This document shows positions 1 through 64,000 of a stretch of 64,000 nt of DNA, in pieces; positions within the stretch are counted from its first letter, which is position 1, and each line of letters begins with the position of its first letter. The notes below the pieces were generated by a model, which was not told where the DNA came from, searched no databases, and saw nothing but the letters and a program-made list of their open reading frames with translations. The DNA lies in contig CBDAOB010000005.1 in assembly GCA_965197905.1 (NCBI GenBank), positions 384,001-448,000 of the forward strand, given 5' to 3'. This DNA is from Candidatus Latescibacterota bacterium. Lineage in GTDB: Bacteria; Latescibacterota; UBA2968; UBA8231. Position numbers and translations under genes: made by a program.

Positions 1-898
1 GGCCCAGCAGCACCGTCCACCACCAGCCCTCGGCCACCCATAGATTCTCCACAACCGTTTCAGCCGGTTCGTCGTGGAAAGAGAGTAAGTAGATGGGGAG
101 CAAAAGGACGAGACTACCTAAGCCCAGCGCCGGCACGGCCATGGCCTCTGTCGACTCCCGCTGATCCAGCTGCAGACCGAGCCCTCGCGCCAGCGCACCG
201 AGCGCTATCAGGGTCGCGTACACGGCCCATTCCTGCCCGCTATCCGTACCGGCTGCCGTTGCCACCGCCGCCCCTCCGGCAATCAGAACGCCCGTAAACG
301 TTAACACACAACGGCGCAGGAGGAACGGAAAAGAGACGACACAAAGCAGGAGGGGATACCAACAGAATCCGTGCGGATTCGAGTCGATCCATCCGATCGA
401 CCAGACCAGGCTGGTGATACAGGCGAGAAGCATGACCGGGCTGCTGAAGGTCGCGTAGGCCAGCGCCAGCGCGCCCAGGGTCCAGATACCGAACGCACCG
501 TGCGTTTCACCGCGCAAGTGGTACATCTGGGCGATCAGAAAGATGCTGGCGCCGAAGACGAGCGCTCCGACCAGGATCAGCGCCTGTCCCAGATACGGCC
601 TCGTCCCCTTCACCTTCCAGAGAACAAAGCCGGCGATCTCGCAGCCCAGCATGGTCGTCACCAGGAGTCCGATGCGCACCGAGATGGGAATCGAATCCCA
701 GTTGGCCGCCACGAAGCTGATCGCCCCGCCGCCGATAAGCGCCGCACCGAGGATATAAATCGTCGGTAGCAGCAAGCTGGTGGTGGACATCGCGTCACCG
801 GCATAACGCGCCTGAATCGCGTCCGCTTGACTCTGTTGGACGAGGCCGTCCCGAACCCAGTCGACCAGCTCGCGCCGCAACTCAGATACAAAATTCAT
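1..898 (-). CDS. DUF2157-family membrane protein (3' end runs off window)
   Basis: Not in the ORF track; my translation from ATG at 898 gives MNFVSELRRELVDWVRDGLVQQSQADAIQARY...LGAALIGGGAISFVAANWDSIP, the W..G(L/I)...QA..I..RY and FVAANW pattern of DUF2157, followed by hydrophobic helices. Confidence 0.8.
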   Translation of the reverse strand, partial: MNFVSELRRELVDWVRDGLVQQSQADAIQARYAGDAMSTTSLLLPTIYILGAALIGGGAISFVAANWDSIPISVRIGLLVTTMLGCEIAGFVLWKVKGTRPYLGQALILVGALVFGASIFLIAQMYHLRGETHGAFGIWTLGALALAYATFSSPVMLLACITSLVWSIGWIDSNPHGFCWYPLLLCVVSFPFLLRRCVLTFTGVLIAGGAAVATAAGTDSGQEWAVYATLIALGALARGLGLQLDQRESTEAMAVPALGLGSLVLLLPIYLLSFHDEPAETVVENLWVAEGWWWTVLLG

Positions 899-957
899 CG
901 GTTTCCACTTCGGTCTATGTCAGGCTATTCATAGCGAATCTTCCGCCCTGTCCGCGA

Positions 958-987
958 AATGTAACCGTGGCTCGAGAGCGCTGTCAA
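958..987 (-). promoter_or_regulatory. Candidate sigma-70 promoter for the DUF2157 gene
   Basis: Minus strand TTGACA (987-982), 18-nt spacer, TACATT (963-958), about 60 bp upstream of the ATG at 898. Confidence 0.5.
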
Positions 988-1073
988 GAACCTCTGCTTG
1001 ATTGGGGCCGCCGGGAGCTTTCCGACAGGGGACGGAATGACCATCTTGTGCGCAGGAAAGCCCACTCCCTACT

Positions 1074-1994
1074 ATGACAACAAAGAAACCGATCATGCCA
1101 GACGAGCACTCGGACGCGGGGACCTTCGAACGGCAGAAAGATGCGTTCGAAGGCTGGGTGCGGGCCGACGGCAGCTCGCCCTATCCTGCCGCGAAGGACC
1201 GCTACCACCTCTACGTGTTCTACGCTTGCCCTTGGGCCAGCCGGCTGATCATACTGCGCAGGATCATGGGGCTGGAGGAGATCATCAGCATGGATGTCGT
1301 CGATCCCATCCGTGACGAGGACGAAGGCTGGGCTTTCCGCGAGGGCCGGGGGCATGGCGTCGACACGGTGAACGGCTTCCGTTTTTTGAAGCAGGCCTAC
1401 CAGGCTTCCGATCCAACCTACACGGGCCGCGTTACCGTGCCCGTGCTGTGGGACAAGCGGACGAAGCGCATCGTCAGCAACAACGACGATCACCTGATGC
1501 GGATGTTCAACAGCGAGTTCAATGACTTCATCGACAATGCTGCGGATCTGTATCCGCCCTACCTGCGTTCTCAGATCGACGTTCTGAACGAGCGGATCTA
1601 CCACACGGTGAACAATGGGGTATATCGGGCGGGATTCTCCAGCACGCAATCGGCCTACGAGGCGGCGGTGCACCCGCTGTTCGAGACGCTCGACATGCTG
1701 GAGTCCCGGCTCGAGGGGCAGTGTTACCTGTTCGGGGATGACATCGTCGAGTCCGACTGGCGGCTCTTCGTGACCCTCATCCGCTTCGACGCCGTTTACT
1801 ACGTTCACTTCAAGTGCAATCTCCGCAGGATCATCGACTACCCGAATCTGCACGCCTACTTGAAGCGGCTATACGAGGTGGAGGGAGTGGCGGACACGGT
1901 GGACTTCGACCACATCAAACGGCACTATTATTACACCCACGACGACATCAACCCCTTCCGCATCGTGCCGGTGGGACCCAAGCGGATACTCTGA
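1074..1994 (+). CDS. yqjG: Glutathionyl-hydroquinone reductase (YqjG/ECM4, omega-like GST)
   Basis: [13 protein letters not shown] active site, [47 protein letters not shown] and [11 protein letters not shown]. Confidence 0.93.
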
Positions 1995-2003
1995 CCGATA
2001 CGA

Positions 2004-4412
2004 TCAGGAGTGCGCCTCGATTGTTTCTTCGGGGTCGGCTGGCAACCGCACGGTGAAGGTCGAGCCGATTCCCTCCTGGCTTTCCACGGAAATTCCGCCG
2101 CCCAGCATTTCGCAGAAGTGTTTGGTTATCGCCAGACCCAGACCGGTGCCGCCGAATTTTCGCGTCGTCGATGCATCGGCTTGAACGAACGCATCGAATA
2201 CGCGCTCCACTTGTTCCGCGCTCATGCCGATTCCGCTGTCTCGCACCTGCATCTCCAACCACTCGCGGCCGGCCGTCGCCGAGCGACGGATTCGAAAATC
2301 GATGTCGCCGTCGGTTGTGAACTTGGTTGCATTGGACAACATGTTGAAGAGTATCTGCCGGATTTTTGTCTGATCGGTGCGGAACTCTCCCAGTGACGAT
2401 TGAATATCCACCGTCAAGGTGTTGTTGTTCGCTTCCACGAGCGGCGTCACCGTCGCAAGAATCTCACTGATCAGACCGTCTACATCGACCGATTCCAAAA
2501 AGATCTCTATGTGGCCGGCTTCGATTTTAGACAGATCGAGAACGTTGTTGATCAGCGAGAAAAGATGAGTACCCGCTGTTTTAATTTTGGACAGGTCGTC
2601 AGACAGCTCTGGAATAGCCCGATCCTCGGCTTCCTCCAACAATATTTCGCTGTAGCCGATGATCGCGTTCAATGGTGTGCGTAGTTCGTGACTCATGTTG
2701 GCCAGAAACTCGCTCTTGGCGCGGTTCGCCGACTCAGCTTCCTCTTTGGCCTGCTGCAATGCATGCTCAATCCTCGTGCGCTCGATGATCTCGCTGCTCA
2801 GATCGCGATTGACATTCGACAGCTCGGCGGTGCGTTCGGCCACGACCTGCTCGACTCGGGCGGTACGCCCTGTGACCATGAGCAAAAAGGCTTCCAGCAA
2901 GCCGGTGAACATCAGACCAGCTGCCAGCACCATCCACCTTTGCCAGGTCCGCTGGGCTGCGAGGTACTCGGCGGTGGAGGAAAAGCGCAAGACCCAGCGG
3001 CGGTCGGCGACGTTAAACTCCGTCGCCCAGCTTAGCTCGGTCACAGCTTTTGCCTTGCCGCCACGCTCGAAGAGCCGTCTGTCATCGCTGCCGGCGCTTT
3101 CATCCTCAATAACCAGATGAATGCCCGCCGCATCGACGCCTTCTAGGGCGGCCTCCACTACGTTGCCGATGCGGAAGACCCCCAGGGCGAAACCCTGCAG
3201 GTTAAGCCGCCGCTGAGCGACCGTCGTGTCGGGAGCACCTGGCCGGTAGATGGGAAGAAAAACCAGGAAAGCATATTGATCGCCAGTCTCCTGGACGAGC
3301 CTTATACGGCTCGTGGCCACTGGTCCGTCCAGGTCCCTTGCCCGCTTTAGCGCTTTCAGGCGGGTGGGGTTGGAGGCCAGATCGAACCCCAACGCCCGCT
3401 CGTTTCCTTGATATGGCTGGACGAAATAGACCGGGAAATATTCGTCTCGACGACCGGCGCGAACCATTTCGCCGCCGCCCGTTTTTTCAGTGATCTGGAA
3501 GTCTGGATGACCCTCCCGGCGAGCTTTCTCCTCGTAGCCGTCACGCTGGTCATTGCGGACGTGGGGAATCCACTCTAGGGCTTGGATTCCTGCGTTTCTT
3601 CGATACATGCTTTCCGCAAAAGTGCGGAAATCGTCTCTCCCCACGGTGTCAGAACTGGCGTAGAAACTCTGAATGGAGTAGAGGGCGTCCAGGTAACTCT
3701 TGAGGTTCAATTTCGCATTCTGGGCGATGGCACTCACCCGACGCTCAAATGCCAATTGCAATCGCTGTTTCTCCCAGCTGCTGGTATAGCCGAAAACGAT
3801 GACAGCAAGGGTGAACGACACGCCCAGAGAAAGGGCCAATGGAAACCGGCGCTGCCGCCAGATTTGGCGTGGCTGACCGAGCCAGATCAGTACGAGTGGG
3901 GTGAAGATCAGCACGCCGATGGCGTCGCCCACCCACCAGGTGAACCAATTGAAGGCGACGGTGTTCAGCGTCACGGCGCCGGAGAAGAGAAGCGACGCAT
4001 TGGCCCAGGTGGCATTGATGAGGCAGCCGATCGGGCTGCCCAGCACCAGGAACTTCAACACGTCCTTGTCTTGGTCGAGAGGGCTCGGAAAACCCACGAA
4101 GCGATGTATTAGAAAAGCTCCGGCCACAGCCTGCAGCGCTGCCCCGACCGCAATGCTGGCAGCCGGCCACAGGACCGCCACGGAGGCGGCTTGGCCCCCT
4201 GTTCCCAGCGAGATTTCGCTGTTGAGCAGCATCGACCCAATCAGCACGCCGGGCCAGACGCGGTAGCCGTAGATCAGCACTGCAACCAGCGCCAGTCCAG
4301 ATGGCGGCCAAACGGCCGTGGCATAGCCGGGGGGAATGGCCAGCAACAAGCCCGCCTTGCCGCTCAAGTAATAGGCGGCTGTCATGGCGAGGATGGTAAC
4401 CCAGTGACGCAT
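2004..4412 (-). CDS. MASE1-CHASE sensor histidine kinase (no receiver domain)
   Basis: MASE1 motifs ([14 protein letters not shown]), CHASE motif ([19 protein letters not shown]), H-box [14 protein letters not shown]-box [16 protein letters not shown] and GGTGLGL. Confidence 0.93.
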
Positions 4413-4632
4413 ATTCTCGTTTTAAACGGGTAGTGATTGGACGCGGATGGCGGTAGGTCGGTGGCCAGCAAGCTGACAGCCCATTAAGTAATGTAGCGCC
4501 ACTACACTGTCAATCCATGGTGCTGGGTTATCAATGCTGCCTACCCACAGGTTGGGTTTGCTTGATGGTCGAGCGTCGAGATCGTACCATCTGACGGTTT
4601 GCAGCATTCGCACATTCAAGATCACCGGCCAA

Positions 4633-5028
4633 ATGGAGTCGATCGAACTCGCCGTCAACGGGACGCTCATGCGCGGTTTGGCGCTCAACGGCAATCTGCT
4701 CGCAGCTGGAGGGCGCTTTGTGAGTGAGAGCGCCACGGCACCGTGCTATAGGATGTGGTCCATCGATGACGACCACCCGGGCATGATGCGCGCGAACTGC
4801 GGCGGAGGCGGGCGCATTGCCCTCGAGATCTGGGCCCTTCCTCTGGAAGGGATTGCAGCCGTCCTGCTGCAGGAACCTGCCGGTCTGTGCATCGGTCGCA
4901 TTGATCTTGAGGATGGCCGGCAGGTTCTTGGGGTCCTGGCCGAGCCGGTTCTGTGCGAAGGCCAAAAGGAGATTACGGGATGGGGAGGTTGGCGCGCCTA
5001 CGTGGCCTCTCTATCGGCAGCATCCTGA
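4633..5028 (+). CDS. Stand-alone allophanate hydrolase C-terminal-like domain (gamma-glutamylcyclotransferase fold)
   Basis: LAVNGTLMRGLALN..L, TAPCYRMW, EIW and EPAGLCIGRIDLEDG...GGWRAY match the AtzF C-terminal-like family. Start moved to the in-frame ATG at 4633 (MESIELAV). Confidence 0.8.
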   Translation: MESIELAVNGTLMRGLALNGNLLAAGGRFVSESATAPCYRMWSIDDDHPGMMRANCGGGGRIALEIWALPLEGIAAVLLQEPAGLCIGRIDLEDGRQVLGVLAEPVLCEGQKEITGWGGWRAYVASLSAAS

Positions 5029-5133
5029 TGGTGGGTTGGGACGTACGCGGCGCGACTTGACGCAACTACCGATGAGCCGTTTACGCGTCCTATCCCAAGC
5101 AGTTACAGAAAAACACGAATCGGAGACACAGTC

Positions 5134-6786
5134 ATGACAAACACAATGCCACGGCCGGCGGTTTCCAACCGCGTCGCAGACCAGATAGCGGCCGCGTTGA
5201 AGAGCAACGATGTTCCCTACGTCTTCGGCATACCTGGAGGGGGGAGCTCCATCGACCTGATAGAGGCCTGCTACAACCAGGACATCCCGTTCGTCCTGAC
5301 CCAGCACGAAACAACGGCCGCGATGATGGGAATCGTCGCCGGCGAGTTGACCGGCACCTGCGGGGTGTGCCTTTCGATCATGGGGCCGGGCGCGACCAAC
5401 GCGGCCAGCGGCGCCATCTACGCCCACCTGGAACGTCATCCGCTGCTCTGCGTGACTGAGCGCTATTCACCCGCCCAGGCGCCGGCGACCTCGATGCAGA
5501 AGATCGATCATCCTCAATTCTTCAGACCCGTCGCCAAAACGTCCGTGACCCTCGACGCCGAGGATCCTGGCCTGCAGATCTCGAACGCCATACGGACAGC
5601 CATGGCCGAACGACCGGGTAACGTGCACATCGATTTTCCCCAGAACCTCGACTCCACCACGCCAGGCTCCTCTTCTGGGCCGTCCCAGAAGGCGGCGGAC
5701 GCGCCCACCCCCATCCAAGGCGACCTGGATGCCATCGCCTCCGCAATCAACGCCGCCGAGAGACCAATCCTTGTTGCCGGGCCGGCTGTGGTACGCCAGG
5801 GCGCGGAAAGCAACCTGCTCTCCCTGGCGGAGAAGCTGCAAGCCGCGGTGATGGCGACGTCGAAGGCAAGAGGTGTCATACCGGAGACCCACTCTCTTTA
5901 CGCAGGTGTAATGTCGGGCGTGTACGCGCCGAACACCCTCGAGACCCACTTCATCGACCGCAGCGATCTGGTGGTCGCTGTCGGCCTCGACCGAGTCGAG
6001 CTCTTGAGCCCGTGGAAACACACGCAGCAGCTTGTCACCCTTGACGCAATACCGGTCGCGCCCGAAGAGGTGGTGGGGGAACCGGCCCACATCGCCAGCG
6101 GTGCCCTACCCGAGCTGCTCGACGCGCTGACTAGCGGCGTAAGGCGACGGGATACGTGGGACACAGCTGACATCGCGCGTTTCTGGAGCGACGCCATGCA
6201 CCAGCTCGGTGGGTCGGACCCCAATCTCAATGCAACCGTCGCGCTTCTCGCCGCCCGCCGCCTGTCACCGGAGGATGCGATTCTGACGACCGAAGCCGGC
6301 GTCTACGGCAGGGTCAACCTCTACGCCTGGAAGGTTTACGCCCCCACCACCTACTTCGATTCGAGCGGCTCCAACACAATGGGCTTCTCGATCCCCGCGG
6401 GTTTGGCTGCGTCATTGGTCAGACCCGCCCAGAAAACCATCTCCCTCATCGGCGATGCCGGCATGCTTATGCGGGCTGGCGAGCTCGAGGTGGCGGCTCG
6501 GCTGAAGCTTGCGCCGGTAATCGTCGTGTTCGACGACACCACACTGGGGATGATCCGGATCAAGCAGCGCTCGAAGGGGTATGCGCGTGAAGGTGTCGAT
6601 ATTGCGCAGACGGACTTTGTCCGCCTCGCAGAGAGCTTTGGAGGCGTAGGAACGAAGGTGCACACGCGGGAAGAGTTCGAATCGGCATTTAAAAAAGCCC
6701 TCGACGCGAATCAGCTCCACCTGATCGATGTACGGCTGGATCCCGACACCTATGCAGCCCACGTCACGCCGATTCGAGGCGCATGA
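5134..6786 (+). CDS. Thiamine-diphosphate-dependent enzyme (acetolactate synthase-like family)
   Basis: VFGIPGG, conserved Glu in QHETTA, GPGATN, RPGNVHIDFP, MGFSIPAG and a variant ThDP motif GDAG...FDD. Confidence 0.9.
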   Translation: MTNTMPRPAVSNRVADQIAAALKSNDVPYVFGIPGGGSSIDLIEACYNQDIPFVLTQHETTAAMMGIVAGELTGTCGVCLSIMGPGATNAASGAIYAHLERHPLLCVTERYSPAQAPATSMQKIDHPQFFRPVAKTSVTLDAEDPGLQISNAIRTAMAERPGNVHIDFPQNLDSTTPGSSSGPSQKAADAPTPIQGDLDAIASAINAAERPILVAGPAVVRQGAESNLLSLAEKLQAAVMATSKARGVIPETHSLYAGVMSGVYAPNTLETHFIDRSDLVVAVGLDRVELLSPWKHTQQLVTLDAIPVAPEEVVGEPAHIASGALPELLDALTSGVRRRDTWDTADIARFWSDAMHQLGGSDPNLNATVALLAARRLSPEDAILTTEAGVYGRVNLYAWKVYAPTTYFDSSGSNTMGFSIPAGLAASLVRPAQKTISLIGDAGMLMRAGELEVAARLKLAPVIVVFDDTTLGMIRIKQRSKGYAREGVDIAQTDFVRLAESFGGVGTKVHTREEFESAFKKALDANQLHLIDVRLDPDTYAAHVTPIRGA

Positions 6787-6896
6787 TCCGGAATGCATTG
6801 GCGGCGCAATACAAGGATTAGACCGTTTCTTTCGTTCTGAACCAGCGAATACCCTGAATACGACTTCGTATCTGAACCATTAGGAATCTAACTACC

Positions 6897-7871
6897 ATGG
6901 ATAGGCTGCTGGATAGAGATTGGGAACGCGGGGTGGTCCGCTATCCGGATCCAGCTGTGGAGGTAATCGATCCGCGTTTCAAACCATACATACTGGGGAC
7001 TGCTGCTGTGGAACGCCTCTACACCGGTGCTCGCTGGTCAGAAGGGCCCGTCTGGTTCGGCGATGGCCGTTACCTGTTATGGAGCGATATCCCCAACAAC
7101 CGCATCCTGCGTTGGACCGAGGAGACCGGTGTAGTCAGTGAATTTCGTCGTCCTTCCAACAATACCAACGGGAATACCCGCGATAAGCAGGGACGTCTCA
7201 TTTCCTGCGAACATGAGACCCGTCGCATCACCCGCACGGAATACGACGGCAGCATCACCGTCGTGATGGATCAGTTCGGGGGTAAGCGTTTAAATGCCCC
7301 AAACGACGTTGTGGTGCACCGCGACGGCCATGTCTGGTTTACTGATCCCGGCTACGGTATTTTGATGAATTATGAGGGCAACAAGGCACCGTTCGAGCTG
7401 CCAACCAACGTCTATCGGGTCAATCCCGAGAATGGTGTTGCGACGGTAGCTACCGACGAGCTGGAAAAGCCGAACGGCCTCTGCTTCTCACCGGACTATA
7501 AGAAACTCTATGTTGTCGATACCGGGGCCTCGCACAGGACCGACCATCCGCACCATATTCTGATCTACGATGTAGCTAACAACAGCCGCCTGACCAACGG
7601 TCGGGTCTTCTGCGACATGGGACCGTCTATGTCCGACGGTATCCGCTGCGATATCGATGGTAACCTGTGGTGCAGCGCAGGCTGGGCGGGGGATGGTTGT
7701 AACGGCGTCTACGTGTTCGCACCGGATGGTGATCTTATCGGCAAGATTCATCTGCCTGAAACAGCAGCCAACCTGTGTTTTGGGGGACGCAAACGAAACC
7801 GGCTCTTCATCGCCGCCAGTCAATCTCTCTATTCGCTTTACGTAGAAACCCAGGGCGCTCAGAAGCTTTGA
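6897..7871 (+). CDS. SMP-30/gluconolactonase/LRE family protein
   Basis: WSEGPVWF, WSDIPNNRI, LNAPNDVVV, PNGLCFSPD, DGIRCDIDGNLW and ANLCFGG. Confidence 0.93.
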   Translation: MDRLLDRDWERGVVRYPDPAVEVIDPRFKPYILGTAAVERLYTGARWSEGPVWFGDGRYLLWSDIPNNRILRWTEETGVVSEFRRPSNNTNGNTRDKQGRLISCEHETRRITRTEYDGSITVVMDQFGGKRLNAPNDVVVHRDGHVWFTDPGYGILMNYEGNKAPFELPTNVYRVNPENGVATVATDELEKPNGLCFSPDYKKLYVVDTGASHRTDHPHHILIYDVANNSRLTNGRVFCDMGPSMSDGIRCDIDGNLWCSAGWAGDGCNGVYVFAPDGDLIGKIHLPETAANLCFGGRKRNRLFIAASQSLYSLYVETQGAQKL

Positions 7872-7881
7872 AAGGAGCACC

Positions 7882-9427
7882 ATGATCCTCTTCCACAACG
7901 GTCGTCTCATCGACGGCTCTGGGAAGCCATCGCGGCAAGCCTCGGTTCTCGTCCACGATCAGCATGTCGAAGCGGTTGGTGACATCGACCCCAGCCCCGA
8001 TACGGAAGTCGTCGACTGTTCCGGTCTCGTCATCGCGCCTGGTTTCATCGATGTGCACAGTCACGCGGATCTAGAGGTCCTCGAGCACCGGACCGAGAAG
8101 GTCATGCAGGGGGTGACGACAGAGGTCGTCGGCAACTGTGGCTTCTCCGTATTTCCGCAGGTACCCTTAACCGGTCTCGCACCCGTCTTCGATATCGTGT
8201 TTCCCGATCGCGGTTCCAGAGAGTGGGAAGACGCGGAATCCTATTTCGAAGACCTGGAGAGTACGCAGAGCCGCACGAATGTTGCCGCCCTCACCGGCCA
8301 TTCCAGCCTCAGAGCCGGAGTTACCGGCATCAAGGCCGGACGCCTCGAGGGGTCCGACCTGCGCGAAGTCGAGCAGCGGCTGATCACCTGTCTTGAGCAG
8401 GGTTCGATCGGGATGTCCACGGGATTGAACGAGGTGCCCAGCAGCTACGGTGACTTCGAAGAGCTGGTCGGGCTGTGCCGCATCGTGCACCAGCACGGCG
8501 CCCTCTACACCAGCCACTTGAGAGACTACAAGTTCCACTTCGTCGAGGCGGTGCAGGAGGCGCTCGATCTGGGCCGGGAGTCCGGGGTCCCGGTGCAGCT
8601 ATCCCATCTGCAGGCGGCGGGACGAAAGAACTGGGACAAGATGGATCCGGTGCTCGCACTCATCGACCAAGCACATAGCGAGGGGGTCGACGTAGGTATA
8701 GATGCCTACCCCTATGTTGCCGGCTCCGCCAGCCTCACCCAGGTGCTGCCTATCTGGTGCATGGAAGGGGGCACCGAGCACCTCATGTCCCGTTTGACGG
8801 ACGCGGAAAGCCGCCAGCGCATCGCCGCCGACACCGACAGCGACATGTCCAATGGCTGGGAGGACATCATGCTGTCGAACATGGACAATCCTGAACTACA
8901 AGGGCTCATCGGCAAAACCATGCAGGATGTTGCGGATGAGCGTGGATGCCCTGGTGTAGAAGCTGCCCTGGACCTGCTGATCGAAAACGAGTGCGGGATC
9001 ATGATCGTCTCGTTCAATCAATCCGACGAGAATCTGCGCAAGGTGTTGACGCACCCACTGACGTCGATCATCACGGATGGTCTGATGACCGAGGGCAAAC
9101 CCCATCCCCGGACGTTCGGGACCTACCCCACGTTCCTCGGTGAATACGTGCGTGAGAAAGGCTGGATGTCATTGGAAGAGGCGATCCGCAAGGTGAGCGC
9201 GCTGCCGGCTAAACGTTTTTGCCTGGAGAAGCGAGGGCTGTTGAGGGCGTCTTATTGTGCAGACATCGTCGTGCTCTCAGCTGATGAGATCGGCACGCAA
9301 GCGAACTACGTGGATCCCGATCACCGCCCCCGAGGGCATCGAGCACGTGCTCATCAACGGGGCCTGGGCGCTGCGGCACGGGCGATTGGAGGAAGGATCG
9401 TGTTGCGGGCAGCCGCTCCGAGCTTGA
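7882..9427 (+). CDS. N-acyl-D-amino-acid deacylase (amidohydrolase), apparent +1 frameshift near the C-terminus
   Basis: APGFIDVHSH, GVTTEVVGNCG, DAYPY and HPRTFGTYP. Removing one C from the C5 run at 9327-9331 restores P-EGIEHVLING...GQPLRA* (stop 9425-9427) and removes the overlap with the convergent gene. Confidence 0.85.
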
Positions 9428-9477
9428 GCGGACTACCGCTCTCGTCATGCGCGCTTGGCGGGACGTTACGACTGATC

Positions 9478-11184
9478 TCACGCCTGGCACAGAACAAGAA
9501 GCTCGCATTGGTTAACCGTAGGCCATGGCGAGGAGCCGCCGATGCCGGGCTCCTTCATAGGCGTTCCCTCCGGCAATCTGAAACCTTCCAGTAACACGAG
9601 GACGATGTTTTCCCCCTGGCGCATGGGTGGGTTGTCCACCACCAGCCACTGGTCTCCACTCGAACTTTCGATCTCCCGCGCCGCGCACAGATCCACAGCT
9701 TCGCCGTTAACCTCACAACGAAACCTGTGCAAGGATTGTTCGTAGTCGGTGAGGCGTAGTCGGAGCTCGGTGCTTGCGATCCGGCCTTCCGCCATGCCCC
9801 CGTCGATGTCATCCTCAACCTTGACGTGCATCGCATGGCCGGGGCCGGCCCCGCGTCCGCCGATCGCCAGCTTTCGCGGCACCTGGCGGTTGTGATCGCC
9901 CAGATCCTGGCGGTCATTCAGGTGATAACAGCGGTTCAGGCGTTCCAGCTTATACGGATCTGCCAGGTCCCGGTAGCTTTGGAGCTCACTTCTCGTCAGT
10001 CGATCGGTAGCCATGTGAGCGGTCAAATCGCTGTATTGGGACGGGTATTGAACCAGAGGCATGTCGCTCTCGTCATCCTCGCGCACCGGCTGTGGCCGAA
10101 AGGAGGCGTAGTCGTGATTATAGAGGTGAATCCCCGTGGCGCCCTCCTTGTGACAGTTTAATGCCACCGCCTAATTACCGAAGGCTGTCCGCTCTCGTAT
10201 CCCTCCTGGGGAGAGGCCGATATGAGTCCTCCCGAACCAGAATAGATGAGCACGCCGCTGTTCTCCGCCGCTGATACAGCACGAGCTACGTCCGTTTCAT
10301 TTCCCCATCCCCCCGCAGCTGAAATCACGGCAATGTCCACCAAACCCTCCTCAATCCAGGTCTCAAGATCGAGACCTAGCTCCATACTGCAATCAATGCT
10401 GGAGAGTGATCGACACACCAGCTTGATTTCCTTGCCCTTCCTCGCGCCATGACGGTGCACGACATCCCGCGCCTGGCGCATGAATTGGGTCATGGTCGAG
10501 ATATGTCTGAACGCCTGGTCGGGTTTGAAGAATGGGGGTTTTCGCGTGAAGTCCAACTCCAGGCCATCGACATCGTAGCGGGTGAGGGTTTCGTCGAACA
10601 GTCCGAGAAAGCGGTCCCTCACCTCCTTCTGGGCATAATCCCACTGCCAGCAGAAGTTCCATTCGTCGCCATGCTTGTTCATGTAGGGCGATGGACTGCC
10701 AATGAGGAGATCGGGCCGATTCACCTTCATCGCCGACCGTCTGGCATCCTCCATGCGGAGTTCGTTGTTGCAATGGGCATCATTCATGCGATAGAAGGCG
10801 TAGATGCCCAGGTCCGTTCGCCGTGCCCTGTCTATGTAGAGCTGGAAAACGTCGTGACCGTCATCAATCATGGCGGCGAGACACATCTGCAAACAGGTCA
10901 GCACCCGTAACGTTCGTGCTCAGCACGGAGGCGACGGTAGCATTTCCGTCGGAAAACAGCTTCCCGCAGTCGTCCGCCATGTTGTCGCCCCAGAGCTCTG
11001 CATGAGGACTGCCCCTCCAGGACACTTCGTCACTGAGACCGACATGCACCGACACCGCATCGACGCTTCCAGCCAATGCCTCGAACAACTCGGTTACATC
11101 CTCGGGATTGCGCCGCTTCAGGTATTTGAGCACCAGGTTTCCTTCGGTGCCAAAGATGATTCGCGGCGGCCACCTAGGGGGCAT
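9478..11184 (-). pseudogene. Glycoside-hydrolase-like TIM-barrel protein (GHL10/DUF187-like), split into three ORFs by two frameshifts
   Basis: RBS GGAGG before ATG 11184. Pieces carry RMNDAH, WDYAQKEVR..YDVDGLELDF.R, GLDLETWIEEGLVD and R-AVALN..KEGATGIHLYN. Frame breaks near 10880 and at 10170-10171; may be an intact gene with sequencing errors. Confidence 0.75.
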
Positions 11185-12346
11185 GAATTCCTCCCAGCGG
11201 CGATGGTCTGGAAATCGTCGCGCCGGCAGCGCTAGGGGCATACCTGGGCCGCTTCGGCGCAAAGTCGCGTCGGAGTGTTAGCTTGCAGTCTTTCAACGGG
11301 AGTCGCACGCGCGCTCCGTCTCGTCGATGTGACTCGATGCAGGCAAGGATCAGCTCAAGGTTGCGGCGGGCAAGTCGCACGCCGCCGCGGGTCGGTTCCC
11401 CGGTATCGAGAGCATGGACCAGGTCTTCGACGAGCCTTAGCGTTGCACTCGCGCGCTCAAAGGCCGGAAACGGCGGGAACTCGAAGGCTGGCTCATCGGC
11501 TGCAACGGGGGACCGTCGCCGCATGATTCGCCATTCCAGGCCATTGGCCAGGCAGGCTACGGTACCTTCCTTACACACGGCTTCGTATTGTCCTCCCTGG
11601 TCCGTCAGCAGCGCGTACGCCGTTACGCCGTTCTCGAATTGCAGGATCCCGTGCCCCTGCGGGTCCGAGATCAGGTTGTCGCCGTCGATCCCGGTGAAAT
11701 CAGTGCCGTCGGTATGCTCGTGATGGTAGCCGTAGGGCAGATGGGCTTGGACCCAGGACACGGGTTGTTCGTTGTTCAGCAGCAAAACGACGTCGAAGTG
11801 GTGGCTGGCGCCGTTGAAGAGATCCCCGGTGTTATAGACGATCACCGAACTCAACGCACCGATCTCTCCGCTGTCTATGACGCTCTTCATCGCGTGAAAA
11901 CCTGGGTCCCAACGACGATTGGTACCCAGGTTGAAGGCGACTCCGTGCCGCTCGACGGCCTCTACCATCTGGTCTGCTTCCTCCATAGAGGAAGCCATCG
12001 CTTTCTCCGCGTAAATCGCCTTGACTCCGTGCTCTGCGGCGAAAGTTACGATTTCCGCGCGTTGTTCCGGCTGGGTGGCAACACTTACGATGTCCGGCTT
12101 CTCCTTTTCGATCAACTGACGGTAGTCAACCAGCTGGCGCTCCTGCGGAACGTTGTAGAGTCTCCCGAACTCCGCCATGACGTCCGTCCTCAGATCGGAG
12201 CAACCCACCAGCTCGGTCCTACTGCAGGCCGTGTATACAGCGGCGTGGGAGAAGGGAGGTCGGTGGGCCGGATCTGCAGCGATCTCATTGTCGATAAATC
12301 CACCCATTCGGCCGCATCCGATAACGACTGCTTTGTAGGTTTTCAC
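11174..12346 (-). CDS. Gfo/Idh/MocA family oxidoreductase
   Basis: VIGCGRMG Rossmann motif, PDIVSVAT, AEKAMA and ASHHFD. The C-terminal tail after RPRYAP may be readthrough from an indel in a C run. Confidence 0.9.
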   Translation of the reverse strand: MKTYKAVVIGCGRMGGFIDNEIAADPAHRPPFSHAAVYTACSRTELVGCSDLRTDVMAEFGRLYNVPQERQLVDYRQLIEKEKPDIVSVATQPEQRAEIVTFAAEHGVKAIYAEKAMASSMEEADQMVEAVERHGVAFNLGTNRRWDPGFHAMKSVIDSGEIGALSSVIVYNTGDLFNGASHHFDVVLLLNNEQPVSWVQAHLPYGYHHEHTDGTDFTGIDGDNLISDPQGHGILQFENGVTAYALLTDQGGQYEAVCKEGTVACLANGLEWRIMRRRSPVAADEPAFEFPPFPAFERASATLRLVEDLVHALDTGEPTRGGVRLARRNLELILACIESHRRDGARVRLPLKDCKLTLRRDFAPKRPRYAPSAAGATISRPSPLGGIHAP

Positions 12347-12433
12347 AGCAACGCCTCCTAGGTCGGCTGGGTAACTGGAATAAGTTCGGTCGAATCGAAC
12401 GTCACGACCCGGCCTCGCCGAGCCGCGTGTCCA

Positions 12434-13555
12434 TCATTGGGCGAGCGGATTACCTCTGAGCGTGGGCAGCGGTTGCGGTCTCACCAGGATGCCACCTTGT
12501 TCGTAACTCTCAATTGCGGCAAAGGTATATTCGAGCGCCGCGAGGGCGTCCCGCCCGGAGGCCCTGAGCTTCTCTTTCGGCACCGCGCTGGTGACATCCT
12601 CGAGAAAGGCATGAATTCTGTTCGGAAAGGTCGTCCCGAAATCGGTTACCCCCGACTCGGTCACCTCAAGCCCCGCTGACTCGCCAGCTTTCATATTCTC
12701 CGGTGATGCGGCATTTTTCGGATCGGGGGCGGGGAAGTAGGTAATCTTCTCGACACAATTTTCTATGCAGAACGTCCCCATCGATCCACCGACCTCGAGA
12801 GACCACCAGCCGCCCAGACCGAAGGTGTAATCTCCGCGCTGGCTCAGGAGATAACCTATGGCCCCATTCGCAAAGCGCATGTGGATGCTGTTGACACTTA
12901 CCATGAGATCGCCGGCATGTTTTCTGAAGCCGGGACGATCCATAAAAGCCTGAATATGGGTGACGTCTCCGCAAAAGTAGCGCATGCAGCTGAACGGATG
13001 GTGCAGAAAGGCTTTCACGTGAAAGTAAGGGAAGTCGGCGGAGCGCGGTGCGTCGGACGGTTGGTAGGTTGCTTCGCCGCCGGCAAACCCCATCCGATGT
13101 ACGCAAAACCCGAGCTCACCGATCTTGCCGTTGGCGATATACTCGTCGGCCTTCTCCGCTGGCTGGGTGAAGTAATGGTTCAGATTGCACCCGAGGTAGA
13201 GGTCCAGCTCCGCCGCCCGGGCCACCATCTGCCGCCCTTCGTTGATATCGTTCGAGATCGGCTTCTCGACGAGTACGTGTTTTCCCGCTTCGAGCGCTTC
13301 CATGGTCGGCTCGAAATGCCAGCTCCCGTTCTCGTTGCCGCCGGTGCAGACATCGACGATATCGACCTCTTCGTGTTCGAACATCTCGGATAAGGAACGA
13401 TACGACTTCACCTTAAACTCGGCCGCCATCTCGTCTGCGCGTTCCTTATTCAAATCGCAGATCGCCACGAGCTGCGCGAGCTCATCTGCTGCATGACTGG
13501 CGGCGTGGTTTTTGCCTATGCCTCGCGCTCCAACTATCCCTACTCTGAGTGCCAT
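12434..13555 (-). CDS. Gfo/Idh/MocA family oxidoreductase
   Basis: Start set at MALRVGIVGARGIG (ATG 13555, RBS GGAGAGG); DIVDVCT and GKHVLVEKP. Confidence 0.9.
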   Translation of the reverse strand: MALRVGIVGARGIGKNHAASHAADELAQLVAICDLNKERADEMAAEFKVKSYRSLSEMFEHEEVDIVDVCTGGNENGSWHFEPTMEALEAGKHVLVEKPISNDINEGRQMVARAAELDLYLGCNLNHYFTQPAEKADEYIANGKIGELGFCVHRMGFAGGEATYQPSDAPRSADFPYFHVKAFLHHPFSCMRYFCGDVTHIQAFMDRPGFRKHAGDLMVSVNSIHMRFANGAIGYLLSQRGDYTFGLGGWWSLEVGGSMGTFCIENCVEKITYFPAPDPKNAASPENMKAGESAGLEVTESGVTDFGTTFPNRIHAFLEDVTSAVPKEKLRASGRDALAALEYTFAAIESYEQGGILVRPQPLPTLRGNPLAQ

Positions 13556-13621
13556 CAGTGTTTCCTCTCCGAAGCTATCGCGCGGCCTCGCCGGGCAAAG
13601 CGCCTTGCCCACCAGGGGTCG

Positions 13622-14632
13622 TTACAGCGACACGACGGTGCCGTTTTTTAATGATTCAATCGATGCGAATATGACTCGAAGTCCCTCGAGCGCGTCGGCT
13701 CCGGAGCCATCGATTTCATCAGGCGATACACCTTCTGACACTTGCTCGACGAAGCGGTGCAGCCGCGCCCGAAAGGTGTCGTCGAAACCGCCGTAGCCGC
13801 CGAATACCGGATTCGTATAGACGCGCTTCTCCAGGGAATTCGCCGGGTAGAGCGTCGCCTCTCGCCACATATCCTCGATGACGAACCGGCCCTCCGTACC
13901 GGCGACCTCGCAACGCTCCATCGGATGGCCACGACCGATATCGTAGCTGCTGGTAAGGCTCCCCACCGCGCCGGAGGCGAACTGTAGATTGATCGAGGCG
14001 GTAGACCAGATTCTGCGTTGGGGCGCCTTGGTTGCAAAGCACTGCACTCGGTAGATCTGACCGCCGAAATGTTGCATGAGATCGACGCTATGAGGATTCA
14101 AGGCTTTCAGGTGGTACGCCTCGGTTTCCGGTTCGTCGAATCTTCCGATCCACAACGACATGTTGATGAAGAGGATGTCGCCGATGTCTCCTTCCTCGAT
14201 CCAGCGCTCGGCCTCCCGGGTTGCCGGCGTGAAACGATGATTGAAGTCGACCCCGAGACAGAGTCCCTTTTCGCGGGCAGCAACGACCATCTCTTCAGCC
14301 GGCGCGAGCTCGTTCGAGAGGGGCTTTTCGCAGAGCACGTGGGCGCCTGACTCCAACGCCTCCATGACCGGACGATGGTGATCGCTGCCGTACTCGTATC
14401 CGCCGGTCGCGACACTCACGACATCGGGCGAAGCGGCTGAAAACATCTCCGCTGCTTCGAGGTAATGTCGAACCCCAAGTCGTTCCTCGGTGGCTTGTGC
14501 TCGTGCCGGAATAACATCGCAAACACCCACGAGCTCGCACAGCTCGTCGGTCGAGTAGATATCGGCGTGGAGATTCCCGATCGGCCCCAGCCCGACGACA
14601 CAAACTCGTTTCGTCGATTTCTCTTCAGCCAT
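13622..14632 (-). CDS. Gfo/Idh/MocA family oxidoreductase
   Basis: VVGLGPIG, DVVSVAT, GAHVLCEKP, FNHRF and HSVDL. Confidence 0.92.
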   Translation of the reverse strand: MAEEKSTKRVCVVGLGPIGNLHADIYSTDELCELVGVCDVIPARAQATEERLGVRHYLEAAEMFSAASPDVVSVATGGYEYGSDHHRPVMEALESGAHVLCEKPLSNELAPAEEMVVAAREKGLCLGVDFNHRFTPATREAERWIEEGDIGDILFINMSLWIGRFDEPETEAYHLKALNPHSVDLMQHFGGQIYRVQCFATKAPQRRIWSTASINLQFASGAVGSLTSSYDIGRGHPMERCEVAGTEGRFVIEDMWREATLYPANSLEKRVYTNPVFGGYGGFDDTFRARLHRFVEQVSEGVSPDEIDGSGADALEGLRVIFASIESLKNGTVVSL

Positions 14633-15497
14633 TCAAAGCGATACCTGCATCGGTTAAGAGCTTGAGCCAATCGTGATGAGAACGCGCGACAGTGTCGGGA
14701 TTTGCGTGGCTACGAGCGACAAATCCGACACTGTGCGGACGGCCTGTAGGCAGGCCAATACCGCTGTAGCGTGAATCGACGCTCCATCTGACGGTGTTGG
14801 ACCTGTTCGGAATCGAGCGATGCAACAATCTCTCCCGGGTCAACACCACGTCGCCCACGTCCAATTCACACGTCACCACGTCGCCGTCGGGCAGTTCCGG
14901 CTCGGCAACACCTATATAGCCGGATTGTCGGCTGTTGTGCGGCAGCAGACCTTCGTGATGCGATCCTCGCAACACCTGCAGACAGCCATTGTCGGCGGTG
15001 GCTTTTACCAGAGGAATCCAGAAATTCACAACCAGGGTTTCGCCCGCTTCCTCAGGAATCAGATAAGCCAGATCTTGATGCCAGGGAACCACGCCCTTCT
15101 CATGGTCCGGTAGTTTCCCGCGCAGGACGGCTTGCGGATGGGCCAGAATCTCCGGTCCAATCAGCGATTCCGCTGCATCTAGAAGCGCCGGCCACGTCCT
15201 AAGTGTGAACATCCCTGCGGTTTTGTGATGTTTGCCGTGAACCTGTCCCCACAGCCAATCTCGGTCCGAACAGGCGTTCGACATGAGCGCCAGGCGCGTG
15301 TCGAAGGGCGCACCCCGAAATGTGTCGGTTGCGGCCAAGATTTCCCGGCTCACTGCTTCGTTGGCGGTCTCGTCCACCTTGTGCTCGAGCTCTTCGATTA
15401 GGGGTCGAACGGCTTCGGGGGGGAGCAAATCGCGGACAATCAAATATCCGTCGTCGTGAAAATTCTCAACCTCTCGAGAGGTGAGTCCTCGGCTCAT
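14625..15497 (-). CDS. Phytanoyl-CoA dioxygenase (PhyH) family Fe(II)/2-oxoglutarate dioxygenase
   Basis: FHDDGYLIV, PWHQD (HxD), WIPL...NGCLQVLRGSH and LLHRS.PN.S...R; RBS AGGAGG upstream. Confidence 0.92.
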   Translation of the reverse strand: MSRGLTSREVENFHDDGYLIVRDLLPPEAVRPLIEELEHKVDETANEAVSREILAATDTFRGAPFDTRLALMSNACSDRDWLWGQVHGKHHKTAGMFTLRTWPALLDAAESLIGPEILAHPQAVLRGKLPDHEKGVVPWHQDLAYLIPEEAGETLVVNFWIPLVKATADNGCLQVLRGSHHEGLLPHNSRQSGYIGVAEPELPDGDVVTCELDVGDVVLTRERLLHRSIPNRSNTVRWSVDSRYSGIGLPTGRPHSVGFVARSHANPDTVARSHHDWLKLLTDAGIALNG

Positions 15498-15723
15498 CAA
15501 CAACCTCCTATTGACCTAACGAGCTTGCCGGTGCCCGCTCGCTGCCTACCGGTCGTTGCTGTGATGGAAAGGACGAATCTAACTAGATTTCAACGCAGCG
15601 ACCATGTGAGCAACAGGTGGGCACTGCTTTGAAACGGGAACAGAAAATGGGCTTATTTAACCTAGTGGAACGAATCTCACGTGCGACTGGTACTCTATCA
15701 GACTACAAGCCGGAGGTGCCAAG

Positions 15724-17673
15724 ATGGTTGAAACGGACTCTTATTCGAAATCGGTGACGGTCCCGGGACTTGTCACTGTCAATGCGACCGAACTGTCGCC
15801 GCCGCCAAACTGGGCCCTCCTTGAACGCCGGTTGATGAAACTCATGGAGCAATCTGTTCAGCCAGTAGTCGACACCTACGCCGAGAAAGGTGGAGCCTAC
15901 TATTATGCCGATGATGTCGACGATCTCTACGAAAGGGCATGCAACTGGAGCCTGTTCTATGCCATGGGGGCGTCTTCCCACGTGCTCGATCTGGCGCTGC
16001 AACAATGGCATGCAACCTCCCGTTTCTTTGCCGACGACATCGTCAGTCGGATCCATCCCCGATTTAAACCTCAGATCCACAATGAATACTTCAACTGCGC
16101 TACCCCCGGTGCGAGTGAGTGGCACCACAAGGGGGAAGGCAACATGGCGCTCTACTACTTCGGCCTGGCCGATCCCACCATTTCGGAGAACCTGCGCCGC
16201 GCCAGGCGATTTGCCGCCATGTACATGGACGAGGATCCGGAAGCTCCCAACTACGATCCACAATACAAGATCTTTCGCTGCCCCATACAGACCAGCGTAG
16301 GCCCCCTCCGTCACGCCAGCCTCGAAGACGCGGTCATGTGGCTTCAAGGAGGGGAAGCGAAGACGGGGGAGGGGTACAAGTATTACGGTGTGCGGGCGAC
16401 GCTCTATCCGCTGGTGAAAGAGCTGGAGCCGGACTGGTACGAAAAACCCCAGCGCCGGGATGAGATCCTCAAGCTGTTCGATGAGGTCGTGCTCAAGGGC
16501 GACATAGCCAACAGCCTGGGCGCCACTGCCCTCATGACCAACGCCTACCTCTACACCGGCGAGGACAAATACAAGCGGTGGGTGCTGGACTATACCGAAG
16601 CATGGATGGAGCGCATGGAAAAGAACGGTGGGATCATGCCGGACAATGTTGGTCTGACCGGTCAAATCGGTGAATACCGTCAGGGCCAATGGTGGGGTGG
16701 GCTTTACGGCTGGAACAGCTTCGTCGGTAGCTACATCATGTTCAGCTCGCTCACCATCGCCGCCGAATGTGCCCTCCTGCTCACCGGTGATTTCCACTAT
16801 CTGGAGCTGCTGCGTTCGCAGATCAAGGTTCTGATGGACAACGCCATCACTCGCGAGGATGGCCAGCTCCTGCTGCCGTCTCGCTATGGTCCCAATGGCT
16901 GGGAGCATGCCAGGGAAAATCTGGATCGTGAGAAGGGTCGATTCGTGCCGTTCCGCATGCAGGAGCTGGCTCACCTCTACCACGCCTCCATGGCTGCCGA
17001 AGACTACGATCTCATCGCCAGGATTCGCGACACGGACAAAGAGCGCGACTGGAATCAGGTGCCCGTCCTCGGAGAAAAGAGCTACGGCGACACCGAACTG
17101 GCCCGCTTCCAGTATTACGACGGCAAGAACCCCGACTGGCCCGAGAAGATCCTACGAGCCGAATACCAGAATGCCCAGAGAGACTTCGAATCGATACAAA
17201 ACGAAACTCGCGATGCCAACACCCTGATTGCGGACAACTACAGTCCACCCGATCCGGTCTACACCAAAGGTTTGACGCAGGTGATGATGGGCGCCCCGCA
17301 ATCTGTCTATACGGGCGGGTTGCTGCGCGCAACAGTGCGCTATTTCGATTCAGACCGCGCGCGGCCTGGCCTGCCGCCTGACGTGGCCGCGCTGGTCGAC
17401 CATCTGGAAGCCGATAGTGCCGGCATTCACTTGGTCAACTTGAGTACCAGCGAGCCGCGAAACCTGATCGTGCAGGCCGGGGCATTCGCCGAGCACCAGT
17501 TTGTCGAGCTGACCTATGAGGACAAGACCGTTCCCGTGGAGTCGAAGTATTTCGCCGTTCAACTGCTGCCCGCTGCGTCCGTCCGGCTGAACGTGGGCAT
17601 GCGGCGTTTCGCACATCGTGCCACCTACGCCTTTCCCTGGCACGGAGACAGGATTCCGGTGCCTTACCAATAG
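15724..17673 (+). CDS. Conserved hypothetical 649-aa protein, Trp/Tyr-rich, possibly an (alpha/alpha)-toroid enzyme
   Basis: Long ORF with RBS GGAGG; motifs DDLYE, EWHHKGEG, GLADP, RARRFA, MPDNVG, WWGGLYGW and RPGLPPDVAALV. Fold is inference. Confidence 0.75.
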   Translation: MVETDSYSKSVTVPGLVTVNATELSPPPNWALLERRLMKLMEQSVQPVVDTYAEKGGAYYYADDVDDLYERACNWSLFYAMGASSHVLDLALQQWHATSRFFADDIVSRIHPRFKPQIHNEYFNCATPGASEWHHKGEGNMALYYFGLADPTISENLRRARRFAAMYMDEDPEAPNYDPQYKIFRCPIQTSVGPLRHASLEDAVMWLQGGEAKTGEGYKYYGVRATLYPLVKELEPDWYEKPQRRDEILKLFDEVVLKGDIANSLGATALMTNAYLYTGEDKYKRWVLDYTEAWMERMEKNGGIMPDNVGLTGQIGEYRQGQWWGGLYGWNSFVGSYIMFSSLTIAAECALLLTGDFHYLELLRSQIKVLMDNAITREDGQLLLPSRYGPNGWEHARENLDREKGRFVPFRMQELAHLYHASMAAEDYDLIARIRDTDKERDWNQVPVLGEKSYGDTELARFQYYDGKNPDWPEKILRAEYQNAQRDFESIQNETRDANTLIADNYSPPDPVYTKGLTQVMMGAPQSVYTGGLLRATVRYFDSDRARPGLPPDVAALVDHLEADSAGIHLVNLSTSEPRNLIVQAGAFAEHQFVELTYEDKTVPVESKYFAVQLLPAASVRLNVGMRRFAHRATYAFPWHGDRIPVPYQ

Positions 17674-17773
17674 TCACGATCCGCCGGGTACGGTATGCAG
17701 CAAGTCCGCAGCGGCTCTCTTGACCCGAGTGCTAATAAGTTCGTTATCCTTCCCAAACGCAGGAGCGGTATAG

Positions 17774-18697
17774 ATGCGCGTATCATGGGATGAGGACAGC
17801 GCTACCCTTACCTTCAGCACCGATCGAATCGAGGGGGTCGTCGCGGCACTCTTCGACGGGCAGGACTGTCACTGCCATCGATTGCATCAGGTGGTGCACA
17901 AACCCACGGGAACCCTCGTCAGTCCCGATGGCGAACGCGAGGCGGGGCTGCTCAGCCTCTACAAGGTACTGGCGCGATCGAGCTATCTGACGGAGCTCCG
18001 GGTGCAGAGGCCTGAGGTGTTACCGCTGGAATCGGGGTTGTGCTTCCGCTGGACACCCACCCTTCACCACCAGGCGTACGTGGAGAGCACCATCGATGTA
18101 AAAGAGCCCAACATTATCGACGTCGGTTTGAAGGTAGAGGGGTACACATCCTACACCGACTACCAGGTTTTTCTCAATTGCTATGTGGCGCCTGGTTTCA
18201 CCCCAGTTGTCTATCTACAGGACAAGGATGCAGAAGCGGAGCAAGTCAAAGTAGTCTACAATGATGTTTACCGGGGGATGTACAACATATTCCCCCGCGA
18301 CATGGACGCCGCCAAGGTGCTCTACGACGGTAGAGGGCAGAGCGGTCGCCACAACTGGTGGGTGGCGCTGGGACGCATCTACGGCCTTCCATTGGGCTCG
18401 TTTACGGACGGCACCGTTGATGTTGTAGTGATGGGGCGCCGCGAAGACGTCCAGGCGGTGGGTGTCAGCTATGCCGGCGACGAGGATTCGGATCGAGTCG
18501 CCGCCCATCGTGGGATCTACCTGCCTCTATTCGGGAGAGATCTGCGTCCGGGATTCGGTTGGCAGACCCAGGCACGCATGGTAATCGACGACTTCGGGGC
18601 GGACCCGGCCGAACATCAAAGGCTGTACCGGAAGTTTTGTGAAGAGGTGGCGACCCAGCCGCGCGATCTTCCCGTCGTGCCCCAGAACTGGCTATAG
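17774..18697 (+). CDS. Hypothetical protein (predicted beta-rich)
   Basis: 307-aa ORF with RBS AGGAG, co-directional with its neighbours; no family recognised. Confidence 0.7.
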   Translation: MRVSWDEDSATLTFSTDRIEGVVAALFDGQDCHCHRLHQVVHKPTGTLVSPDGEREAGLLSLYKVLARSSYLTELRVQRPEVLPLESGLCFRWTPTLHHQAYVESTIDVKEPNIIDVGLKVEGYTSYTDYQVFLNCYVAPGFTPVVYLQDKDAEAEQVKVVYNDVYRGMYNIFPRDMDAAKVLYDGRGQSGRHNWWVALGRIYGLPLGSFTDGTVDVVVMGRREDVQAVGVSYAGDEDSDRVAAHRGIYLPLFGRDLRPGFGWQTQARMVIDDFGADPAEHQRLYRKFCEEVATQPRDLPVVPQNWL

Positions 18698-18742
18698 GTC
18701 TCGTTAAGACAGGCCTGCGCCCACCACGTCGAGAGGTATCTG

Positions 18743-19795
18743 ATGCCCAACATCAATGGAATCGAGCTGAGAAAACTGGTCTGCAACGCTGAATTCGAGC
18801 CGCGTTGGGAATCTTATGAGCTGGATGACCTCGCCCCCGACGAGGTTCGTGTGAGAAGCGAGCTGAGCGCCGCGAAACACGGCACCGAGATGGCGAAAAT
18901 CCTCGGCACCGGTGCCCACATAAAGATGCGCTATATGATCGACCGAAAACACTTTGATCGCACGCGAGAATCATCCTTCGATTCGAAAAGGTGGGTGGGC
19001 ACGGGCAATGCCACCGTGGGAACAGTGATTGCGGCGGGCGCCGAAGTGCGCGATCTCAAGGAGGGGGATCGGGTCTGGCGAGGTGGGGGTTTCCAGACGG
19101 TTCATCAGGGCAAAGGTTTCAGAAAATTGATTGACGGTTTCAGCGCCGCAGCTGCCTGCTGCATGGATCCGGCGACTTTCGCCCTCGGGCCGGTACGCGA
19201 CGGCAATGTGCGGGCTGGTGAACGTGTTTTGGTTCTGGGTATGGGGGCCATCGGGCTCTTTGCCGTGCAGCTGGCGCGCCTTTCGGGAGCCATCGAGGTA
19301 GTCGCCTCGGACCCCATCGCGGCGCGGCGCGAGCTGGCGCTTGCGCACGGCGCGACCCGGGTGATCGATCCGCTCGAGGTGAAAGATTTCGCAGCCGCCT
19401 CCCGAGAGTGGTTTCCTGATGGCGCGGATGTCGCCATCGAGGCGAGCGGCAACTACGTCGCCTTGAACCAGGCTATCCGCGCCACGCGATACGCGGGCAA
19501 CGTGGTGCCACTGGGATACTACCTGGGGGAGGCCAAGGGATTGTTTCTGGGCGAAGAATTTCATTTCAACCGGCTCAACATCCTCTCCTCGCGCACCTGC
19601 AGCGAACCGCCGCGGGAGTTGACCTGGGATAATCAGCGATTCGAGGAAACGCTGATCGAGCTATTCGTGCGGGGCGACCTGCAAACTTTCGGTTTACCCA
19701 GCCCAATCGTCGGGCCGGAGGAGCTGCCGGAGACCTACGGTCAGATCTATCACGCCCCCGACGAGGTGATCAAGGTGGCCGTGCGGTATCCATAG
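18743..19795 (+). CDS. Medium-chain dehydrogenase/reductase (zinc-binding ADH superfamily)
   Basis: AKHGTE, VLVLGMGAIG NAD-binding motif, GADVAIEASG and LGEEFHFNR. Confidence 0.85.
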   Translation: MPNINGIELRKLVCNAEFEPRWESYELDDLAPDEVRVRSELSAAKHGTEMAKILGTGAHIKMRYMIDRKHFDRTRESSFDSKRWVGTGNATVGTVIAAGAEVRDLKEGDRVWRGGGFQTVHQGKGFRKLIDGFSAAAACCMDPATFALGPVRDGNVRAGERVLVLGMGAIGLFAVQLARLSGAIEVVASDPIAARRELALAHGATRVIDPLEVKDFAAASREWFPDGADVAIEASGNYVALNQAIRATRYAGNVVPLGYYLGEAKGLFLGEEFHFNRLNILSSRTCSEPPRELTWDNQRFEETLIELFVRGDLQTFGLPSPIVGPEELPETYGQIYHAPDEVIKVAVRYP

Positions 19796-19845
19796 GTCTG
19801 TCGATCCAAACGCCACATGATTAGTCATCTTAAGCAACAGTAACT

Positions 19846-21708
19846 ATGCCATATTTTCGCGCCGTTCTAATCCATTTGATATGGGCCGTTCTGCTCAAGG
19901 GTGGTCTGTGGGCGCAAACCTTACCCAGCCCCGTCGCCTCGGACGAGAATCTTTCACAACCGGAGGTTTCGGGCAGTTTTGTTCCTATGCGTATTACCGC
20001 TCAAAACGTGCACTGGAGCGGGGACGGTCCAGTTACCATTCCTTTCACGACGAATCAGCGGGGTACGTTCTGGGCCGCCATTTACGAGTTGGGTTCTTCG
20101 GAGACGGGTGAGCGCGGACCGAACGGTGCCTGGTTGCGCCTGGCGCCGCAGGACAAATTCGTCGCCGTGACCGCAAGGCAGCCGGCTGAGTTAGGCCAGA
20201 ACGTCATCATGTGGGACGGTGCCGACTTTGGGGGCAACACCGTAGCCTCCGGAAACTACTCCTTTGACCTGATCGGCGTTAACGACCAGGACAAACCGGC
20301 CCTGGCCGGACCTGGACCGCGCGATTTTACCAAGGTCATCATCGACACTCGCTTCGATCCCCCCGAAATCTGGGCCCACACGAGCGATCGCCGAAAAGTC
20401 GCGTCCGGAGAAACCTCAGGTGATATCGTTCGTGGGACGCTGGGTACGGATTACATCGCCAATCCGCGCGCCTTCGAACGCTGGAACTACGTCGACATCT
20501 TCGAATTCGATGGGTCCCAAACGATCGGCGGTATGCGCGTCGACGATGAAGATCCAGATATCTTCTGGACGTCCCACATGAACGGTGAAGATGGCGGACT
20601 GTATAAAATGCGCATTTCACGCCAATCCAAATCATGGAGCCTAGTCACCGACTTCGCCGAGGACGGCCATTCCGTCAATGGCAACGGCGATCAAGTCACT
20701 GAGCTGGAGCCCTGGGGCCCCAAGGGCGTTGTTTACAACGGGCTCTGGGGACAGCAACAGACTCCATTCTGCGCCATCGAAGCCCGCGATAAGATCAGCG
20801 GCGAGATTTCCGCCGCCTTCGACGTAACAGAGTTTTACGCCACCTTCAATGTCGACAGCGCCGGCAACGAATCGGTCACGGGCAACGGCCCCGGCCATAT
20901 GGATGTCAACCGTCACGGCATCTGGATGACCAGTTGGGCAGCACCTGCCGTCGTCTTCATGGATCACGACGGCAACATAAAATGGGTCAACGGCAACGGT
21001 GACCGAATCGGCGACGTAATCAGCGACGAAGAGGCCGCACAGCTCGGGATATCGGCGGTGGGCGGGAACAACATTCAAATACGCCCCGACATCAGCGGCC
21101 ATGCTGCTTTCTTTACCATCAACGGCAACAACCGCGGAACCCACATTTCCACCCTCGGCCGTGACGGTTCCGGCTTATTCGAGATCTCCTTCTCCAGCGA
21201 CCTAGGACCGTTCCGCCCCGACGCCACCTGGCATCTCACGATCGTCGATGAAGGCGGACCGTACGACGGGTTCTACTACGGCTCGCCTCTGGGACTGCTG
21301 GGAGGTACTGGCTCAGAAGGTGGCCTGCGCGGTCCCGGTGCGTTGCTCCACATTCCGTTTGATCTAGCGTCCGGTCTGCTGGGTGAAGACGTGACGGCGG
21401 TGGAAGAGGCAACAGGTGCCGAAACCCCCAACAGCTATCGTCTTGGGGCCGCTTATCCCAACCCGTTCAATTCAGAATCCAGCATCGAGTTCGCCGTTCC
21501 GGTTGAAGAGCGCGTCAGAATCGAAATCTTCAACGCAGTCGGTCAGCAGCTGGCTACCCTGGTCGATGAGGACCTGAGGGCAGGTGTTTACGAGGTTTCC
21601 TGGAAAGCGATCGATAAGATTGGCCGGCGAGTATCGAGTGGTATCTATTTCTATCGGATGCACGCCGGAAATTTTACCGACACCCGTTCTGTGACCCTCC
21701 TCAAGTAG
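19846..21708 (+). CDS. Secreted protein with N-terminal FlgD-Ig-like module and C-terminal T9SS-type/FlgD-Ig domain
   Basis: Signal peptide; WDGADFGGNTVASGNY near the N-terminus; C-terminal AYPNPFN..SIEF...IFNAVGQ...SSGIYFYRM..GNFTDTRSVTLLK. Confidence 0.85.
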   Translation: MPYFRAVLIHLIWAVLLKGGLWAQTLPSPVASDENLSQPEVSGSFVPMRITAQNVHWSGDGPVTIPFTTNQRGTFWAAIYELGSSETGERGPNGAWLRLAPQDKFVAVTARQPAELGQNVIMWDGADFGGNTVASGNYSFDLIGVNDQDKPALAGPGPRDFTKVIIDTRFDPPEIWAHTSDRRKVASGETSGDIVRGTLGTDYIANPRAFERWNYVDIFEFDGSQTIGGMRVDDEDPDIFWTSHMNGEDGGLYKMRISRQSKSWSLVTDFAEDGHSVNGNGDQVTELEPWGPKGVVYNGLWGQQQTPFCAIEARDKISGEISAAFDVTEFYATFNVDSAGNESVTGNGPGHMDVNRHGIWMTSWAAPAVVFMDHDGNIKWVNGNGDRIGDVISDEEAAQLGISAVGGNNIQIRPDISGHAAFFTINGNNRGTHISTLGRDGSGLFEISFSSDLGPFRPDATWHLTIVDEGGPYDGFYYGSPLGLLGGTGSEGGLRGPGALLHIPFDLASGLLGEDVTAVEEATGAETPNSYRLGAAYPNPFNSESSIEFAVPVEERVRIEIFNAVGQQLATLVDEDLRAGVYEVSWKAIDKIGRRVSSGIYFYRMHAGNFTDTRSVTLLK

Positions 21709-21832
21709 CTCGGGCCTTCACCATCCACGGATCATCACGCGTACCATTAAACTGACGCGCCATGGGCGTGGCGTGACCGCAATCGCTCAACGCAGCAGTC
21801 GAGCGAGATCGGCCCGGTCTCTCCACTTATGG

Positions 21833-22669
21833 CTAGGTGATGTGTTTCTTGTAGTCGGCCAGCAGGGCAGCAGCGCCGGCGCGGATAAAGCCGGTCTCCG
21901 ACGCTGCCTCGAAGAACGTAGCACCTTTTTTGACCCACTCGCCCGCCGCCTCGCCATCAGCAGGGGTCGTGCCGAAGGCAACGCCGTACTTCTTGCACAG
22001 CTCGAGCACATTCTCCATTGGGCCGCGAACCTCAGGATGGTTGTAGTCGCCCGGGTGTCCTAGCTCTATGGATGAGTCGCCCGGACCGGCGTAAACCATG
22101 TCCACTCCGGGAACGCTGATCACTTCTTCCGCATTCTCGTACCCCAAAACGGATTCGATGTGAACGACAACAGTCGTTTCCTGGTCCTGCTCATCCATCC
22201 AGCTTTGCCAGTCGGTGACCCCTCTATAGTCGCTGTTACCCCATCCGGGAGCGACCGCTCGCGTTCCCTGTGGCGGAAATTTCAGGTAGCTCACCAGCGT
22301 CTCGACCTGTTGGCGTGTCTCTGTGCGTGGCAATTGAATGCCAACGACGCCTGCTTCGAGTAGCTTCGCAACTTCCATGCGTTCGAGCTGCGGGGTTTTG
22401 GCGATCACCGGCAGACCGTTGTCGCGAGCGGAGAGAATGGTGTCGGCCAGGTCAGCGAGACCGAAGAAGGTATGCTCGTACTCGATGTAGATAAAATCGA
22501 AACCGGCATGCTGGAACAGCTTGACCAGGGACGGTCGGGCGTACTCGCCGAGCATTGGACCGATCAGCAGATCGCCCTTTTGCAGTCGTGCCTTGAGATG
22601 TCGGCCTGGACCGCCTTCGGGATACCAGGGATTATCGACTCCGAAGCTCGCGTTTTGACGTTGCGGCAT
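21833..22669 (-). CDS. HpcH/HpaI aldolase family protein
   Basis: GFDFIYIEYEH, YLKFPPQGTR, HIES and PGVDMVYAGPGD. Start set at ATG 22669 after GGAG. Confidence 0.88.
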   Translation of the reverse strand: MPQRQNASFGVDNPWYPEGGPGRHLKARLQKGDLLIGPMLGEYARPSLVKLFQHAGFDFIYIEYEHTFFGLADLADTILSARDNGLPVIAKTPQLERMEVAKLLEAGVVGIQLPRTETRQQVETLVSYLKFPPQGTRAVAPGWGNSDYRGVTDWQSWMDEQDQETTVVVHIESVLGYENAEEVISVPGVDMVYAGPGDSSIELGHPGDYNHPEVRGPMENVLELCKKYGVAFGTTPADGEAAGEWVKKGATFFEAASETGFIRAGAAALLADYKKHIT

Positions 22670-22740
22670 TTGTGCTTCTCCCCCTTCTATGTATTTTGGC
22701 GGTTGTGCTCGAACAGCTCTCGCCCAGGACGACACCAGCG

Positions 22741-23931
22741 ATGAATCAAGAAGATACGATAGGCGGGTTACGGGGCCAGGTGAAGGTCACCGAAGTCAAG
22801 GTCTTTGAAGTGGGTCTGTTTACCTACGTCAAGGTCCATACTGACACTGGCGTGACGGGCAGCGGCGAGATGCACCCGGCCAGCAACACGGCCGGCAACC
22901 GCTTGGTGACGACGCCGGCGCTGCAATATTGCGCTGAATATCTTGTAGGTAAAGACCCGACCGAAATCGAGCGCCACTGGCAGCATCTGTTTAGGCGCAG
23001 CCTGTTCCGCGGCGGTGCCGACTCGATGGCGGCCATCGCTGCTATCGACATGGCCCTCTGGGATATCGCCGGCAAGCTGGTGGGACTGCCGACCTACAAG
23101 CTGCTCGGGGGCCCGACGCGGGAGAAGGTGCGGCTATTCGCAGCGCTCGGCGGTGGGGCATCGCCCGAGGCGCTGGCGGAGCAGGCGGTAGAAAAGGTAG
23201 AACAGGGATTTACCGCCGTCCGCTTCAATCCGTTCAGAGGCAACCCGCAGGCTTTCGCCGATATGGGCTTCAACCAGATCGTGCGCTGTGCGGAACGATT
23301 TGTGGGGGCTGCCCGCAAGGCCGTCGGAGACGAGATCGACTTGAGTATCGACGTCATCGGTGTGCTGTCGCCCGCCGAAGCTATTGCCGTAGGGCAGGCA
23401 TTGGTGTCCTACGGGCTACACTTCTTCGAGGACCCGATCGAGCCGGACAACATCGACGCCATGGCGCAGGTGGCGGCCGCCCTGCCGATGCCGGTGGCGA
23501 CCGGGGAGCGTCACTGTACCATCCACCAGTTCCGCGATTTGCTCAACAAGCAGGCGGCGAAATTTTTGCGACCCGATCCCGCGCTGGCGGGGGGTCTGAC
23601 CAACTGCAAGAAGATTGCTGCTTTGGCCGAAGCAGACTACGTTCAGCTGATGCCGCACAATCCGTTGAGCTGCGTACTGACCGCCGCCTGCGTGCAGCTG
23701 GATGTCTCTATCCACAACTTCGCCATCCAGGAATATCAAACCCATGAGTTGGAAGCACCCAGACGTGACCTGGTGCAGGAGCCGCTCGAACTGCGCGACG
23801 GTTATCTTATAGTTCCCGACAAGCCCGGTCTCGGTATCGAACTCAACGAAGAAGCGTTTAAGCATTACCCACCGATTTCTCGCGACCGTCAGCCCATCAT
23901 TGGCCACGACGGGGCGCTGCGAGACTATTGA
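22741..23931 (+). CDS. Mandelate racemase/muconate lactonizing enzyme family (galactonate dehydratase-like)
   Basis: IDMALWDIAGK...YKLLGG, FFEDP, PVATGER, PHNP and PDKPGLGIE. Confidence 0.9.
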   Translation: MNQEDTIGGLRGQVKVTEVKVFEVGLFTYVKVHTDTGVTGSGEMHPASNTAGNRLVTTPALQYCAEYLVGKDPTEIERHWQHLFRRSLFRGGADSMAAIAAIDMALWDIAGKLVGLPTYKLLGGPTREKVRLFAALGGGASPEALAEQAVEKVEQGFTAVRFNPFRGNPQAFADMGFNQIVRCAERFVGAARKAVGDEIDLSIDVIGVLSPAEAIAVGQALVSYGLHFFEDPIEPDNIDAMAQVAAALPMPVATGERHCTIHQFRDLLNKQAAKFLRPDPALAGGLTNCKKIAALAEADYVQLMPHNPLSCVLTAACVQLDVSIHNFAIQEYQTHELEAPRRDLVQEPLELRDGYLIVPDKPGLGIELNEEAFKHYPPISRDRQPIIGHDGALRDY

Positions 23932-23947
23932 TCATTAGGAGCGAAGC

Positions 23948-24679
23948 ATGTCCCAAACGAAAACCCTCAGGCAGCGCATGAAAGAAGGTGACGTGCTGGT
24001 CGCCCTGCGCGGCTCATTGTCGACGACGAAGAGCCAGTTGGAAGATATATGGTCAACAGGCAGGTATGACTATGTCTGGATCGATGGTCAGCATACCCCT
24101 TTCACCGAGAAGCAGCTGGTCGACTACTGCGTTGCGGCCGAAGAGTTGGACATCGACGTGCAACTGCGCATCCCCCACACGAGGCATGCCTACCTGGTTG
24201 GGCGTTTTCTGGACTTCGGACCCACTGCGGTTCTGGTCCCCGAAGTCATGGAACCCGAAACCGTGGATGACGCCATAGATTATGCCTACTACGGGCCCAT
24301 TGGACGACGCAGCTGGGGCGGAGCTTTTCGCCGAGGGTTGAGTAGCATAGGTGCGGATCGGCTCACCTATGCGACATGGTGGAATGAGTATGTCGTTCTG
24401 GGCATTCAGCTGGAATCTGTCGAGGCGGTAACCAACATTCGAAAACTGGCCAAACCAGGGGTGAGTGTCGTCACCTTCGGACCCAACGATCTCTCTTTCA
24501 ACATTGACGATCACCCGGGATATCCGTTGCAGAACGTCGACGATTGCATGCGAAATGTAGCTGCCCAACTCGCAGGTACCGACATTCGGCTGGCCATGGG
24601 TACGGCAACCAAACCTGAAGAACGCGACAGGTATCTGGAGATGGGGATTACCCTCTTTCAGGAAGAACCGCCAGCATAG
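23948..24679 (+). CDS. HpcH/HpaI aldolase family protein
   Basis: WIDGQH, YYGPIGRRSWG, IQLESVEAV and FGPNDLS. Confidence 0.88.
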   Translation: MSQTKTLRQRMKEGDVLVALRGSLSTTKSQLEDIWSTGRYDYVWIDGQHTPFTEKQLVDYCVAAEELDIDVQLRIPHTRHAYLVGRFLDFGPTAVLVPEVMEPETVDDAIDYAYYGPIGRRSWGGAFRRGLSSIGADRLTYATWWNEYVVLGIQLESVEAVTNIRKLAKPGVSVVTFGPNDLSFNIDDHPGYPLQNVDDCMRNVAAQLAGTDIRLAMGTATKPEERDRYLEMGITLFQEEPPA

Positions 24680-24747
24680 TCAACCATCGCGCCGCCGAGC
24701 ACGTCCACCAGCTTCCTTTGCAATTGGCAGCAACACCCGGTCTAAAC

Positions 24748-24777
24748 TTGACAGCTGGTACGGGACGCGTCTAGCTT
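24748..24777 (+). promoter_or_regulatory. Candidate sigma-70 promoter for the epimerase / MetE-like / PhyH-HEAT / DUF2961 run
   Basis: TTGACA (24748-24753), 18-nt spacer, TAGCTT (24772-24777), about 75 bp before ATG 24851. Confidence 0.55.
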
Positions 24778-24850
24778 CAACGGTCACGTCACGGTTCTTT
24801 CACTCGCCCGCTTGATGCTGAGCGGCGTTGCAGCTTGCGCCTCATAGGCT

Positions 24851-25852
24851 ATGCCTGACAGAGTCTTGGTCACTGGAGGAAGCGGATTCATCGGTCGCCG
24901 GGTGTGCCGCAATTTGCTCGAACGGGATGTCCCCGTTCTCATCCTTGATTCACAGCCCCAGCAGACAGTCGTAGACCAGCTGCGTCGGATTCGATCCGGC
25001 TTGCCGGAGGATCGCCTCACGCTCGTGGAAACCGACATCACCGACCTCGAACAGATCGAGTCGGCCCTTCAGCAAAACCGCGATGTCACGCGGGTCATCC
25101 ATCTCGCCTCCCTGCTGACAGCAGGGGTGGAAGAGCATCTGGTTATGGCTGCTCGCGTCAACATCGTGGGTACGGTGAATATTCTCGACGCCTCGGTCCG
25201 CTGCGGGATAGAGAGAGTAGTGCAGGCCAGCAGCGAAGCGGTTTACGGCAACGGCCAGGCTCGTTACGGACAAAGGCCGGTGCGAGAAGAGGACTTCTGT
25301 GGTCCTCTCGACCACCACTTCGCATACGGAGCCATGAAGCTGCTCGCCGAATTCATGGGTAGCAAATATGCCTCCATCCACGACCTGAGCGTCGCCTGCC
25401 TGCGGCCTTCGATCGTTTTCGGTTTTGGTCGAGGTGGCGGTGGTCAGTCCTGGGCCGAAGTCTTCGCTACAAATCCAGCCGTCGGCAAGCCGGCGCACCT
25501 GCCTTTTCCTGCTGACAACCGCGAAAACTGGATCTACGTCGACGATTGCGCCGAGCAACTGGTCCGCTTGGCGCTGAAGCCCGATCTCAAGCACTACGTC
25601 TACAACAGTGGCGGCGAGACGGCGACCGCTGCCGAGCTCGTCGAGCAGGTCAGACGGCACTTGCCCGATGCCGAGATTACTGTCGATGAGACCAAGCCTT
25701 ACACCCCGCTCATCGATGATATGGATGGAAGTCGCCTTCAACAGGAGATCGACTTTCACCCACGGTCCTTGTCGGCGGGTTTGCTCGCCCACATCGACGA
25801 AGCTCGTCAAGCCGCCGGCCTGGCGCCGATTTCACAGGGCCGGGGGCCATAA
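24851..25852 (+). CDS. NAD-dependent epimerase/dehydratase (extended SDR)
   Basis: VTGGSGFIG, IHLA, ASSEAVYG, YGAMK (YxxxK) and WIYVDD. Confidence 0.92.
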   Translation: MPDRVLVTGGSGFIGRRVCRNLLERDVPVLILDSQPQQTVVDQLRRIRSGLPEDRLTLVETDITDLEQIESALQQNRDVTRVIHLASLLTAGVEEHLVMAARVNIVGTVNILDASVRCGIERVVQASSEAVYGNGQARYGQRPVREEDFCGPLDHHFAYGAMKLLAEFMGSKYASIHDLSVACLRPSIVFGFGRGGGGQSWAEVFATNPAVGKPAHLPFPADNRENWIYVDDCAEQLVRLALKPDLKHYVYNSGGETATAAELVEQVRRHLPDAEITVDETKPYTPLIDDMDGSRLQQEIDFHPRSLSAGLLAHIDEARQAAGLAPISQGRGP

Positions 25853-25871
25853 CAGAGGAAACAGCACCATC

Positions 25872-26870
25872 ATGACAGACTATCGCGCCACCGTCGTCGG
25901 CAGCTATCCGCGCAACATCCCCGTCGAAGACACACTGAAGAAAGAAACCATCTCCGACGACGAAGCTCTGGAGATGATCCGTTGGGCGGTCGAGGACCAG
26001 GTCTCTCTCGGCCTCGAAATCGTCGGTGACGGCGAGGGCTATCGCGAGAACATGTACTGGTTCTACCAGAAACGCATGGATGGCATCACCATGGAGGACA
26101 TGGCCTACAAGAGTTTTGGTGATGCCGGCTTTGGGATCGAGTGCGCTCGTCTCGTCGGCGAGCTTGGAGAGACGCGGTGGCAGCTGGCCAGCAAGTGGAA
26201 GACGGCGAGGGAGGCGGCTCCGGCCGACGTCCAGGTGAAGCAGACGGTGACCGGCCCCCATATGCTCTCCCGGTTTACCGCCAACGAGCGGCCCGACCTC
26301 TATGAAGACGAAATCGCCGTCGCCCGGGCTTATGTCGATGTCTTGGTCCGCGAACTACGCGAGCTCATCGAGGCCGGCTGCGACTACATCCAATTCGACG
26401 AGCCGGTCCTGACGTTGTCACCGGACGAGGCGGTGTGGGCAGCGGACGTGCTCAACGAGCTCATCGACAAGCTACCCTCTCACGTGCGCATCGGGATGCA
26501 CATATGCGGCGGCAACCCTCACCGAAAGAGAGTCTACTTCGGCAAATACACCGATATGACCGAGGGCTTGAAGAAGCTGAAGATCGACGAGATCTCTCTT
26601 GAACACTGCACTCTGCACTACAACCTGATGGATTTATGGCCCCTGTGGGACTTCAAAGGGGATCTAATGCTCGGCGTCATCGATCAGCGCAGCGATGAGA
26701 TCGAGACGCCAGAGGTCATCTGGGAACGGACGAAGCCGGCGCTGGAGCATTTCAGCCCTGACCGCCTGCTGCTGAGCAGCGAGTGCGGCTGCGGTCACGT
26801 GCCCCTTGATATCACCAGAGCAAAGATGAGGGTGCTGTCGGAGGCGTGCAGACAGTTTCGTGAGAGCTGA
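25872..26870 (+). CDS. Cobalamin-independent methionine synthase II (MetE C-terminal/UROD-like) family Zn enzyme
   Basis: VVGSYPR, DGE, TGP, IQFDEP, HICGGN (HxC), LE, LGVID and SECG. Start at ATG 25872. Confidence 0.88.
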   Translation: MTDYRATVVGSYPRNIPVEDTLKKETISDDEALEMIRWAVEDQVSLGLEIVGDGEGYRENMYWFYQKRMDGITMEDMAYKSFGDAGFGIECARLVGELGETRWQLASKWKTAREAAPADVQVKQTVTGPHMLSRFTANERPDLYEDEIAVARAYVDVLVRELRELIEAGCDYIQFDEPVLTLSPDEAVWAADVLNELIDKLPSHVRIGMHICGGNPHRKRVYFGKYTDMTEGLKKLKIDEISLEHCTLHYNLMDLWPLWDFKGDLMLGVIDQRSDEIETPEVIWERTKPALEHFSPDRLLLSSECGCGHVPLDITRAKMRVLSEACRQFRES

Positions 26871-28505
26871 ATGAAAATGGCCGAACCGATTCTCCTGGAT
26901 GACGAGCAGGTGCGGGAGTATATCGCCAATGGCTACGTCAAAGTCGAACTGTCCGTGCCAGCAGAAATCCACGTGGCGATCGCTCGCAAGCTTGACTTGA
27001 TGCTCGAGCGGGGCCCCAATCTCGGCAACAACCTGCTCCCTCACGCTCCCGAGTTTCGACATGTCCTCAACGCGCCGGAGGTGCGTGGTGCGCTGACCAG
27101 CCTGCTGGGTGAGGACTATATCGAACATCCGCATCGCTATTGTCACACTTCTGGGCCTGCCGACGAACTGCCCGAGGACATGGTCGCGGCGGTGGGCAAG
27201 AAATGCCATCAGGATTCATACACCCCTCTGTCGCAACCTCGTCAGCACTATCCTCGCTATGCGCGCATAATCTACTATCCACGGGACACGCCGCTGGCGC
27301 ACGGTCCCACGCACGTTACCCCGGGGACGCATTTCCAAAAGGTCGTCACCGACCAAGACCGGGCTACCACCGTTCCCATGGAAGGAGCAGCTGGCTCTCT
27401 GTGGATCACCCATTTCGACATCATTCATGGTGCTGGCATCAATCTGTCCGATGTCCAACGGCACATGATCAAGTTCATATACAAACAACGCCGGTCGCCG
27501 ACTTCGCCCTCGTGGGACAGCAGAAGTCTCCGTTGGAAAAATCCTAAGGGCCTCCAGGTTCCGTGGGATCTCGAGGTGGTATGGTCGCATATTTGGGATT
27601 GGATGTGTGGCCAAGACAACCGGTACGAGAGTTTCCAGGCGGCGAATCGCGTGGACGCCAATGGCAGCGAGGAAGACCACCTTGCAGGGTTGGGTTCCGA
27701 TGCGTCGCTCGACGATACGCTTGCCGCGATACGGCAGCTGGCCGCTTCCGGCCGGCAGGCGGAGAACGCGGTTCCCGCGCTGATCGGGCTGCTCAACAAC
27801 GGCCATCAGGTTGTGCGCACAGCAGTTACCTACGCACTGGGTGCCATTGGCGAGCCGGCCGTGGAGAGCCTGGTGACAAGACTGAAAGAAGCGGATGGAG
27901 CCGGTTGGCAGGAGGGATCACCTGCGAGTTGGAGCGAAAGCGCGATCCGACTGATGGACGAAGCCCACGCCCTGGGCGCGATTGGATCCCCCGCGGTTGC
28001 TTCCCTCGTCGGCCTGCTGGAATCCTGTAAAGAGTGGGGACGTATCAACGCCGCGTTCGCCCTAGGCGAGATGGACGCCCGGGCTGCGGAGGCCGTACCC
28101 GCGCTGGTCCGGTGCCTTGACGATGGTTCTCATCGGGTTGTGCGCACTGTGCTTGATGCCCTTGGGGCCATAGGCGGCGACGGGGATGAGTTAACTTCCC
28201 GCATCGGCCGTTTCTTGGTGGAGAGCCGCCCAGAATGGGACCAGCCGCTCCCCGAGAGACCGAACTGGCTCCCACGCGATCAAGTGCGCGCGAATGCTTC
28301 CACTGCCCTGGCACGGCTGGGAGGCGGCGTTTCCGTCGTCGAAAATGAGCTCATCCAAGCCTTGGACGATCCGTGCGGATATGTCGGGCTGCTCGCTACC
28401 GATGCCCTGCAGCACATGGAATCCTCGACCGCGCAACAGGCGGTTTCGGATCTGGTAATGGCGCAGCGGTGGGACCCATCGCTCGGCGAAGGCCGACGCT
28501 ACTAA
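26871..28505 (+). CDS. PhyH-family dioxygenase fused to HEAT/PBS-lyase repeats
   Basis: YIANGYV, CHQD, GPTHVTPGTH and FDIIH in the N-terminal half; repeats AVPALIGLL...VR..VTYALGAIG, RINAAFALGEM and AVPALVRCLDD..VVR in the C-terminal half. Confidence 0.88.
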   Translation: MKMAEPILLDDEQVREYIANGYVKVELSVPAEIHVAIARKLDLMLERGPNLGNNLLPHAPEFRHVLNAPEVRGALTSLLGEDYIEHPHRYCHTSGPADELPEDMVAAVGKKCHQDSYTPLSQPRQHYPRYARIIYYPRDTPLAHGPTHVTPGTHFQKVVTDQDRATTVPMEGAAGSLWITHFDIIHGAGINLSDVQRHMIKFIYKQRRSPTSPSWDSRSLRWKNPKGLQVPWDLEVVWSHIWDWMCGQDNRYESFQAANRVDANGSEEDHLAGLGSDASLDDTLAAIRQLAASGRQAENAVPALIGLLNNGHQVVRTAVTYALGAIGEPAVESLVTRLKEADGAGWQEGSPASWSESAIRLMDEAHALGAIGSPAVASLVGLLESCKEWGRINAAFALGEMDARAAEAVPALVRCLDDGSHRVVRTVLDALGAIGGDGDELTSRIGRFLVESRPEWDQPLPERPNWLPRDQVRANASTALARLGGGVSVVENELIQALDDPCGYVGLLATDALQHMESSTAQQAVSDLVMAQRWDPSLGEGRRY

Positions 28506-28533
28506 GGAATTAACGGGAAAATCTACGAGCAAA

Positions 28534-29664
28534 ATGATCAAGGAATTATCAGTGCTGAGCAACGGTAGAGCCGGACGGTTTTCATCTTGGGACACCACTG
28601 GAAGGAATGAGGATGCGTGGACCATGGAAGCGGGTGAATCCAGAATCCTAGCGGATATCGACGGCCCGGGGGCCATCACACACATCTGGATGACCCAGGC
28701 AAACCATTATCGTGAGTGCCTTCTCAAGATCACCTGGGATAATGCGAAGAAACCAAGCATCTCCGTCCCTCTTGGCGATTTCTTCTGCCTGGGGCATGGT
28801 ATCGTCAACAGTTTTCAATCGTTGTTGTTCACCGCCTCAACGACGTGGAACAACCAGTTCAACCATGGCTGCGCGCTCAACTGCTACGCCCACATGCCGT
28901 TCAGCGAGCGTGCTGTAGTCGAGCTTGTCAACGAGAGCAGTGAATCTCACCGGCAGTATTTTTACATCGACTACGAGACGTTTGAGGAGGCCGCGGCCGA
29001 TGCCGGCTATTTTCACGCAGAGTTTCGTAGAGCCAATCCGTTCGGTGGCTGGGGCCACGAAGTACCGGTTAACAGCCCTGAGGCGAACATTGCCAACAAA
29101 GGCCGGCTAGCCTGGGAAAACAACTACGTCATCGCGCAAACCAAGGGCAGGGGCCACTACGTGGGGTGCAACTTGTCGGTCACCAACTTCCAGGGCACCT
29201 GGTGGGGAGAAGGTGACGACATGATCTGGGTGGATGGATACAAATGGCCTCCGGACCTGCACGGTACTGGAAGCGAGGACTATCTGAATCAGGCCTGGGG
29301 CATGCAGCCAAACGCTTTTTTGCGCAATGGCTCCTCCATCCATGAGAAGAACACCGACGGATACCAGACCAGCTACGTGCTGCACATCGAGAATCCGGTT
29401 CGATTTGAAAAAGAGATTAAGGTCACTATTGAACACGGTCACGGCAACCATCTGGCCAACGAAATGTCTTCGGTGGCATACTGGTACGCAGGTCGGCCTA
29501 CGTCGGTAGCGACTCCACCGCCCGTTGTGAAGCGGCTTCCCATACTGCGGGATAATCAAGGGTCGTGGTTGAATGACAAGAAGCGGCAATGCCCCGGGGC
29601 CGTGATCCAACCCAATGCGGAGATGAAGAAGATGAAGGACCGTTGGACGAAAAAGCATGGATAA
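28534..29664 (+). CDS. DUF2961 / glycoside hydrolase family 172-like protein
   Basis: GPGAITHIWMT, VPLGDFF, NCYAHMPF, YFHAEFRR, WWGEGDD, GTGSEDY and IEHGHGN. Confidence 0.9.
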   Translation: MIKELSVLSNGRAGRFSSWDTTGRNEDAWTMEAGESRILADIDGPGAITHIWMTQANHYRECLLKITWDNAKKPSISVPLGDFFCLGHGIVNSFQSLLFTASTTWNNQFNHGCALNCYAHMPFSERAVVELVNESSESHRQYFYIDYETFEEAAADAGYFHAEFRRANPFGGWGHEVPVNSPEANIANKGRLAWENNYVIAQTKGRGHYVGCNLSVTNFQGTWWGEGDDMIWVDGYKWPPDLHGTGSEDYLNQAWGMQPNAFLRNGSSIHEKNTDGYQTSYVLHIENPVRFEKEIKVTIEHGHGNHLANEMSSVAYWYAGRPTSVATPPPVVKRLPILRDNQGSWLNDKKRQCPGAVIQPNAEMKKMKDRWTKKHG

Positions 29665-29744
29665 CGACCGGGGCCGAACCACCACCGAGTACTATTTCAT
29701 CGCCTTTCACCGAGCCGCTCACTAGCAACGCGAGACCAGGACCA

Positions 29745-30632
29745 ATGACCCGTACGCCCAAACTGCTCGTCGACAACATCTACTTTCCCGAGGCACCTCG
29801 CTGGCGGGTTGGCGCCGACGGCGTCGGCAAATTGTGGTACTCGGACGTGCTCGTCGGCGAGGTGGTGGCAGTCGACCTGCACGGCAATATCGAGAAGATC
29901 GCCTCTGTGCCCGAACTGCCCTCCGGTCTGGGGTGGCGGCCGGACGGGACGCTGATCGTCGTGTCCCTTGGAGATGGCAAGCTGATGGCGGTGAGCGAGG
30001 ATGGTGGGCTCTGCGCGGCTGGTGACATGAAATCGCTGGACGGGCTCAACTGCAACGACATGGTCGTCGACGCCCAGGGGCGCGCCTACATTGGCTCGTT
30101 CCAGCTTTTCGACGAGATGCGCCATCCAGGGCCCGGGAACATGCCCGCGTTCAGCCATATCATCCGGGTCGATCCGGATGGCTCGGCACGTATCGTGGCG
30201 GATCGCATGACCTTTCCCAACGGGGCGGTCATTAGCCCCGACAGCAAGACCTACATGGTCGCCGAGACTTTCGCCAACCGGCTGAGCGCGTTCGACATCG
30301 AGGCGGACGGTTCCCTTACGAACCGGCGGGTGTGGGCTGATATCGGCGCTCCCCCGGACGGCATAACCCTGGACGTCGAAGGTTGCCTGTGGGTGGCGGT
30401 ACCGTACTACATCTACGGCGGACCCGGAGGTTCCGTGCGTGTGCGTGAGGGGGGCGAGATCGTCGACCGCATCGACATGGATGGCGTCTCCTCGTACGCA
30501 TGCACGCTAGGCGGGCGCGATATGACCACGCTGTTCCTGTGTCAGTCGACTCTGCTCGGTGCCGAGCGTCATCCCGGCGACGGTCGCATCATGACCGTCG
30601 AGGTCGACGTGCCGGGGACGGGGTCACCGTAG
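29745..30632 (+). CDS. SMP-30/gluconolactonase/LRE family protein
   Basis: FPEAPRW, PSGLGW.PDG, NDMVVD, FPNG and PDGITLD. Start at ATG 29745. Confidence 0.9.
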   Translation: MTRTPKLLVDNIYFPEAPRWRVGADGVGKLWYSDVLVGEVVAVDLHGNIEKIASVPELPSGLGWRPDGTLIVVSLGDGKLMAVSEDGGLCAAGDMKSLDGLNCNDMVVDAQGRAYIGSFQLFDEMRHPGPGNMPAFSHIIRVDPDGSARIVADRMTFPNGAVISPDSKTYMVAETFANRLSAFDIEADGSLTNRRVWADIGAPPDGITLDVEGCLWVAVPYYIYGGPGGSVRVREGGEIVDRIDMDGVSSYACTLGGRDMTTLFLCQSTLLGAERHPGDGRIMTVEVDVPGTGSP

Positions 30633-30675
30633 CAGCCACACACCGATCCGTCGTATCATTCTGGAGGACTAAAAC

Positions 30676-31482
30676 ATGAAAATTCTGACCCGACTCATCG
30701 TCGCGACTTCGTTCGCGAATCTGCTCGTAGTCTGCCTTGCTACGACCGCCGACGGCGATACAAAGCCTACTAAGGTTCACGAAGCGGCGGCAAAGAAGCC
30801 TGACGAGGGCAAACAGACGCTCGACTCGACACCCTTCAACGCCGTCCTCACGAAACACCTGAAACAGGGACGCATCGATTACAATACACTTCACGCCGAT
30901 CAGGCAGCTAAGGCGCAACTGCAGGCCTACGCCGACGCCATCGCCCGAATGCCGGAGTCCGAACCGCTCTCGTCTTGGATCAACGCTTACAATGTCCTGG
31001 TCATCCACGCCGTCCTGGAGCGGTATCCGTTGAAGAGCGTTAAGGATGCGGAGGGGGGCGATTTCCGGTTTTTCCGAGAGATCCGTTACACCGTCGCCGG
31101 CAAGGAGCGTTCCCTCGATGACATCGAGAACGGGGTCATCCGTCCGCGCTTCGAGGACGCGCGCATCCACGTAGCGCTGAACTGCGGCGCTTTGTCTTGT
31201 CCACCTCTGGCGCCACAGGCGTTCGAAGCGTCCACCCTAGATGCTGAACTCGACCGACTTGCCACGGTGACGGTCAACGATGGCCACCATGTTTACCTGA
31301 AAGACGGCAAGCTCGTCGTCAACGAAATCTTCAAGTGGTTTGAGCCGGACTTTACCCGCGACGAGGGCTCCCTGCTGAAGTGGATCCAGGCCTACTCCGA
31401 CAATCCCGCAATTGACGGGTTGTCCCCCGAAGTCGTCGTCGAAGTATACCCGTACGACTGGGCCCTGTCGGCCGAACACTAG
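30676..31482 (+). CDS. Exported DUF547 domain protein
   Basis: Signal peptide; WINAYN, SLDDIEN..IR, DARIHVALNCGALSCP, IFKWF..DF and YDWAL. Confidence 0.9.
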   Translation: MKILTRLIVATSFANLLVVCLATTADGDTKPTKVHEAAAKKPDEGKQTLDSTPFNAVLTKHLKQGRIDYNTLHADQAAKAQLQAYADAIARMPESEPLSSWINAYNVLVIHAVLERYPLKSVKDAEGGDFRFFREIRYTVAGKERSLDDIENGVIRPRFEDARIHVALNCGALSCPPLAPQAFEASTLDAELDRLATVTVNDGHHVYLKDGKLVVNEIFKWFEPDFTRDEGSLLKWIQAYSDNPAIDGLSPEVVVEVYPYDWALSAEH

Positions 31483-31486
31483 AGGC

Positions 31487-33169
31487 ATGTCCAGACCCAA
31501 TGTGGTTATCGTCATCATGGACGATCTGGCATACGGCGATCTCGCCTGTCACGGGAATCCGTACACTAGGACGCCAAACTTGGACCGGCTCCACGGAGAA
31601 AGCACGCGTCTGACGCGATACCTTTCCGGCCCCGTTTGCACGCCCGCCCGGGCGGCTCTGTTTACTGGCCGGCATCCCTATAGGACGCGCGCTTTCGACA
31701 CCTATCTGGGCCGCTCGATGATCGATCCGGAGGAGGTGACTTTGGCCGAACTGCTACGTGATGGAGGGTACGCCACCGGTTTGTTCGGCAAGTGGCACCT
31801 GGGCGATTGTTATCCCAGCCGTCCGATCGACAAGGGTTTTGAGGAATGTCTCATGCACCGTGGCGGCGGTTTGTGCCAGCCGTCGGATGTGGGCCGTGGC
31901 AGCTATTTCGATCCCGACTTGATGCACAACGGACAACTGCAACGCTATTACGGCTATTGCACCGACATCTTCTTTGATGAAGCGCTCAAATTCATAGAGC
32001 GAAGCGCGGAGCCACCCTTCTTTGCCTATATGGGTACCAACGCTCCGCACAACCCGCTGGACGTGGCCGAGGACTGGAGCGCGCCTTACCGGGACATGGG
32101 GCTCAACGAACCCCTCGCCCGGCTCTACGGCATGGTCGAGAATATCGACTACAATCTTGGTCGGCTGACGCAGAAACTGGAGGATCTCGGCGTCGCCGAG
32201 GATACGATCATCATCTACACCTCCGACCACGGCCCGTGTCGGTCATCGCCGGATGAACGCGGCAGGATCCGCTTTAACGCGGGCCTCAGGGGCTCAAAGA
32301 TGGAATTGTATGAAGGCGGGATCAAGGTTCCCTTTTTCGTTCGCTGGCCTGGAAAGATAGCTGCGGGTCGGGATCTCGACCGCATCGCCAATCCAATAGA
32401 TCTGTTGCCGACGGCATGTTCAGCGGCCGTTATTGACCCGCCGATGGATCGGACTATTGACGGCCTGAACCTCTTGCCTCTGCTCAAAGGCGAAACGGAG
32501 GTTACAGCCTGGCCGGAGCGCACTATCTGCATGCAGTGGCACCGTGGGGATGCCGCGGAACGTTACCGCAACTACGCCGCCATCAGCCAGCGCTACAAGC
32601 TGCTCCGACCCAGGGGTGATCAAGAGGACGAGCTTTACGATCTAGAAAGTGATGCGGCGGAAGAGCGCGACATAAGCCGTGAGCATCCCGAAGTAGTTGC
32701 ATCCATGCGGCACGAGTATGACCGCTGGTTCGACGATGTGTCCAGCACGCGGCCTGACAACTTCGCGGCGCCGCGCATCATCATTGGGAGCGAGCACGAA
32801 AATCCCACCAGGCTGACCCGTCAGGACTGGCGCCTCTATGGCGAGGAGGAGGGGTGGGACGCAGATCATCCTGGATTCTGGACGGTCGAGATTGCCGCAA
32901 AAGGGATCTACTCTCTACTCATAGAGACGGAATATCTTGCGGGCATGAGTAACGCCACCCTGCATTTCAGATGCGGCGACCTGCGCATCGAACACAAAAT
33001 AATCTGTCGCGACGATGTTCCCCACTCATCAAACAGAGACCGGGGAGAATTCGCCTTTGAAAGGGTCGAGCTCGGACGCGGCGAGCACACGTTGGAGGCC
33101 TACCTCGAACTGGAAGGGCAAAAAAGGGGGGTACGACGAGTAACTATTGGGAAGCGCTCGAGGTACTGA
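31487..33169 (+). CDS. Arylsulfatase (formylglycine-dependent, Cys type)
   Basis: RPNVVIVIMDDL, CTPARAALFTG (CxPxR), GKWHLG, TSDHG, LRGSK..LYEGG and ELYDL. Confidence 0.95.
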   Translation: MSRPNVVIVIMDDLAYGDLACHGNPYTRTPNLDRLHGESTRLTRYLSGPVCTPARAALFTGRHPYRTRAFDTYLGRSMIDPEEVTLAELLRDGGYATGLFGKWHLGDCYPSRPIDKGFEECLMHRGGGLCQPSDVGRGSYFDPDLMHNGQLQRYYGYCTDIFFDEALKFIERSAEPPFFAYMGTNAPHNPLDVAEDWSAPYRDMGLNEPLARLYGMVENIDYNLGRLTQKLEDLGVAEDTIIIYTSDHGPCRSSPDERGRIRFNAGLRGSKMELYEGGIKVPFFVRWPGKIAAGRDLDRIANPIDLLPTACSAAVIDPPMDRTIDGLNLLPLLKGETEVTAWPERTICMQWHRGDAAERYRNYAAISQRYKLLRPRGDQEDELYDLESDAAEERDISREHPEVVASMRHEYDRWFDDVSSTRPDNFAAPRIIIGSEHENPTRLTRQDWRLYGEEEGWDADHPGFWTVEIAAKGIYSLLIETEYLAGMSNATLHFRCGDLRIEHKIICRDDVPHSSNRDRGEFAFERVELGRGEHTLEAYLELEGQKRGVRRVTIGKRSRY

Positions 33170-33202
33170 CAACCGATCATTCGTCCGGAAAACTCCGAAC
33201 CG

Positions 33203-34075
33203 CTAGATCCGGTACAACGCTTCGGCGTTTTTCGAAAACATTGCGTTTTGCTCCGAGTCGCTGAAATCGGCGATGATCTCGGTATAGGCGTCGACGAGCA
33301 CGTCGTAGGTGCTGAATAGCCAGTCGACTGGCCAGTTGCTTGCAAAGAAACACCTGCCCGGGCCAAAGGTTTCTATGGAGTGCAGCACGTAGGGCCGGAT
33401 GCTGTCAACGCTCCAGTTGTTGTCACCCATGCCCATGCCGGAAATCTTCCACGAAATGTTGTCCGCCTGCGATGCGGCAACTACGCCCTGCTTCCAATTC
33501 TGGAAGTACTCGTAGTTGCGTTCGGTTGGGAAACCCGTGTGATCGACCACAATCGCGATGTTCGGGAACCTGGAGGCGAGGTCGCGCAACTTTTTCATCT
33601 CCTGCCACTCGACCGCGATACTGGCAACCAGGTTGTAACGTTCGAGCAGGGCAAAGCCGCGGTGGAATTCCGGTTCAACCAGGTAGTCGCCGTATGAGAA
33701 GTCGCGAACCCCTCGCATGTTGGCGAATTCGCAGTGTCGGACCAGGATCTCCTCCACATTCGAGCTGCGCAGATCGGCCTCGGCAACAATACCGCTTGGG
33801 TATCCAGTACGTTCTGCGGCCTCCTGGAGCCACTCGGTCTCCTTGACGGGATCTTCGGTTCCGATGGCTGCCTGAACGTGGATTGATTTGACCACGTTCG
33901 AATCTCGCGTCTCCACAATATAGTCTTCTGCCAGGTAGTTCCGTTCTGCCAGCTTCTGAATCTGTTCGCCGAGGAACGCGTGCGGAACACCAGGTTGCCA
34001 ATGACCGTAGTGCAGCACAGGGTGCTGCATGTCGTAATAATAGACGTGTGCGTCGACGAACTCCAGCTTGTTCAG
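33203..34075 (-). CDS. Amidohydrolase_2 / COG3618 (LigI, fuconolactonase-like) protein
   Basis: FVDAHV, SIHVQA, ETEWL, RGVR, VVDHTG.P, KISG and FGPGRCFFASNWP. Start uncertain; the best RBS (GGAG) points to a CTG at 34075. Confidence 0.85.
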   Translation of the reverse strand: MNKLEFVDAHVYYYDMQHPVLHYGHWQPGVPHAFLGEQIQKLAERNYLAEDYIVETRDSNVVKSIHVQAAIGTEDPVKETEWLQEAAERTGYPSGIVAEADLRSSNVEEILVRHCEFANMRGVRDFSYGDYLVEPEFHRGFALLERYNLVASIAVEWQEMKKLRDLASRFPNIAIVVDHTGFPTERNYEYFQNWKQGVVAASQADNISWKISGMGMGDNNWSVDSIRPYVLHSIETFGPGRCFFASNWPVDWLFSTYDVLVDAYTEIIADFSDSEQNAMFSKNAEALYRI

Positions 34076-34313
34076 GAGGCACTCCGGGGTACACGTTCCA
34101 TCAATCACCTCTCTTCTGTGGGTACCACCCACCAAACCTAAACGCTTCGTAACGAAACCGGGGCGTCCTTCCTCTGGTGATAGCAATCGTGAGGGATTCT
34201 AGCGACTCGTTGGGCGGGTGTCAACGCGTCGCTTGACCAACTCTCCGAGACTCACCAAGTTTTCACGGCAATGCGGGGCGATGCCTCGTCACCCACTTAG
34301 CTTTCTCAGAGTT

Positions 34314-35396
34314 ATGACTATATCGAAACGATTTTCGGAAACCCGCTTTGCTGCCGGTGTCGTCGGCAGCCTGCCACGCCCCCTGATGGTCAAGGAGATG
34401 CTGCCGGAGGTGCCCGGCGCGGATTCAGTTGAGGTGGCCCAATCGCCGCAGATGGATGCGGCCGTTCGCTACGCCATCACCATGCAGGAGTTGGCCGGGC
34501 TCGACCTCGTTAGCGATGGGGAGTGGCGCCGCCACGCCTATACCCACGTCATCGCCGACATCGCCAACGGCTTTGCAGCTGACCACCGCACTGAAATGCA
34601 ACGTTGGGGCATCTCCGTCAGCGAGCCGATGGAGGTGGTGCGGCCTGGACTGATCGCCGAAGAAGCCCGCTTTCTCGTCGCCGCTACCGACCGGATGACC
34701 AAGGTTTGTGTACCTTCGCCTTATCTGCTCGGCGTCCGGCTTTGGGAACAGGAGTTTTCTTCCAGGTCCTATGCCACGCGCGATAATTTCATCGATGCCC
34801 TCGTGCCGATTCTCCGACATGAGTTGCTTGAGGTGCAGAGGACGGGAGTCACGGTGGTGCAGATCGACGAGCCGCACCTGTGCGTGCTGGTCGATCCGGA
34901 GTACCGGAATTCCTTCGAGGACGCCCAATACGAGATGGACTTGGCTGCCGACAAGATTAACGAGATGTTGGATGGCGTCGAAGGGGTGCAGACAGCGCTT
35001 CACCTGTGCCGGCGAAACTGGGGGCGCAAAGGCTGGGGCGCGGAAGGCGGCTACGATCCGATCATCGAAACCATGAAGAAGATCGCAGTAGATCAGTACG
35101 TAATGGAGTTCAGCATCCCCGTCGCCGGCGACGGGGCCATTCTACAGGAGCTGCCGGAAGACAAGCTCATCGGCCTGGGTGCGGTTGAGTGCCGTTTCGA
35201 GAAGATCGATTCGACGGATGAAATCGTCGGTAGGGTGGAAGAGGCGCTGAAATATGTGGGGCCGGAACGGTTGAGCATCAATCCCGATTGCGGCTTCTCT
35301 CCCGGCCTCGAAGGTGCCATGCCGCTGGAAGAGCCGTACCAGAAGCTGAAAAACGAAGCTGACGCGGCCCGGCGGCTGCGGCAGCTGTATGGATAG
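34314..35396 (+). CDS. Cobalamin-independent methionine synthase II (MetE C-terminal/UROD-like) family Zn enzyme
   Basis: VVGSLPRP, QELAGLDLVSDGEWRR, VQIDEP, HLCRRN (HxC), MEF and NPDCGF. Confidence 0.9.
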   Translation: MTISKRFSETRFAAGVVGSLPRPLMVKEMLPEVPGADSVEVAQSPQMDAAVRYAITMQELAGLDLVSDGEWRRHAYTHVIADIANGFAADHRTEMQRWGISVSEPMEVVRPGLIAEEARFLVAATDRMTKVCVPSPYLLGVRLWEQEFSSRSYATRDNFIDALVPILRHELLEVQRTGVTVVQIDEPHLCVLVDPEYRNSFEDAQYEMDLAADKINEMLDGVEGVQTALHLCRRNWGRKGWGAEGGYDPIIETMKKIAVDQYVMEFSIPVAGDGAILQELPEDKLIGLGAVECRFEKIDSTDEIVGRVEEALKYVGPERLSINPDCGFSPGLEGAMPLEEPYQKLKNEADAARRLRQLYG

Positions 35397-37080
35397 CGCT
35401 GAGTCGATGGCTGGCTCCCGTGAACGTCTCCCAGGGCCACTCCCTACTTCGTCGCCAAAGACGACTCACCAGCCATGCCTCGTTCTCAGCAGTGAGGACC
35501 ACGAACACTTCGTCGAACACGGTTATGTGGTTGTGCACGATGCCGTGCCGCCGGAAACCATCGCGGCAGCGGTCGCGGCCCTGGAGGATGACGGGTCCGA
35601 TCCCGACCACCGACGGGAGGCCGTGGCAGCATGTTTCACCGAAATGATGCTGGACGCCATCGGCGAACTGTTCGGTACCGCCTACCCGTTTCAACGCCGG
35701 CCTGCCGGTTACGATATGCCGCGTCCGTACGAGCCGGATGTTTCGTGGCCGCTGCCGAGCGCCCACGTAGACGACTGCTATCCTACTATGATGCCCAATG
35801 GCTGGGCCCTGGGGTCCTTCGTCTTTCTCACGCCAGTGCGGTCCCACGGCGGCGCCTTCATCTGTTTCCCGGGATCACACCGGCGCTACCGCATGGTGAT
35901 GTCGCGCGGCTGGCAAGGCATAAAGGAGGTCGTCCCGGAGCTCGAGCATGCCGGTCCGGGACACGAGTTCCTGGCCGACCCGGGCGACGTTCTGCTCTTC
36001 CACCACATTCTAGGTCACACGGGCTCCAACAACACCGTCGATCCCTCCACTCGTCACGCACTTTTGTCACGCTGGCTGCCCAATCGTCGAATAGTGCCCG
36101 GGGCCAAGCCGTTCGATCGCATGTCAACCATCGAAAAAGTCAATTCGGCGCGTTATCTGGCGCACCGATTCCACATCGATCTGCCCGTGCACTCGTCGCC
36201 ACCTACCGAGCGTGCCGCCAGGGCGCTGGCCGACGGCGTCGCACCCTGGGATGACGTCATCGGTATGGCCCTCCTCCACTTCGGCTGTGGCGGCCATCTG
36301 TTCTACAACGAAACCTCGGCGCCCGGTCTCGTGCAGCGTCTGGTCAGCGAGGATCTCATCGACTGGCGGCGGACCGAGCCTATCGACCTGAGGATCGGTC
36401 CCATCCGCGCCCTGCAGTTTCATCAATACGGCAGCATGGCGATCCTGGGAGCCAGCACCGCCGCCGCCCCCCCGCGGATGGTTCTGTATGCTTCAACGGA
36501 CATGGATCAGTGGACCGAGCTGGCTGCCATCGACGGCTGTTCCACCGGAACTCCCTGGTATATCTATCCTAAATATCCAAGCGTCGTGGCTGGAGGGCAG
36601 GCCGTGTATTTCGTGCCGTCAGGGCATAATTCGCAGGTGCTCTGCTCCTGGGGCGAAGAGTGGAGCGGGGCAAGTGATTGGAAACCAAGGTCGGTGGCGG
36701 TAGACACCGAAGATGGCCGCGAGATCCAGGACGTGACCGTGGATATACACCACGGCGATTCAGGGTGTACGATCGTGGTGGATGTTAGGGGAGGCAGCCA
36801 CGCTGCGGAATCGGAACCTCACTACGCGCAGCCGAAGGACATCGCCGTGGCGGACGGGCCGCTACGGCCGTTGGCCCACTCCTGTGCCACTCCGCCGAGC
36901 CAGATCAGGATCTTCAATCGGGCGCAGGGCTACTGGATGATGACCTATCTTCGCCGGCACCAGGGTCAGAAGCGTCTGTTCTGGGGGTATATAGATTGGG
37001 AGGAGGAAGCGCCCGCCCTGCGGCAGCTGGCCACCGTCGAGGCGTTCGAAAACGCCAAAGCGATTGTGGGGATGATCTGA
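35389..37080 (+). CDS. PhyH-family dioxygenase fused to an unknown beta-rich C-terminal domain
   Basis: FVEHGYVV, AHVD (HxD), GGAF..FPGSH and GDVLLFHHILGH..S.N; the C-terminal half has SEDLIDW and STDMDQW motifs typical of beta-propellers (inference). Confidence 0.82.
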   Translation: MDSAESMAGSRERLPGPLPTSSPKTTHQPCLVLSSEDHEHFVEHGYVVVHDAVPPETIAAAVAALEDDGSDPDHRREAVAACFTEMMLDAIGELFGTAYPFQRRPAGYDMPRPYEPDVSWPLPSAHVDDCYPTMMPNGWALGSFVFLTPVRSHGGAFICFPGSHRRYRMVMSRGWQGIKEVVPELEHAGPGHEFLADPGDVLLFHHILGHTGSNNTVDPSTRHALLSRWLPNRRIVPGAKPFDRMSTIEKVNSARYLAHRFHIDLPVHSSPPTERAARALADGVAPWDDVIGMALLHFGCGGHLFYNETSAPGLVQRLVSEDLIDWRRTEPIDLRIGPIRALQFHQYGSMAILGASTAAAPPRMVLYASTDMDQWTELAAIDGCSTGTPWYIYPKYPSVVAGGQAVYFVPSGHNSQVLCSWGEEWSGASDWKPRSVAVDTEDGREIQDVTVDIHHGDSGCTIVVDVRGGSHAAESEPHYAQPKDIAVADGPLRPLAHSCATPPSQIRIFNRAQGYWMMTYLRRHQGQKRLFWGYIDWEEEAPALRQLATVEAFENAKAIVGMI

Positions 37081-37103
37081 GATTTCCACACGCTCCGCGA
37101 GGG

Positions 37104-39077
37104 ATGAACAGGACTGACACAGCAAATATGCTGGTGGAATATTTCGAGCGCATGAGCACTCCAAAGCCGTTCACCATTCGCGCCGGGGATGAGCTGGAAG
37201 CCCATCAGGTCGATCTCAGGGAAAAGCTGCTCAAATCCATCAACTTGTATCCGACCCCCGAGCGGGTTCCACTGAATTTACGGGTCTCCGACGCCCTCAA
37301 TCACCCATGGTGCACCGTTCGCCATGTGTGCTACCAGCTCTGGCCGGAGATCTATTCAGACGGTTTCCTCTACCTTCCCAAGCGGTTCGCCGAAGAACCG
37401 GCACCGGGAATGCTGTGTCCCCACGGACATTGGGCTCATGGCGCGGCGGACGCGGCCGTACAGACTCGATGCCTGGTCTTCGCCAAGAAAGGGTACGTGG
37501 TTTTCTCATCCAGGCAGCACCACTTCGAGGATCTGCAGATCGGCGTGTCTCATCAAACCGTCATGGTATGGAACAATATGCGGGCCCTGGATTTTCTGTG
37601 CTCGCTCGACGAGGTCGACGACGCTCGCATCGGGTGCTGCGGCTGCTCGGGTGGCGGGCTGCAAACGGAGATGCTGGCTGCCCTCGACGAGCGGGTGAAC
37701 GCAGCGACCATCGTCGGGATGACCTGCGACTTCCGCGAGATTCTGTTTCCGCATAAAGCCCATTGCGCCTGCAACCACTTTCCGGATGTCATGCAGTATA
37801 CAGATCATCCAGAGATCAGCACCCTGAGGGCTCCCAGACCCATCCAGTACCTGACGATGGACGACTGGACCGCGACCTTCGAACAGACCAATTTCCCAAC
37901 CATTCGCGAGCTCTATGCGGCCGGCGAAGCGACCGACAAGACGGAGTGTACCTATTGGGAGACTCCACATTCCTACGATACCCCCAAGCGCGAGCGCACC
38001 TACTGGTGGATGGACCGGTGGCTGACCGATACCGCGGTCTCCAGCCCCGAAGGGGAACCTGCAGAGGTGGCGGTATTTCGGAAGGAACAATTTTATCAGC
38101 TCCAGGTGGAGGTGGATGGAGATCGGGGTATTTCGTCGGTCGGGGCTCATCTCCGCCACGTTCAAGGTTACCGGACTCCCGCCCTCAAGACGCGCCGCGA
38201 GTGGCAGCATTATCGCCGGGAGATGACGGCGATTTTGCGAGAATTGTTAGGAGAGAAGGCACGGCTCAGACGCCGAACAAGAAAACCCGAGAGACTCACC
38301 ACCGAAGAGTGGCATGAGTTGGAGGTCGAGCGGGTGCTCTATCCCAGCGAGGGATCCCTCAGGGTTTCCGCTGTGCTCCTGCGTTCAATCGAAGAGCAGG
38401 GCCGGCGGCCAGTGGTCGTGATTTGCGATGCCGCTGGCAAGGAGGCGACCCTCCAGCGTGCCGGCGCCGATTCCCCGGCAGTCCTTGCAAGGAACGGTGC
38501 GCTTGTCGCCCTGGTCGATGTCCGGTTTTCCGGAGCCCTGTCGTTGGCTGAGCTGTCGGGCGGAGTCCTGCAAGACTCTCTGCGGTTCAAGGCGGTGAGC
38601 ATGCCGGCAGCTTCAGAGAAGACCCGGCTGTCTTCGGTATGGTTCAGAAACTCAATCTTGTGGGGCAGGCCTCTGCCGGCAATGGCATGCACCGATATCC
38701 GCGCAGTATTGGATGGGCTCTCCACGCGCCGCGACGTCGACATTGAAAACGTTCGCATCGTCAGCCGCGGTTCGTTTCTGCTGGCGGCGGCTGCCCTTTT
38801 CGCGGCGATTCTCGACCGCCGCTTCGGGTTCGTGGATCTCGATCTTCTCCACTCCTGTTTCGCCAAGGTGGAAAAGGAGGGTGGTGATTCCAACCAGGAT
38901 GAGCCGGTGGTTGTACCCTTCATTCTGCAACACGGCGATATCCTTCAATGGGCTGCTCTCGCCGCCGACCGGCAACTCACCTTGCGTCACCTGCCGCAGG
39001 AGGCGGGGAGCATTGACTGGATGCAATCCGTGTTCTCGGTGCTCAACAACCCCGATGGACTCTCGGTGCCGCCGTGA
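37104..39077 (+). CDS. Two-domain alpha/beta hydrolase (acetylxylan-esterase-like)
   Basis: LCPHGHW, RALDFL...VD..RIG..GCSGGG nucleophile elbow, APRP and H.Y; second domain with D.R.SG and LWGRPL...D lacks an obvious nucleophile. Confidence 0.85.
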   Translation: MNRTDTANMLVEYFERMSTPKPFTIRAGDELEAHQVDLREKLLKSINLYPTPERVPLNLRVSDALNHPWCTVRHVCYQLWPEIYSDGFLYLPKRFAEEPAPGMLCPHGHWAHGAADAAVQTRCLVFAKKGYVVFSSRQHHFEDLQIGVSHQTVMVWNNMRALDFLCSLDEVDDARIGCCGCSGGGLQTEMLAALDERVNAATIVGMTCDFREILFPHKAHCACNHFPDVMQYTDHPEISTLRAPRPIQYLTMDDWTATFEQTNFPTIRELYAAGEATDKTECTYWETPHSYDTPKRERTYWWMDRWLTDTAVSSPEGEPAEVAVFRKEQFYQLQVEVDGDRGISSVGAHLRHVQGYRTPALKTRREWQHYRREMTAILRELLGEKARLRRRTRKPERLTTEEWHELEVERVLYPSEGSLRVSAVLLRSIEEQGRRPVVVICDAAGKEATLQRAGADSPAVLARNGALVALVDVRFSGALSLAELSGGVLQDSLRFKAVSMPAASEKTRLSSVWFRNSILWGRPLPAMACTDIRAVLDGLSTRRDVDIENVRIVSRGSFLLAAAALFAAILDRRFGFVDLDLLHSCFAKVEKEGGDSNQDEPVVVPFILQHGDILQWAALAADRQLTLRHLPQEAGSIDWMQSVFSVLNNPDGLSVPP

Positions 39078-39173
39078 AGGGTACCGTGCAAACTGGGCGC
39101 CAGGGGGATTTATTGGCGATAGTAACCTCGAGAAAGGGACAAACAGCCGGGAGCTAAGCAGGAGACCTTTTCG

Positions 39174-40310
39174 ATGAAGATTACCGATCTTGAAACGATC
39201 GCCCTCAAGGATAGCGGGGCTGACGGCGAAACGATTGTACGGGTGCATACAGACACCGGGGTGACCGGCTTGGGCCAGGCCGAGTCACCTTCTCTGGTAA
39301 TCGATGCCGTTCTTCATTGTGAAGGCGGTCTAGAGCAACTCCTGCAGGGCGAGGATCCACTGCAGGTGGAGCGACTGTGGCAGAAGATGTATGCGGGTAC
39401 CGGCCTGTTCGGCCGCCGCGGCGTAACCATAGCGGCGATCGGCGCTGTCGAAACGGCGCTGTGGGATATCGCTGGCAAGGCACAAGGAAAGCCAGTTTGT
39501 GAGCTGATCTGGCAGGCTTGCTGCACCGTGCGCGACCTTGGAGATATCAAGGACAGAATTACGCCGTACGCCACCGTGTATTCACCTGGTGACACCATCG
39601 AAGAAACCCGGGAGCGTTTCGCGACGGTTGCCGAAAAAGGATTCCGTGCCGTCAAGCTAGAGGAGTGGCCCGGAGGATTTGCCCGGGTTGATCTCCAGCG
39701 TGATGTGGAGGTGACGCGGGCAGTTCGAGAGACCATTGGCCCGGACGTGGACCTGCTAATCGACGTCCAGAATCAGTGGCGCGAGGTCGGGCAAGCGGTG
39801 GAGACCATTCGCGCGATCGAGGAGTTTCGCCCGTTTTTCATCGAGGCGCCGCTGCCGGCGGACAATCTCGATGGCTACGCCCGACTGGCCGACACGGTAG
39901 ACACCCGGATTGCGGTGGGGGACTGGGGGTTTTCCACGCGCTTCGAATTCGAAGATATAATGAATCGTGGGCGGGTCGACGTGGTCCAACCGAGCGCGGT
40001 ACGCTCCGGAGGCATGCGGGAGATAAGCCGCATCGCCGAGGCGGCGTTTCGACGAGGTTTACTCTGCGTTCCTCACGCCTGGTGCCATATGGTGGGAGTA
40101 GCTGCGGAGATTCACCTGGCCGCCGTCTTGCCCAACATGCCGTATATCGAGACCCCAATGGCCTATCCGGACTCGCCGATTATCTCCGAACTGCTGGATC
40201 CGAAACCCAAGCTTGATGAAAACGGGCAGTTCGAAGTGCCTAAACGACCGGGGCTGGGATTCGAGCTGAATGAAGAAGTAGTGGCAAAGTTTCGGGTTGA
40301 TCCTTACTAG
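39174..40310 (+). CDS. Mandelate racemase/muconate lactonizing enzyme family protein
   Basis: MKITD, TDTGVTGLG, VETALWDIAGK, LLIDV, FIEAP, VPHAW and RPGLGFE. Confidence 0.92.
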   Translation: MKITDLETIALKDSGADGETIVRVHTDTGVTGLGQAESPSLVIDAVLHCEGGLEQLLQGEDPLQVERLWQKMYAGTGLFGRRGVTIAAIGAVETALWDIAGKAQGKPVCELIWQACCTVRDLGDIKDRITPYATVYSPGDTIEETRERFATVAEKGFRAVKLEEWPGGFARVDLQRDVEVTRAVRETIGPDVDLLIDVQNQWREVGQAVETIRAIEEFRPFFIEAPLPADNLDGYARLADTVDTRIAVGDWGFSTRFEFEDIMNRGRVDVVQPSAVRSGGMREISRIAEAAFRRGLLCVPHAWCHMVGVAAEIHLAAVLPNMPYIETPMAYPDSPIISELLDPKPKLDENGQFEVPKRPGLGFELNEEVVAKFRVDPY

Positions 40311-40330
40311 AGGTCGTAGGGAGATCTGAC

Positions 40331-41164
40331 ATGGATTTCGTAAGAATCACTGGAGAACAACGCGCATCCTTTGACGAAAACGGTTTCCTCGTTGTGCCGG
40401 ACGTCATCGACGCGGACACCGTTGATGAACTGATCCAGGCCGGTGACCCGCTGATGACCGAATTTCTCCACACCGAAGGTGAATACTACCGCTCGCGTCG
40501 CGAAGAAATCGTGCAGCACGCGCCGTTCAGCGCTCTGATCTCTTATTCTCGCACGGTCCCTCTGGTTGTACAGCTGTTGACGCCTCAGATCCATCTCCAC
40601 ACTGCTTCGCTCATCTACAAGAAACCGCAGGATCCAGCTACGGCGCAGCAAGACAGGGGCTGGCACCGCGATATCGGCATTCAGGAGGATCTCGGACACG
40701 CCGGCTTGCCTCGCGTCGGCATAAAGGTCTGCTACTGTCTCACAGACTTCCACGAGCCGAACTCAGGGATGACCCTCTTGGCGCGCTCCACCAACCGGAG
40801 TCAGCGTGTCCTCCGCATCCCCGCGGGCGAGTGTGACCCTGAAGAAAAAGTCGATCCGATCCTGAACGCCGGCGACGCCATCCTCTTCGAGAATCGCACC
40901 TTCCATTCGGCGGCGCCCAACCTCAGCAGGCGTGTCTCCAAGGTGATCATGTATGGGTATGCCTATCGCTGGATGCGGCCCGACATCAATCTTGACCTGC
41001 TCGATACGAACGCTCCCTGGCTGCGGGAGCTGAGCGACATCGACAAGCAGCTTCTGGGCACCGATGGCTATCACGACCTTCTCAATCCAGCTCGTCCCCT
41101 GCTTGAGTGGGCGCATACTCATGGGGTGAACCAGCTGGCCGATTACAACGAAACTGAAGCTTGA
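40331..41164 (+). CDS. PhyH-family Fe(II)/2-oxoglutarate dioxygenase
   Basis: FDENGFLVV, GWHRD, AGDAILF..RTFHSA.PN.S and YGYAYRW. Confidence 0.92.
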   Translation: MDFVRITGEQRASFDENGFLVVPDVIDADTVDELIQAGDPLMTEFLHTEGEYYRSRREEIVQHAPFSALISYSRTVPLVVQLLTPQIHLHTASLIYKKPQDPATAQQDRGWHRDIGIQEDLGHAGLPRVGIKVCYCLTDFHEPNSGMTLLARSTNRSQRVLRIPAGECDPEEKVDPILNAGDAILFENRTFHSAAPNLSRRVSKVIMYGYAYRWMRPDINLDLLDTNAPWLRELSDIDKQLLGTDGYHDLLNPARPLLEWAHTHGVNQLADYNETEA

Positions 41165-41242
41165 GGTGCCACCCTCGTAGAGGCGTAGCCTCTGCCAAGG
41201 GGTATGAGCACTTTCTTCCCACTGGGAAAGAAAGGCACCTCA
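41162..41242. other. Predicted three-way-junction stem-loop element between convergent genes
   Basis: TGAGGTGCC (41162-41170) pairs with GGCACCTCA (41234-41242) and encloses two hairpins, AGAGGC-GTA-GCCTCT and TTTCTTCCC-ACT-GGGAAAGAAA. Confidence 0.55.
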
Positions 41243-41324
41243 GCCGGGTTCGATTGCGTCGGGAAGGAAGGCTGGAGGACTCGGAGGGATTTGTTAGTCC
41301 CCCGGAAAATATACGGAACCACTT

Positions 41325-42314
41325 TCAGGAATATATCGCGTCAGTGCTCCGCATCGCGAAGCCGATACCGCAACTGAACTCTTCGAAGCCAACACTTTTA
41401 CAACTCAGAACAGCTTCTTCGTCGTCGGCCGAAACTTCGAGGTCGATGATTCGGACCGACTCCTGTGTTTGCGCCCTTCGCAACACGTAGGCCAGGAGTT
41501 GGTCGCGCAATCCGGCCCGCCCCTCCTCTTGATCGACGCAGGGATAAGTCACACGGCAGAATTCGGAGCCCGCGGTAGTCGCCAGGGCCGTGTACCCTAC
41601 GGGTCCGTTGGCGCCTTCGGCAATGAAGATTTCATCGGACTCCCACTGGCGCTGGACCTGTTCCATGCGTCGTTGTTGCCAGGTTTTGCCGGCCAGCGTC
41701 CCGAACCTGGCTTCCATCAAACGTTGGGGACAGAAGTGAGCAGCGGGATCTTGAACCGCGATCTCCATAACGCCCTCAAGATCTGCCGGCCTTGCCGTTC
41801 TGATCTTCGCGTCGGACGCCAGGTCACCTTCCAAACTCTCCGGATCCAACAGGTCTATCCAGTTTGAAAAGGACATCTGCCGGTAAACTTCGGTGAACCC
41901 AACCTTCTCGTAGACCCGGCGAGCCGGCCTGTCGTGAACCAGGGTGGAGACAGAAAGAATCTCCTCGGACTCTTTCTCGATCAGTTCGCGAACAACATGG
42001 CGGGCCATGTGCGTGCCGATGCCGCGGCCCTGATAGGCCGGATCGACCGCGTTGGCACTGAGTTGCTCGATCCCATACTCCTCGTGGGGGATCGAGCTAT
42101 AGTAACCCACCACCTGCCCCCCTTCCTCAGCCACCAACACCCGATTCAAATGTTGCTCGCAGAGGCTTCGCACTGACCTTGCCTTATCCGCGATTCCACC
42201 GCCGATTCCATAACGCTTTTTTATGGCTTCCGCGGCGCAGTAAGGTCCGAAGGAGTCGAAGGTGATTTGATAGATTCGATCCAGGTCCTTTGCGGTCGCT
42301 TGTCGTAGGATCAT
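41325..42314 (-). CDS. Tandem GNAT N-acetyltransferase
   Basis: MILRQAT..D, AVDPAYQGRGIG acetyl-CoA motif and ARRVYEKVGF; second, degenerate GNAT copy starting IRTARPADL. Confidence 0.88.
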   Translation of the reverse strand: MILRQATAKDLDRIYQITFDSFGPYCAAEAIKKRYGIGGGIADKARSVRSLCEQHLNRVLVAEEGGQVVGYYSSIPHEEYGIEQLSANAVDPAYQGRGIGTHMARHVVRELIEKESEEILSVSTLVHDRPARRVYEKVGFTEVYRQMSFSNWIDLLDPESLEGDLASDAKIRTARPADLEGVMEIAVQDPAAHFCPQRLMEARFGTLAGKTWQQRRMEQVQRQWESDEIFIAEGANGPVGYTALATTAGSEFCRVTYPCVDQEEGRAGLRDQLLAYVLRRAQTQESVRIIDLEVSADDEEAVLSCKSVGFEEFSCGIGFAMRSTDAIYS

Positions 42315-42420
42315 CGCTTGACTTCCGGGGGAGCTTCGCTTGCTTTTGGCTCTCTTGGGTTGACAATGAGTGTACGACAGAAATGGGGACAAGCGCCACA
42401 CCTGAACTAATAGATCCTCG

Positions 42421-45173
42421 ATGAGCAAGAACCGAGGAGATGCTTTACCCTATCGTGGGCTGTCTTTTGGACTGGCTGTTCTCGCTGCTGCCACGTAGGC
42501 TCTCGCCGAACCCTCCTCCAAGGTAGAACTGTCCCAGGTCCAACCAAGAAGCTTCTATCTTCGGCAAGAGCGTCCAACCTACCGCAACTTCGTCACGCAA
42601 CCATTCCTCAACTATCGGTACGAGGAACCCCCGTACGACGACGTCCCGCGAACCTACTACGGACCCCTGGGCAACCGGCTGATCCACGGATACGACTTCT
42701 ATACCTGGCGCGAGCTGCGCATGCCCGGTCTCAGCTGCGAGGGCCGTCGGGGGCAGGTTTGCGGCAGCACGATCGACATCTATGGAGGTGGCAGTGGCTC
42801 CCATGTGGTCGGTACCGACGGCTACAGCGGCTGGGGGTACAGCTTCAGCGCCGGCACCGCCGGCTTCACGCGCTTCACTCCGCTGACGGTTTCGCGCTCC
42901 GGTCCCGACGGCACCCGATTCGATCTGTACACGCCGCACCTGAAGACCTCGACCCTCTTTTCACGGCAGTTGGAGGAACGCGGCCGGGGGCAGCTGATGT
43001 GGCTCAATCGCGCCCAGTTCGAGATCGGCGCGGTAACTCTCGGTTTGAACTTTACCAATTGGCATAACTACGACTCCAACGTGCCGGGCAACAGCATGAA
43101 GGGCCGTCTGGTCACCGACGACCACGGCTATTTTCAACACCGATGGACCTACACCGAGCTCCATCCGGTTAGCTGGATCTTCATTCGATTTTCCGACGAC
43201 TCGCCCGACGACCGGGTAGGGGGACCGATTGTCCAGGAGGTCGAGCTGTTGGTCAATGGTCAGCGCCGGCCGGATCTGCGGCCGGTGGTGATACGTCACC
43301 GCGTCGGAGAGAGCACGTCGGTCGGAAGGATTTCATCCGTGACTGGCGAATTCCGGCCTCTTCCCTCCGCCCCCGGGCGCACGGGGGCGCCGCACGCCGA
43401 CTATTTCTCCCGCATCGATCACGAGCGAGGCATCGATGTGAGCGGCAACGTCGATGTGGAAAACCTGGTTCGCAAATTCGTGTTGGAGAATCCCGACCAG
43501 GTGTTCTATGCCGGGGCCGACGAAGGTCTGGTTTTCCTCTTCGATTTGTCAGACGAGCCAACGGTGCGACAGGTGGAGGTGGAGGTGGAGGCGGTGGTTG
43601 GCAACGACTATCGGATCGAAGAATCGATGGTGAAGGAGGTGAGCCCGCGGGCGAAGGACCACATCAGCCGTTACGCCGCCGATTCGTTCGAGACCCTGGT
43701 GCGGTCTCCCGGCAACGTCCGCGACGGCTCAAATCTGAAGGGGATCCGCTTCAAGGTAGGGGGCATGTGGACCGGCCAGTTCGTATACGGGACCGATCTG
43801 AACATCGAGCTGCCCTATCTGCAGATCAATGCGGAATACGCGCGCACGACCATCTACCGACGTTACCCTGCTATGATCGACGGGGAGCCCGACTACAACC
43901 GGAGTCCGCGGCAACGAGGCGGGGATGCAGCCTATTTCGTCAATGCGACGCACTGGTTCAGCGGCGGCCTGGTCGGGGCCGAGTATTACGTCATGAATCC
44001 GGAGTTCGTCAACGATACCATCGATGACAACGACGACGGAGACATCCTTCCGGACATGTTCGAGCGGCCGTGGAACGGCGTCTACGTCGGTCAGGATCGG
44101 GACAACGACGGCTTGCCCGACATCAATCGGGACGGAGACCGGCTACCCGATTATGTCGAGCCGTTCTTGATGTACGACGTCGAACCGAACGAGTTCGTCT
44201 ACGGCATCGATCGCAACCACAACGATGAACCCGACTACCGGGAAGATGATGTGGAGCGGGACTATCCTTACGACCCCGATCAGAAAGGGTATCACCTCTT
44301 CGGTCAGCTCGATTTAAGGCGCTACTGGTCGTTGGCTGCGGGTCACTACGTCAGCGAGCAGATCGCGGGGGACGGCCGCAACCAAACAAGCTACACCCTG
44401 CTCACCTATCAGCGACAGGGGGTACGCCGTTTGCGTCAGCTGTTCTTCGAAAGCGGCGTGCGACGGGTTCAGGATGATATCCGGGATGACTACATGGTTT
44501 TTCTGGAGGACCGGGCTTTCCGCGGTGGCGGCGGCAACACCTTTCTCAGCCAGTTGCGCGAGGATCCTCTCGAGTATCAGGACAGTTACGTCAATGAGAC
44601 CAATCTGGAACTTTGGGTGCGTCCCTGGCAAACGTTGAACGTGGTACAGAAGACACGACTCCGTCTAAACTGGCAGCAGGGCCAGCGGCTATCGACAACC
44701 GGGCTAGGGGGCGACCGGGTGCTGGATTACCGTACCTGGGTCAGCCGCGCCGACTACACCTGGCATTGGGGCAGGCTAAGTCTGCAGCCAAAATTCAAAT
44801 TCATGCTGCTGCGCCTGGCCGACCGTCGGCGCAACCAGACCTTGCGTTACGAGATCGACACAAATCCGATCTTGCAGCTGAGCTACGAGCTTATGAGTTG
44901 GACGCTGCTGCGGTTCGGGTTACAAGGGTGGGGACCGATACCGTACCGCTTTGAGAATAGGACACGCAAATTTCAGAACTTCGAGCGCCGGACGGTGTTG
45001 GGTTCGGTGACCAACCGTTCGATGTATCTTGGCTATGAGCTTTACACCATCGTCGGATTGAGAAGGACGCGGTGAAGTTCGATGCGCCTACCAGACGCGA
45101 AGATAATATCGAGGGATTTTCGTTTTTCATTCGCTCGCTAATTGGCTTCACCGAGTTCGGTCCGCTGCTCTGA
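42421..45173 (+). pseudogene. Large exported / outer-membrane hypothetical protein with Ca-binding-like repeats; in-frame TAG in the signal peptide and a C-terminal frameshift
   Basis: Frame extends upstream of the 42721 ORF to ATG 42421 through one TAG (42496-42498). DNDDGD, DRDNDGLPD, NRDGDRLPD and DRNHNDEPD motifs; amphipathic beta strands. Adding one G at 45060 extends the frame to ...FSFFIRSLIGFTEFGPLL*. Confidence 0.7.
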
Positions 45174-45249
45174 GGGATGTCCTATATGGTTCGCGCGAGG
45201 GGTTGGCAGCGATACGGGCAGGCAATTGTGGGAAGGCGGCCAACCGTTT

Positions 45250-46185
45250 TCACACGGGTGGCCGCATGGGAATCTCCTCGGGAGCTTGCATCTCGGCACT
45301 CATTACCGAATAGCGTTCGTTTTTCCGGTGGGCGTATCCCGCATGAATCCCATCGCGATCCATCGCGATCATCGCGATGTGGTCTGTGTAAGGATCGTGG
45401 AGATCGCGCAGGTCTAACAGCGCCTCTTTCAGGGCTCCTTCGAGATCCATTCCCATCTTCATATACAGAACAATGCTCCGGGCTCCGGCCGTGCGCAGCA
45501 CCACCTCGCCCGTTCCCGTCGATGCCGCCGCCCCCCAACGGTTGTCAGCATAAGAACCGGCGCACACGACGGGTGAATCACCCAACCTGCCCGGATAACC
45601 CCAAGGCCAGCCGCTAGTGCTGACGGCCGACGCCAGGTTGCCTTCGCGATCCTGGGCGAGAAAATTCACCGTTCCGTGGGGCTCTTCCGGTTCCCAGCCG
45701 GCCATAGGTTCGTTGAGGCCGCGGACTACCTCGGTGAGGTCGGAATGGTCGCCAAGTTCCGCCGCGTCCAGCTCCGGAAAACGTTTCGACAAACCTTCCC
45801 GCCATCGATTCCGGGCTTCAGGTGTAAGCAGGTCGGCCGATTCCTGCGCGACTTCCCGCGCAAAACGCTCGGCACCATCACCGATGAGAAAGACGTGGGG
45901 GCTCTCTTCCATGACCTTGCGTGCCAGGGAGATTACGTGAATGTAGCTGCGTACGGACCCCACGGCGCCGGCGCGCAGGGTCTTGCCATCCATAATGGCG
46001 GCATCCAGCCTCACCTCGCCGAGGACGTTGGGAAGACCTCCCAGACCGACGCTACGGTCCTTGGGGTTGAGCTCCACCAGGCGAGTGCCGGCTTCGACGG
46101 CGTCTACGGCGGTGCCGCCTTCTTTCATTACCTTCATCGCCGCCGGTAATCCGAGTTTGCCGTTGATGCTACTGACGACGATCAA
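45250..46185 (-). CDS. Asparaginase type 2 family Ntn-hydrolase (glycosylasparaginase / isoaspartyl peptidase)
   Basis: AVDAVE, SVGLGGLPN..GEVRLDAAIMDG, autoprocessing site HG-TVN, STSG...PGRLGDSP and TGTGE. Confidence 0.92.
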   Translation of the reverse strand: MIVVSSINGKLGLPAAMKVMKEGGTAVDAVEAGTRLVELNPKDRSVGLGGLPNVLGEVRLDAAIMDGKTLRAGAVGSVRSYIHVISLARKVMEESPHVFLIGDGAERFAREVAQESADLLTPEARNRWREGLSKRFPELDAAELGDHSDLTEVVRGLNEPMAGWEPEEPHGTVNFLAQDREGNLASAVSTSGWPWGYPGRLGDSPVVCAGSYADNRWGAAASTGTGEVVLRTAGARSIVLYMKMGMDLEGALKEALLDLRDLHDPYTDHIAMIAMDRDGIHAGYAHRKNERYSVMSAEMQAPEEIPMRPPV

Positions 46186-46188
46186 GTG

Positions 46189-47082
46189 TTATTTTCCTTT
46201 CATTTTCGCTTCGTCGATTCTCGGCACGAGTTCGTCGATATAGGTTTTGAGCAACCCCAGGGTGGAAGCTTTATAGGCGTCGACGTCGACGACAAGGGTT
46301 CTCACATCCCTGTTCTGCGCCTCGAAGCTCTCCACCCACCCCCTCTCATCGAACCAGTAGTTATGGCCTCCATAGAGCTTGCCACCCATCTTCTTGTCAG
46401 TGTGAAAGGAGAAGTAGGTCTGGCCAAAGGTCGGTTCATCGACCAGTCGCAGAAGGGGAATGGCATTCAGATGCTCTTGGCTGTTCTTCACCGAGATATC
46501 CCACTCCAGAAAGTCGATTACTGCCGTTAGGGAGAGGGACAACTTGCCTTCCTTGCCACCCAGGTTGTGGCTGAGATGGGCGTAGTCGCCGGCGGAGGCC
46601 TTGTGTCCCAAATAGGCGGTGTTTACCCCTCTCGACCAGGTTCCAATGCGGTAATCATCCGGATTTTCGGGTTTATGGTAGTACGGACTCCCCGTATTGA
46701 TGCCAGCGTCGTTGCCCTTTTTCTTGGCGAATTTCTTGTAGGTTTTGGTTTCCGCAATGGCGGTGGAATCATAGGCGTGAACCGTAAAGCCTTTAGCCTG
46801 TAGCTGAGCTTTCAGATAGATATGGGCAGCACTGGTAATGTCCATCGCTGTTTCTTCCGTCAAATCGAGCTCAACCCGCATTCGTGTTACCTGGCCCGAT
46901 TTCTGCCTGGCCGTTCGGTACCACACGCAGAACTGACCGATATGGATCTCCTTGGGAGCTTTCTTGAAGAGCTTCGTACTCCCGATTTTCATGCCCTTGT
47001 TCACCGAGCTCTCGATCTTGACAGCCGCGATCAAGTCCGACGCTCCGAACAGGAGCACGGCTAGCGCAATAACCCTTTTCAA
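46189..47082 (-). CDS. Exported hypothetical protein (Lys-rich)
   Basis: TTG start at 47082 after AAGGAG; signal peptide MKRVIALAVLLFGASDLIA; no family recognised. Confidence 0.7.
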   Translation of the reverse strand: MKRVIALAVLLFGASDLIAAVKIESSVNKGMKIGSTKLFKKAPKEIHIGQFCVWYRTARQKSGQVTRMRVELDLTEETAMDITSAAHIYLKAQLQAKGFTVHAYDSTAIAETKTYKKFAKKKGNDAGINTGSPYYHKPENPDDYRIGTWSRGVNTAYLGHKASAGDYAHLSHNLGGKEGKLSLSLTAVIDFLEWDISVKNSQEHLNAIPLLRLVDEPTFGQTYFSFHTDKKMGGKLYGGHNYWFDERGWVESFEAQNRDVRTLVVDVDAYKASTLGLLKTYIDELVPRIDEAKMKGK

Positions 47083-47155
47083 GAGAAGTCTCCTTGCTTG
47101 CTGCTGGACACCCCGGTAGCTTCCGTGCGGATTAGGGTATACATCCCACCCGTTC

Positions 47156-47880
47156 TCAACAACCCAGAATCTTGGACAGGTGGTTGAAATCCTCCGCGAA
47201 GAGGTCAAACTCCGGATTGGCGTCCACATCCCGCGCTCTCCCCGGACCAAACTCACCTGGACGCGCCACCAGAGCCGTCGCAAGACCAGCTTCTTTTGCT
47301 CCGCGAAGATCCGAAGAGTGAGCTGCTACCATGAGCACCTTGTTGCACGGCAACCCGAGCAATTCAGCCGCACGTCGGTAGACCCGAGCGTCCGGCTTGT
47401 AACAACCGGCCAGCTCGGAAGACAACACGCAGTCCCACGGCAAGCCGCCAAATTTTGCCATGTTGGTCAACAAGCTGATGTTGCCGTTGGAGAGGGCAGC
47501 CACCACAAATTTCGACTTCAGGCGAGTAAGGCCTTCAACGGCTTCCGGCCAAGGGTCCAATCGGTGCCATGCTCGGTTCAGATCCTGTTTCTCTGATTCC
47601 GACAACCTCTCTGCCATGCCGTAGTCGTTGAGCAGAAGATCCAGCCGTTCGCGGTGTATCTCGTCGACGAGTTTCATTCGTCTTTGCCGGCATTGATCTC
47701 CGCCATCCCCGAGTTATAGCCTTCTCTCCAGCGGTCGGCGAATTCCTCCCAGTCCGCTTCCAGTCCAAGGCGAGCCCCGACTTCGGCTACTTGCCGTGAA
47801 ATCGAGCTGCGCCAATCGACGACCGTGCCGAAGACGTCGAAGGTGAGCGCTTCTACCTGGTCTATGTCTGCCACGGCCAA
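47156..47880 (-). pseudogene. Haloacid dehalogenase type II, split by a one-base deletion
   Basis: FDVFGTVVDWR in the 5' piece; WHRLDPWPE, LSNGN, YKPD, MVAAH..DL and ARPGE in the 3' piece. GAA TG AAA at 47675 lacks one G of the expected Trp codon. Confidence 0.9.
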
Positions 47881-47986
47881 TTGATGCCTCCTGGTAGTGG
47901 ACTTTCTAGATGGTATATTATCCCGAATTCAAGCTGTTACCCAGAGCGCAGTCAACACGAGGACGACCTCACAGAAAGGCCGAGCC

Positions 47987-50221
47987 ATGGCAAAACGCGT
48001 CGGATCCACCGCCCAGCGTCTGAAAGAGCTTCCCTACGACAAACGCGTCTGTCGCATCGAGCACTATCCCACCAGCCTCCAAATGGACGAGATCACCGGA
48101 AAGAGGGACAAATCGCGACCTTACGCTTCCATGGAAGAAGAGGTCGATGCGATCGCCGATGCCGGCACAGAGGTGTGGTCAATCACCTGTTATGCCAGCC
48201 GAGGCATCCCCATGTTTCCATCCAAGATCCTAACGCCGCCCGACAATCTGGATCTGGAGGCGATTCCCCGTTTCCTCGATCTCGCCCACGAGCGCGGCAT
48301 AATCGTTCTGACCTATTACCCCTTCATATTCAACCACCAGTTGAAAGACATCCATCCGGAGTGGGCGATCAAGATGCTGGACGATGGCGGGGAAGAGGTA
48401 TGGGACGAAGGCTGGTCATGCTGGAACTCGCCGTTCCGCGATTGGCTCCCCGAACTACTGAGCGAGGGGCTCGATCATCTCGATTTCGACGGCATATACT
48501 TCGACGACATGAACTGGGGTACCCACTCCGACGCGGGTCAGCGCCGGGTCGGAGGATGTCATTGCGACTTTTGTCGCCAGCAGCTTCGGGAAGAGACCGG
48601 GCTCGAGCTGCAGCAGAAGGTCGACATGGATTCGGTGGATTTCAGGCGTTACGTCAACTGGCGCTATGACAAATTCGTCGACGCTATGGCGCACTTCTCT
48701 ACAAAGCTACACGAGAGCCATCCCGACGCTATCGTCGATTGGAACTACTACTGCCGACCCTACGGAACCCCCGATACCGGCTGGATGACGGCGCACCCGC
48801 TGAATCCGATGGATGTGGGCAGCTTTCAGTTTGTGGAGGCCGGTCTCGACAATTTGGGCTCGGGCATACCTACCAAGATCTGTCAGGCGCTGGGAGAGAA
48901 GACCTTCGGGATCTGGCTGTGGGCAACGCAGACGCTTGTGGAGTGCATCTCGCACAGTGCTCCGTATCCCGAGCCTCATATTCCCCTAATCTATGGTCTC
49001 AATGCCGTCGCCCACGGCGGCGGATCGGTCACCACCTGCCTCGATGCCGGCGACCACTCCATTCACGGGGATACGCTTAAGTCGGTATTCAGCGAGCTCG
49101 TCAGGTTGCGCGATCATATCGGGGAAGAAACGGTCAAGTACCTCGCGCTGCACGTATCGCAGCAGACGCGAGATTTCGCGCCACCTTACTGCCACGAACC
49201 GGATCTCTGGTGGCGGCAGCTGCGCGGCAGTCACGAGATGATGAGTCGCTCCCATGTGCTCATGGATTATCTCTTCGATCGCCGCCTGACGGATAAGAAA
49301 ACACTGTCGCAATACACTGTCCTGTTTCTTTCGAACAGCGCTTGCCTGTCGAGCGCGGAGGCGGACGCCATTCGGTCCTTCGCCAACGATGGCGGCACCG
49401 TGGTCGCCACGCATCAGACTTCGTTGTGCGACGAGCTTGGGCAACAGCAGGACGACTTTCAGTTGGCCGATCTCTTCGGCGTCACTTACAAAGCTGAGTT
49501 GGTTCCGGCGACCGAGGATGACGAGGCCAATAGCGGTCAGATGAAACTCTATGGCCGCACCAGCCGCACCAACGCCTGCATCTATGTTCCTCAGTCCGAC
49601 GAGATGCGCGAGCGTTTCGGAAGGGTAATCTGCTTCGGGGCACCGGATTCAATCGTCGAGCTGACCGCGGGCAGTTCGGCGGAGGTGCTGTGCACAAGGA
49701 GCAGTCTAAATTGGGAGGAGGGACCGCCTTTGCAAAATTTCTACACCGGCATGGAGTTCGATTCGGGGGAGCCGGCGGTTACCGTCAACAACTACGGCAA
49801 GGGAAAAGCGATATACATCTGCGGCGATGTCGGTTCCGGATACGATCTGAATCCGTTGCCGCAACTGAAAAGATTCGTGGCAAGTCTGCTGGAAACAACA
49901 GCCGCACCCATCGAGGTTGATGGCCCCCGAGTGATCGAGTTGAGCGCTACCTGGCGCGGCGAGAAGGAGGTCAGCGTACATCTGTTGAACAACCCGCTTC
50001 CAATGCTGCCTTGGTCGATATCGGCCGCGAATCACCGATCTTACTTCTATCTGGAAGAAGTGGCCCCGGTGCACAATGTGATGTTGAGGTTCAACGGCTT
50101 CACAGTGAAGAAAGCGACTGCGCCCTTGACCAAACAGAAGCTGAAAGTGGAAAACAACGGATCGACAGTAACGGTTCCAGTGGTCGGGCCGCACGAACTG
50201 GTAAGCTTGAGCTTAGCTTAG
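47987..50221 (+). CDS. Glycoside-hydrolase-like protein (GHL6-type TIM barrel plus GH42 trimerisation-like domain)
   Basis: HPEW, CWNSPFR, FDGIYFD and CHCDFC; then LSQY.VLFL.N..CLS...ADAIRSFA.DGG.VVAT..TS..DE.G...DFQLADLFG and N.YGKGKAIY. Confidence 0.85.
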   Translation: MAKRVGSTAQRLKELPYDKRVCRIEHYPTSLQMDEITGKRDKSRPYASMEEEVDAIADAGTEVWSITCYASRGIPMFPSKILTPPDNLDLEAIPRFLDLAHERGIIVLTYYPFIFNHQLKDIHPEWAIKMLDDGGEEVWDEGWSCWNSPFRDWLPELLSEGLDHLDFDGIYFDDMNWGTHSDAGQRRVGGCHCDFCRQQLREETGLELQQKVDMDSVDFRRYVNWRYDKFVDAMAHFSTKLHESHPDAIVDWNYYCRPYGTPDTGWMTAHPLNPMDVGSFQFVEAGLDNLGSGIPTKICQALGEKTFGIWLWATQTLVECISHSAPYPEPHIPLIYGLNAVAHGGGSVTTCLDAGDHSIHGDTLKSVFSELVRLRDHIGEETVKYLALHVSQQTRDFAPPYCHEPDLWWRQLRGSHEMMSRSHVLMDYLFDRRLTDKKTLSQYTVLFLSNSACLSSAEADAIRSFANDGGTVVATHQTSLCDELGQQQDDFQLADLFGVTYKAELVPATEDDEANSGQMKLYGRTSRTNACIYVPQSDEMRERFGRVICFGAPDSIVELTAGSSAEVLCTRSSLNWEEGPPLQNFYTGMEFDSGEPAVTVNNYGKGKAIYICGDVGSGYDLNPLPQLKRFVASLLETTAAPIEVDGPRVIELSATWRGEKEVSVHLLNNPLPMLPWSISAANHRSYFYLEEVAPVHNVMLRFNGFTVKKATAPLTKQKLKVENNGSTVTVPVVGPHELVSLSLA

Positions 50222-50319
50222 CGCGGCGCAAACGCGAGCTCGATTTCAAGGTGCCGTTCATGCTCGCACAGGACGTGGCGGACCGAACCCAATAAACTCG
50301 CGTACGGTCCTGGGGTTTC

Positions 50320-50813
50320 ATGGAAGATCGAACCTACGTGGAAACCTTTGCGGACGGGCCGGGAGGATGGCTCGGATGGGATGCCAACGGGCCACGCCAA
50401 CTGGAATTAGCTGACGGAGCCGCTCTCAGCAGTGGACCTTGGTGGGTGGACAGCAACCATGCCCCGCCGGGCGGCGGTTACCTCCATCTTCTTTATTGCC
50501 TCCATACTCACAGCAGATTCTACGCCATGCGGAACTTCGCCAAGCTCCGTGGGGTCAATCGCTTTATCGCCGGCGGGTTCCCACGCTTGACGTAGCCGCT
50601 CTTGAACCGTTTGCGGGGGATCTCCACCATGTGCGCGCCGAGAATGACTACGAGGTGGACCGTTCGCGTCTTCCAAGCGGTCACGTGCTGCTGCACGAGG
50701 TGCGCATCGAGTTTGCCCGCTACCGCGTCGTTTCACTTCGTTGTTGGCAACTCATGCTAGTATTTATTGAGGAAGCGCTGGGAGGTGCACTGCCAGCACC
50801 TCGCAACCATTAA
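50320..50813 (+). pseudogene. Remnant of a conserved hypothetical gene (N- and C-terminal pieces joined out of frame)
   Basis: YVETFADGPGGW...WWVDSNHAPPGGGYLHLL...NRFIAGGFP, then a frame change at about 50584 into LDV...GDLHHVRAENDYEVDRSRLPSGHVLLHEVRIEF. Confidence 0.55.
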
Positions 50814-50871
50814 TTTATAACCTTATGTTTATACTGTATTTAGGATCCTATTTTGAGCTTCCAAATGCGCT

Positions 50872-50886
50872 TGGCACAGCGCTTGC
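50872..50886 (+). promoter_or_regulatory. Sigma-54 (RpoN) -24/-12 promoter
   Basis: TGGCAC-AGCGC-TTGC matches TGGCAC-N5-TTGC, with GG (50873-74) and GC (50885-86) 12 nt apart, 46 bp before ATG 50933. Confidence 0.8.
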
Positions 50887-50932
50887 CTAGGTTAGAGTTG
50901 GCAGTCCACACCCACCCAATCGGAGGTGTTTG

Positions 50933-51679
50933 ATGACTGACGAATCCACCGAAATTCGCGTCGGTGAGAGACCACCCAAATTCTCACTGCCACAGATTGG
51001 CACCGACCGATCTTGCTGCCTCGAAGACTTCGGTGGGCGACCGACAGTCCTGTTCATGTGGGCATCGTGGTGACGCTGCAGATCGCAACTGCCTGGATGG
51101 CAGTCATTCCACCTTCAGCACGGTGACACCAGCAACATCGTGTCTATCGCACAAGATGCCCAAGGCGAGGGCTTCGTAACGCCCTGGCTGGAAAAGGCGA
51201 ACACTACCTTTCCGACGCTCCTCGACCGGCACAATCAGATCGGCAAGGCGTACGGAGTGAAGTACGTGCCCGTTGGCGTTCTTATCGATGCAGACGGCTT
51301 GCTTGTGCGTCCGGTCAGCATGGTGGACATTCGCGATCCCGCCTTTCAGCTCGAGCTGGAGGAGTGGGTCACTAGCGGGATCCTCCCCCCTAGCTGGAAA
51401 GATGGATCGAGCAGAGGGTCGACGTCACTGAGTCCCTCCGAGCAACAGTCGGATGAGCATTTGCAGAATGCAGTCAAACATCTGGACAACGACGATCGGG
51501 AAGCAGCTCTCGAGGAGCTGCAGGAGGCGGTCACTCTGGATCCAGAGAACTGGTTGATTCGCAAGCAAAGGTGGGCTATCGAAAAACCGGAAGCCTTCTA
51601 TAAAGGCGAGGTGGATTACGAGTGGCAAAAATCGCGCATAGAGTCCGAGAACAAACAGGATCGGAGTGATTCCGGATGA
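50933..51679 (+). CDS. Putative selenoprotein: ResA/TlpA-like thioredoxin-fold redoxin with a U-x-C motif and C-terminal TPR-like helices
   Basis: RBS GGAGG, then MTDESTEIRVGERPPKFSLP...LEDFGGRPTVLFMWASW-TGA(51071-51073)-RCRSQLPGWQ, in frame with the 51140 ORF (VSIAQD, FPTLLD, YGVKYVP.GVLIDADG, LDPENWLIRKQ.W). Confidence 0.88.
51088..51104 (+). promoter_or_regulatory. Candidate bacterial SECIS element
   Basis: Perfect 6-bp stem ACTGCC/GGCAGT with loop TGGAT; the loop begins 20 nt after the in-frame TGA and has G at its second position. Confidence 0.7.
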
Positions 51680-54305
51680 TAAGCTCGATGGCTGCTCGGG
51701 CTCGCATCGTTGCCCTGATGTTCCTGCCCTGTCTAATTGGCGCAGCCCCAGTTTGTGCGCGAACGTTCGAGGTTCAACCTGGCGCCAATCAGCTTCAGGA
51801 CATACTGAGCCGCGTTGCCCCCGGCGATTCGATTAAACTGGCAAAAAGTGGCACCTACATCGAGAGCGCCGCTATCCTTTTGCCCGAATTTCCGCTGACG
51901 ATTCTGGCTTCGAACGACTTGGACAGCCGGCCGGTGCTGAAAACGGAAGGGCTGCTGGTCCAATCGGATCTTCGCGTTCAGTCTGTCGTATTCGACGGTG
52001 GGCATACTGCGGAGTATGCCATCCGTTCGCTGGCCCGCGAACCTAGCAGCCTGATCGTCGATATCGTGGAATTCCGAGTTCCGAATCTCACACCAGGGAA
52101 CCGGCGACCCCGCAGCCGATACAGCGTCCTTCACGATGCGGTAAGGCATTGGGATTTGCAGGGAAGGACATGGTCCGCGTTCTCCAGGTGTCAGGCAGCA
52201 CGTTTCACCGTCTCGGCGCGGCGGCCATCGAGGTTGCCCAAGGAGACGCTGCGCTCTCGGTGCGAATTGCGGATGTAACGATCCACGATGCAGCCGACGG
52301 CATCGTGCTCAATGATGTGGAACAGGCGGTAGTCTCCGGAGTCATTCTTTCCGCCATCCGAAACAATGTCGCCGGCGGAACTGAAAAGTTGACTGTTCGC
52401 AATTCGTGTGTTTTCGATTCGAAGAAACACCAGCACATAAGCGGCATCCGTTGTCTGAACTGCCTGGAAGCTAACCCGGAGTTCTACGACCCGAATGATG
52501 ATGACTTTTCTCTGCTTCCAGAGTCTCCCTGTCTTTGGCTCGGCAAGGGTTACACCCCAATTGGTGACCCACGATGGACGGGTGATGCTACCAAGATCGC
52601 GCGGTCCAAACGGGAGCGGGACGTGGCGGTGCGTTGGTCGGGCGGAGTTGGTGTGGGTGTTATTGCGGTATTTCTGGCGTTCTCGGCAATGCGCCGGCAT
52701 TTTCACAAATCGACATCGGCATCGTTGAGAGAAAGGGACGCCCACTATCGCCCTATCCTCGAAAGCAGCACAGATGGCATCGTATTTATCGATCCCAATT
52801 CGCACCAGATTCTCGAAATGAACGACGCTTTCATCGCCAGGCATAATCTGCAGAATTGGCCCGAAAAGGTGCACCAGGTCGAGGCGCTTTTCGACAATGA
52901 TGATGACTTGACCGGCCTCTTCGAGGCAGTGAACGACGACCGACCCTACTCCGCGCATCATCGCCTGAAGCTGGCAGATGGCTCAATCATGGACGCAGAA
53001 ATCGATGTCCATACCCTAGCGTTTCGCGGCAGCAAAACCGTGTGTCTGGTGACCCACGACATAAGTCAATGGAAAAACGAAACGCGGAAGCTGATAGAGG
53101 TAGAAGAGCACCTGCAACATCTGCTGAGTTCGAGCCCGGCTGTCCTCTACAGCCGTCCGTTGGATCAAACCTTCGGGTTCTCCTTCGTATCGGCGAGCGT
53201 AGCAAACCTGTTACAATTGCGAGTGGCCGATCTCTTGTCAGATCCACAGTACTTCAAATGGCGCATCCACATGGAAGACCTGCCAAGGGTGATGGGTGAA
53301 CAGCGACGAGTACTGAATGCGGGCAAACAAGCTCAGGAATACCGCATCCAGAACGGCAGAAGTGAGTACCGTTGGATCCGAGACGAGACCTTCCTGGTCT
53401 ATGACGACGACGGTAGTCCCCTCGAGATCGTTGGCACCATAGTCGATGTCACCTCGCGCGTAGTAGCCGAACAAAGCCGCATGGCAGTTGAGGCTGAGCT
53501 CGAACAGCAGAAGGTGCTGAGTATGCGCGCCGACCGTCTGAGATCACTGGGTGAGATGGCCGCCGGGATCGCTCACGAACTCAATCAGCCCCTAGTGGGG
53601 GTACGTGGATGTGCCGAGCACACCCTCATCGGGATGGAGCGTGGATGGGATATGGATGAGGAAAAACTGGTGGAACGACTGGAGACCATCATCGAGCAGG
53701 TGGACCGTATGGTCCATATCATTGACCACGTAAGGAGGTTTGCACGTCAAGCAGGCGACCCCCAAAAAAAACTCACCCAAGTAAATGATATCGTCACATC
53801 GAGCGTCAGTCTGCTCGGCACTCAGCTGCGACTTAGCGGTGTCGAGTTACGAACGACACTGGGAGTCCATCTTCCCGAGGTGTTTGTGAATCCTTTTTCT
53901 TTGGAAGAGGTTGTGTTGAACCTGGTTGTCAATGCAAGGGATGCTCTGGAAGGTCGGAATGGGGAGCATGATCCCCCGGTTGTTGAGGTAAGGACGGATA
54001 CCGATGAGAGGGGATGGGTGCGGATTGGTGTTGTCCACAATGGCTGTGGCATTCCTGCCGAACTGCAAGACCGCGTCTGGCAGCCTTTCTTCACCACGAA
54101 GGATCCCGATCGTGGTACGGGACTCGGACTTTCGATCTGCCGCACGATCATCGAACAATCCGCCGGTCGGCTTGAGCTCTCTTCTGGGATCGATCGGGGC
54201 ACGACCGTGACGATTATTCTTCCTCCGCCGGAGTTGGCAACGGCCGAAGATCCCACCGGTACAGCTGGTGGTCATGGGGCACTGGAATCAGACCAGCGTC
54301 CCTGA
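51676..54305 (+). CDS. NtrB-type sensor histidine kinase with extracellular right-handed beta-helix, TM and two PAS domains (frameshifted at about 52070-52150)
   Basis: Signal peptide and LQDIL..VAPGDSIKL..GTY (51676 ORF); NPEFYDP..DDFSL...SP...IGDPRW, TM helix, two PAS domains, GEMAAGIAHELNQPL, NLVVNARDA, PFFTTK and GTGLGL (52149 ORF). Confidence 0.8.
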
Positions 54306-54312
54306 AGCCGGT

Positions 54313-57015
54313 TCAGCTAGTTGCCACACTGACGGACCGCTTCAGCGCATCGCTGACGAACTCGAGTAACTGCGCCCGACTGTACGAGCCCTTTTCGAGT
54401 ATGCCCTCCACGCGTTCGTCGAGCCGTTCTCGCTCTCCCGAACTCAGCTGCTGGGCCGTTACCACGACCACAGGGATATCCCGCCAATCTTCGTGCTTTT
54501 GAAGTTTTTCGACAACGTCGAAGCCGTCGAGTTCCGGCATCATCAGATCCAAGAGGATGAGATCGGGCGGTTGCCGGGCAACAGCGTCCATGGCCTCACG
54601 TCCATTCTCCGCCTCAGCCACCTGCCAGCCCTCCTTATCCAGGGTCCGCTTCATCATCGCACGGGTGTTGGCGTCGTCCTCTACGACCAATATGCGACCG
54701 GACGATTCAGGAATCTGTTGGCTCAACGCGGCGATCAAGCGGTCACTGGACACGGGTTTTGCGAGATAATCAGCTGCTCCCAATGCGTATCCTTTGCTGT
54801 GATCGTCGACCATCGTCAGCATGATCACAGGAATATGGGCGAGGTCCTCATCTTTCTTGAGCTCCTGTAGGACAGTCCAGCCATCCATTGTCGGCATGGA
54901 AACATCGAGCGTAATCGCCGATGGCCGCAGCTGTCTCGCCTTCTCCAGTCCTTCGAGTCCGTCCTTGGCTGCGACCGCGGAGAATCCCTCTTTTGTCAAG
55001 TAGCGCATGACAATCTGCCTTGCAGCTTCATCGTCGTCGATAACGAGAATCACCTCGCCTTGTTCGAGGTTTATCTCGTTCTCGTCGTTCTCGGTAGACG
55101 ATGAACTCGAAGAAACGGAACCGGCCTCTGCCGGCAAACGCATCGTGAAGGTAGACCCCTTTTCCGGTTCGCTCTTCAGGAGGATCTCGCCGCCCATCAT
55201 CTGACAAAAGTGCCGGGTGATCGCCAAACCTAGCCCCGTACCCCCGAACTTCCGGGTCGTCGATAGGTCCGCCTGTGCGAAAGCTTGGAAGACATTCGAC
55301 ATCTGCTCTTCCGTCATGCCCACCCCCGTATCAGTGATCTGGAAGACAATCCACTCTCTCTCATTCTCCGACTGACGCTCGACCTTTACGTAAATATTAC
55401 CCCCTGTGGTAAATTTGGCGGCGTTCGAGAGCAGGTTCATCAGGTTCTGCCTCAGCTTCGTCTGATCCGTCACCATCTGACCCACACCATCGGAAATCTC
55501 CAACTCCAAGACATTGTCGCTCTGTTTGACCAGTGGCTCAACTGTTGCCACTACCTCCTCTGCCAAGGCGCCGGCTTCAAATCGTTCGATGTAGAGCTCC
55601 ATTCGCCCGGCCTCGATTTTGGACAAGTCTAGAATATCGTTTATGAGGGAGAGCAAATGCTTGCCGGATCCGTGTATCTTCTCCAGATCCGTCACGAACT
55701 CATCATTTCCTTGGTCCGATGCGTCTTCCTGGAGCATCTCGCTGTAGCCTATGATCGCGTTCAGCGGTGTTCGCAGTTCATGGCTCATATTTGCCAGGAA
55801 CGAACTCTTGGCGCGGCTCGATTGCTCCGCCGCGTCCTTTGCTTCTCGCAGTTCATCTTCCCTTTGCTTGCGCTCTGTCAGATCCTGCGCGACACACACA
55901 TATCCCTGGATTCCACCTTCGTCGTGTTTGAGAGCCGCAGCAACGATGGCGACTGGTATGTGCCGTCCGTGCTTGTCTACGTAAATATCCTCAAGACTGT
56001 GAGTAACTTCATCGCCTGCAAGCTGCTCAATTTCAGACTCAATAAGCCTAGATTCCGGGGCCAGAATCTCCTGAAATGGCCGCTCGATAAGCTCCTCGGG
56101 GTCGAGTCCGAGCAACCTGCTAGTCGTTTGATTCACCATCTTGATGTTGACTTCGGCGTCGAGGACTATGAGAGAATTTCCCATCGACCTAATGATATTA
56201 TCCACGTAATTTCTCGAAACGGTAGTCTCTTTCAGGCTCTTCGTCATGGTTTGAAAAGACTCAACAAGATCGCCGACTTCATCACGACTGTTCGATGGGA
56301 TGTCAAGATCCGTTTCGAGCTGACCCTTTGCGACCCCAGCCATCGCTTCTGACAGCATCCGGATCGGCGACACAATTCTGTTGGTGAGCAGTACGAACAC
56401 AACCGTGAACAAGGCCAAAATCAAGATGCCGACTAGCAATGTGGCTCGGACACGAGATCGAACTTCATCCCCCGTATGCCCCAACTCTACATCCAATGCC
56501 AACTGTCTGTCGCGGATCAAGATTTGAAGTTTAGAATCGAGATCCGTCCTCGACACCGTCGCCGCTAGTTGTGATGTCTCCTCCGTGCTCAGGAATCCAA
56601 GGTCTTCTCCCTCCGCCTCACTCGCCAAAAGCATTTCTGCAAGTTCACGAGCTATGATTTGGTACTGGTCGACGTCCCTTTCAAGGTCCTGCAAATCGGA
56701 CAGCTCTGCTTCAGGTGTCAGCGCCATCAAGCGTCTCAAGTGTTCGACAAGGAGGGATTTCTCGCCATCGCTGGCGGTAAGGAGTGCGGGTTCGCCGATT
56801 ACGACGGCGTCTTCTATGAGTCGCGCCATGACATCGAATCTCGCTTCCAAGGCACTCGCGTGAGTAAACCGCGGCACCGATTCCTCTTTCACCTGCTCGA
56901 GGCGTGCAGGCACTATGTTGGAGGTTTGGAAATTCGTGTACATGATGAGCCCGACTGCAAGTGCAGCTCCAACCAGCACGAAGCCGAATTTTGTCCTGAG
57001 GGAAAACTGCGCCAT
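54313..57015 (-). CDS. Hybrid sensor histidine kinase (periplasmic domain-HAMP-PAS-HisKA-HATPase-REC-REC)
   Basis: Two TM helices, HAMP (PI..LS...VAKG...DEVG.L...F..M), [22 protein letters not shown] and two receiver domains (LDVSMP, LDLMMP). Confidence 0.95.
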   Translation of the reverse strand: MAQFSLRTKFGFVLVGAALAVGLIMYTNFQTSNIVPARLEQVKEESVPRFTHASALEARFDVMARLIEDAVVIGEPALLTASDGEKSLLVEHLRRLMALTPEAELSDLQDLERDVDQYQIIARELAEMLLASEAEGEDLGFLSTEETSQLAATVSRTDLDSKLQILIRDRQLALDVELGHTGDEVRSRVRATLLVGILILALFTVVFVLLTNRIVSPIRMLSEAMAGVAKGQLETDLDIPSNSRDEVGDLVESFQTMTKSLKETTVSRNYVDNIIRSMGNSLIVLDAEVNIKMVNQTTSRLLGLDPEELIERPFQEILAPESRLIESEIEQLAGDEVTHSLEDIYVDKHGRHIPVAIVAAALKHDEGGIQGYVCVAQDLTERKQREDELREAKDAAEQSSRAKSSFLANMSHELRTPLNAIIGYSEMLQEDASDQGNDEFVTDLEKIHGSGKHLLSLINDILDLSKIEAGRMELYIERFEAGALAEEVVATVEPLVKQSDNVLELEISDGVGQMVTDQTKLRQNLMNLLSNAAKFTTGGNIYVKVERQSENEREWIVFQITDTGVGMTEEQMSNVFQAFAQADLSTTRKFGGTGLGLAITRHFCQMMGGEILLKSEPEKGSTFTMRLPAEAGSVSSSSSSTENDENEINLEQGEVILVIDDDEAARQIVMRYLTKEGFSAVAAKDGLEGLEKARQLRPSAITLDVSMPTMDGWTVLQELKKDEDLAHIPVIMLTMVDDHSKGYALGAADYLAKPVSSDRLIAALSQQIPESSGRILVVEDDANTRAMMKRTLDKEGWQVAEAENGREAMDAVARQPPDLILLDLMMPELDGFDVVEKLQKHEDWRDIPVVVVTAQQLSSGERERLDERVEGILEKGSYSRAQLLEFVSDALKRSVSVATS

Positions 57016-57018
57016 GAT

Positions 57019-57471
57019 CTAATCGGTGATTTTTACGACTCTAATTTGGTCGTCCTGCTGGCTCAGTCCCTCAACGACACCGATGGCGCCGGGATGACGG
57101 CCCGCGAACGCCATGACCTCCTTCGCCGTTGGCATTGTCCTGGGAACAGTGCCACCGCCGGAAAACAGCCGGCGCTTCCAGTAAGCCCGATACTGGCTGA
57201 GCGACTTTCCCAGAACCGCACGGACAAACTCCTGCGTCACCGGACCCGTACTTGACTGAAGCGCAGGTATGATCTTCTTGCCGGAAGCCCACGTGGACTT
57301 TCTCCCCAGAAAGATGGCCGCCAGTTCTGAGCGTGTGATTTCACGCACCTCATTCTCGGCGTTAATGACGATTGTCCCCGTGAAAGCTGTCGGTCCAGCT
57401 GCATGCCCGGTTGTGGGGAGCACCATGAAAACCGCGCAACAGAGCGTTAGAAGACAACAGTATTTGTTCAT
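57019..57471 (-). CDS. Small periplasmic protein resembling phosphate-ABC substrate-binding-like domains
   Basis: Signal peptide; VINAEN....ITRSEL..IFLGRK..W..G, Y..YW...LFSG.G..P and V..F...HPGAIG.V. Confidence 0.82.
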   Translation of the reverse strand: MNKYCCLLTLCCAVFMVLPTTGHAAGPTAFTGTIVINAENEVREITRSELAAIFLGRKSTWASGKKIIPALQSSTGPVTQEFVRAVLGKSLSQYRAYWKRRLFSGGGTVPRTMPTAKEVMAFAGRHPGAIGVVEGLSQQDDQIRVVKITD

Positions 57472-57484
57472 CAGTTCACTATCC

Positions 57485-58549
57485 CTAAAACCCGAGTACA
57501 GCGGCGGCTTTTATCTCGTGGTAATCACGGCCTGGTAGGTCGCGGAGGCCAGCGCTGTTGGCTGCGCCCTTCAGGTAGTTCTCCTCCAGCTTCAGGATCA
57601 GACCCCCGCTTGTCTCGATATTAACTCCGAATATAACCCCGATTCCATGATTGCTTCCCGAACTGAGATTCGAGTCCACGAAATCCAATCTCAGGTATGG
57701 CGTAAAACCGGTGGAGATCTGGTAGGAAGGCTGGACGAACCACCCCAGCTGTCTCACCACGGCGTCGGAATCGGGTTTCCTGAAACCCAGCACTACCTCT
57801 GCTACTATTCGAAAAGCTTCGCGATCGTACTCTATCTCGATTCCTTCGCTCATTGTGTAGTCGTAGTCTGGCCCCGAGAGCTTGTCGAAATAAAAAGAGC
57901 CTCCCAGGTGGACTGTCGGTGACCGATCGTACCCAATTCGCGCGGTGACCGATTTCGCTTTGTTGTTATCCTCTTCAAACGGATTCGTCTCTTCTTGCTC
58001 GCCGTTTGCGATCAAAACATCGTAGTCGAGGTAGCCATCCCTGAGCACAACGTCGCCGTGAAGGCCTATGCCGGTACCCCATCTTGGAAAGAAACGGAAG
58101 GCGTCCTTGACGATGCGTTCGGTTTTGTTGGTACCAGCGGCCTCTTTGACTGATAGGAAGGCAGGTTTTGCCGTGTGTATTTCGTTGAAAATGCCGAAAG
58201 GTGTAAACATTTTTCCAAAGCGCAACTTGACGAGATCCGATACCGCATATTCTACAAATCCGTATTCGAGCGCCATATTGCCGCGGTTATCCTCACTCGC
58301 GCCCCCATGTTCCCATGTGACGTCCGTGGCAGCTCGTATCCTGTCGTCTACTTGGATGTTGAAGACCAAGTCGAAGAGGTCCGCATCGAAAGAAAAATTT
58401 GGATCGCCAGGCCCGTCTTCTGCATTTCCGAGTTGCTTTTCGAATTCAAAGCTCGTGTACCCATTTAGTGTGATCATGTCTCTGTCTATGGCCGTCGCCG
58501 GGACGTAGAGAAGAAGCGTGCATCCGAATACGATTTTGAGCATCCTCAT
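57485..58549 (-). CDS. Outer-membrane beta-barrel protein (porin-like)
   Basis: Signal peptide; EHG, LEYGFVEY, LRFGK..TPFG.FNE, DNNKAK...RIG, amphipathic strands and C-terminal Phe. Confidence 0.85.
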   Translation of the reverse strand: MRMLKIVFGCTLLLYVPATAIDRDMITLNGYTSFEFEKQLGNAEDGPGDPNFSFDADLFDLVFNIQVDDRIRAATDVTWEHGGASEDNRGNMALEYGFVEYAVSDLVKLRFGKMFTPFGIFNEIHTAKPAFLSVKEAAGTNKTERIVKDAFRFFPRWGTGIGLHGDVVLRDGYLDYDVLIANGEQEETNPFEEDNNKAKSVTARIGYDRSPTVHLGGSFYFDKLSGPDYDYTMSEGIEIEYDREAFRIVAEVVLGFRKPDSDAVVRQLGWFVQPSYQISTGFTPYLRLDFVDSNLSSGSNHGIGVIFGVNIETSGGLILKLEENYLKGAANSAGLRDLPGRDYHEIKAAAVLGF

Positions 58550-58569
58550 TCCAAATCTCTCTTTACCAA

Positions 58570-59997
58570 TTGGGCGCCAGTACCTTTCTGACAAAGGTCT
58601 ACCACTGGAACGGTGGTTATCGCCTGCATTATCGGTCCGGCGATCGTCACCTCATCGCCGAAAGCAAAGACGGTTTTAATTGGACGAAGCCGGAATTCGG
58701 CGCGGTGGAATTCGAGGGCTCGACCAAGAACAACATCATCGCAGGCAGTGGCGAACACTACTTCGAGGATTCTTCGGCGCCTCCCGAAGAGCGTTTCAAG
58801 CTCATCGGCATGAAAGGTGGCCTTTACGACGCGGAGCGGAACAGCGATGGCAATTTTGTCCCGTACGAAGGCACTAGCGAGAAAGCCAAGGCCCTGATCG
58901 CCGAAGGGGGCGACGCTGGAGCGGTGGACACCTTCGACTTGCAGGAATCACCGGCGACGCGCATGACCTTTCGCGACAAGTGGGTGCAGCTGAAGGGATT
59001 TCTGGTGGGCAGCGTTTCCGCCGATGGCATCCATTTCAAGGAGCTGGAAAAATCGTTTCTGCCGGAGTGGGTGGATGGCGACAACCTCATCAGCTACGAC
59101 GAGGAGCTGGGAAAATACGTTGGTTACCTGCGTTTCCACCTGGCGGGCCGGCGCTGTGTCGGCATTTCCTACAGCGATGATTTCCGTACTTTCACGCCCG
59201 AGCAGGTGGTCCTGCAGATCGATTCCGCCGATCCGCCGGAAGATTCATTCTACAACCACAGCTATACACGTTACCCCGGGCGCAGCGATCTGCACGCCAT
59301 GTTCGTCTCCATCTTTCATCAGGACACCGGTTTGATCGACATTCAGCTGGCGGTCAGCCACGACGGTCTACAATGGGATCGCCCCAACCGGATCAAGCCG
59401 ATCATCCCCAACGGCCCCGACGGCAGTCCCGACTCCGGTTGCATCTACGTGGCCCCGGATCTGATCGAGCTGCCGGAGGGCCGATACGCCATTGCCTACT
59501 CGGGCCGGCTCAAAAGGCATATTGAAGGGGTTGGGGAAGACACGGACGATATCTATGAACAGGGCATCATCCGTTACGCCACCTGGGAGCGGGACCGGCT
59601 GGTTGGGATCAGGGCTAGGCAGCTGGGCAGCTTTACCTTGCGCCAAGACCGCTATCGGCGACCAGAGGATTGCCCCGACAGCATTGAGGTGCCACCGTTC
59701 GATCGTTTTCCTCCGGTGGCCGACCCGAACGAACCTCCAGGGCAGCTGCGAATAAACTACCGCTGCGAGATGGGAGGCTGGATACGGGCCGAGCTGATCC
59801 CGGTGATCGGACCCATGACCCATCCCCAGATCGATGCGCTGGAAGGCTACGGTTTCGCTGATTGCCACACCATGGATGGAGATGAGATCGACCAGGTGGT
59901 CACCTGGAGAGGCAAGGATAATATCGCCTGCCTGTCGGACACCATGGCGGTTCGAATCGAGATGTACCGCACTACGCTGTTTTCATTTTCTCTTTGA
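58570..59997 (+). CDS. Five-bladed beta-propeller glycoside-hydrolase-like protein (GH32/GH130-like), apparently 5'-truncated
   Basis: AESKDGFNWTKP..G.VEF.GS.KNN, SADGIHF, YD...KYVGYLR, SDDF and IQLAVSHDG..W. No RBS, in-frame stop at 58537, and only 20 bp from the divergent porin start. Confidence 0.72.
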   Translation: MGASTFLTKVYHWNGGYRLHYRSGDRHLIAESKDGFNWTKPEFGAVEFEGSTKNNIIAGSGEHYFEDSSAPPEERFKLIGMKGGLYDAERNSDGNFVPYEGTSEKAKALIAEGGDAGAVDTFDLQESPATRMTFRDKWVQLKGFLVGSVSADGIHFKELEKSFLPEWVDGDNLISYDEELGKYVGYLRFHLAGRRCVGISYSDDFRTFTPEQVVLQIDSADPPEDSFYNHSYTRYPGRSDLHAMFVSIFHQDTGLIDIQLAVSHDGLQWDRPNRIKPIIPNGPDGSPDSGCIYVAPDLIELPEGRYAIAYSGRLKRHIEGVGEDTDDIYEQGIIRYATWERDRLVGIRARQLGSFTLRQDRYRRPEDCPDSIEVPPFDRFPPVADPNEPPGQLRINYRCEMGGWIRAELIPVIGPMTHPQIDALEGYGFADCHTMDGDEIDQVVTWRGKDNIACLSDTMAVRIEMYRTTLFSFSL

Positions 59998-60045
59998 AAC
60001 GAACCCTTGTTATGAATTCACTGGCCGATCTCTCATGAGCTTTCA

Positions 60046-60810
60046 ATGACCGCACCGCTCCAGGATAAGGTCGCTCTGGTTACCGGAGGTGCGTCCGGAA
60101 TGGGCAGAGCCGCGGCCGTGGCTTTCGCCAAGGCGGGATGCAAGGTGGTCATCGCCGACCGCGATGCAACCGGCAGCGAAGCAACGGCGTCGCAGATCCG
60201 CCAGGCGGGTGGAGAAGTCGAATTAGTCTCGACGGATGTTACCAGGTTATCGGACGTCGAAAACATGGTGCAGGCGGCCGTCGAGAGATTCGGACGTCTG
60301 GATTGTGCCTTCAACAACGCCGGGATTGGCGGCACCATGTTCGTACCCACGGCCGACTACGAGGAAGCAACCTTCGATCAGGTCTTAAAGGTCAACCTCA
60401 AAGGAACCTTCCTCTGCATGAAGTGCGAGGTCCCGGCGATGCTGACCAACGGAGGTGGAGCGATCGTAAACATGTCCTCGGTGGCCGGTTTGTGCGGCGG
60501 CCCGATGGGCGCGGCCTACTACGCCAGCAAACATGGGGTTATCGGGCTTACGCGGGCTGCAGCGATGGAATACGCCGCAAAGGGTCTGAGGGTGAATGCA
60601 GTCTGTCCAGGATGGACCGAGACCCCACTCACCGATCCGGTAACAAGAGATAACCCGGAGCGTGAGAAATTCATTCTGGGGATGCACCCCATGGGTCGTC
60701 TATGCACCGTGGAAGAGGTAGCCAACGCGGTAGTGTGGCTGTGTTCAGACGGGGCTTCCTACATCAACGGGCACGCCCTGCCCATCGAAGGCGGTCGGCT
60801 CATCCGCTGA
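60046..60810 (+). CDS. Short-chain dehydrogenase/reductase
   Basis: VTGGASGMG, NNAG, NMSS, YYASKHG (YxxxK) and RVNAVCPG. Confidence 0.95.
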   Translation: MTAPLQDKVALVTGGASGMGRAAAVAFAKAGCKVVIADRDATGSEATASQIRQAGGEVELVSTDVTRLSDVENMVQAAVERFGRLDCAFNNAGIGGTMFVPTADYEEATFDQVLKVNLKGTFLCMKCEVPAMLTNGGGAIVNMSSVAGLCGGPMGAAYYASKHGVIGLTRAAAMEYAAKGLRVNAVCPGWTETPLTDPVTRDNPEREKFILGMHPMGRLCTVEEVANAVVWLCSDGASYINGHALPIEGGRLIR

Positions 60811-60963
60811 GCGCAGATCGCGCCCTGGTTGACCGTAGGTAAGCTTGGGCGATTGTGGGATGATCATTACCCCGGCGCCACCCGCAGTCGCGGTGCCGCA
60901 ACCCTGAACCATCTGGAAAAATATCTGCCGTGGCGAGGCCTCGTACTCTTCCAATTGTGGGAC

Positions 60964-61851
60964 TCACCTGTCGGTAACCACCTCCCCGTCGAACCCGCTC
61001 TCTACCAACCGGTCCACGAGCTCTTGAACGACGGTGGAATCTAGAGCGGCATTGTTGCTGATCTGAATGGTCTCGCCGACGTGGGTGAGTTTGGACAACC
61101 CGTTCAAACTGCTGAGCGCAGGGTTGTCGCTGATGCGCAGGTGGCGTTCAACGTATTCGAGTTTGCCAAGACCATCTACGTGAACCAGCGACTGGTTTTC
61201 CCGGATGTCCAGCTCCCATCGCGTGATTCGCGAAAGATTGCCCAGGCCGTCGACATTTGTCAGGGAAGGATTGTTCCAAATGGACAGGTCGCCGACCGCG
61301 GCAATTCCACTGAGGCCGTCCACATTGGCCAGGACCGGGTTGAGAATAATCTGGATCCCAACGACGCCCACGTGTGACAGATTCGACAAACCGTCGATAT
61401 GGGTCATCGAGGAATTGAACCCGACAATCAGAAACGAACCGACGCTGCGCAGTTTGCTCAGCCCGTCGAGCTCGCGCAGGTTGGCGTTGCTACCGATGTC
61501 GAGAAATCCGGTTACCGTCTCGAGGTTTTCAAGTCCGCGCAGGCTCAAAAGGGAACCGTTGTCGCTGATCAGCATGTCGCCGCCGACACCGGTGAGCCCC
61601 TCCAGCCCGGCCAGTTCCGTCAAATCCGTATTCTGGATCGTCAGATTCCTGGTGATCAGAAAAGACTCTCCGCCTTCAGTTGCCAGGTCGTTGAGGCTTT
61701 CTTGCGAATCGATGGCGTAGTCGCCACGCAACACCTTGTCGCCAGGTGATGCCCGATCCCCAGACGAGAGGGGGTCCTTGTTATCGCTGTCGCCGCAGTT
61801 GGCAAGCACGAGGAGCACGAGCAGCAGAACGGCGTGGCGAGTTGATGGCAT
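60964..61851 (-). CDS. Lipoprotein with receptor-L-domain-type leucine-rich repeats
   Basis: Lipobox-like LANC; about eight repeats of about 25 aa, L..V.G.L.I..N..L..(L/V)DGL..L. Confidence 0.85.
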   Translation of the reverse strand: MPSTRHAVLLLVLLVLANCGDSDNKDPLSSGDRASPGDKVLRGDYAIDSQESLNDLATEGGESFLITRNLTIQNTDLTELAGLEGLTGVGGDMLISDNGSLLSLRGLENLETVTGFLDIGSNANLRELDGLSKLRSVGSFLIVGFNSSMTHIDGLSNLSHVGVVGIQIILNPVLANVDGLSGIAAVGDLSIWNNPSLTNVDGLGNLSRITRWELDIRENQSLVHVDGLGKLEYVERHLRISDNPALSSLNGLSKLTHVGETIQISNNAALDSTVVQELVDRLVESGFDGEVVTDR

Positions 61852-61985
61852 GTTAGCTACTCCATGGTGACTGAGGTGATGGTTGCCCTCAGCGGAGGGA
61901 CCGTGTCACGTCTCCGCCTACGGTTCGGTCCAAAAGGAATACAACTCGGCGTTTCGCACAATGAAACGCAGGAGCACCGTCTGTT

Positions 61986-62232
61986 GACAACGGATTCCAC
62001 CTGATTCAGCTGGCCGTCAGTCGCGATTTGAAGAACTGGACGCGCTTGGGCGATCGCCAACCGTTCATTGGGCCGTCGAAGTGAGATTCGGGCGCCTACG
62101 ATCTAACCCAGCTCATCGGTCCATCGCGAAGCGATTTTCAATATTGTCGCGTCCCAGCCCCTGGTCGAGCTCGTCGGCGTGGAAGATCAGCTCCGGTGTG
62201 CTCCAGTTATCGAAGGATTCGCTCTTCGTCGT
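61986..62232. pseudogene. Two fragments of a beta-propeller glycoside-hydrolase-like gene in opposite orientations
   Basis: Plus strand: DNGFHLIQLAVSRDLKNWTRLGDRQPFIGPSK*DSGAYDLTQLIGPS. Minus strand: SESFDNWSTPELIFHADELDQGLGRDNIENRFA. Both resemble segments of the 58570 protein. Confidence 0.65.
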
Positions 62233-62613
62233 GCCGTCATTCGGCCCAATTGGGGTCGCAGGAGAGACCAGCCTGCAGACGCGTAGTGCTCCGTTGTGGG
62301 ATCCGCTCGAGGAGCGGTTCACAAGGCGGTTCCCTTTGGCCCGGTGACCCGGAATCTCTAGCCTACTGCACCGGTTGCCAGCTGCGAATATCAGATTCGC
62401 TACGGGATACCAAATTCAACCGGGCATCATGGTTCGTCGGTGTACATTGATTTGGGACCGGTATCGGAAAAAAACAGATTTTTTGTTTCGATTTCCATCT
62501 TGTCCTCGGGCGGTATTGGCCATATCGTAGTGGAAAATTTTCACTGACTAGTGTGTTCCGCTGTGTGCCGTGGTCCATACTTGCCAAAGGCGACAATCAT
62601 CGGAGGGATGATC

Positions 62614-64000
62614 ATGAGGACGCTCACCCGCAGTCTGTCTGTTGCTGTTTTGGTCGCGCTGATCGCGGCCCTGCCCCTCGCTGCCGAGGATGCCAACCAG
62701 CTGTATAAGTTCAAATTCAAAGACCCGAAAAACGACGGCTACTTCGACACGTTACAAGAGAAATATGTCTGGTTCCGTGCCAAAAAAGGGTTTCATCTTT
62801 TCGACGCCTACACCGGCGAGCAGAAGTGGAGCCACAAGGAGCTACCGGATTTCGATGGAAATTACAACCTGCTGGTCAACGAGAAGTACCTGCTTTACTC
62901 CACCAAGAAGGGGGTTGCCCGCCTGGACGTCGAGACCGGCAACATCGACTGGTCGACGGAACTGTCGAAGCTCAAGTTCAAGGATGTCGACCGCCGTTGG
63001 TGGACCGACCACGGTTATATCTTCCAAATCAAAAACAACTTCACCCTGTTGGACGTGGAAAGCGGTAAAGAACAATGGTCGATACCCCTCAAGCCCAGCT
63101 CCGATCTCGCGAATAAGCGCGGCTTGCAGTGGTTTTTTGACCTGGGGGACCGCTTCCTCTTTCTGGCCAAAGACGGTCCGGTCTTGATTGACGCCAGGAC
63201 CGGGGAGACGCTGCTGAGCATCAAGGACAAATACAACAAGAAGGTCGATCCGGTGGTTCTGCTCGACCACCAGCTGATGTTCTTCTTCGACAAACGCGTC
63301 GCCCTGGTAGATTTGGAGTCGGCGACGGAGACTATCTCGATTGAAGGGAAGGTGGAGGAAGCCAGCTCCTTCCAGAGGTTCGAGATCGGCGGCAAGACCT
63401 ACGTTTTCTTCGGCTTCAACAAGCGGTTAATAGCCTTCGACGCCGACAACGGTCAGAAACTGTGGGAGACTCCGGAGGAGTCCGTAGAAGGTTCGGTGCG
63501 CTGGCTGCGTCCCGGGCCGACGTCAGACAGTGTTCTTATCGTCACCTTGCGTTCCGACAAGTTTGGCAAAGATGCCGGCACCTGGCTCAAGATGTACAGC
63601 TTTGATGTGCAGTCGGGCGCCATTAATTGGTCGCAGATGATTGGCTACTCCCAGTTGGCTTCGGTCTTCGTCAACAAGGCGTTCAACAGCGAAGCCAGTA
63701 GCAGGGGAGGAATGGACATCGGGATCTGGTTTGAGGAGCCGATCGTCGATGGTGACAATCTGATCTTCCTGAGCAAGTCTCTTGTTTCGGGAGATCCGGT
63801 AACCCTGGAGCGGAAAGAATCGCAAGGGTTTCTCAGTATCAATACGCAAACCGGACAGGTGAATTTCCAGGCCAAGTTCCAGATTCTGGACGCGAAGGGC
63901 AAAGGATACGGTGGATTGGGGGTTGGTCCGCTTCACGATCCCAACGACGGATATCCAGGTGTGATCGATCTTGGCGAAACGCTCGTGGCTGCCGGATTCG
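62614..64000 (+). CDS. Exported PQQ-like (BamB-type) beta-propeller repeat protein (3' end runs off window)
   Basis: Not in the ORF track. RBS GGAGG; signal peptide MRTLTRSLSVAVLVALIAALPLAA; repeats DAYTGEQKW, DVETGNIDW, DVESGKEQW, DADNGQKLW and DVQSGAINW. Confidence 0.85.
   Translation, partial: MRTLTRSLSVAVLVALIAALPLAAEDANQLYKFKFKDPKNDGYFDTLQEKYVWFRAKKGFHLFDAYTGEQKWSHKELPDFDGNYNLLVNEKYLLYSTKKGVARLDVETGNIDWSTELSKLKFKDVDRRWWTDHGYIFQIKNNFTLLDVESGKEQWSIPLKPSSDLANKRGLQWFFDLGDRFLFLAKDGPVLIDARTGETLLSIKDKYNKKVDPVVLLDHQLMFFFDKRVALVDLESATETISIEGKVEEASSFQRFEIGGKTYVFFGFNKRLIAFDADNGQKLWETPEESVEGSVRWLRPGPTSDSVLIVTLRSDKFGKDAGTWLKMYSFDVQSGAINWSQMIGYSQLASVFVNKAFNSEASSRGGMDIGIWFEEPIVDGDNLIFLSKSLVSGDPVTLERKESQGFLSINTQTGQVNFQAKFQILDAKGKGYGGLGVGPLHDPNDGYPGVIDLGETLVAAGF

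What the first reader, a model, noticed from the sequence alone, without database searches (positions are those of the whole stretch)
50933..51679. Hidden selenoprotein: redoxin with WASW-Sec-Arg-Cys active site plus TPR-like tail
Seen: an RBS and ATG open a redoxin-type N-terminus (VG...P.FSLP...L.DF.G.P.VL..WASW) that meets TGA exactly where ResA/TlpA proteins have the first catalytic Cys, then continues in frame into the ORF the track starts at 51140. Established: UGA is recoded as selenocysteine when a SECIS follows, and ResA-like WAxxUGC selenoproteins exist. Inference: this is a 248-aa selenoprotein with a shortened U-x-C motif (Arg in the middle position) that gene callers will truncate.
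Basis: partly seen in the sequence, partly recalled or inferred. Interest (0 to 1): 0.85.

Follow-up and report, generated by a model that had tools for sequence, protein, structure and literature searches.

The report
Hidden selenoprotein redoxin, known family variant
An apparent stop codon inside this gene almost certainly encodes selenocysteine at the active site of a thioredoxin-like redox protein; the call is sound, but the family was catalogued in 2008, so this is a minor variant rather than a discovery.

Summary
- The genome has selA, selB, selD and tRNA-Sec.
- 86 of 86 distinct related genes keep TGA in this column.
- A hairpin 20 nt downstream fits the bacterial SECIS model; one stem pair covaries at synonymous sites (C-G 57, U-A 27, U-G 2).
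- More distant database proteins have C-x-C here.

It is not new. A clear orthologue by eye (WASWUGCRGQLPGWQ) is in the 2008 'Prx-like UGC-containing' dataset (PMC2398784), and this scan found the UGC family before on other DNA. It misses the NCBIfam NF041054 cut-off (110 vs 300 bits).

Differences here: Arg instead of Gly (11 of 86 genes, two or more lineages) and no ~100-aa N-terminal domain. Among relatives a second Cys pair sits in that domain (39) or in a C-terminal CGPxGC tail (11), never both; this protein has neither. Likely function: cytoplasmic thiol-disulfide oxidoreductase (inferred, untested).

The parts
50922..50927 (+). Shine-Dalgarno-like GGAGGT, 5 nt before the ATG
   Evidence: sequence
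50933..51679 (+). Full CDS, 248 aa with Sec47; no signal peptide apparent by inspection
   Evidence: the nearest relatives L021, L022, L051 have an ATG 45-48 codons before the TGA
50960..51376 (+). TlpA/ResA-like thioredoxin-fold domain (aa 10-148), with invariant Pro113 aligned to the cis-Pro loop
   Evidence: Pfam PF00578/PF08534; model pLDDT 91.5; Foldseek top hits 3gl3, 3kcm, 4nmu, ResA
51071..51073 (+). In-frame TGA, predicted selenocysteine 47 (position of the first Cys of CxxC)
   Evidence: TGA in 86 of 86 distinct homologous genes
51074..51079 (+). Arg48 (CGC) and Cys49 (TGC) of the U-x-C motif
   Evidence: Cys in 86 of 86; middle residue G 66, R 11, A 8, Q 1
51088..51104 (+). Bacterial SECIS candidate: 6-bp stem, 5-nt loop (51094-98) with G at its second position, 20 nt after the UGA, -9.0 kcal/mol
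   Evidence: model constraints from PMC13188914
51140..51142 (+). GTG at which a standard ORF caller starts the truncated 179-aa product
   Evidence: database entry P0002 has 179 aa
51434..51673 (+). C-terminal helical, TPR-like domain with conserved DPxNWLIRKQxWAIExPxxFYxGxVDYxWQ

Best explanation
One gene encodes a 248-aa cytoplasmic selenoprotein. (1) Recoding, strongly supported by comparison but not shown experimentally: SelB binds the G-loop hairpin 20 nt downstream and delivers Sec-tRNA(Sec) to UGA 51071-73. (2) Fold, predicted: a TlpA/ResA-type thioredoxin domain with Sec47 at the start of the active-site helix and Cys49 two residues on, followed by a TPR-like helical domain. (3) Chemistry, inferred from the fold and from general knowledge: the Sec47 selenolate attacks a disulfide on a partner protein or a low-molecular-weight mixed disulfide, and Cys49 resolves the intermediate to a strained selenenylsulfide. 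So it works as a thiol-disulfide reductase or isomerase, with the helical tail probably holding the client. (4) Recycling, inferred: many relatives carry a tethered second Cys pair, this one does not, so it should depend on an outside reductant (TrxR/Trx or a small thiol). It is a short, Arg-substituted offshoot of the known UGC-containing Prx-like/TlpA-like selenoproteins. Odds: about 0.97 for Sec, about 0.6 for thiol-disulfide exchange as the activity.
For: Machinery: selA 471.6 bits, tRNA-Sec with TCA anticodon, selB 330 bits, selD with its own TGA, and three more UxxC redoxins in this genome. Codon: 20 of 20 full-length matches in 41 related genomes and 80 of 80 kept loci across several phyla have TGA; 86 distinct genes after removing 14 duplicates. 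selA is found in 19 of those 20 genomes; the exception, G038 (91% complete), has selD and tRNA-Sec beside the gene. SECIS: the Leu codon at +6 is CTG or TTG in 86 of 86, against 718 of 1362 Leu codons elsewhere in these genes. Its first base pairs with the Gln +10 third base in 86 of 86. On 16 distinct rows 97.9% of cells pair and 0 of 500 shuffles reach that. The window passes a simple bSECIS test that 52 of 1500 random TGA triplets pass. Selection: pN is below pS upstream of the TGA in 10 of 10 chosen pairs, and pS is lower in codons +1..+22 than further down in 9 of 10. Linkage: tRNA-Sec lies in 23 and selD in 18 of 80 loci. Fold.
Against: No protein-level or RNA evidence. The review lists the family under 'Predicted with high confidence', not 'Experimentally verified' (PMC13188914). 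Only 49 of 86 family genes pass my strict bSECIS test, and the window hairpin alone is not more stable than shuffles (z -0.55 to -0.95, and +0.39 for the 100-nt stretch). One genome, G044 (locus L123), has the TGA gene but no selA, no selB over cut-off and no tRNA-Sec match (150 of 538 tRNA candidates scored). The loci were retrieved partly with the QLPGWQ peptide, so conservation of that peptide is built in, and kin are not independent. The codon behind the C-x-C database proteins was not seen. Neighbouring genes are not conserved, so no substrate is indicated.
Confidence: 0.9

Rival explanations
1. It is a selenoprotein, but works as a peroxidase (Prx/GPx-like): Sec47 is oxidised by a peroxide and Cys49 resolves it.
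For: Best Pfam hit is AhpC-TSA; the 2008 paper called the family 'Prx-like'; peroxiredoxin 2 appears among fold matches from rank 43.
Against: Top fold and sequence matches are TlpA/ResA/DsbE thiol-disulfide oxidoreductases. The site reads WASW-U-x-C with a cis-Pro-aligned Pro113; it lacks the PxxxTxxU motif that the review gives for Sec peroxiredoxins. The 2026 review names the family TlpA disulfide reductase.
Confidence: 0.2
2. The U-x-C pair binds a soft metal or metalloid (Hg, Cd, As, Cu) and the protein is a sensor or chaperone, not a catalyst.
For: Close-set Se/S donors suit soft metals (general knowledge). Some database homologues have lost both Cys yet keep the fold (SGS, DVS, SES), so a non-redox role exists in the wider group.
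Against: The site sits exactly where thioredoxin-fold catalysts have theirs; no metal-resistance genes recur among the 40 largest neighbour clusters.
Confidence: 0.12
3. TGA is a true stop, a sequencing error or a pseudogenising mutation; the products are a 46-aa peptide and a 179-aa protein from GTG 51140.
For: Databases hold exactly such pieces. G044 keeps a TGA copy without detectable selA, selB or tRNA-Sec.
Against: Same codon in 86 of 86 genes, never TAA or TAG; purifying selection on both sides; covarying hairpin; the split would cut the thioredoxin fold at its active site; contigs of two studies agree.
Confidence: 0.02
4. UGA is read as Trp, Gly or Cys through an alternative genetic code or a suppressor.
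For: W flanks the site, and such codes exist (general knowledge).
Against: The gene itself ends at a TGA, as do 14 of the 20 orthologues; the only TCA-anticodon tRNA that ARAGORN finds is tRNA-Sec; homologues have Cys in this column.
Confidence: 0.01

Closest known systems
[quoted passage not shown]
   Same: pfam00578 domain, Sec at the first-Cys position, U-x-C spacing, helical tail. Dataset S1 entry JCVI_READ_1095901167516 matches the consensus of alignment A1 by eye along its length, in the active site and in the DPENWLIRKQLWAIE tail. The window gene nests among UGC genes in the tree.
   Different: Middle residue Arg: WURC, URCR, WUAC and WUQC occur 0 times in Dataset S1. The N-terminal domain with its Cys pair is absent.
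NCBIfam NF041054 WAxxUGC_long, 'ResA-like WAxxUGC motif-containing protein'
   Same: Best NCBIfam hit, E 1e-31, over the redoxin domain; long relatives also match from model position about 25.
   Different: 110.5 bits against a cut-off of 300; 13 of 13 relatives scanned also fall short (115.7-163.7 bits). This clade is a sister group that the model does not name.
TlpA/ResA/DsbE (CcmG) thiol-disulfide oxidoreductases, e.g. B. subtilis ResA, PDB 3gl3, 3kcm
   Same: Fold (TM 0.78-0.87 by target length for the top 10), W-A-x-W before the nucleophile, cis-Pro loop.
   Different: U-x-C instead of C-x-x-C, no membrane anchor apparent, extra helical domain.
FrnE (DsbA family) of Deinococcus radiodurans
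   Same: Analogy for the relatives only: a C-terminal CXXXXC tail proposed to regenerate the active site, and missing in some homologues (PMC8945050, passages). 11 of 86 family genes end in CGP[DEA]GC.
   Different: Different thioredoxin subfamily with a CXXC site and no Sec; the window protein has no such tail.

Membership tests
Bacterial selenoprotein gene | In-frame UGA aligned to a Cys of homologues | tested here: met
   the codons of the database C-x-C proteins were not seen
Bacterial selenoprotein gene | bSECIS: 3-9 nt loop, 4-16 bp stem, G in first two loop positions, 16-37 nt spacing, MFE <= -7.5 | tested here: met
   loop 5, stem 6, G second, spacing 20, -9.0 kcal/mol; constraints; covariation
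Bacterial selenoprotein gene | selA, selB, selC, selD in the genome | tested here: met
Bacterial selenoprotein gene | Sec shown in the protein | not testable with these tools
   needs 75Se labelling or mass spectrometry
Prx-like (UGC-containing) / UGC-containing TlpA family | pfam00578 (AhpC-TSA) domain | tested here: met
   47.3 bits, cut-off 26
Prx-like (UGC-containing) / UGC-containing TlpA family | Literal U-G-C motif | tested here: not met
   U-R-C; hence filed as a variant
Prx-like (UGC-containing) / UGC-containing TlpA family | Descent from UGC-bearing members, with U-x-C spacing | tested here: met
   nested in a 43-row clade (support 99) in which 41 rows are UGC (quick tree); orthologue by eye in Dataset S1
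Prx-like (UGC-containing) / UGC-containing TlpA family | Similarity to the reviews' representatives MDE0950781.1 and MBL6689828.1 | not tested
   sequences not fetched
NCBIfam NF041054 (WAxxUGC_long) | Score >= 300 bits | tested here: not met
   110.5 bits
NCBIfam NF041054 (WAxxUGC_long) | About 354-aa architecture with N-terminal domain | tested here: not met
   248 aa; best stretch covers model positions 85-204
ResA / TlpA equivalogs | CxxC motif and curated cut-offs | tested here: not met
   U-x-C; 53.5 vs 170 bits (ResA), 24.9 vs 230 (TlpA)
Peroxiredoxins | PxxxTxxC/U peroxidatic motif | tested here: not met
   site reads VLFMWASWURC; motif

The most novel reading that the evidence does not exclude
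This sub-clade of U-x-C selenoenzymes uses a tethered, FrnE-like Cys-pair relay to recycle a strained selenenylsulfide, and the relay has changed position. It lies in a beta-hairpin of the N-terminal domain in 39 of 86 genes and in a C-terminal CGPxGC tail in 11, never in both. Short forms like this one have shed it and rely on a separate reductant, with Gly-to-Arg changes in several lineages tuning the site. Cultured aerobic Bacillaceae carry the U-R-C form and selA, so a family listed only as predicted could be tested directly.
Probability: 0.3. Interest if true: 0.5.

Novelty: new variant of a known kind. Interest (0 to 1): 0.25.

Why it matters
Mainly an annotation fix. A conserved selenoprotein clade in Latescibacterota, Poribacteria, Chloroflexota, Planctomycetota and Bacillota is split by gene callers and falls under the NCBIfam cut-off, so it is invisible in protein databases. 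The family's motif should read U-x-C, not U-G-C. The covarying in-frame hairpin is a clean natural example of a bacterial SECIS. The family is listed only as predicted; cultured Bacillaceae members and the movable second Cys pair give a direct way to test how a U-x-C site turns over.

Tried and rejected
- No RNA holder listed; no statement on expression.
- Hairpin stability against shuffles is not significant on its own; the case rests on position and covariation.
- The word-index protein search gave no full-length or Cys homologue; the profile search did.
- Function from neighbours: none found beyond linkage to selD and tRNA-Sec in one Latescibacterota branch; the window's own neighbours differ from those at L022 and L050 in part.
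- Promoter scan: one weak site, at chance level (1 found, 0.5 expected); no terminator.
- Arg as a unique or activity-killing change: rejected; it recurs in 11 of 86 genes, in the window's pair and again in Bacillota and Chloroflexota, and C-R-C occurs in P0081 and P0177.
- Cys28-Cys29 as a relay: not conserved.
- A fold search of the long-form model had not finished when I stopped; the N-terminal domain is labelled only by weak Cu_amine_oxidN1 hits below cut-off.
- The careful tree did not finish; the quick tree was used. P0177 was left out because my pattern missed its site.
- Paper searches with no hit: 'WAxxUGC'; selenoprotein + 'UxC motif' + bacterial; 'CGC motif' + bacilliredoxin + 'thioredoxin fold'. 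PMC4354306 and PMC1794560 passages gave nothing usable.
- No complex prediction was run; no partner is claimed.

Full report
Observation. The window has GGAGGT at 50922-27, ATG at 50933, an in-frame TGA at 51071-73 after VLFMWASW, then RCRSQLPGW and an open frame to TGA 51677-79. A plain ORF caller starts at GTG 51140. Read through, the 248-aa protein scores over the Pfam cut-offs for AhpC-TSA and Redoxin across the TGA. Alignment to the best solved-structure match puts the TGA on the first Cys of CxxC, with one spacer residue missing. Contigs of run X1 (identical, possibly the source) and run X2 (another study, two differences, both upstream of the gene) carry the same codon. For X5 and X8 no change is listed there, but 19 rows of that table were hidden.

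Sec machinery. The genome (91% complete) has selA, selB, a tRNA-Sec with TCA anticodon and a selD that itself reads GUAAK. Three other redoxin-like genes have UxxC sites. Relatives with named records are mostly Candidatus Latescibacterota.

Conservation. Of 41 related genomes, 20 (own included) have a full-length match at 44% identity or more, and all 20 have TGA in this column. Two more have only C-terminal pieces. A scan of 185,579 species genomes confirmed 136 relatives and kept the best 80; 56 were not seen. All 80 have TGA, although one of the two search patterns was built for a Cys codon. After removing 14 duplicates there are 86 distinct genes: UGC 66, URC 11, UAC 8, UQC 1. selA was found in 19 of the 20 genomes. 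Four of the six genomes without selA have no match to the protein at all, one has a fragment, and one (G038) has selD and tRNA-Sec next to the gene. In 10 hand-picked, non-independent pairs, pN is below pS upstream of the TGA in all 10. A profile search over 1.84 billion representatives returned among its best 150: 26 proteins with C-x-C, 23 that stop at the W before the codon, 9 with CxxC, and 92 with no site under my pattern. Several C-x-C proteins share the helical tail. Their codons were not seen, so some could be annotated Sec shown as C.

SECIS. Bases 51088-51104 form a 6-bp stem with a 5-nt loop, G second, 20 nt after the UGA, -9.0 kcal/mol. This meets all four constraints given in PMC13188914 (passages). 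52 of 1500 random TGA triplets pass my version of the test; 49 of 86 family genes do. The hairpin is not unusually stable against shuffles. The stronger evidence is covariation: the Leu +6 codon is only CTG or TTG (86 of 86, against 718 of 1362 elsewhere), and its first base pairs with the Gln +10 wobble base as C-G 57, U-A 27, U-G 2, never C-A. On 16 distinct rows, 0 of 500 shuffles reach the observed pairing or covariation score; kinship inflates such counts. tRNA-Sec lies within the fetched flanks in 23 and selD in 18 of 80 loci, nearly all in one branch.

Structure and architecture. The model (Sec as Cys; pLDDT 91.5, pTM 0.88) has a thioredoxin fold with the site at the start of helix 48-63, then a helical domain at 168-247. 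Its top matches are TlpA/ResA/DsbE proteins. Relatives come in several forms: long ones with a ~100-aa N-terminal domain, ones with a hydrophobic signal-like N-terminus, and short ones like this. In the quick tree the four short forms L051, L021, L020 (this gene) and L022 group together (support 99) inside long UGC forms, so the domain was probably lost; I ran no one-clade test. Arg appears in the pair L020/L022 (support 93) and, far off in the tree, in Bacillota and Chloroflexota. A second Cys pair is found in the N-terminal domain in 39 genes, in a C-terminal CGP[DEA]GC tail in 11, in neither in 36 and in both in 0. Some of the 36 are long forms that my pattern missed or that are cut by contig ends. 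The 11 tails fall in one part of the tree, so the exclusivity rests on few events. In the long-form model the two Cys lie on adjacent strands of a hairpin (C51, C56). PMC8945050 (passages) describes a C-terminal CXXXXC in FrnE that is proposed to regenerate the active site and is missing in some homologues; that is the analogy for a relay.

Mechanism. Shown by sequence and comparison: one gene, conserved UGA, fitting hairpin, machinery present. Predicted: fold. Inferred: Sec47 is the nucleophile, Cys49 resolves to a strained selenenylsulfide, the helical tail binds a client, and an outside reductant recycles this short form. That selenolates are stronger nucleophiles than thiolates, and that C-x-C sites (engineered CGC thioredoxin, bacilliredoxins) are strained and favour isomerase or de-thiolation chemistry, is recalled and comes from no call (searches found no support in the library). 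Peroxidase and metal-binding roles remain open but are less likely.

Comparison with what is known. PMC2398784 (passages; supplement file 3 hits; part 35 of 59) lists 'Prx-like (UGC-containing)', pfam00578, 46 sequences. Its dataset holds two reads with WASWUGCRGQLPGWQS and the same C-terminal motif as this clade. The family heading stands in part 34 and no heading precedes these entries in part 35; I compared them by eye and did not read part 34 whole. PMC9312934 (passages) and PMC13188914 (passages) carry the family on, the latter under 'Predicted with high confidence'. NCBIfam NF041054 is the best model but is missed by this protein and by 13 of 13 relatives. Non-Gly middle residues were not found in Dataset S1 or in my paper searches. 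Supplements of the two reviews and their representative sequences were not seen and could hold such forms. Three earlier notes of this scan reached the same family call on other genomes; I saw them after reading the paper, and a sequence look-up found no look-alike.

Verdict. A real and well-supported hidden selenoprotein gene, and a minor variant (U-R-C, short form) of a known, still only predicted family. Interest 0.25.

Noticed in passing
window 51676-54305 (+): The PAS histidine kinase gene that overlaps the stop codon (ATGA) is split by a frame change: ORF 51676-52278 and ORF 52149-54305 match one continuous frame in relative L022. Assembly error or pseudogene; the laid contigs stopped at 52000.
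   Followed up: partly
window 50320-50820 (+): Two overlapping short ORFs (50320-50595, 50439-50813) upstream; no Pfam hit for the first and no paralogue in the genome. The matching region at L050 looks degraded too. Probably a gene remnant.
   Followed up: partly
window 51676-58594: Two histidine kinases, a small periplasmic-binding-like protein and a porin-like gene lie between this gene and the 58570 gene; at L050 those two genes are directly adjacent, which suggests an insertion or loss of about 7 kb.
   Followed up: partly
L123 (genome handle G044, record titled Alicyclobacillus sp. ALC3, complete genome): Has the TGA U-R-C gene and a selD with a TGA, but no selA, no selB over cut-off and no tRNA-Sec match. 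Recent loss of the machinery, or genes on DNA not held.
   Followed up: partly
L104, L120, L121, L125, L126 (Bacillaceae and kin): Cultured aerobic bacilli carry the U-R-C form with a C-terminal CGP[DE]GC tail; selA was found in the genomes of L104, L120, L121, L126, selB and tRNA-Sec in that of L125.
   Followed up: partly
L125, two codons before the Sec codon's WSSW context (position -4): A second TGA replaces the conserved Trp codon four positions before Sec: a nonsense change or a sequencing error in that record.
   Followed up: no
L016, L017, L018 (G000:C4:1271299-1271730, C3:435939-436340, C5:101000-101410): Three more hidden UxxC redoxin selenoprotein genes in this genome (UPPC, UDFC, UPYC), each with a downstream hairpin.
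   Followed up: partly
P0049, P0056, P0100, P0124, P0144: Homologues with the same two-domain layout that have lost both active-site Cys; possible non-catalytic forms.
   Followed up: no
window 51023-51116: Several other contigs in the same runs match only the active-site and hairpin stretch, so other organisms there carry related genes.
   Followed up: no
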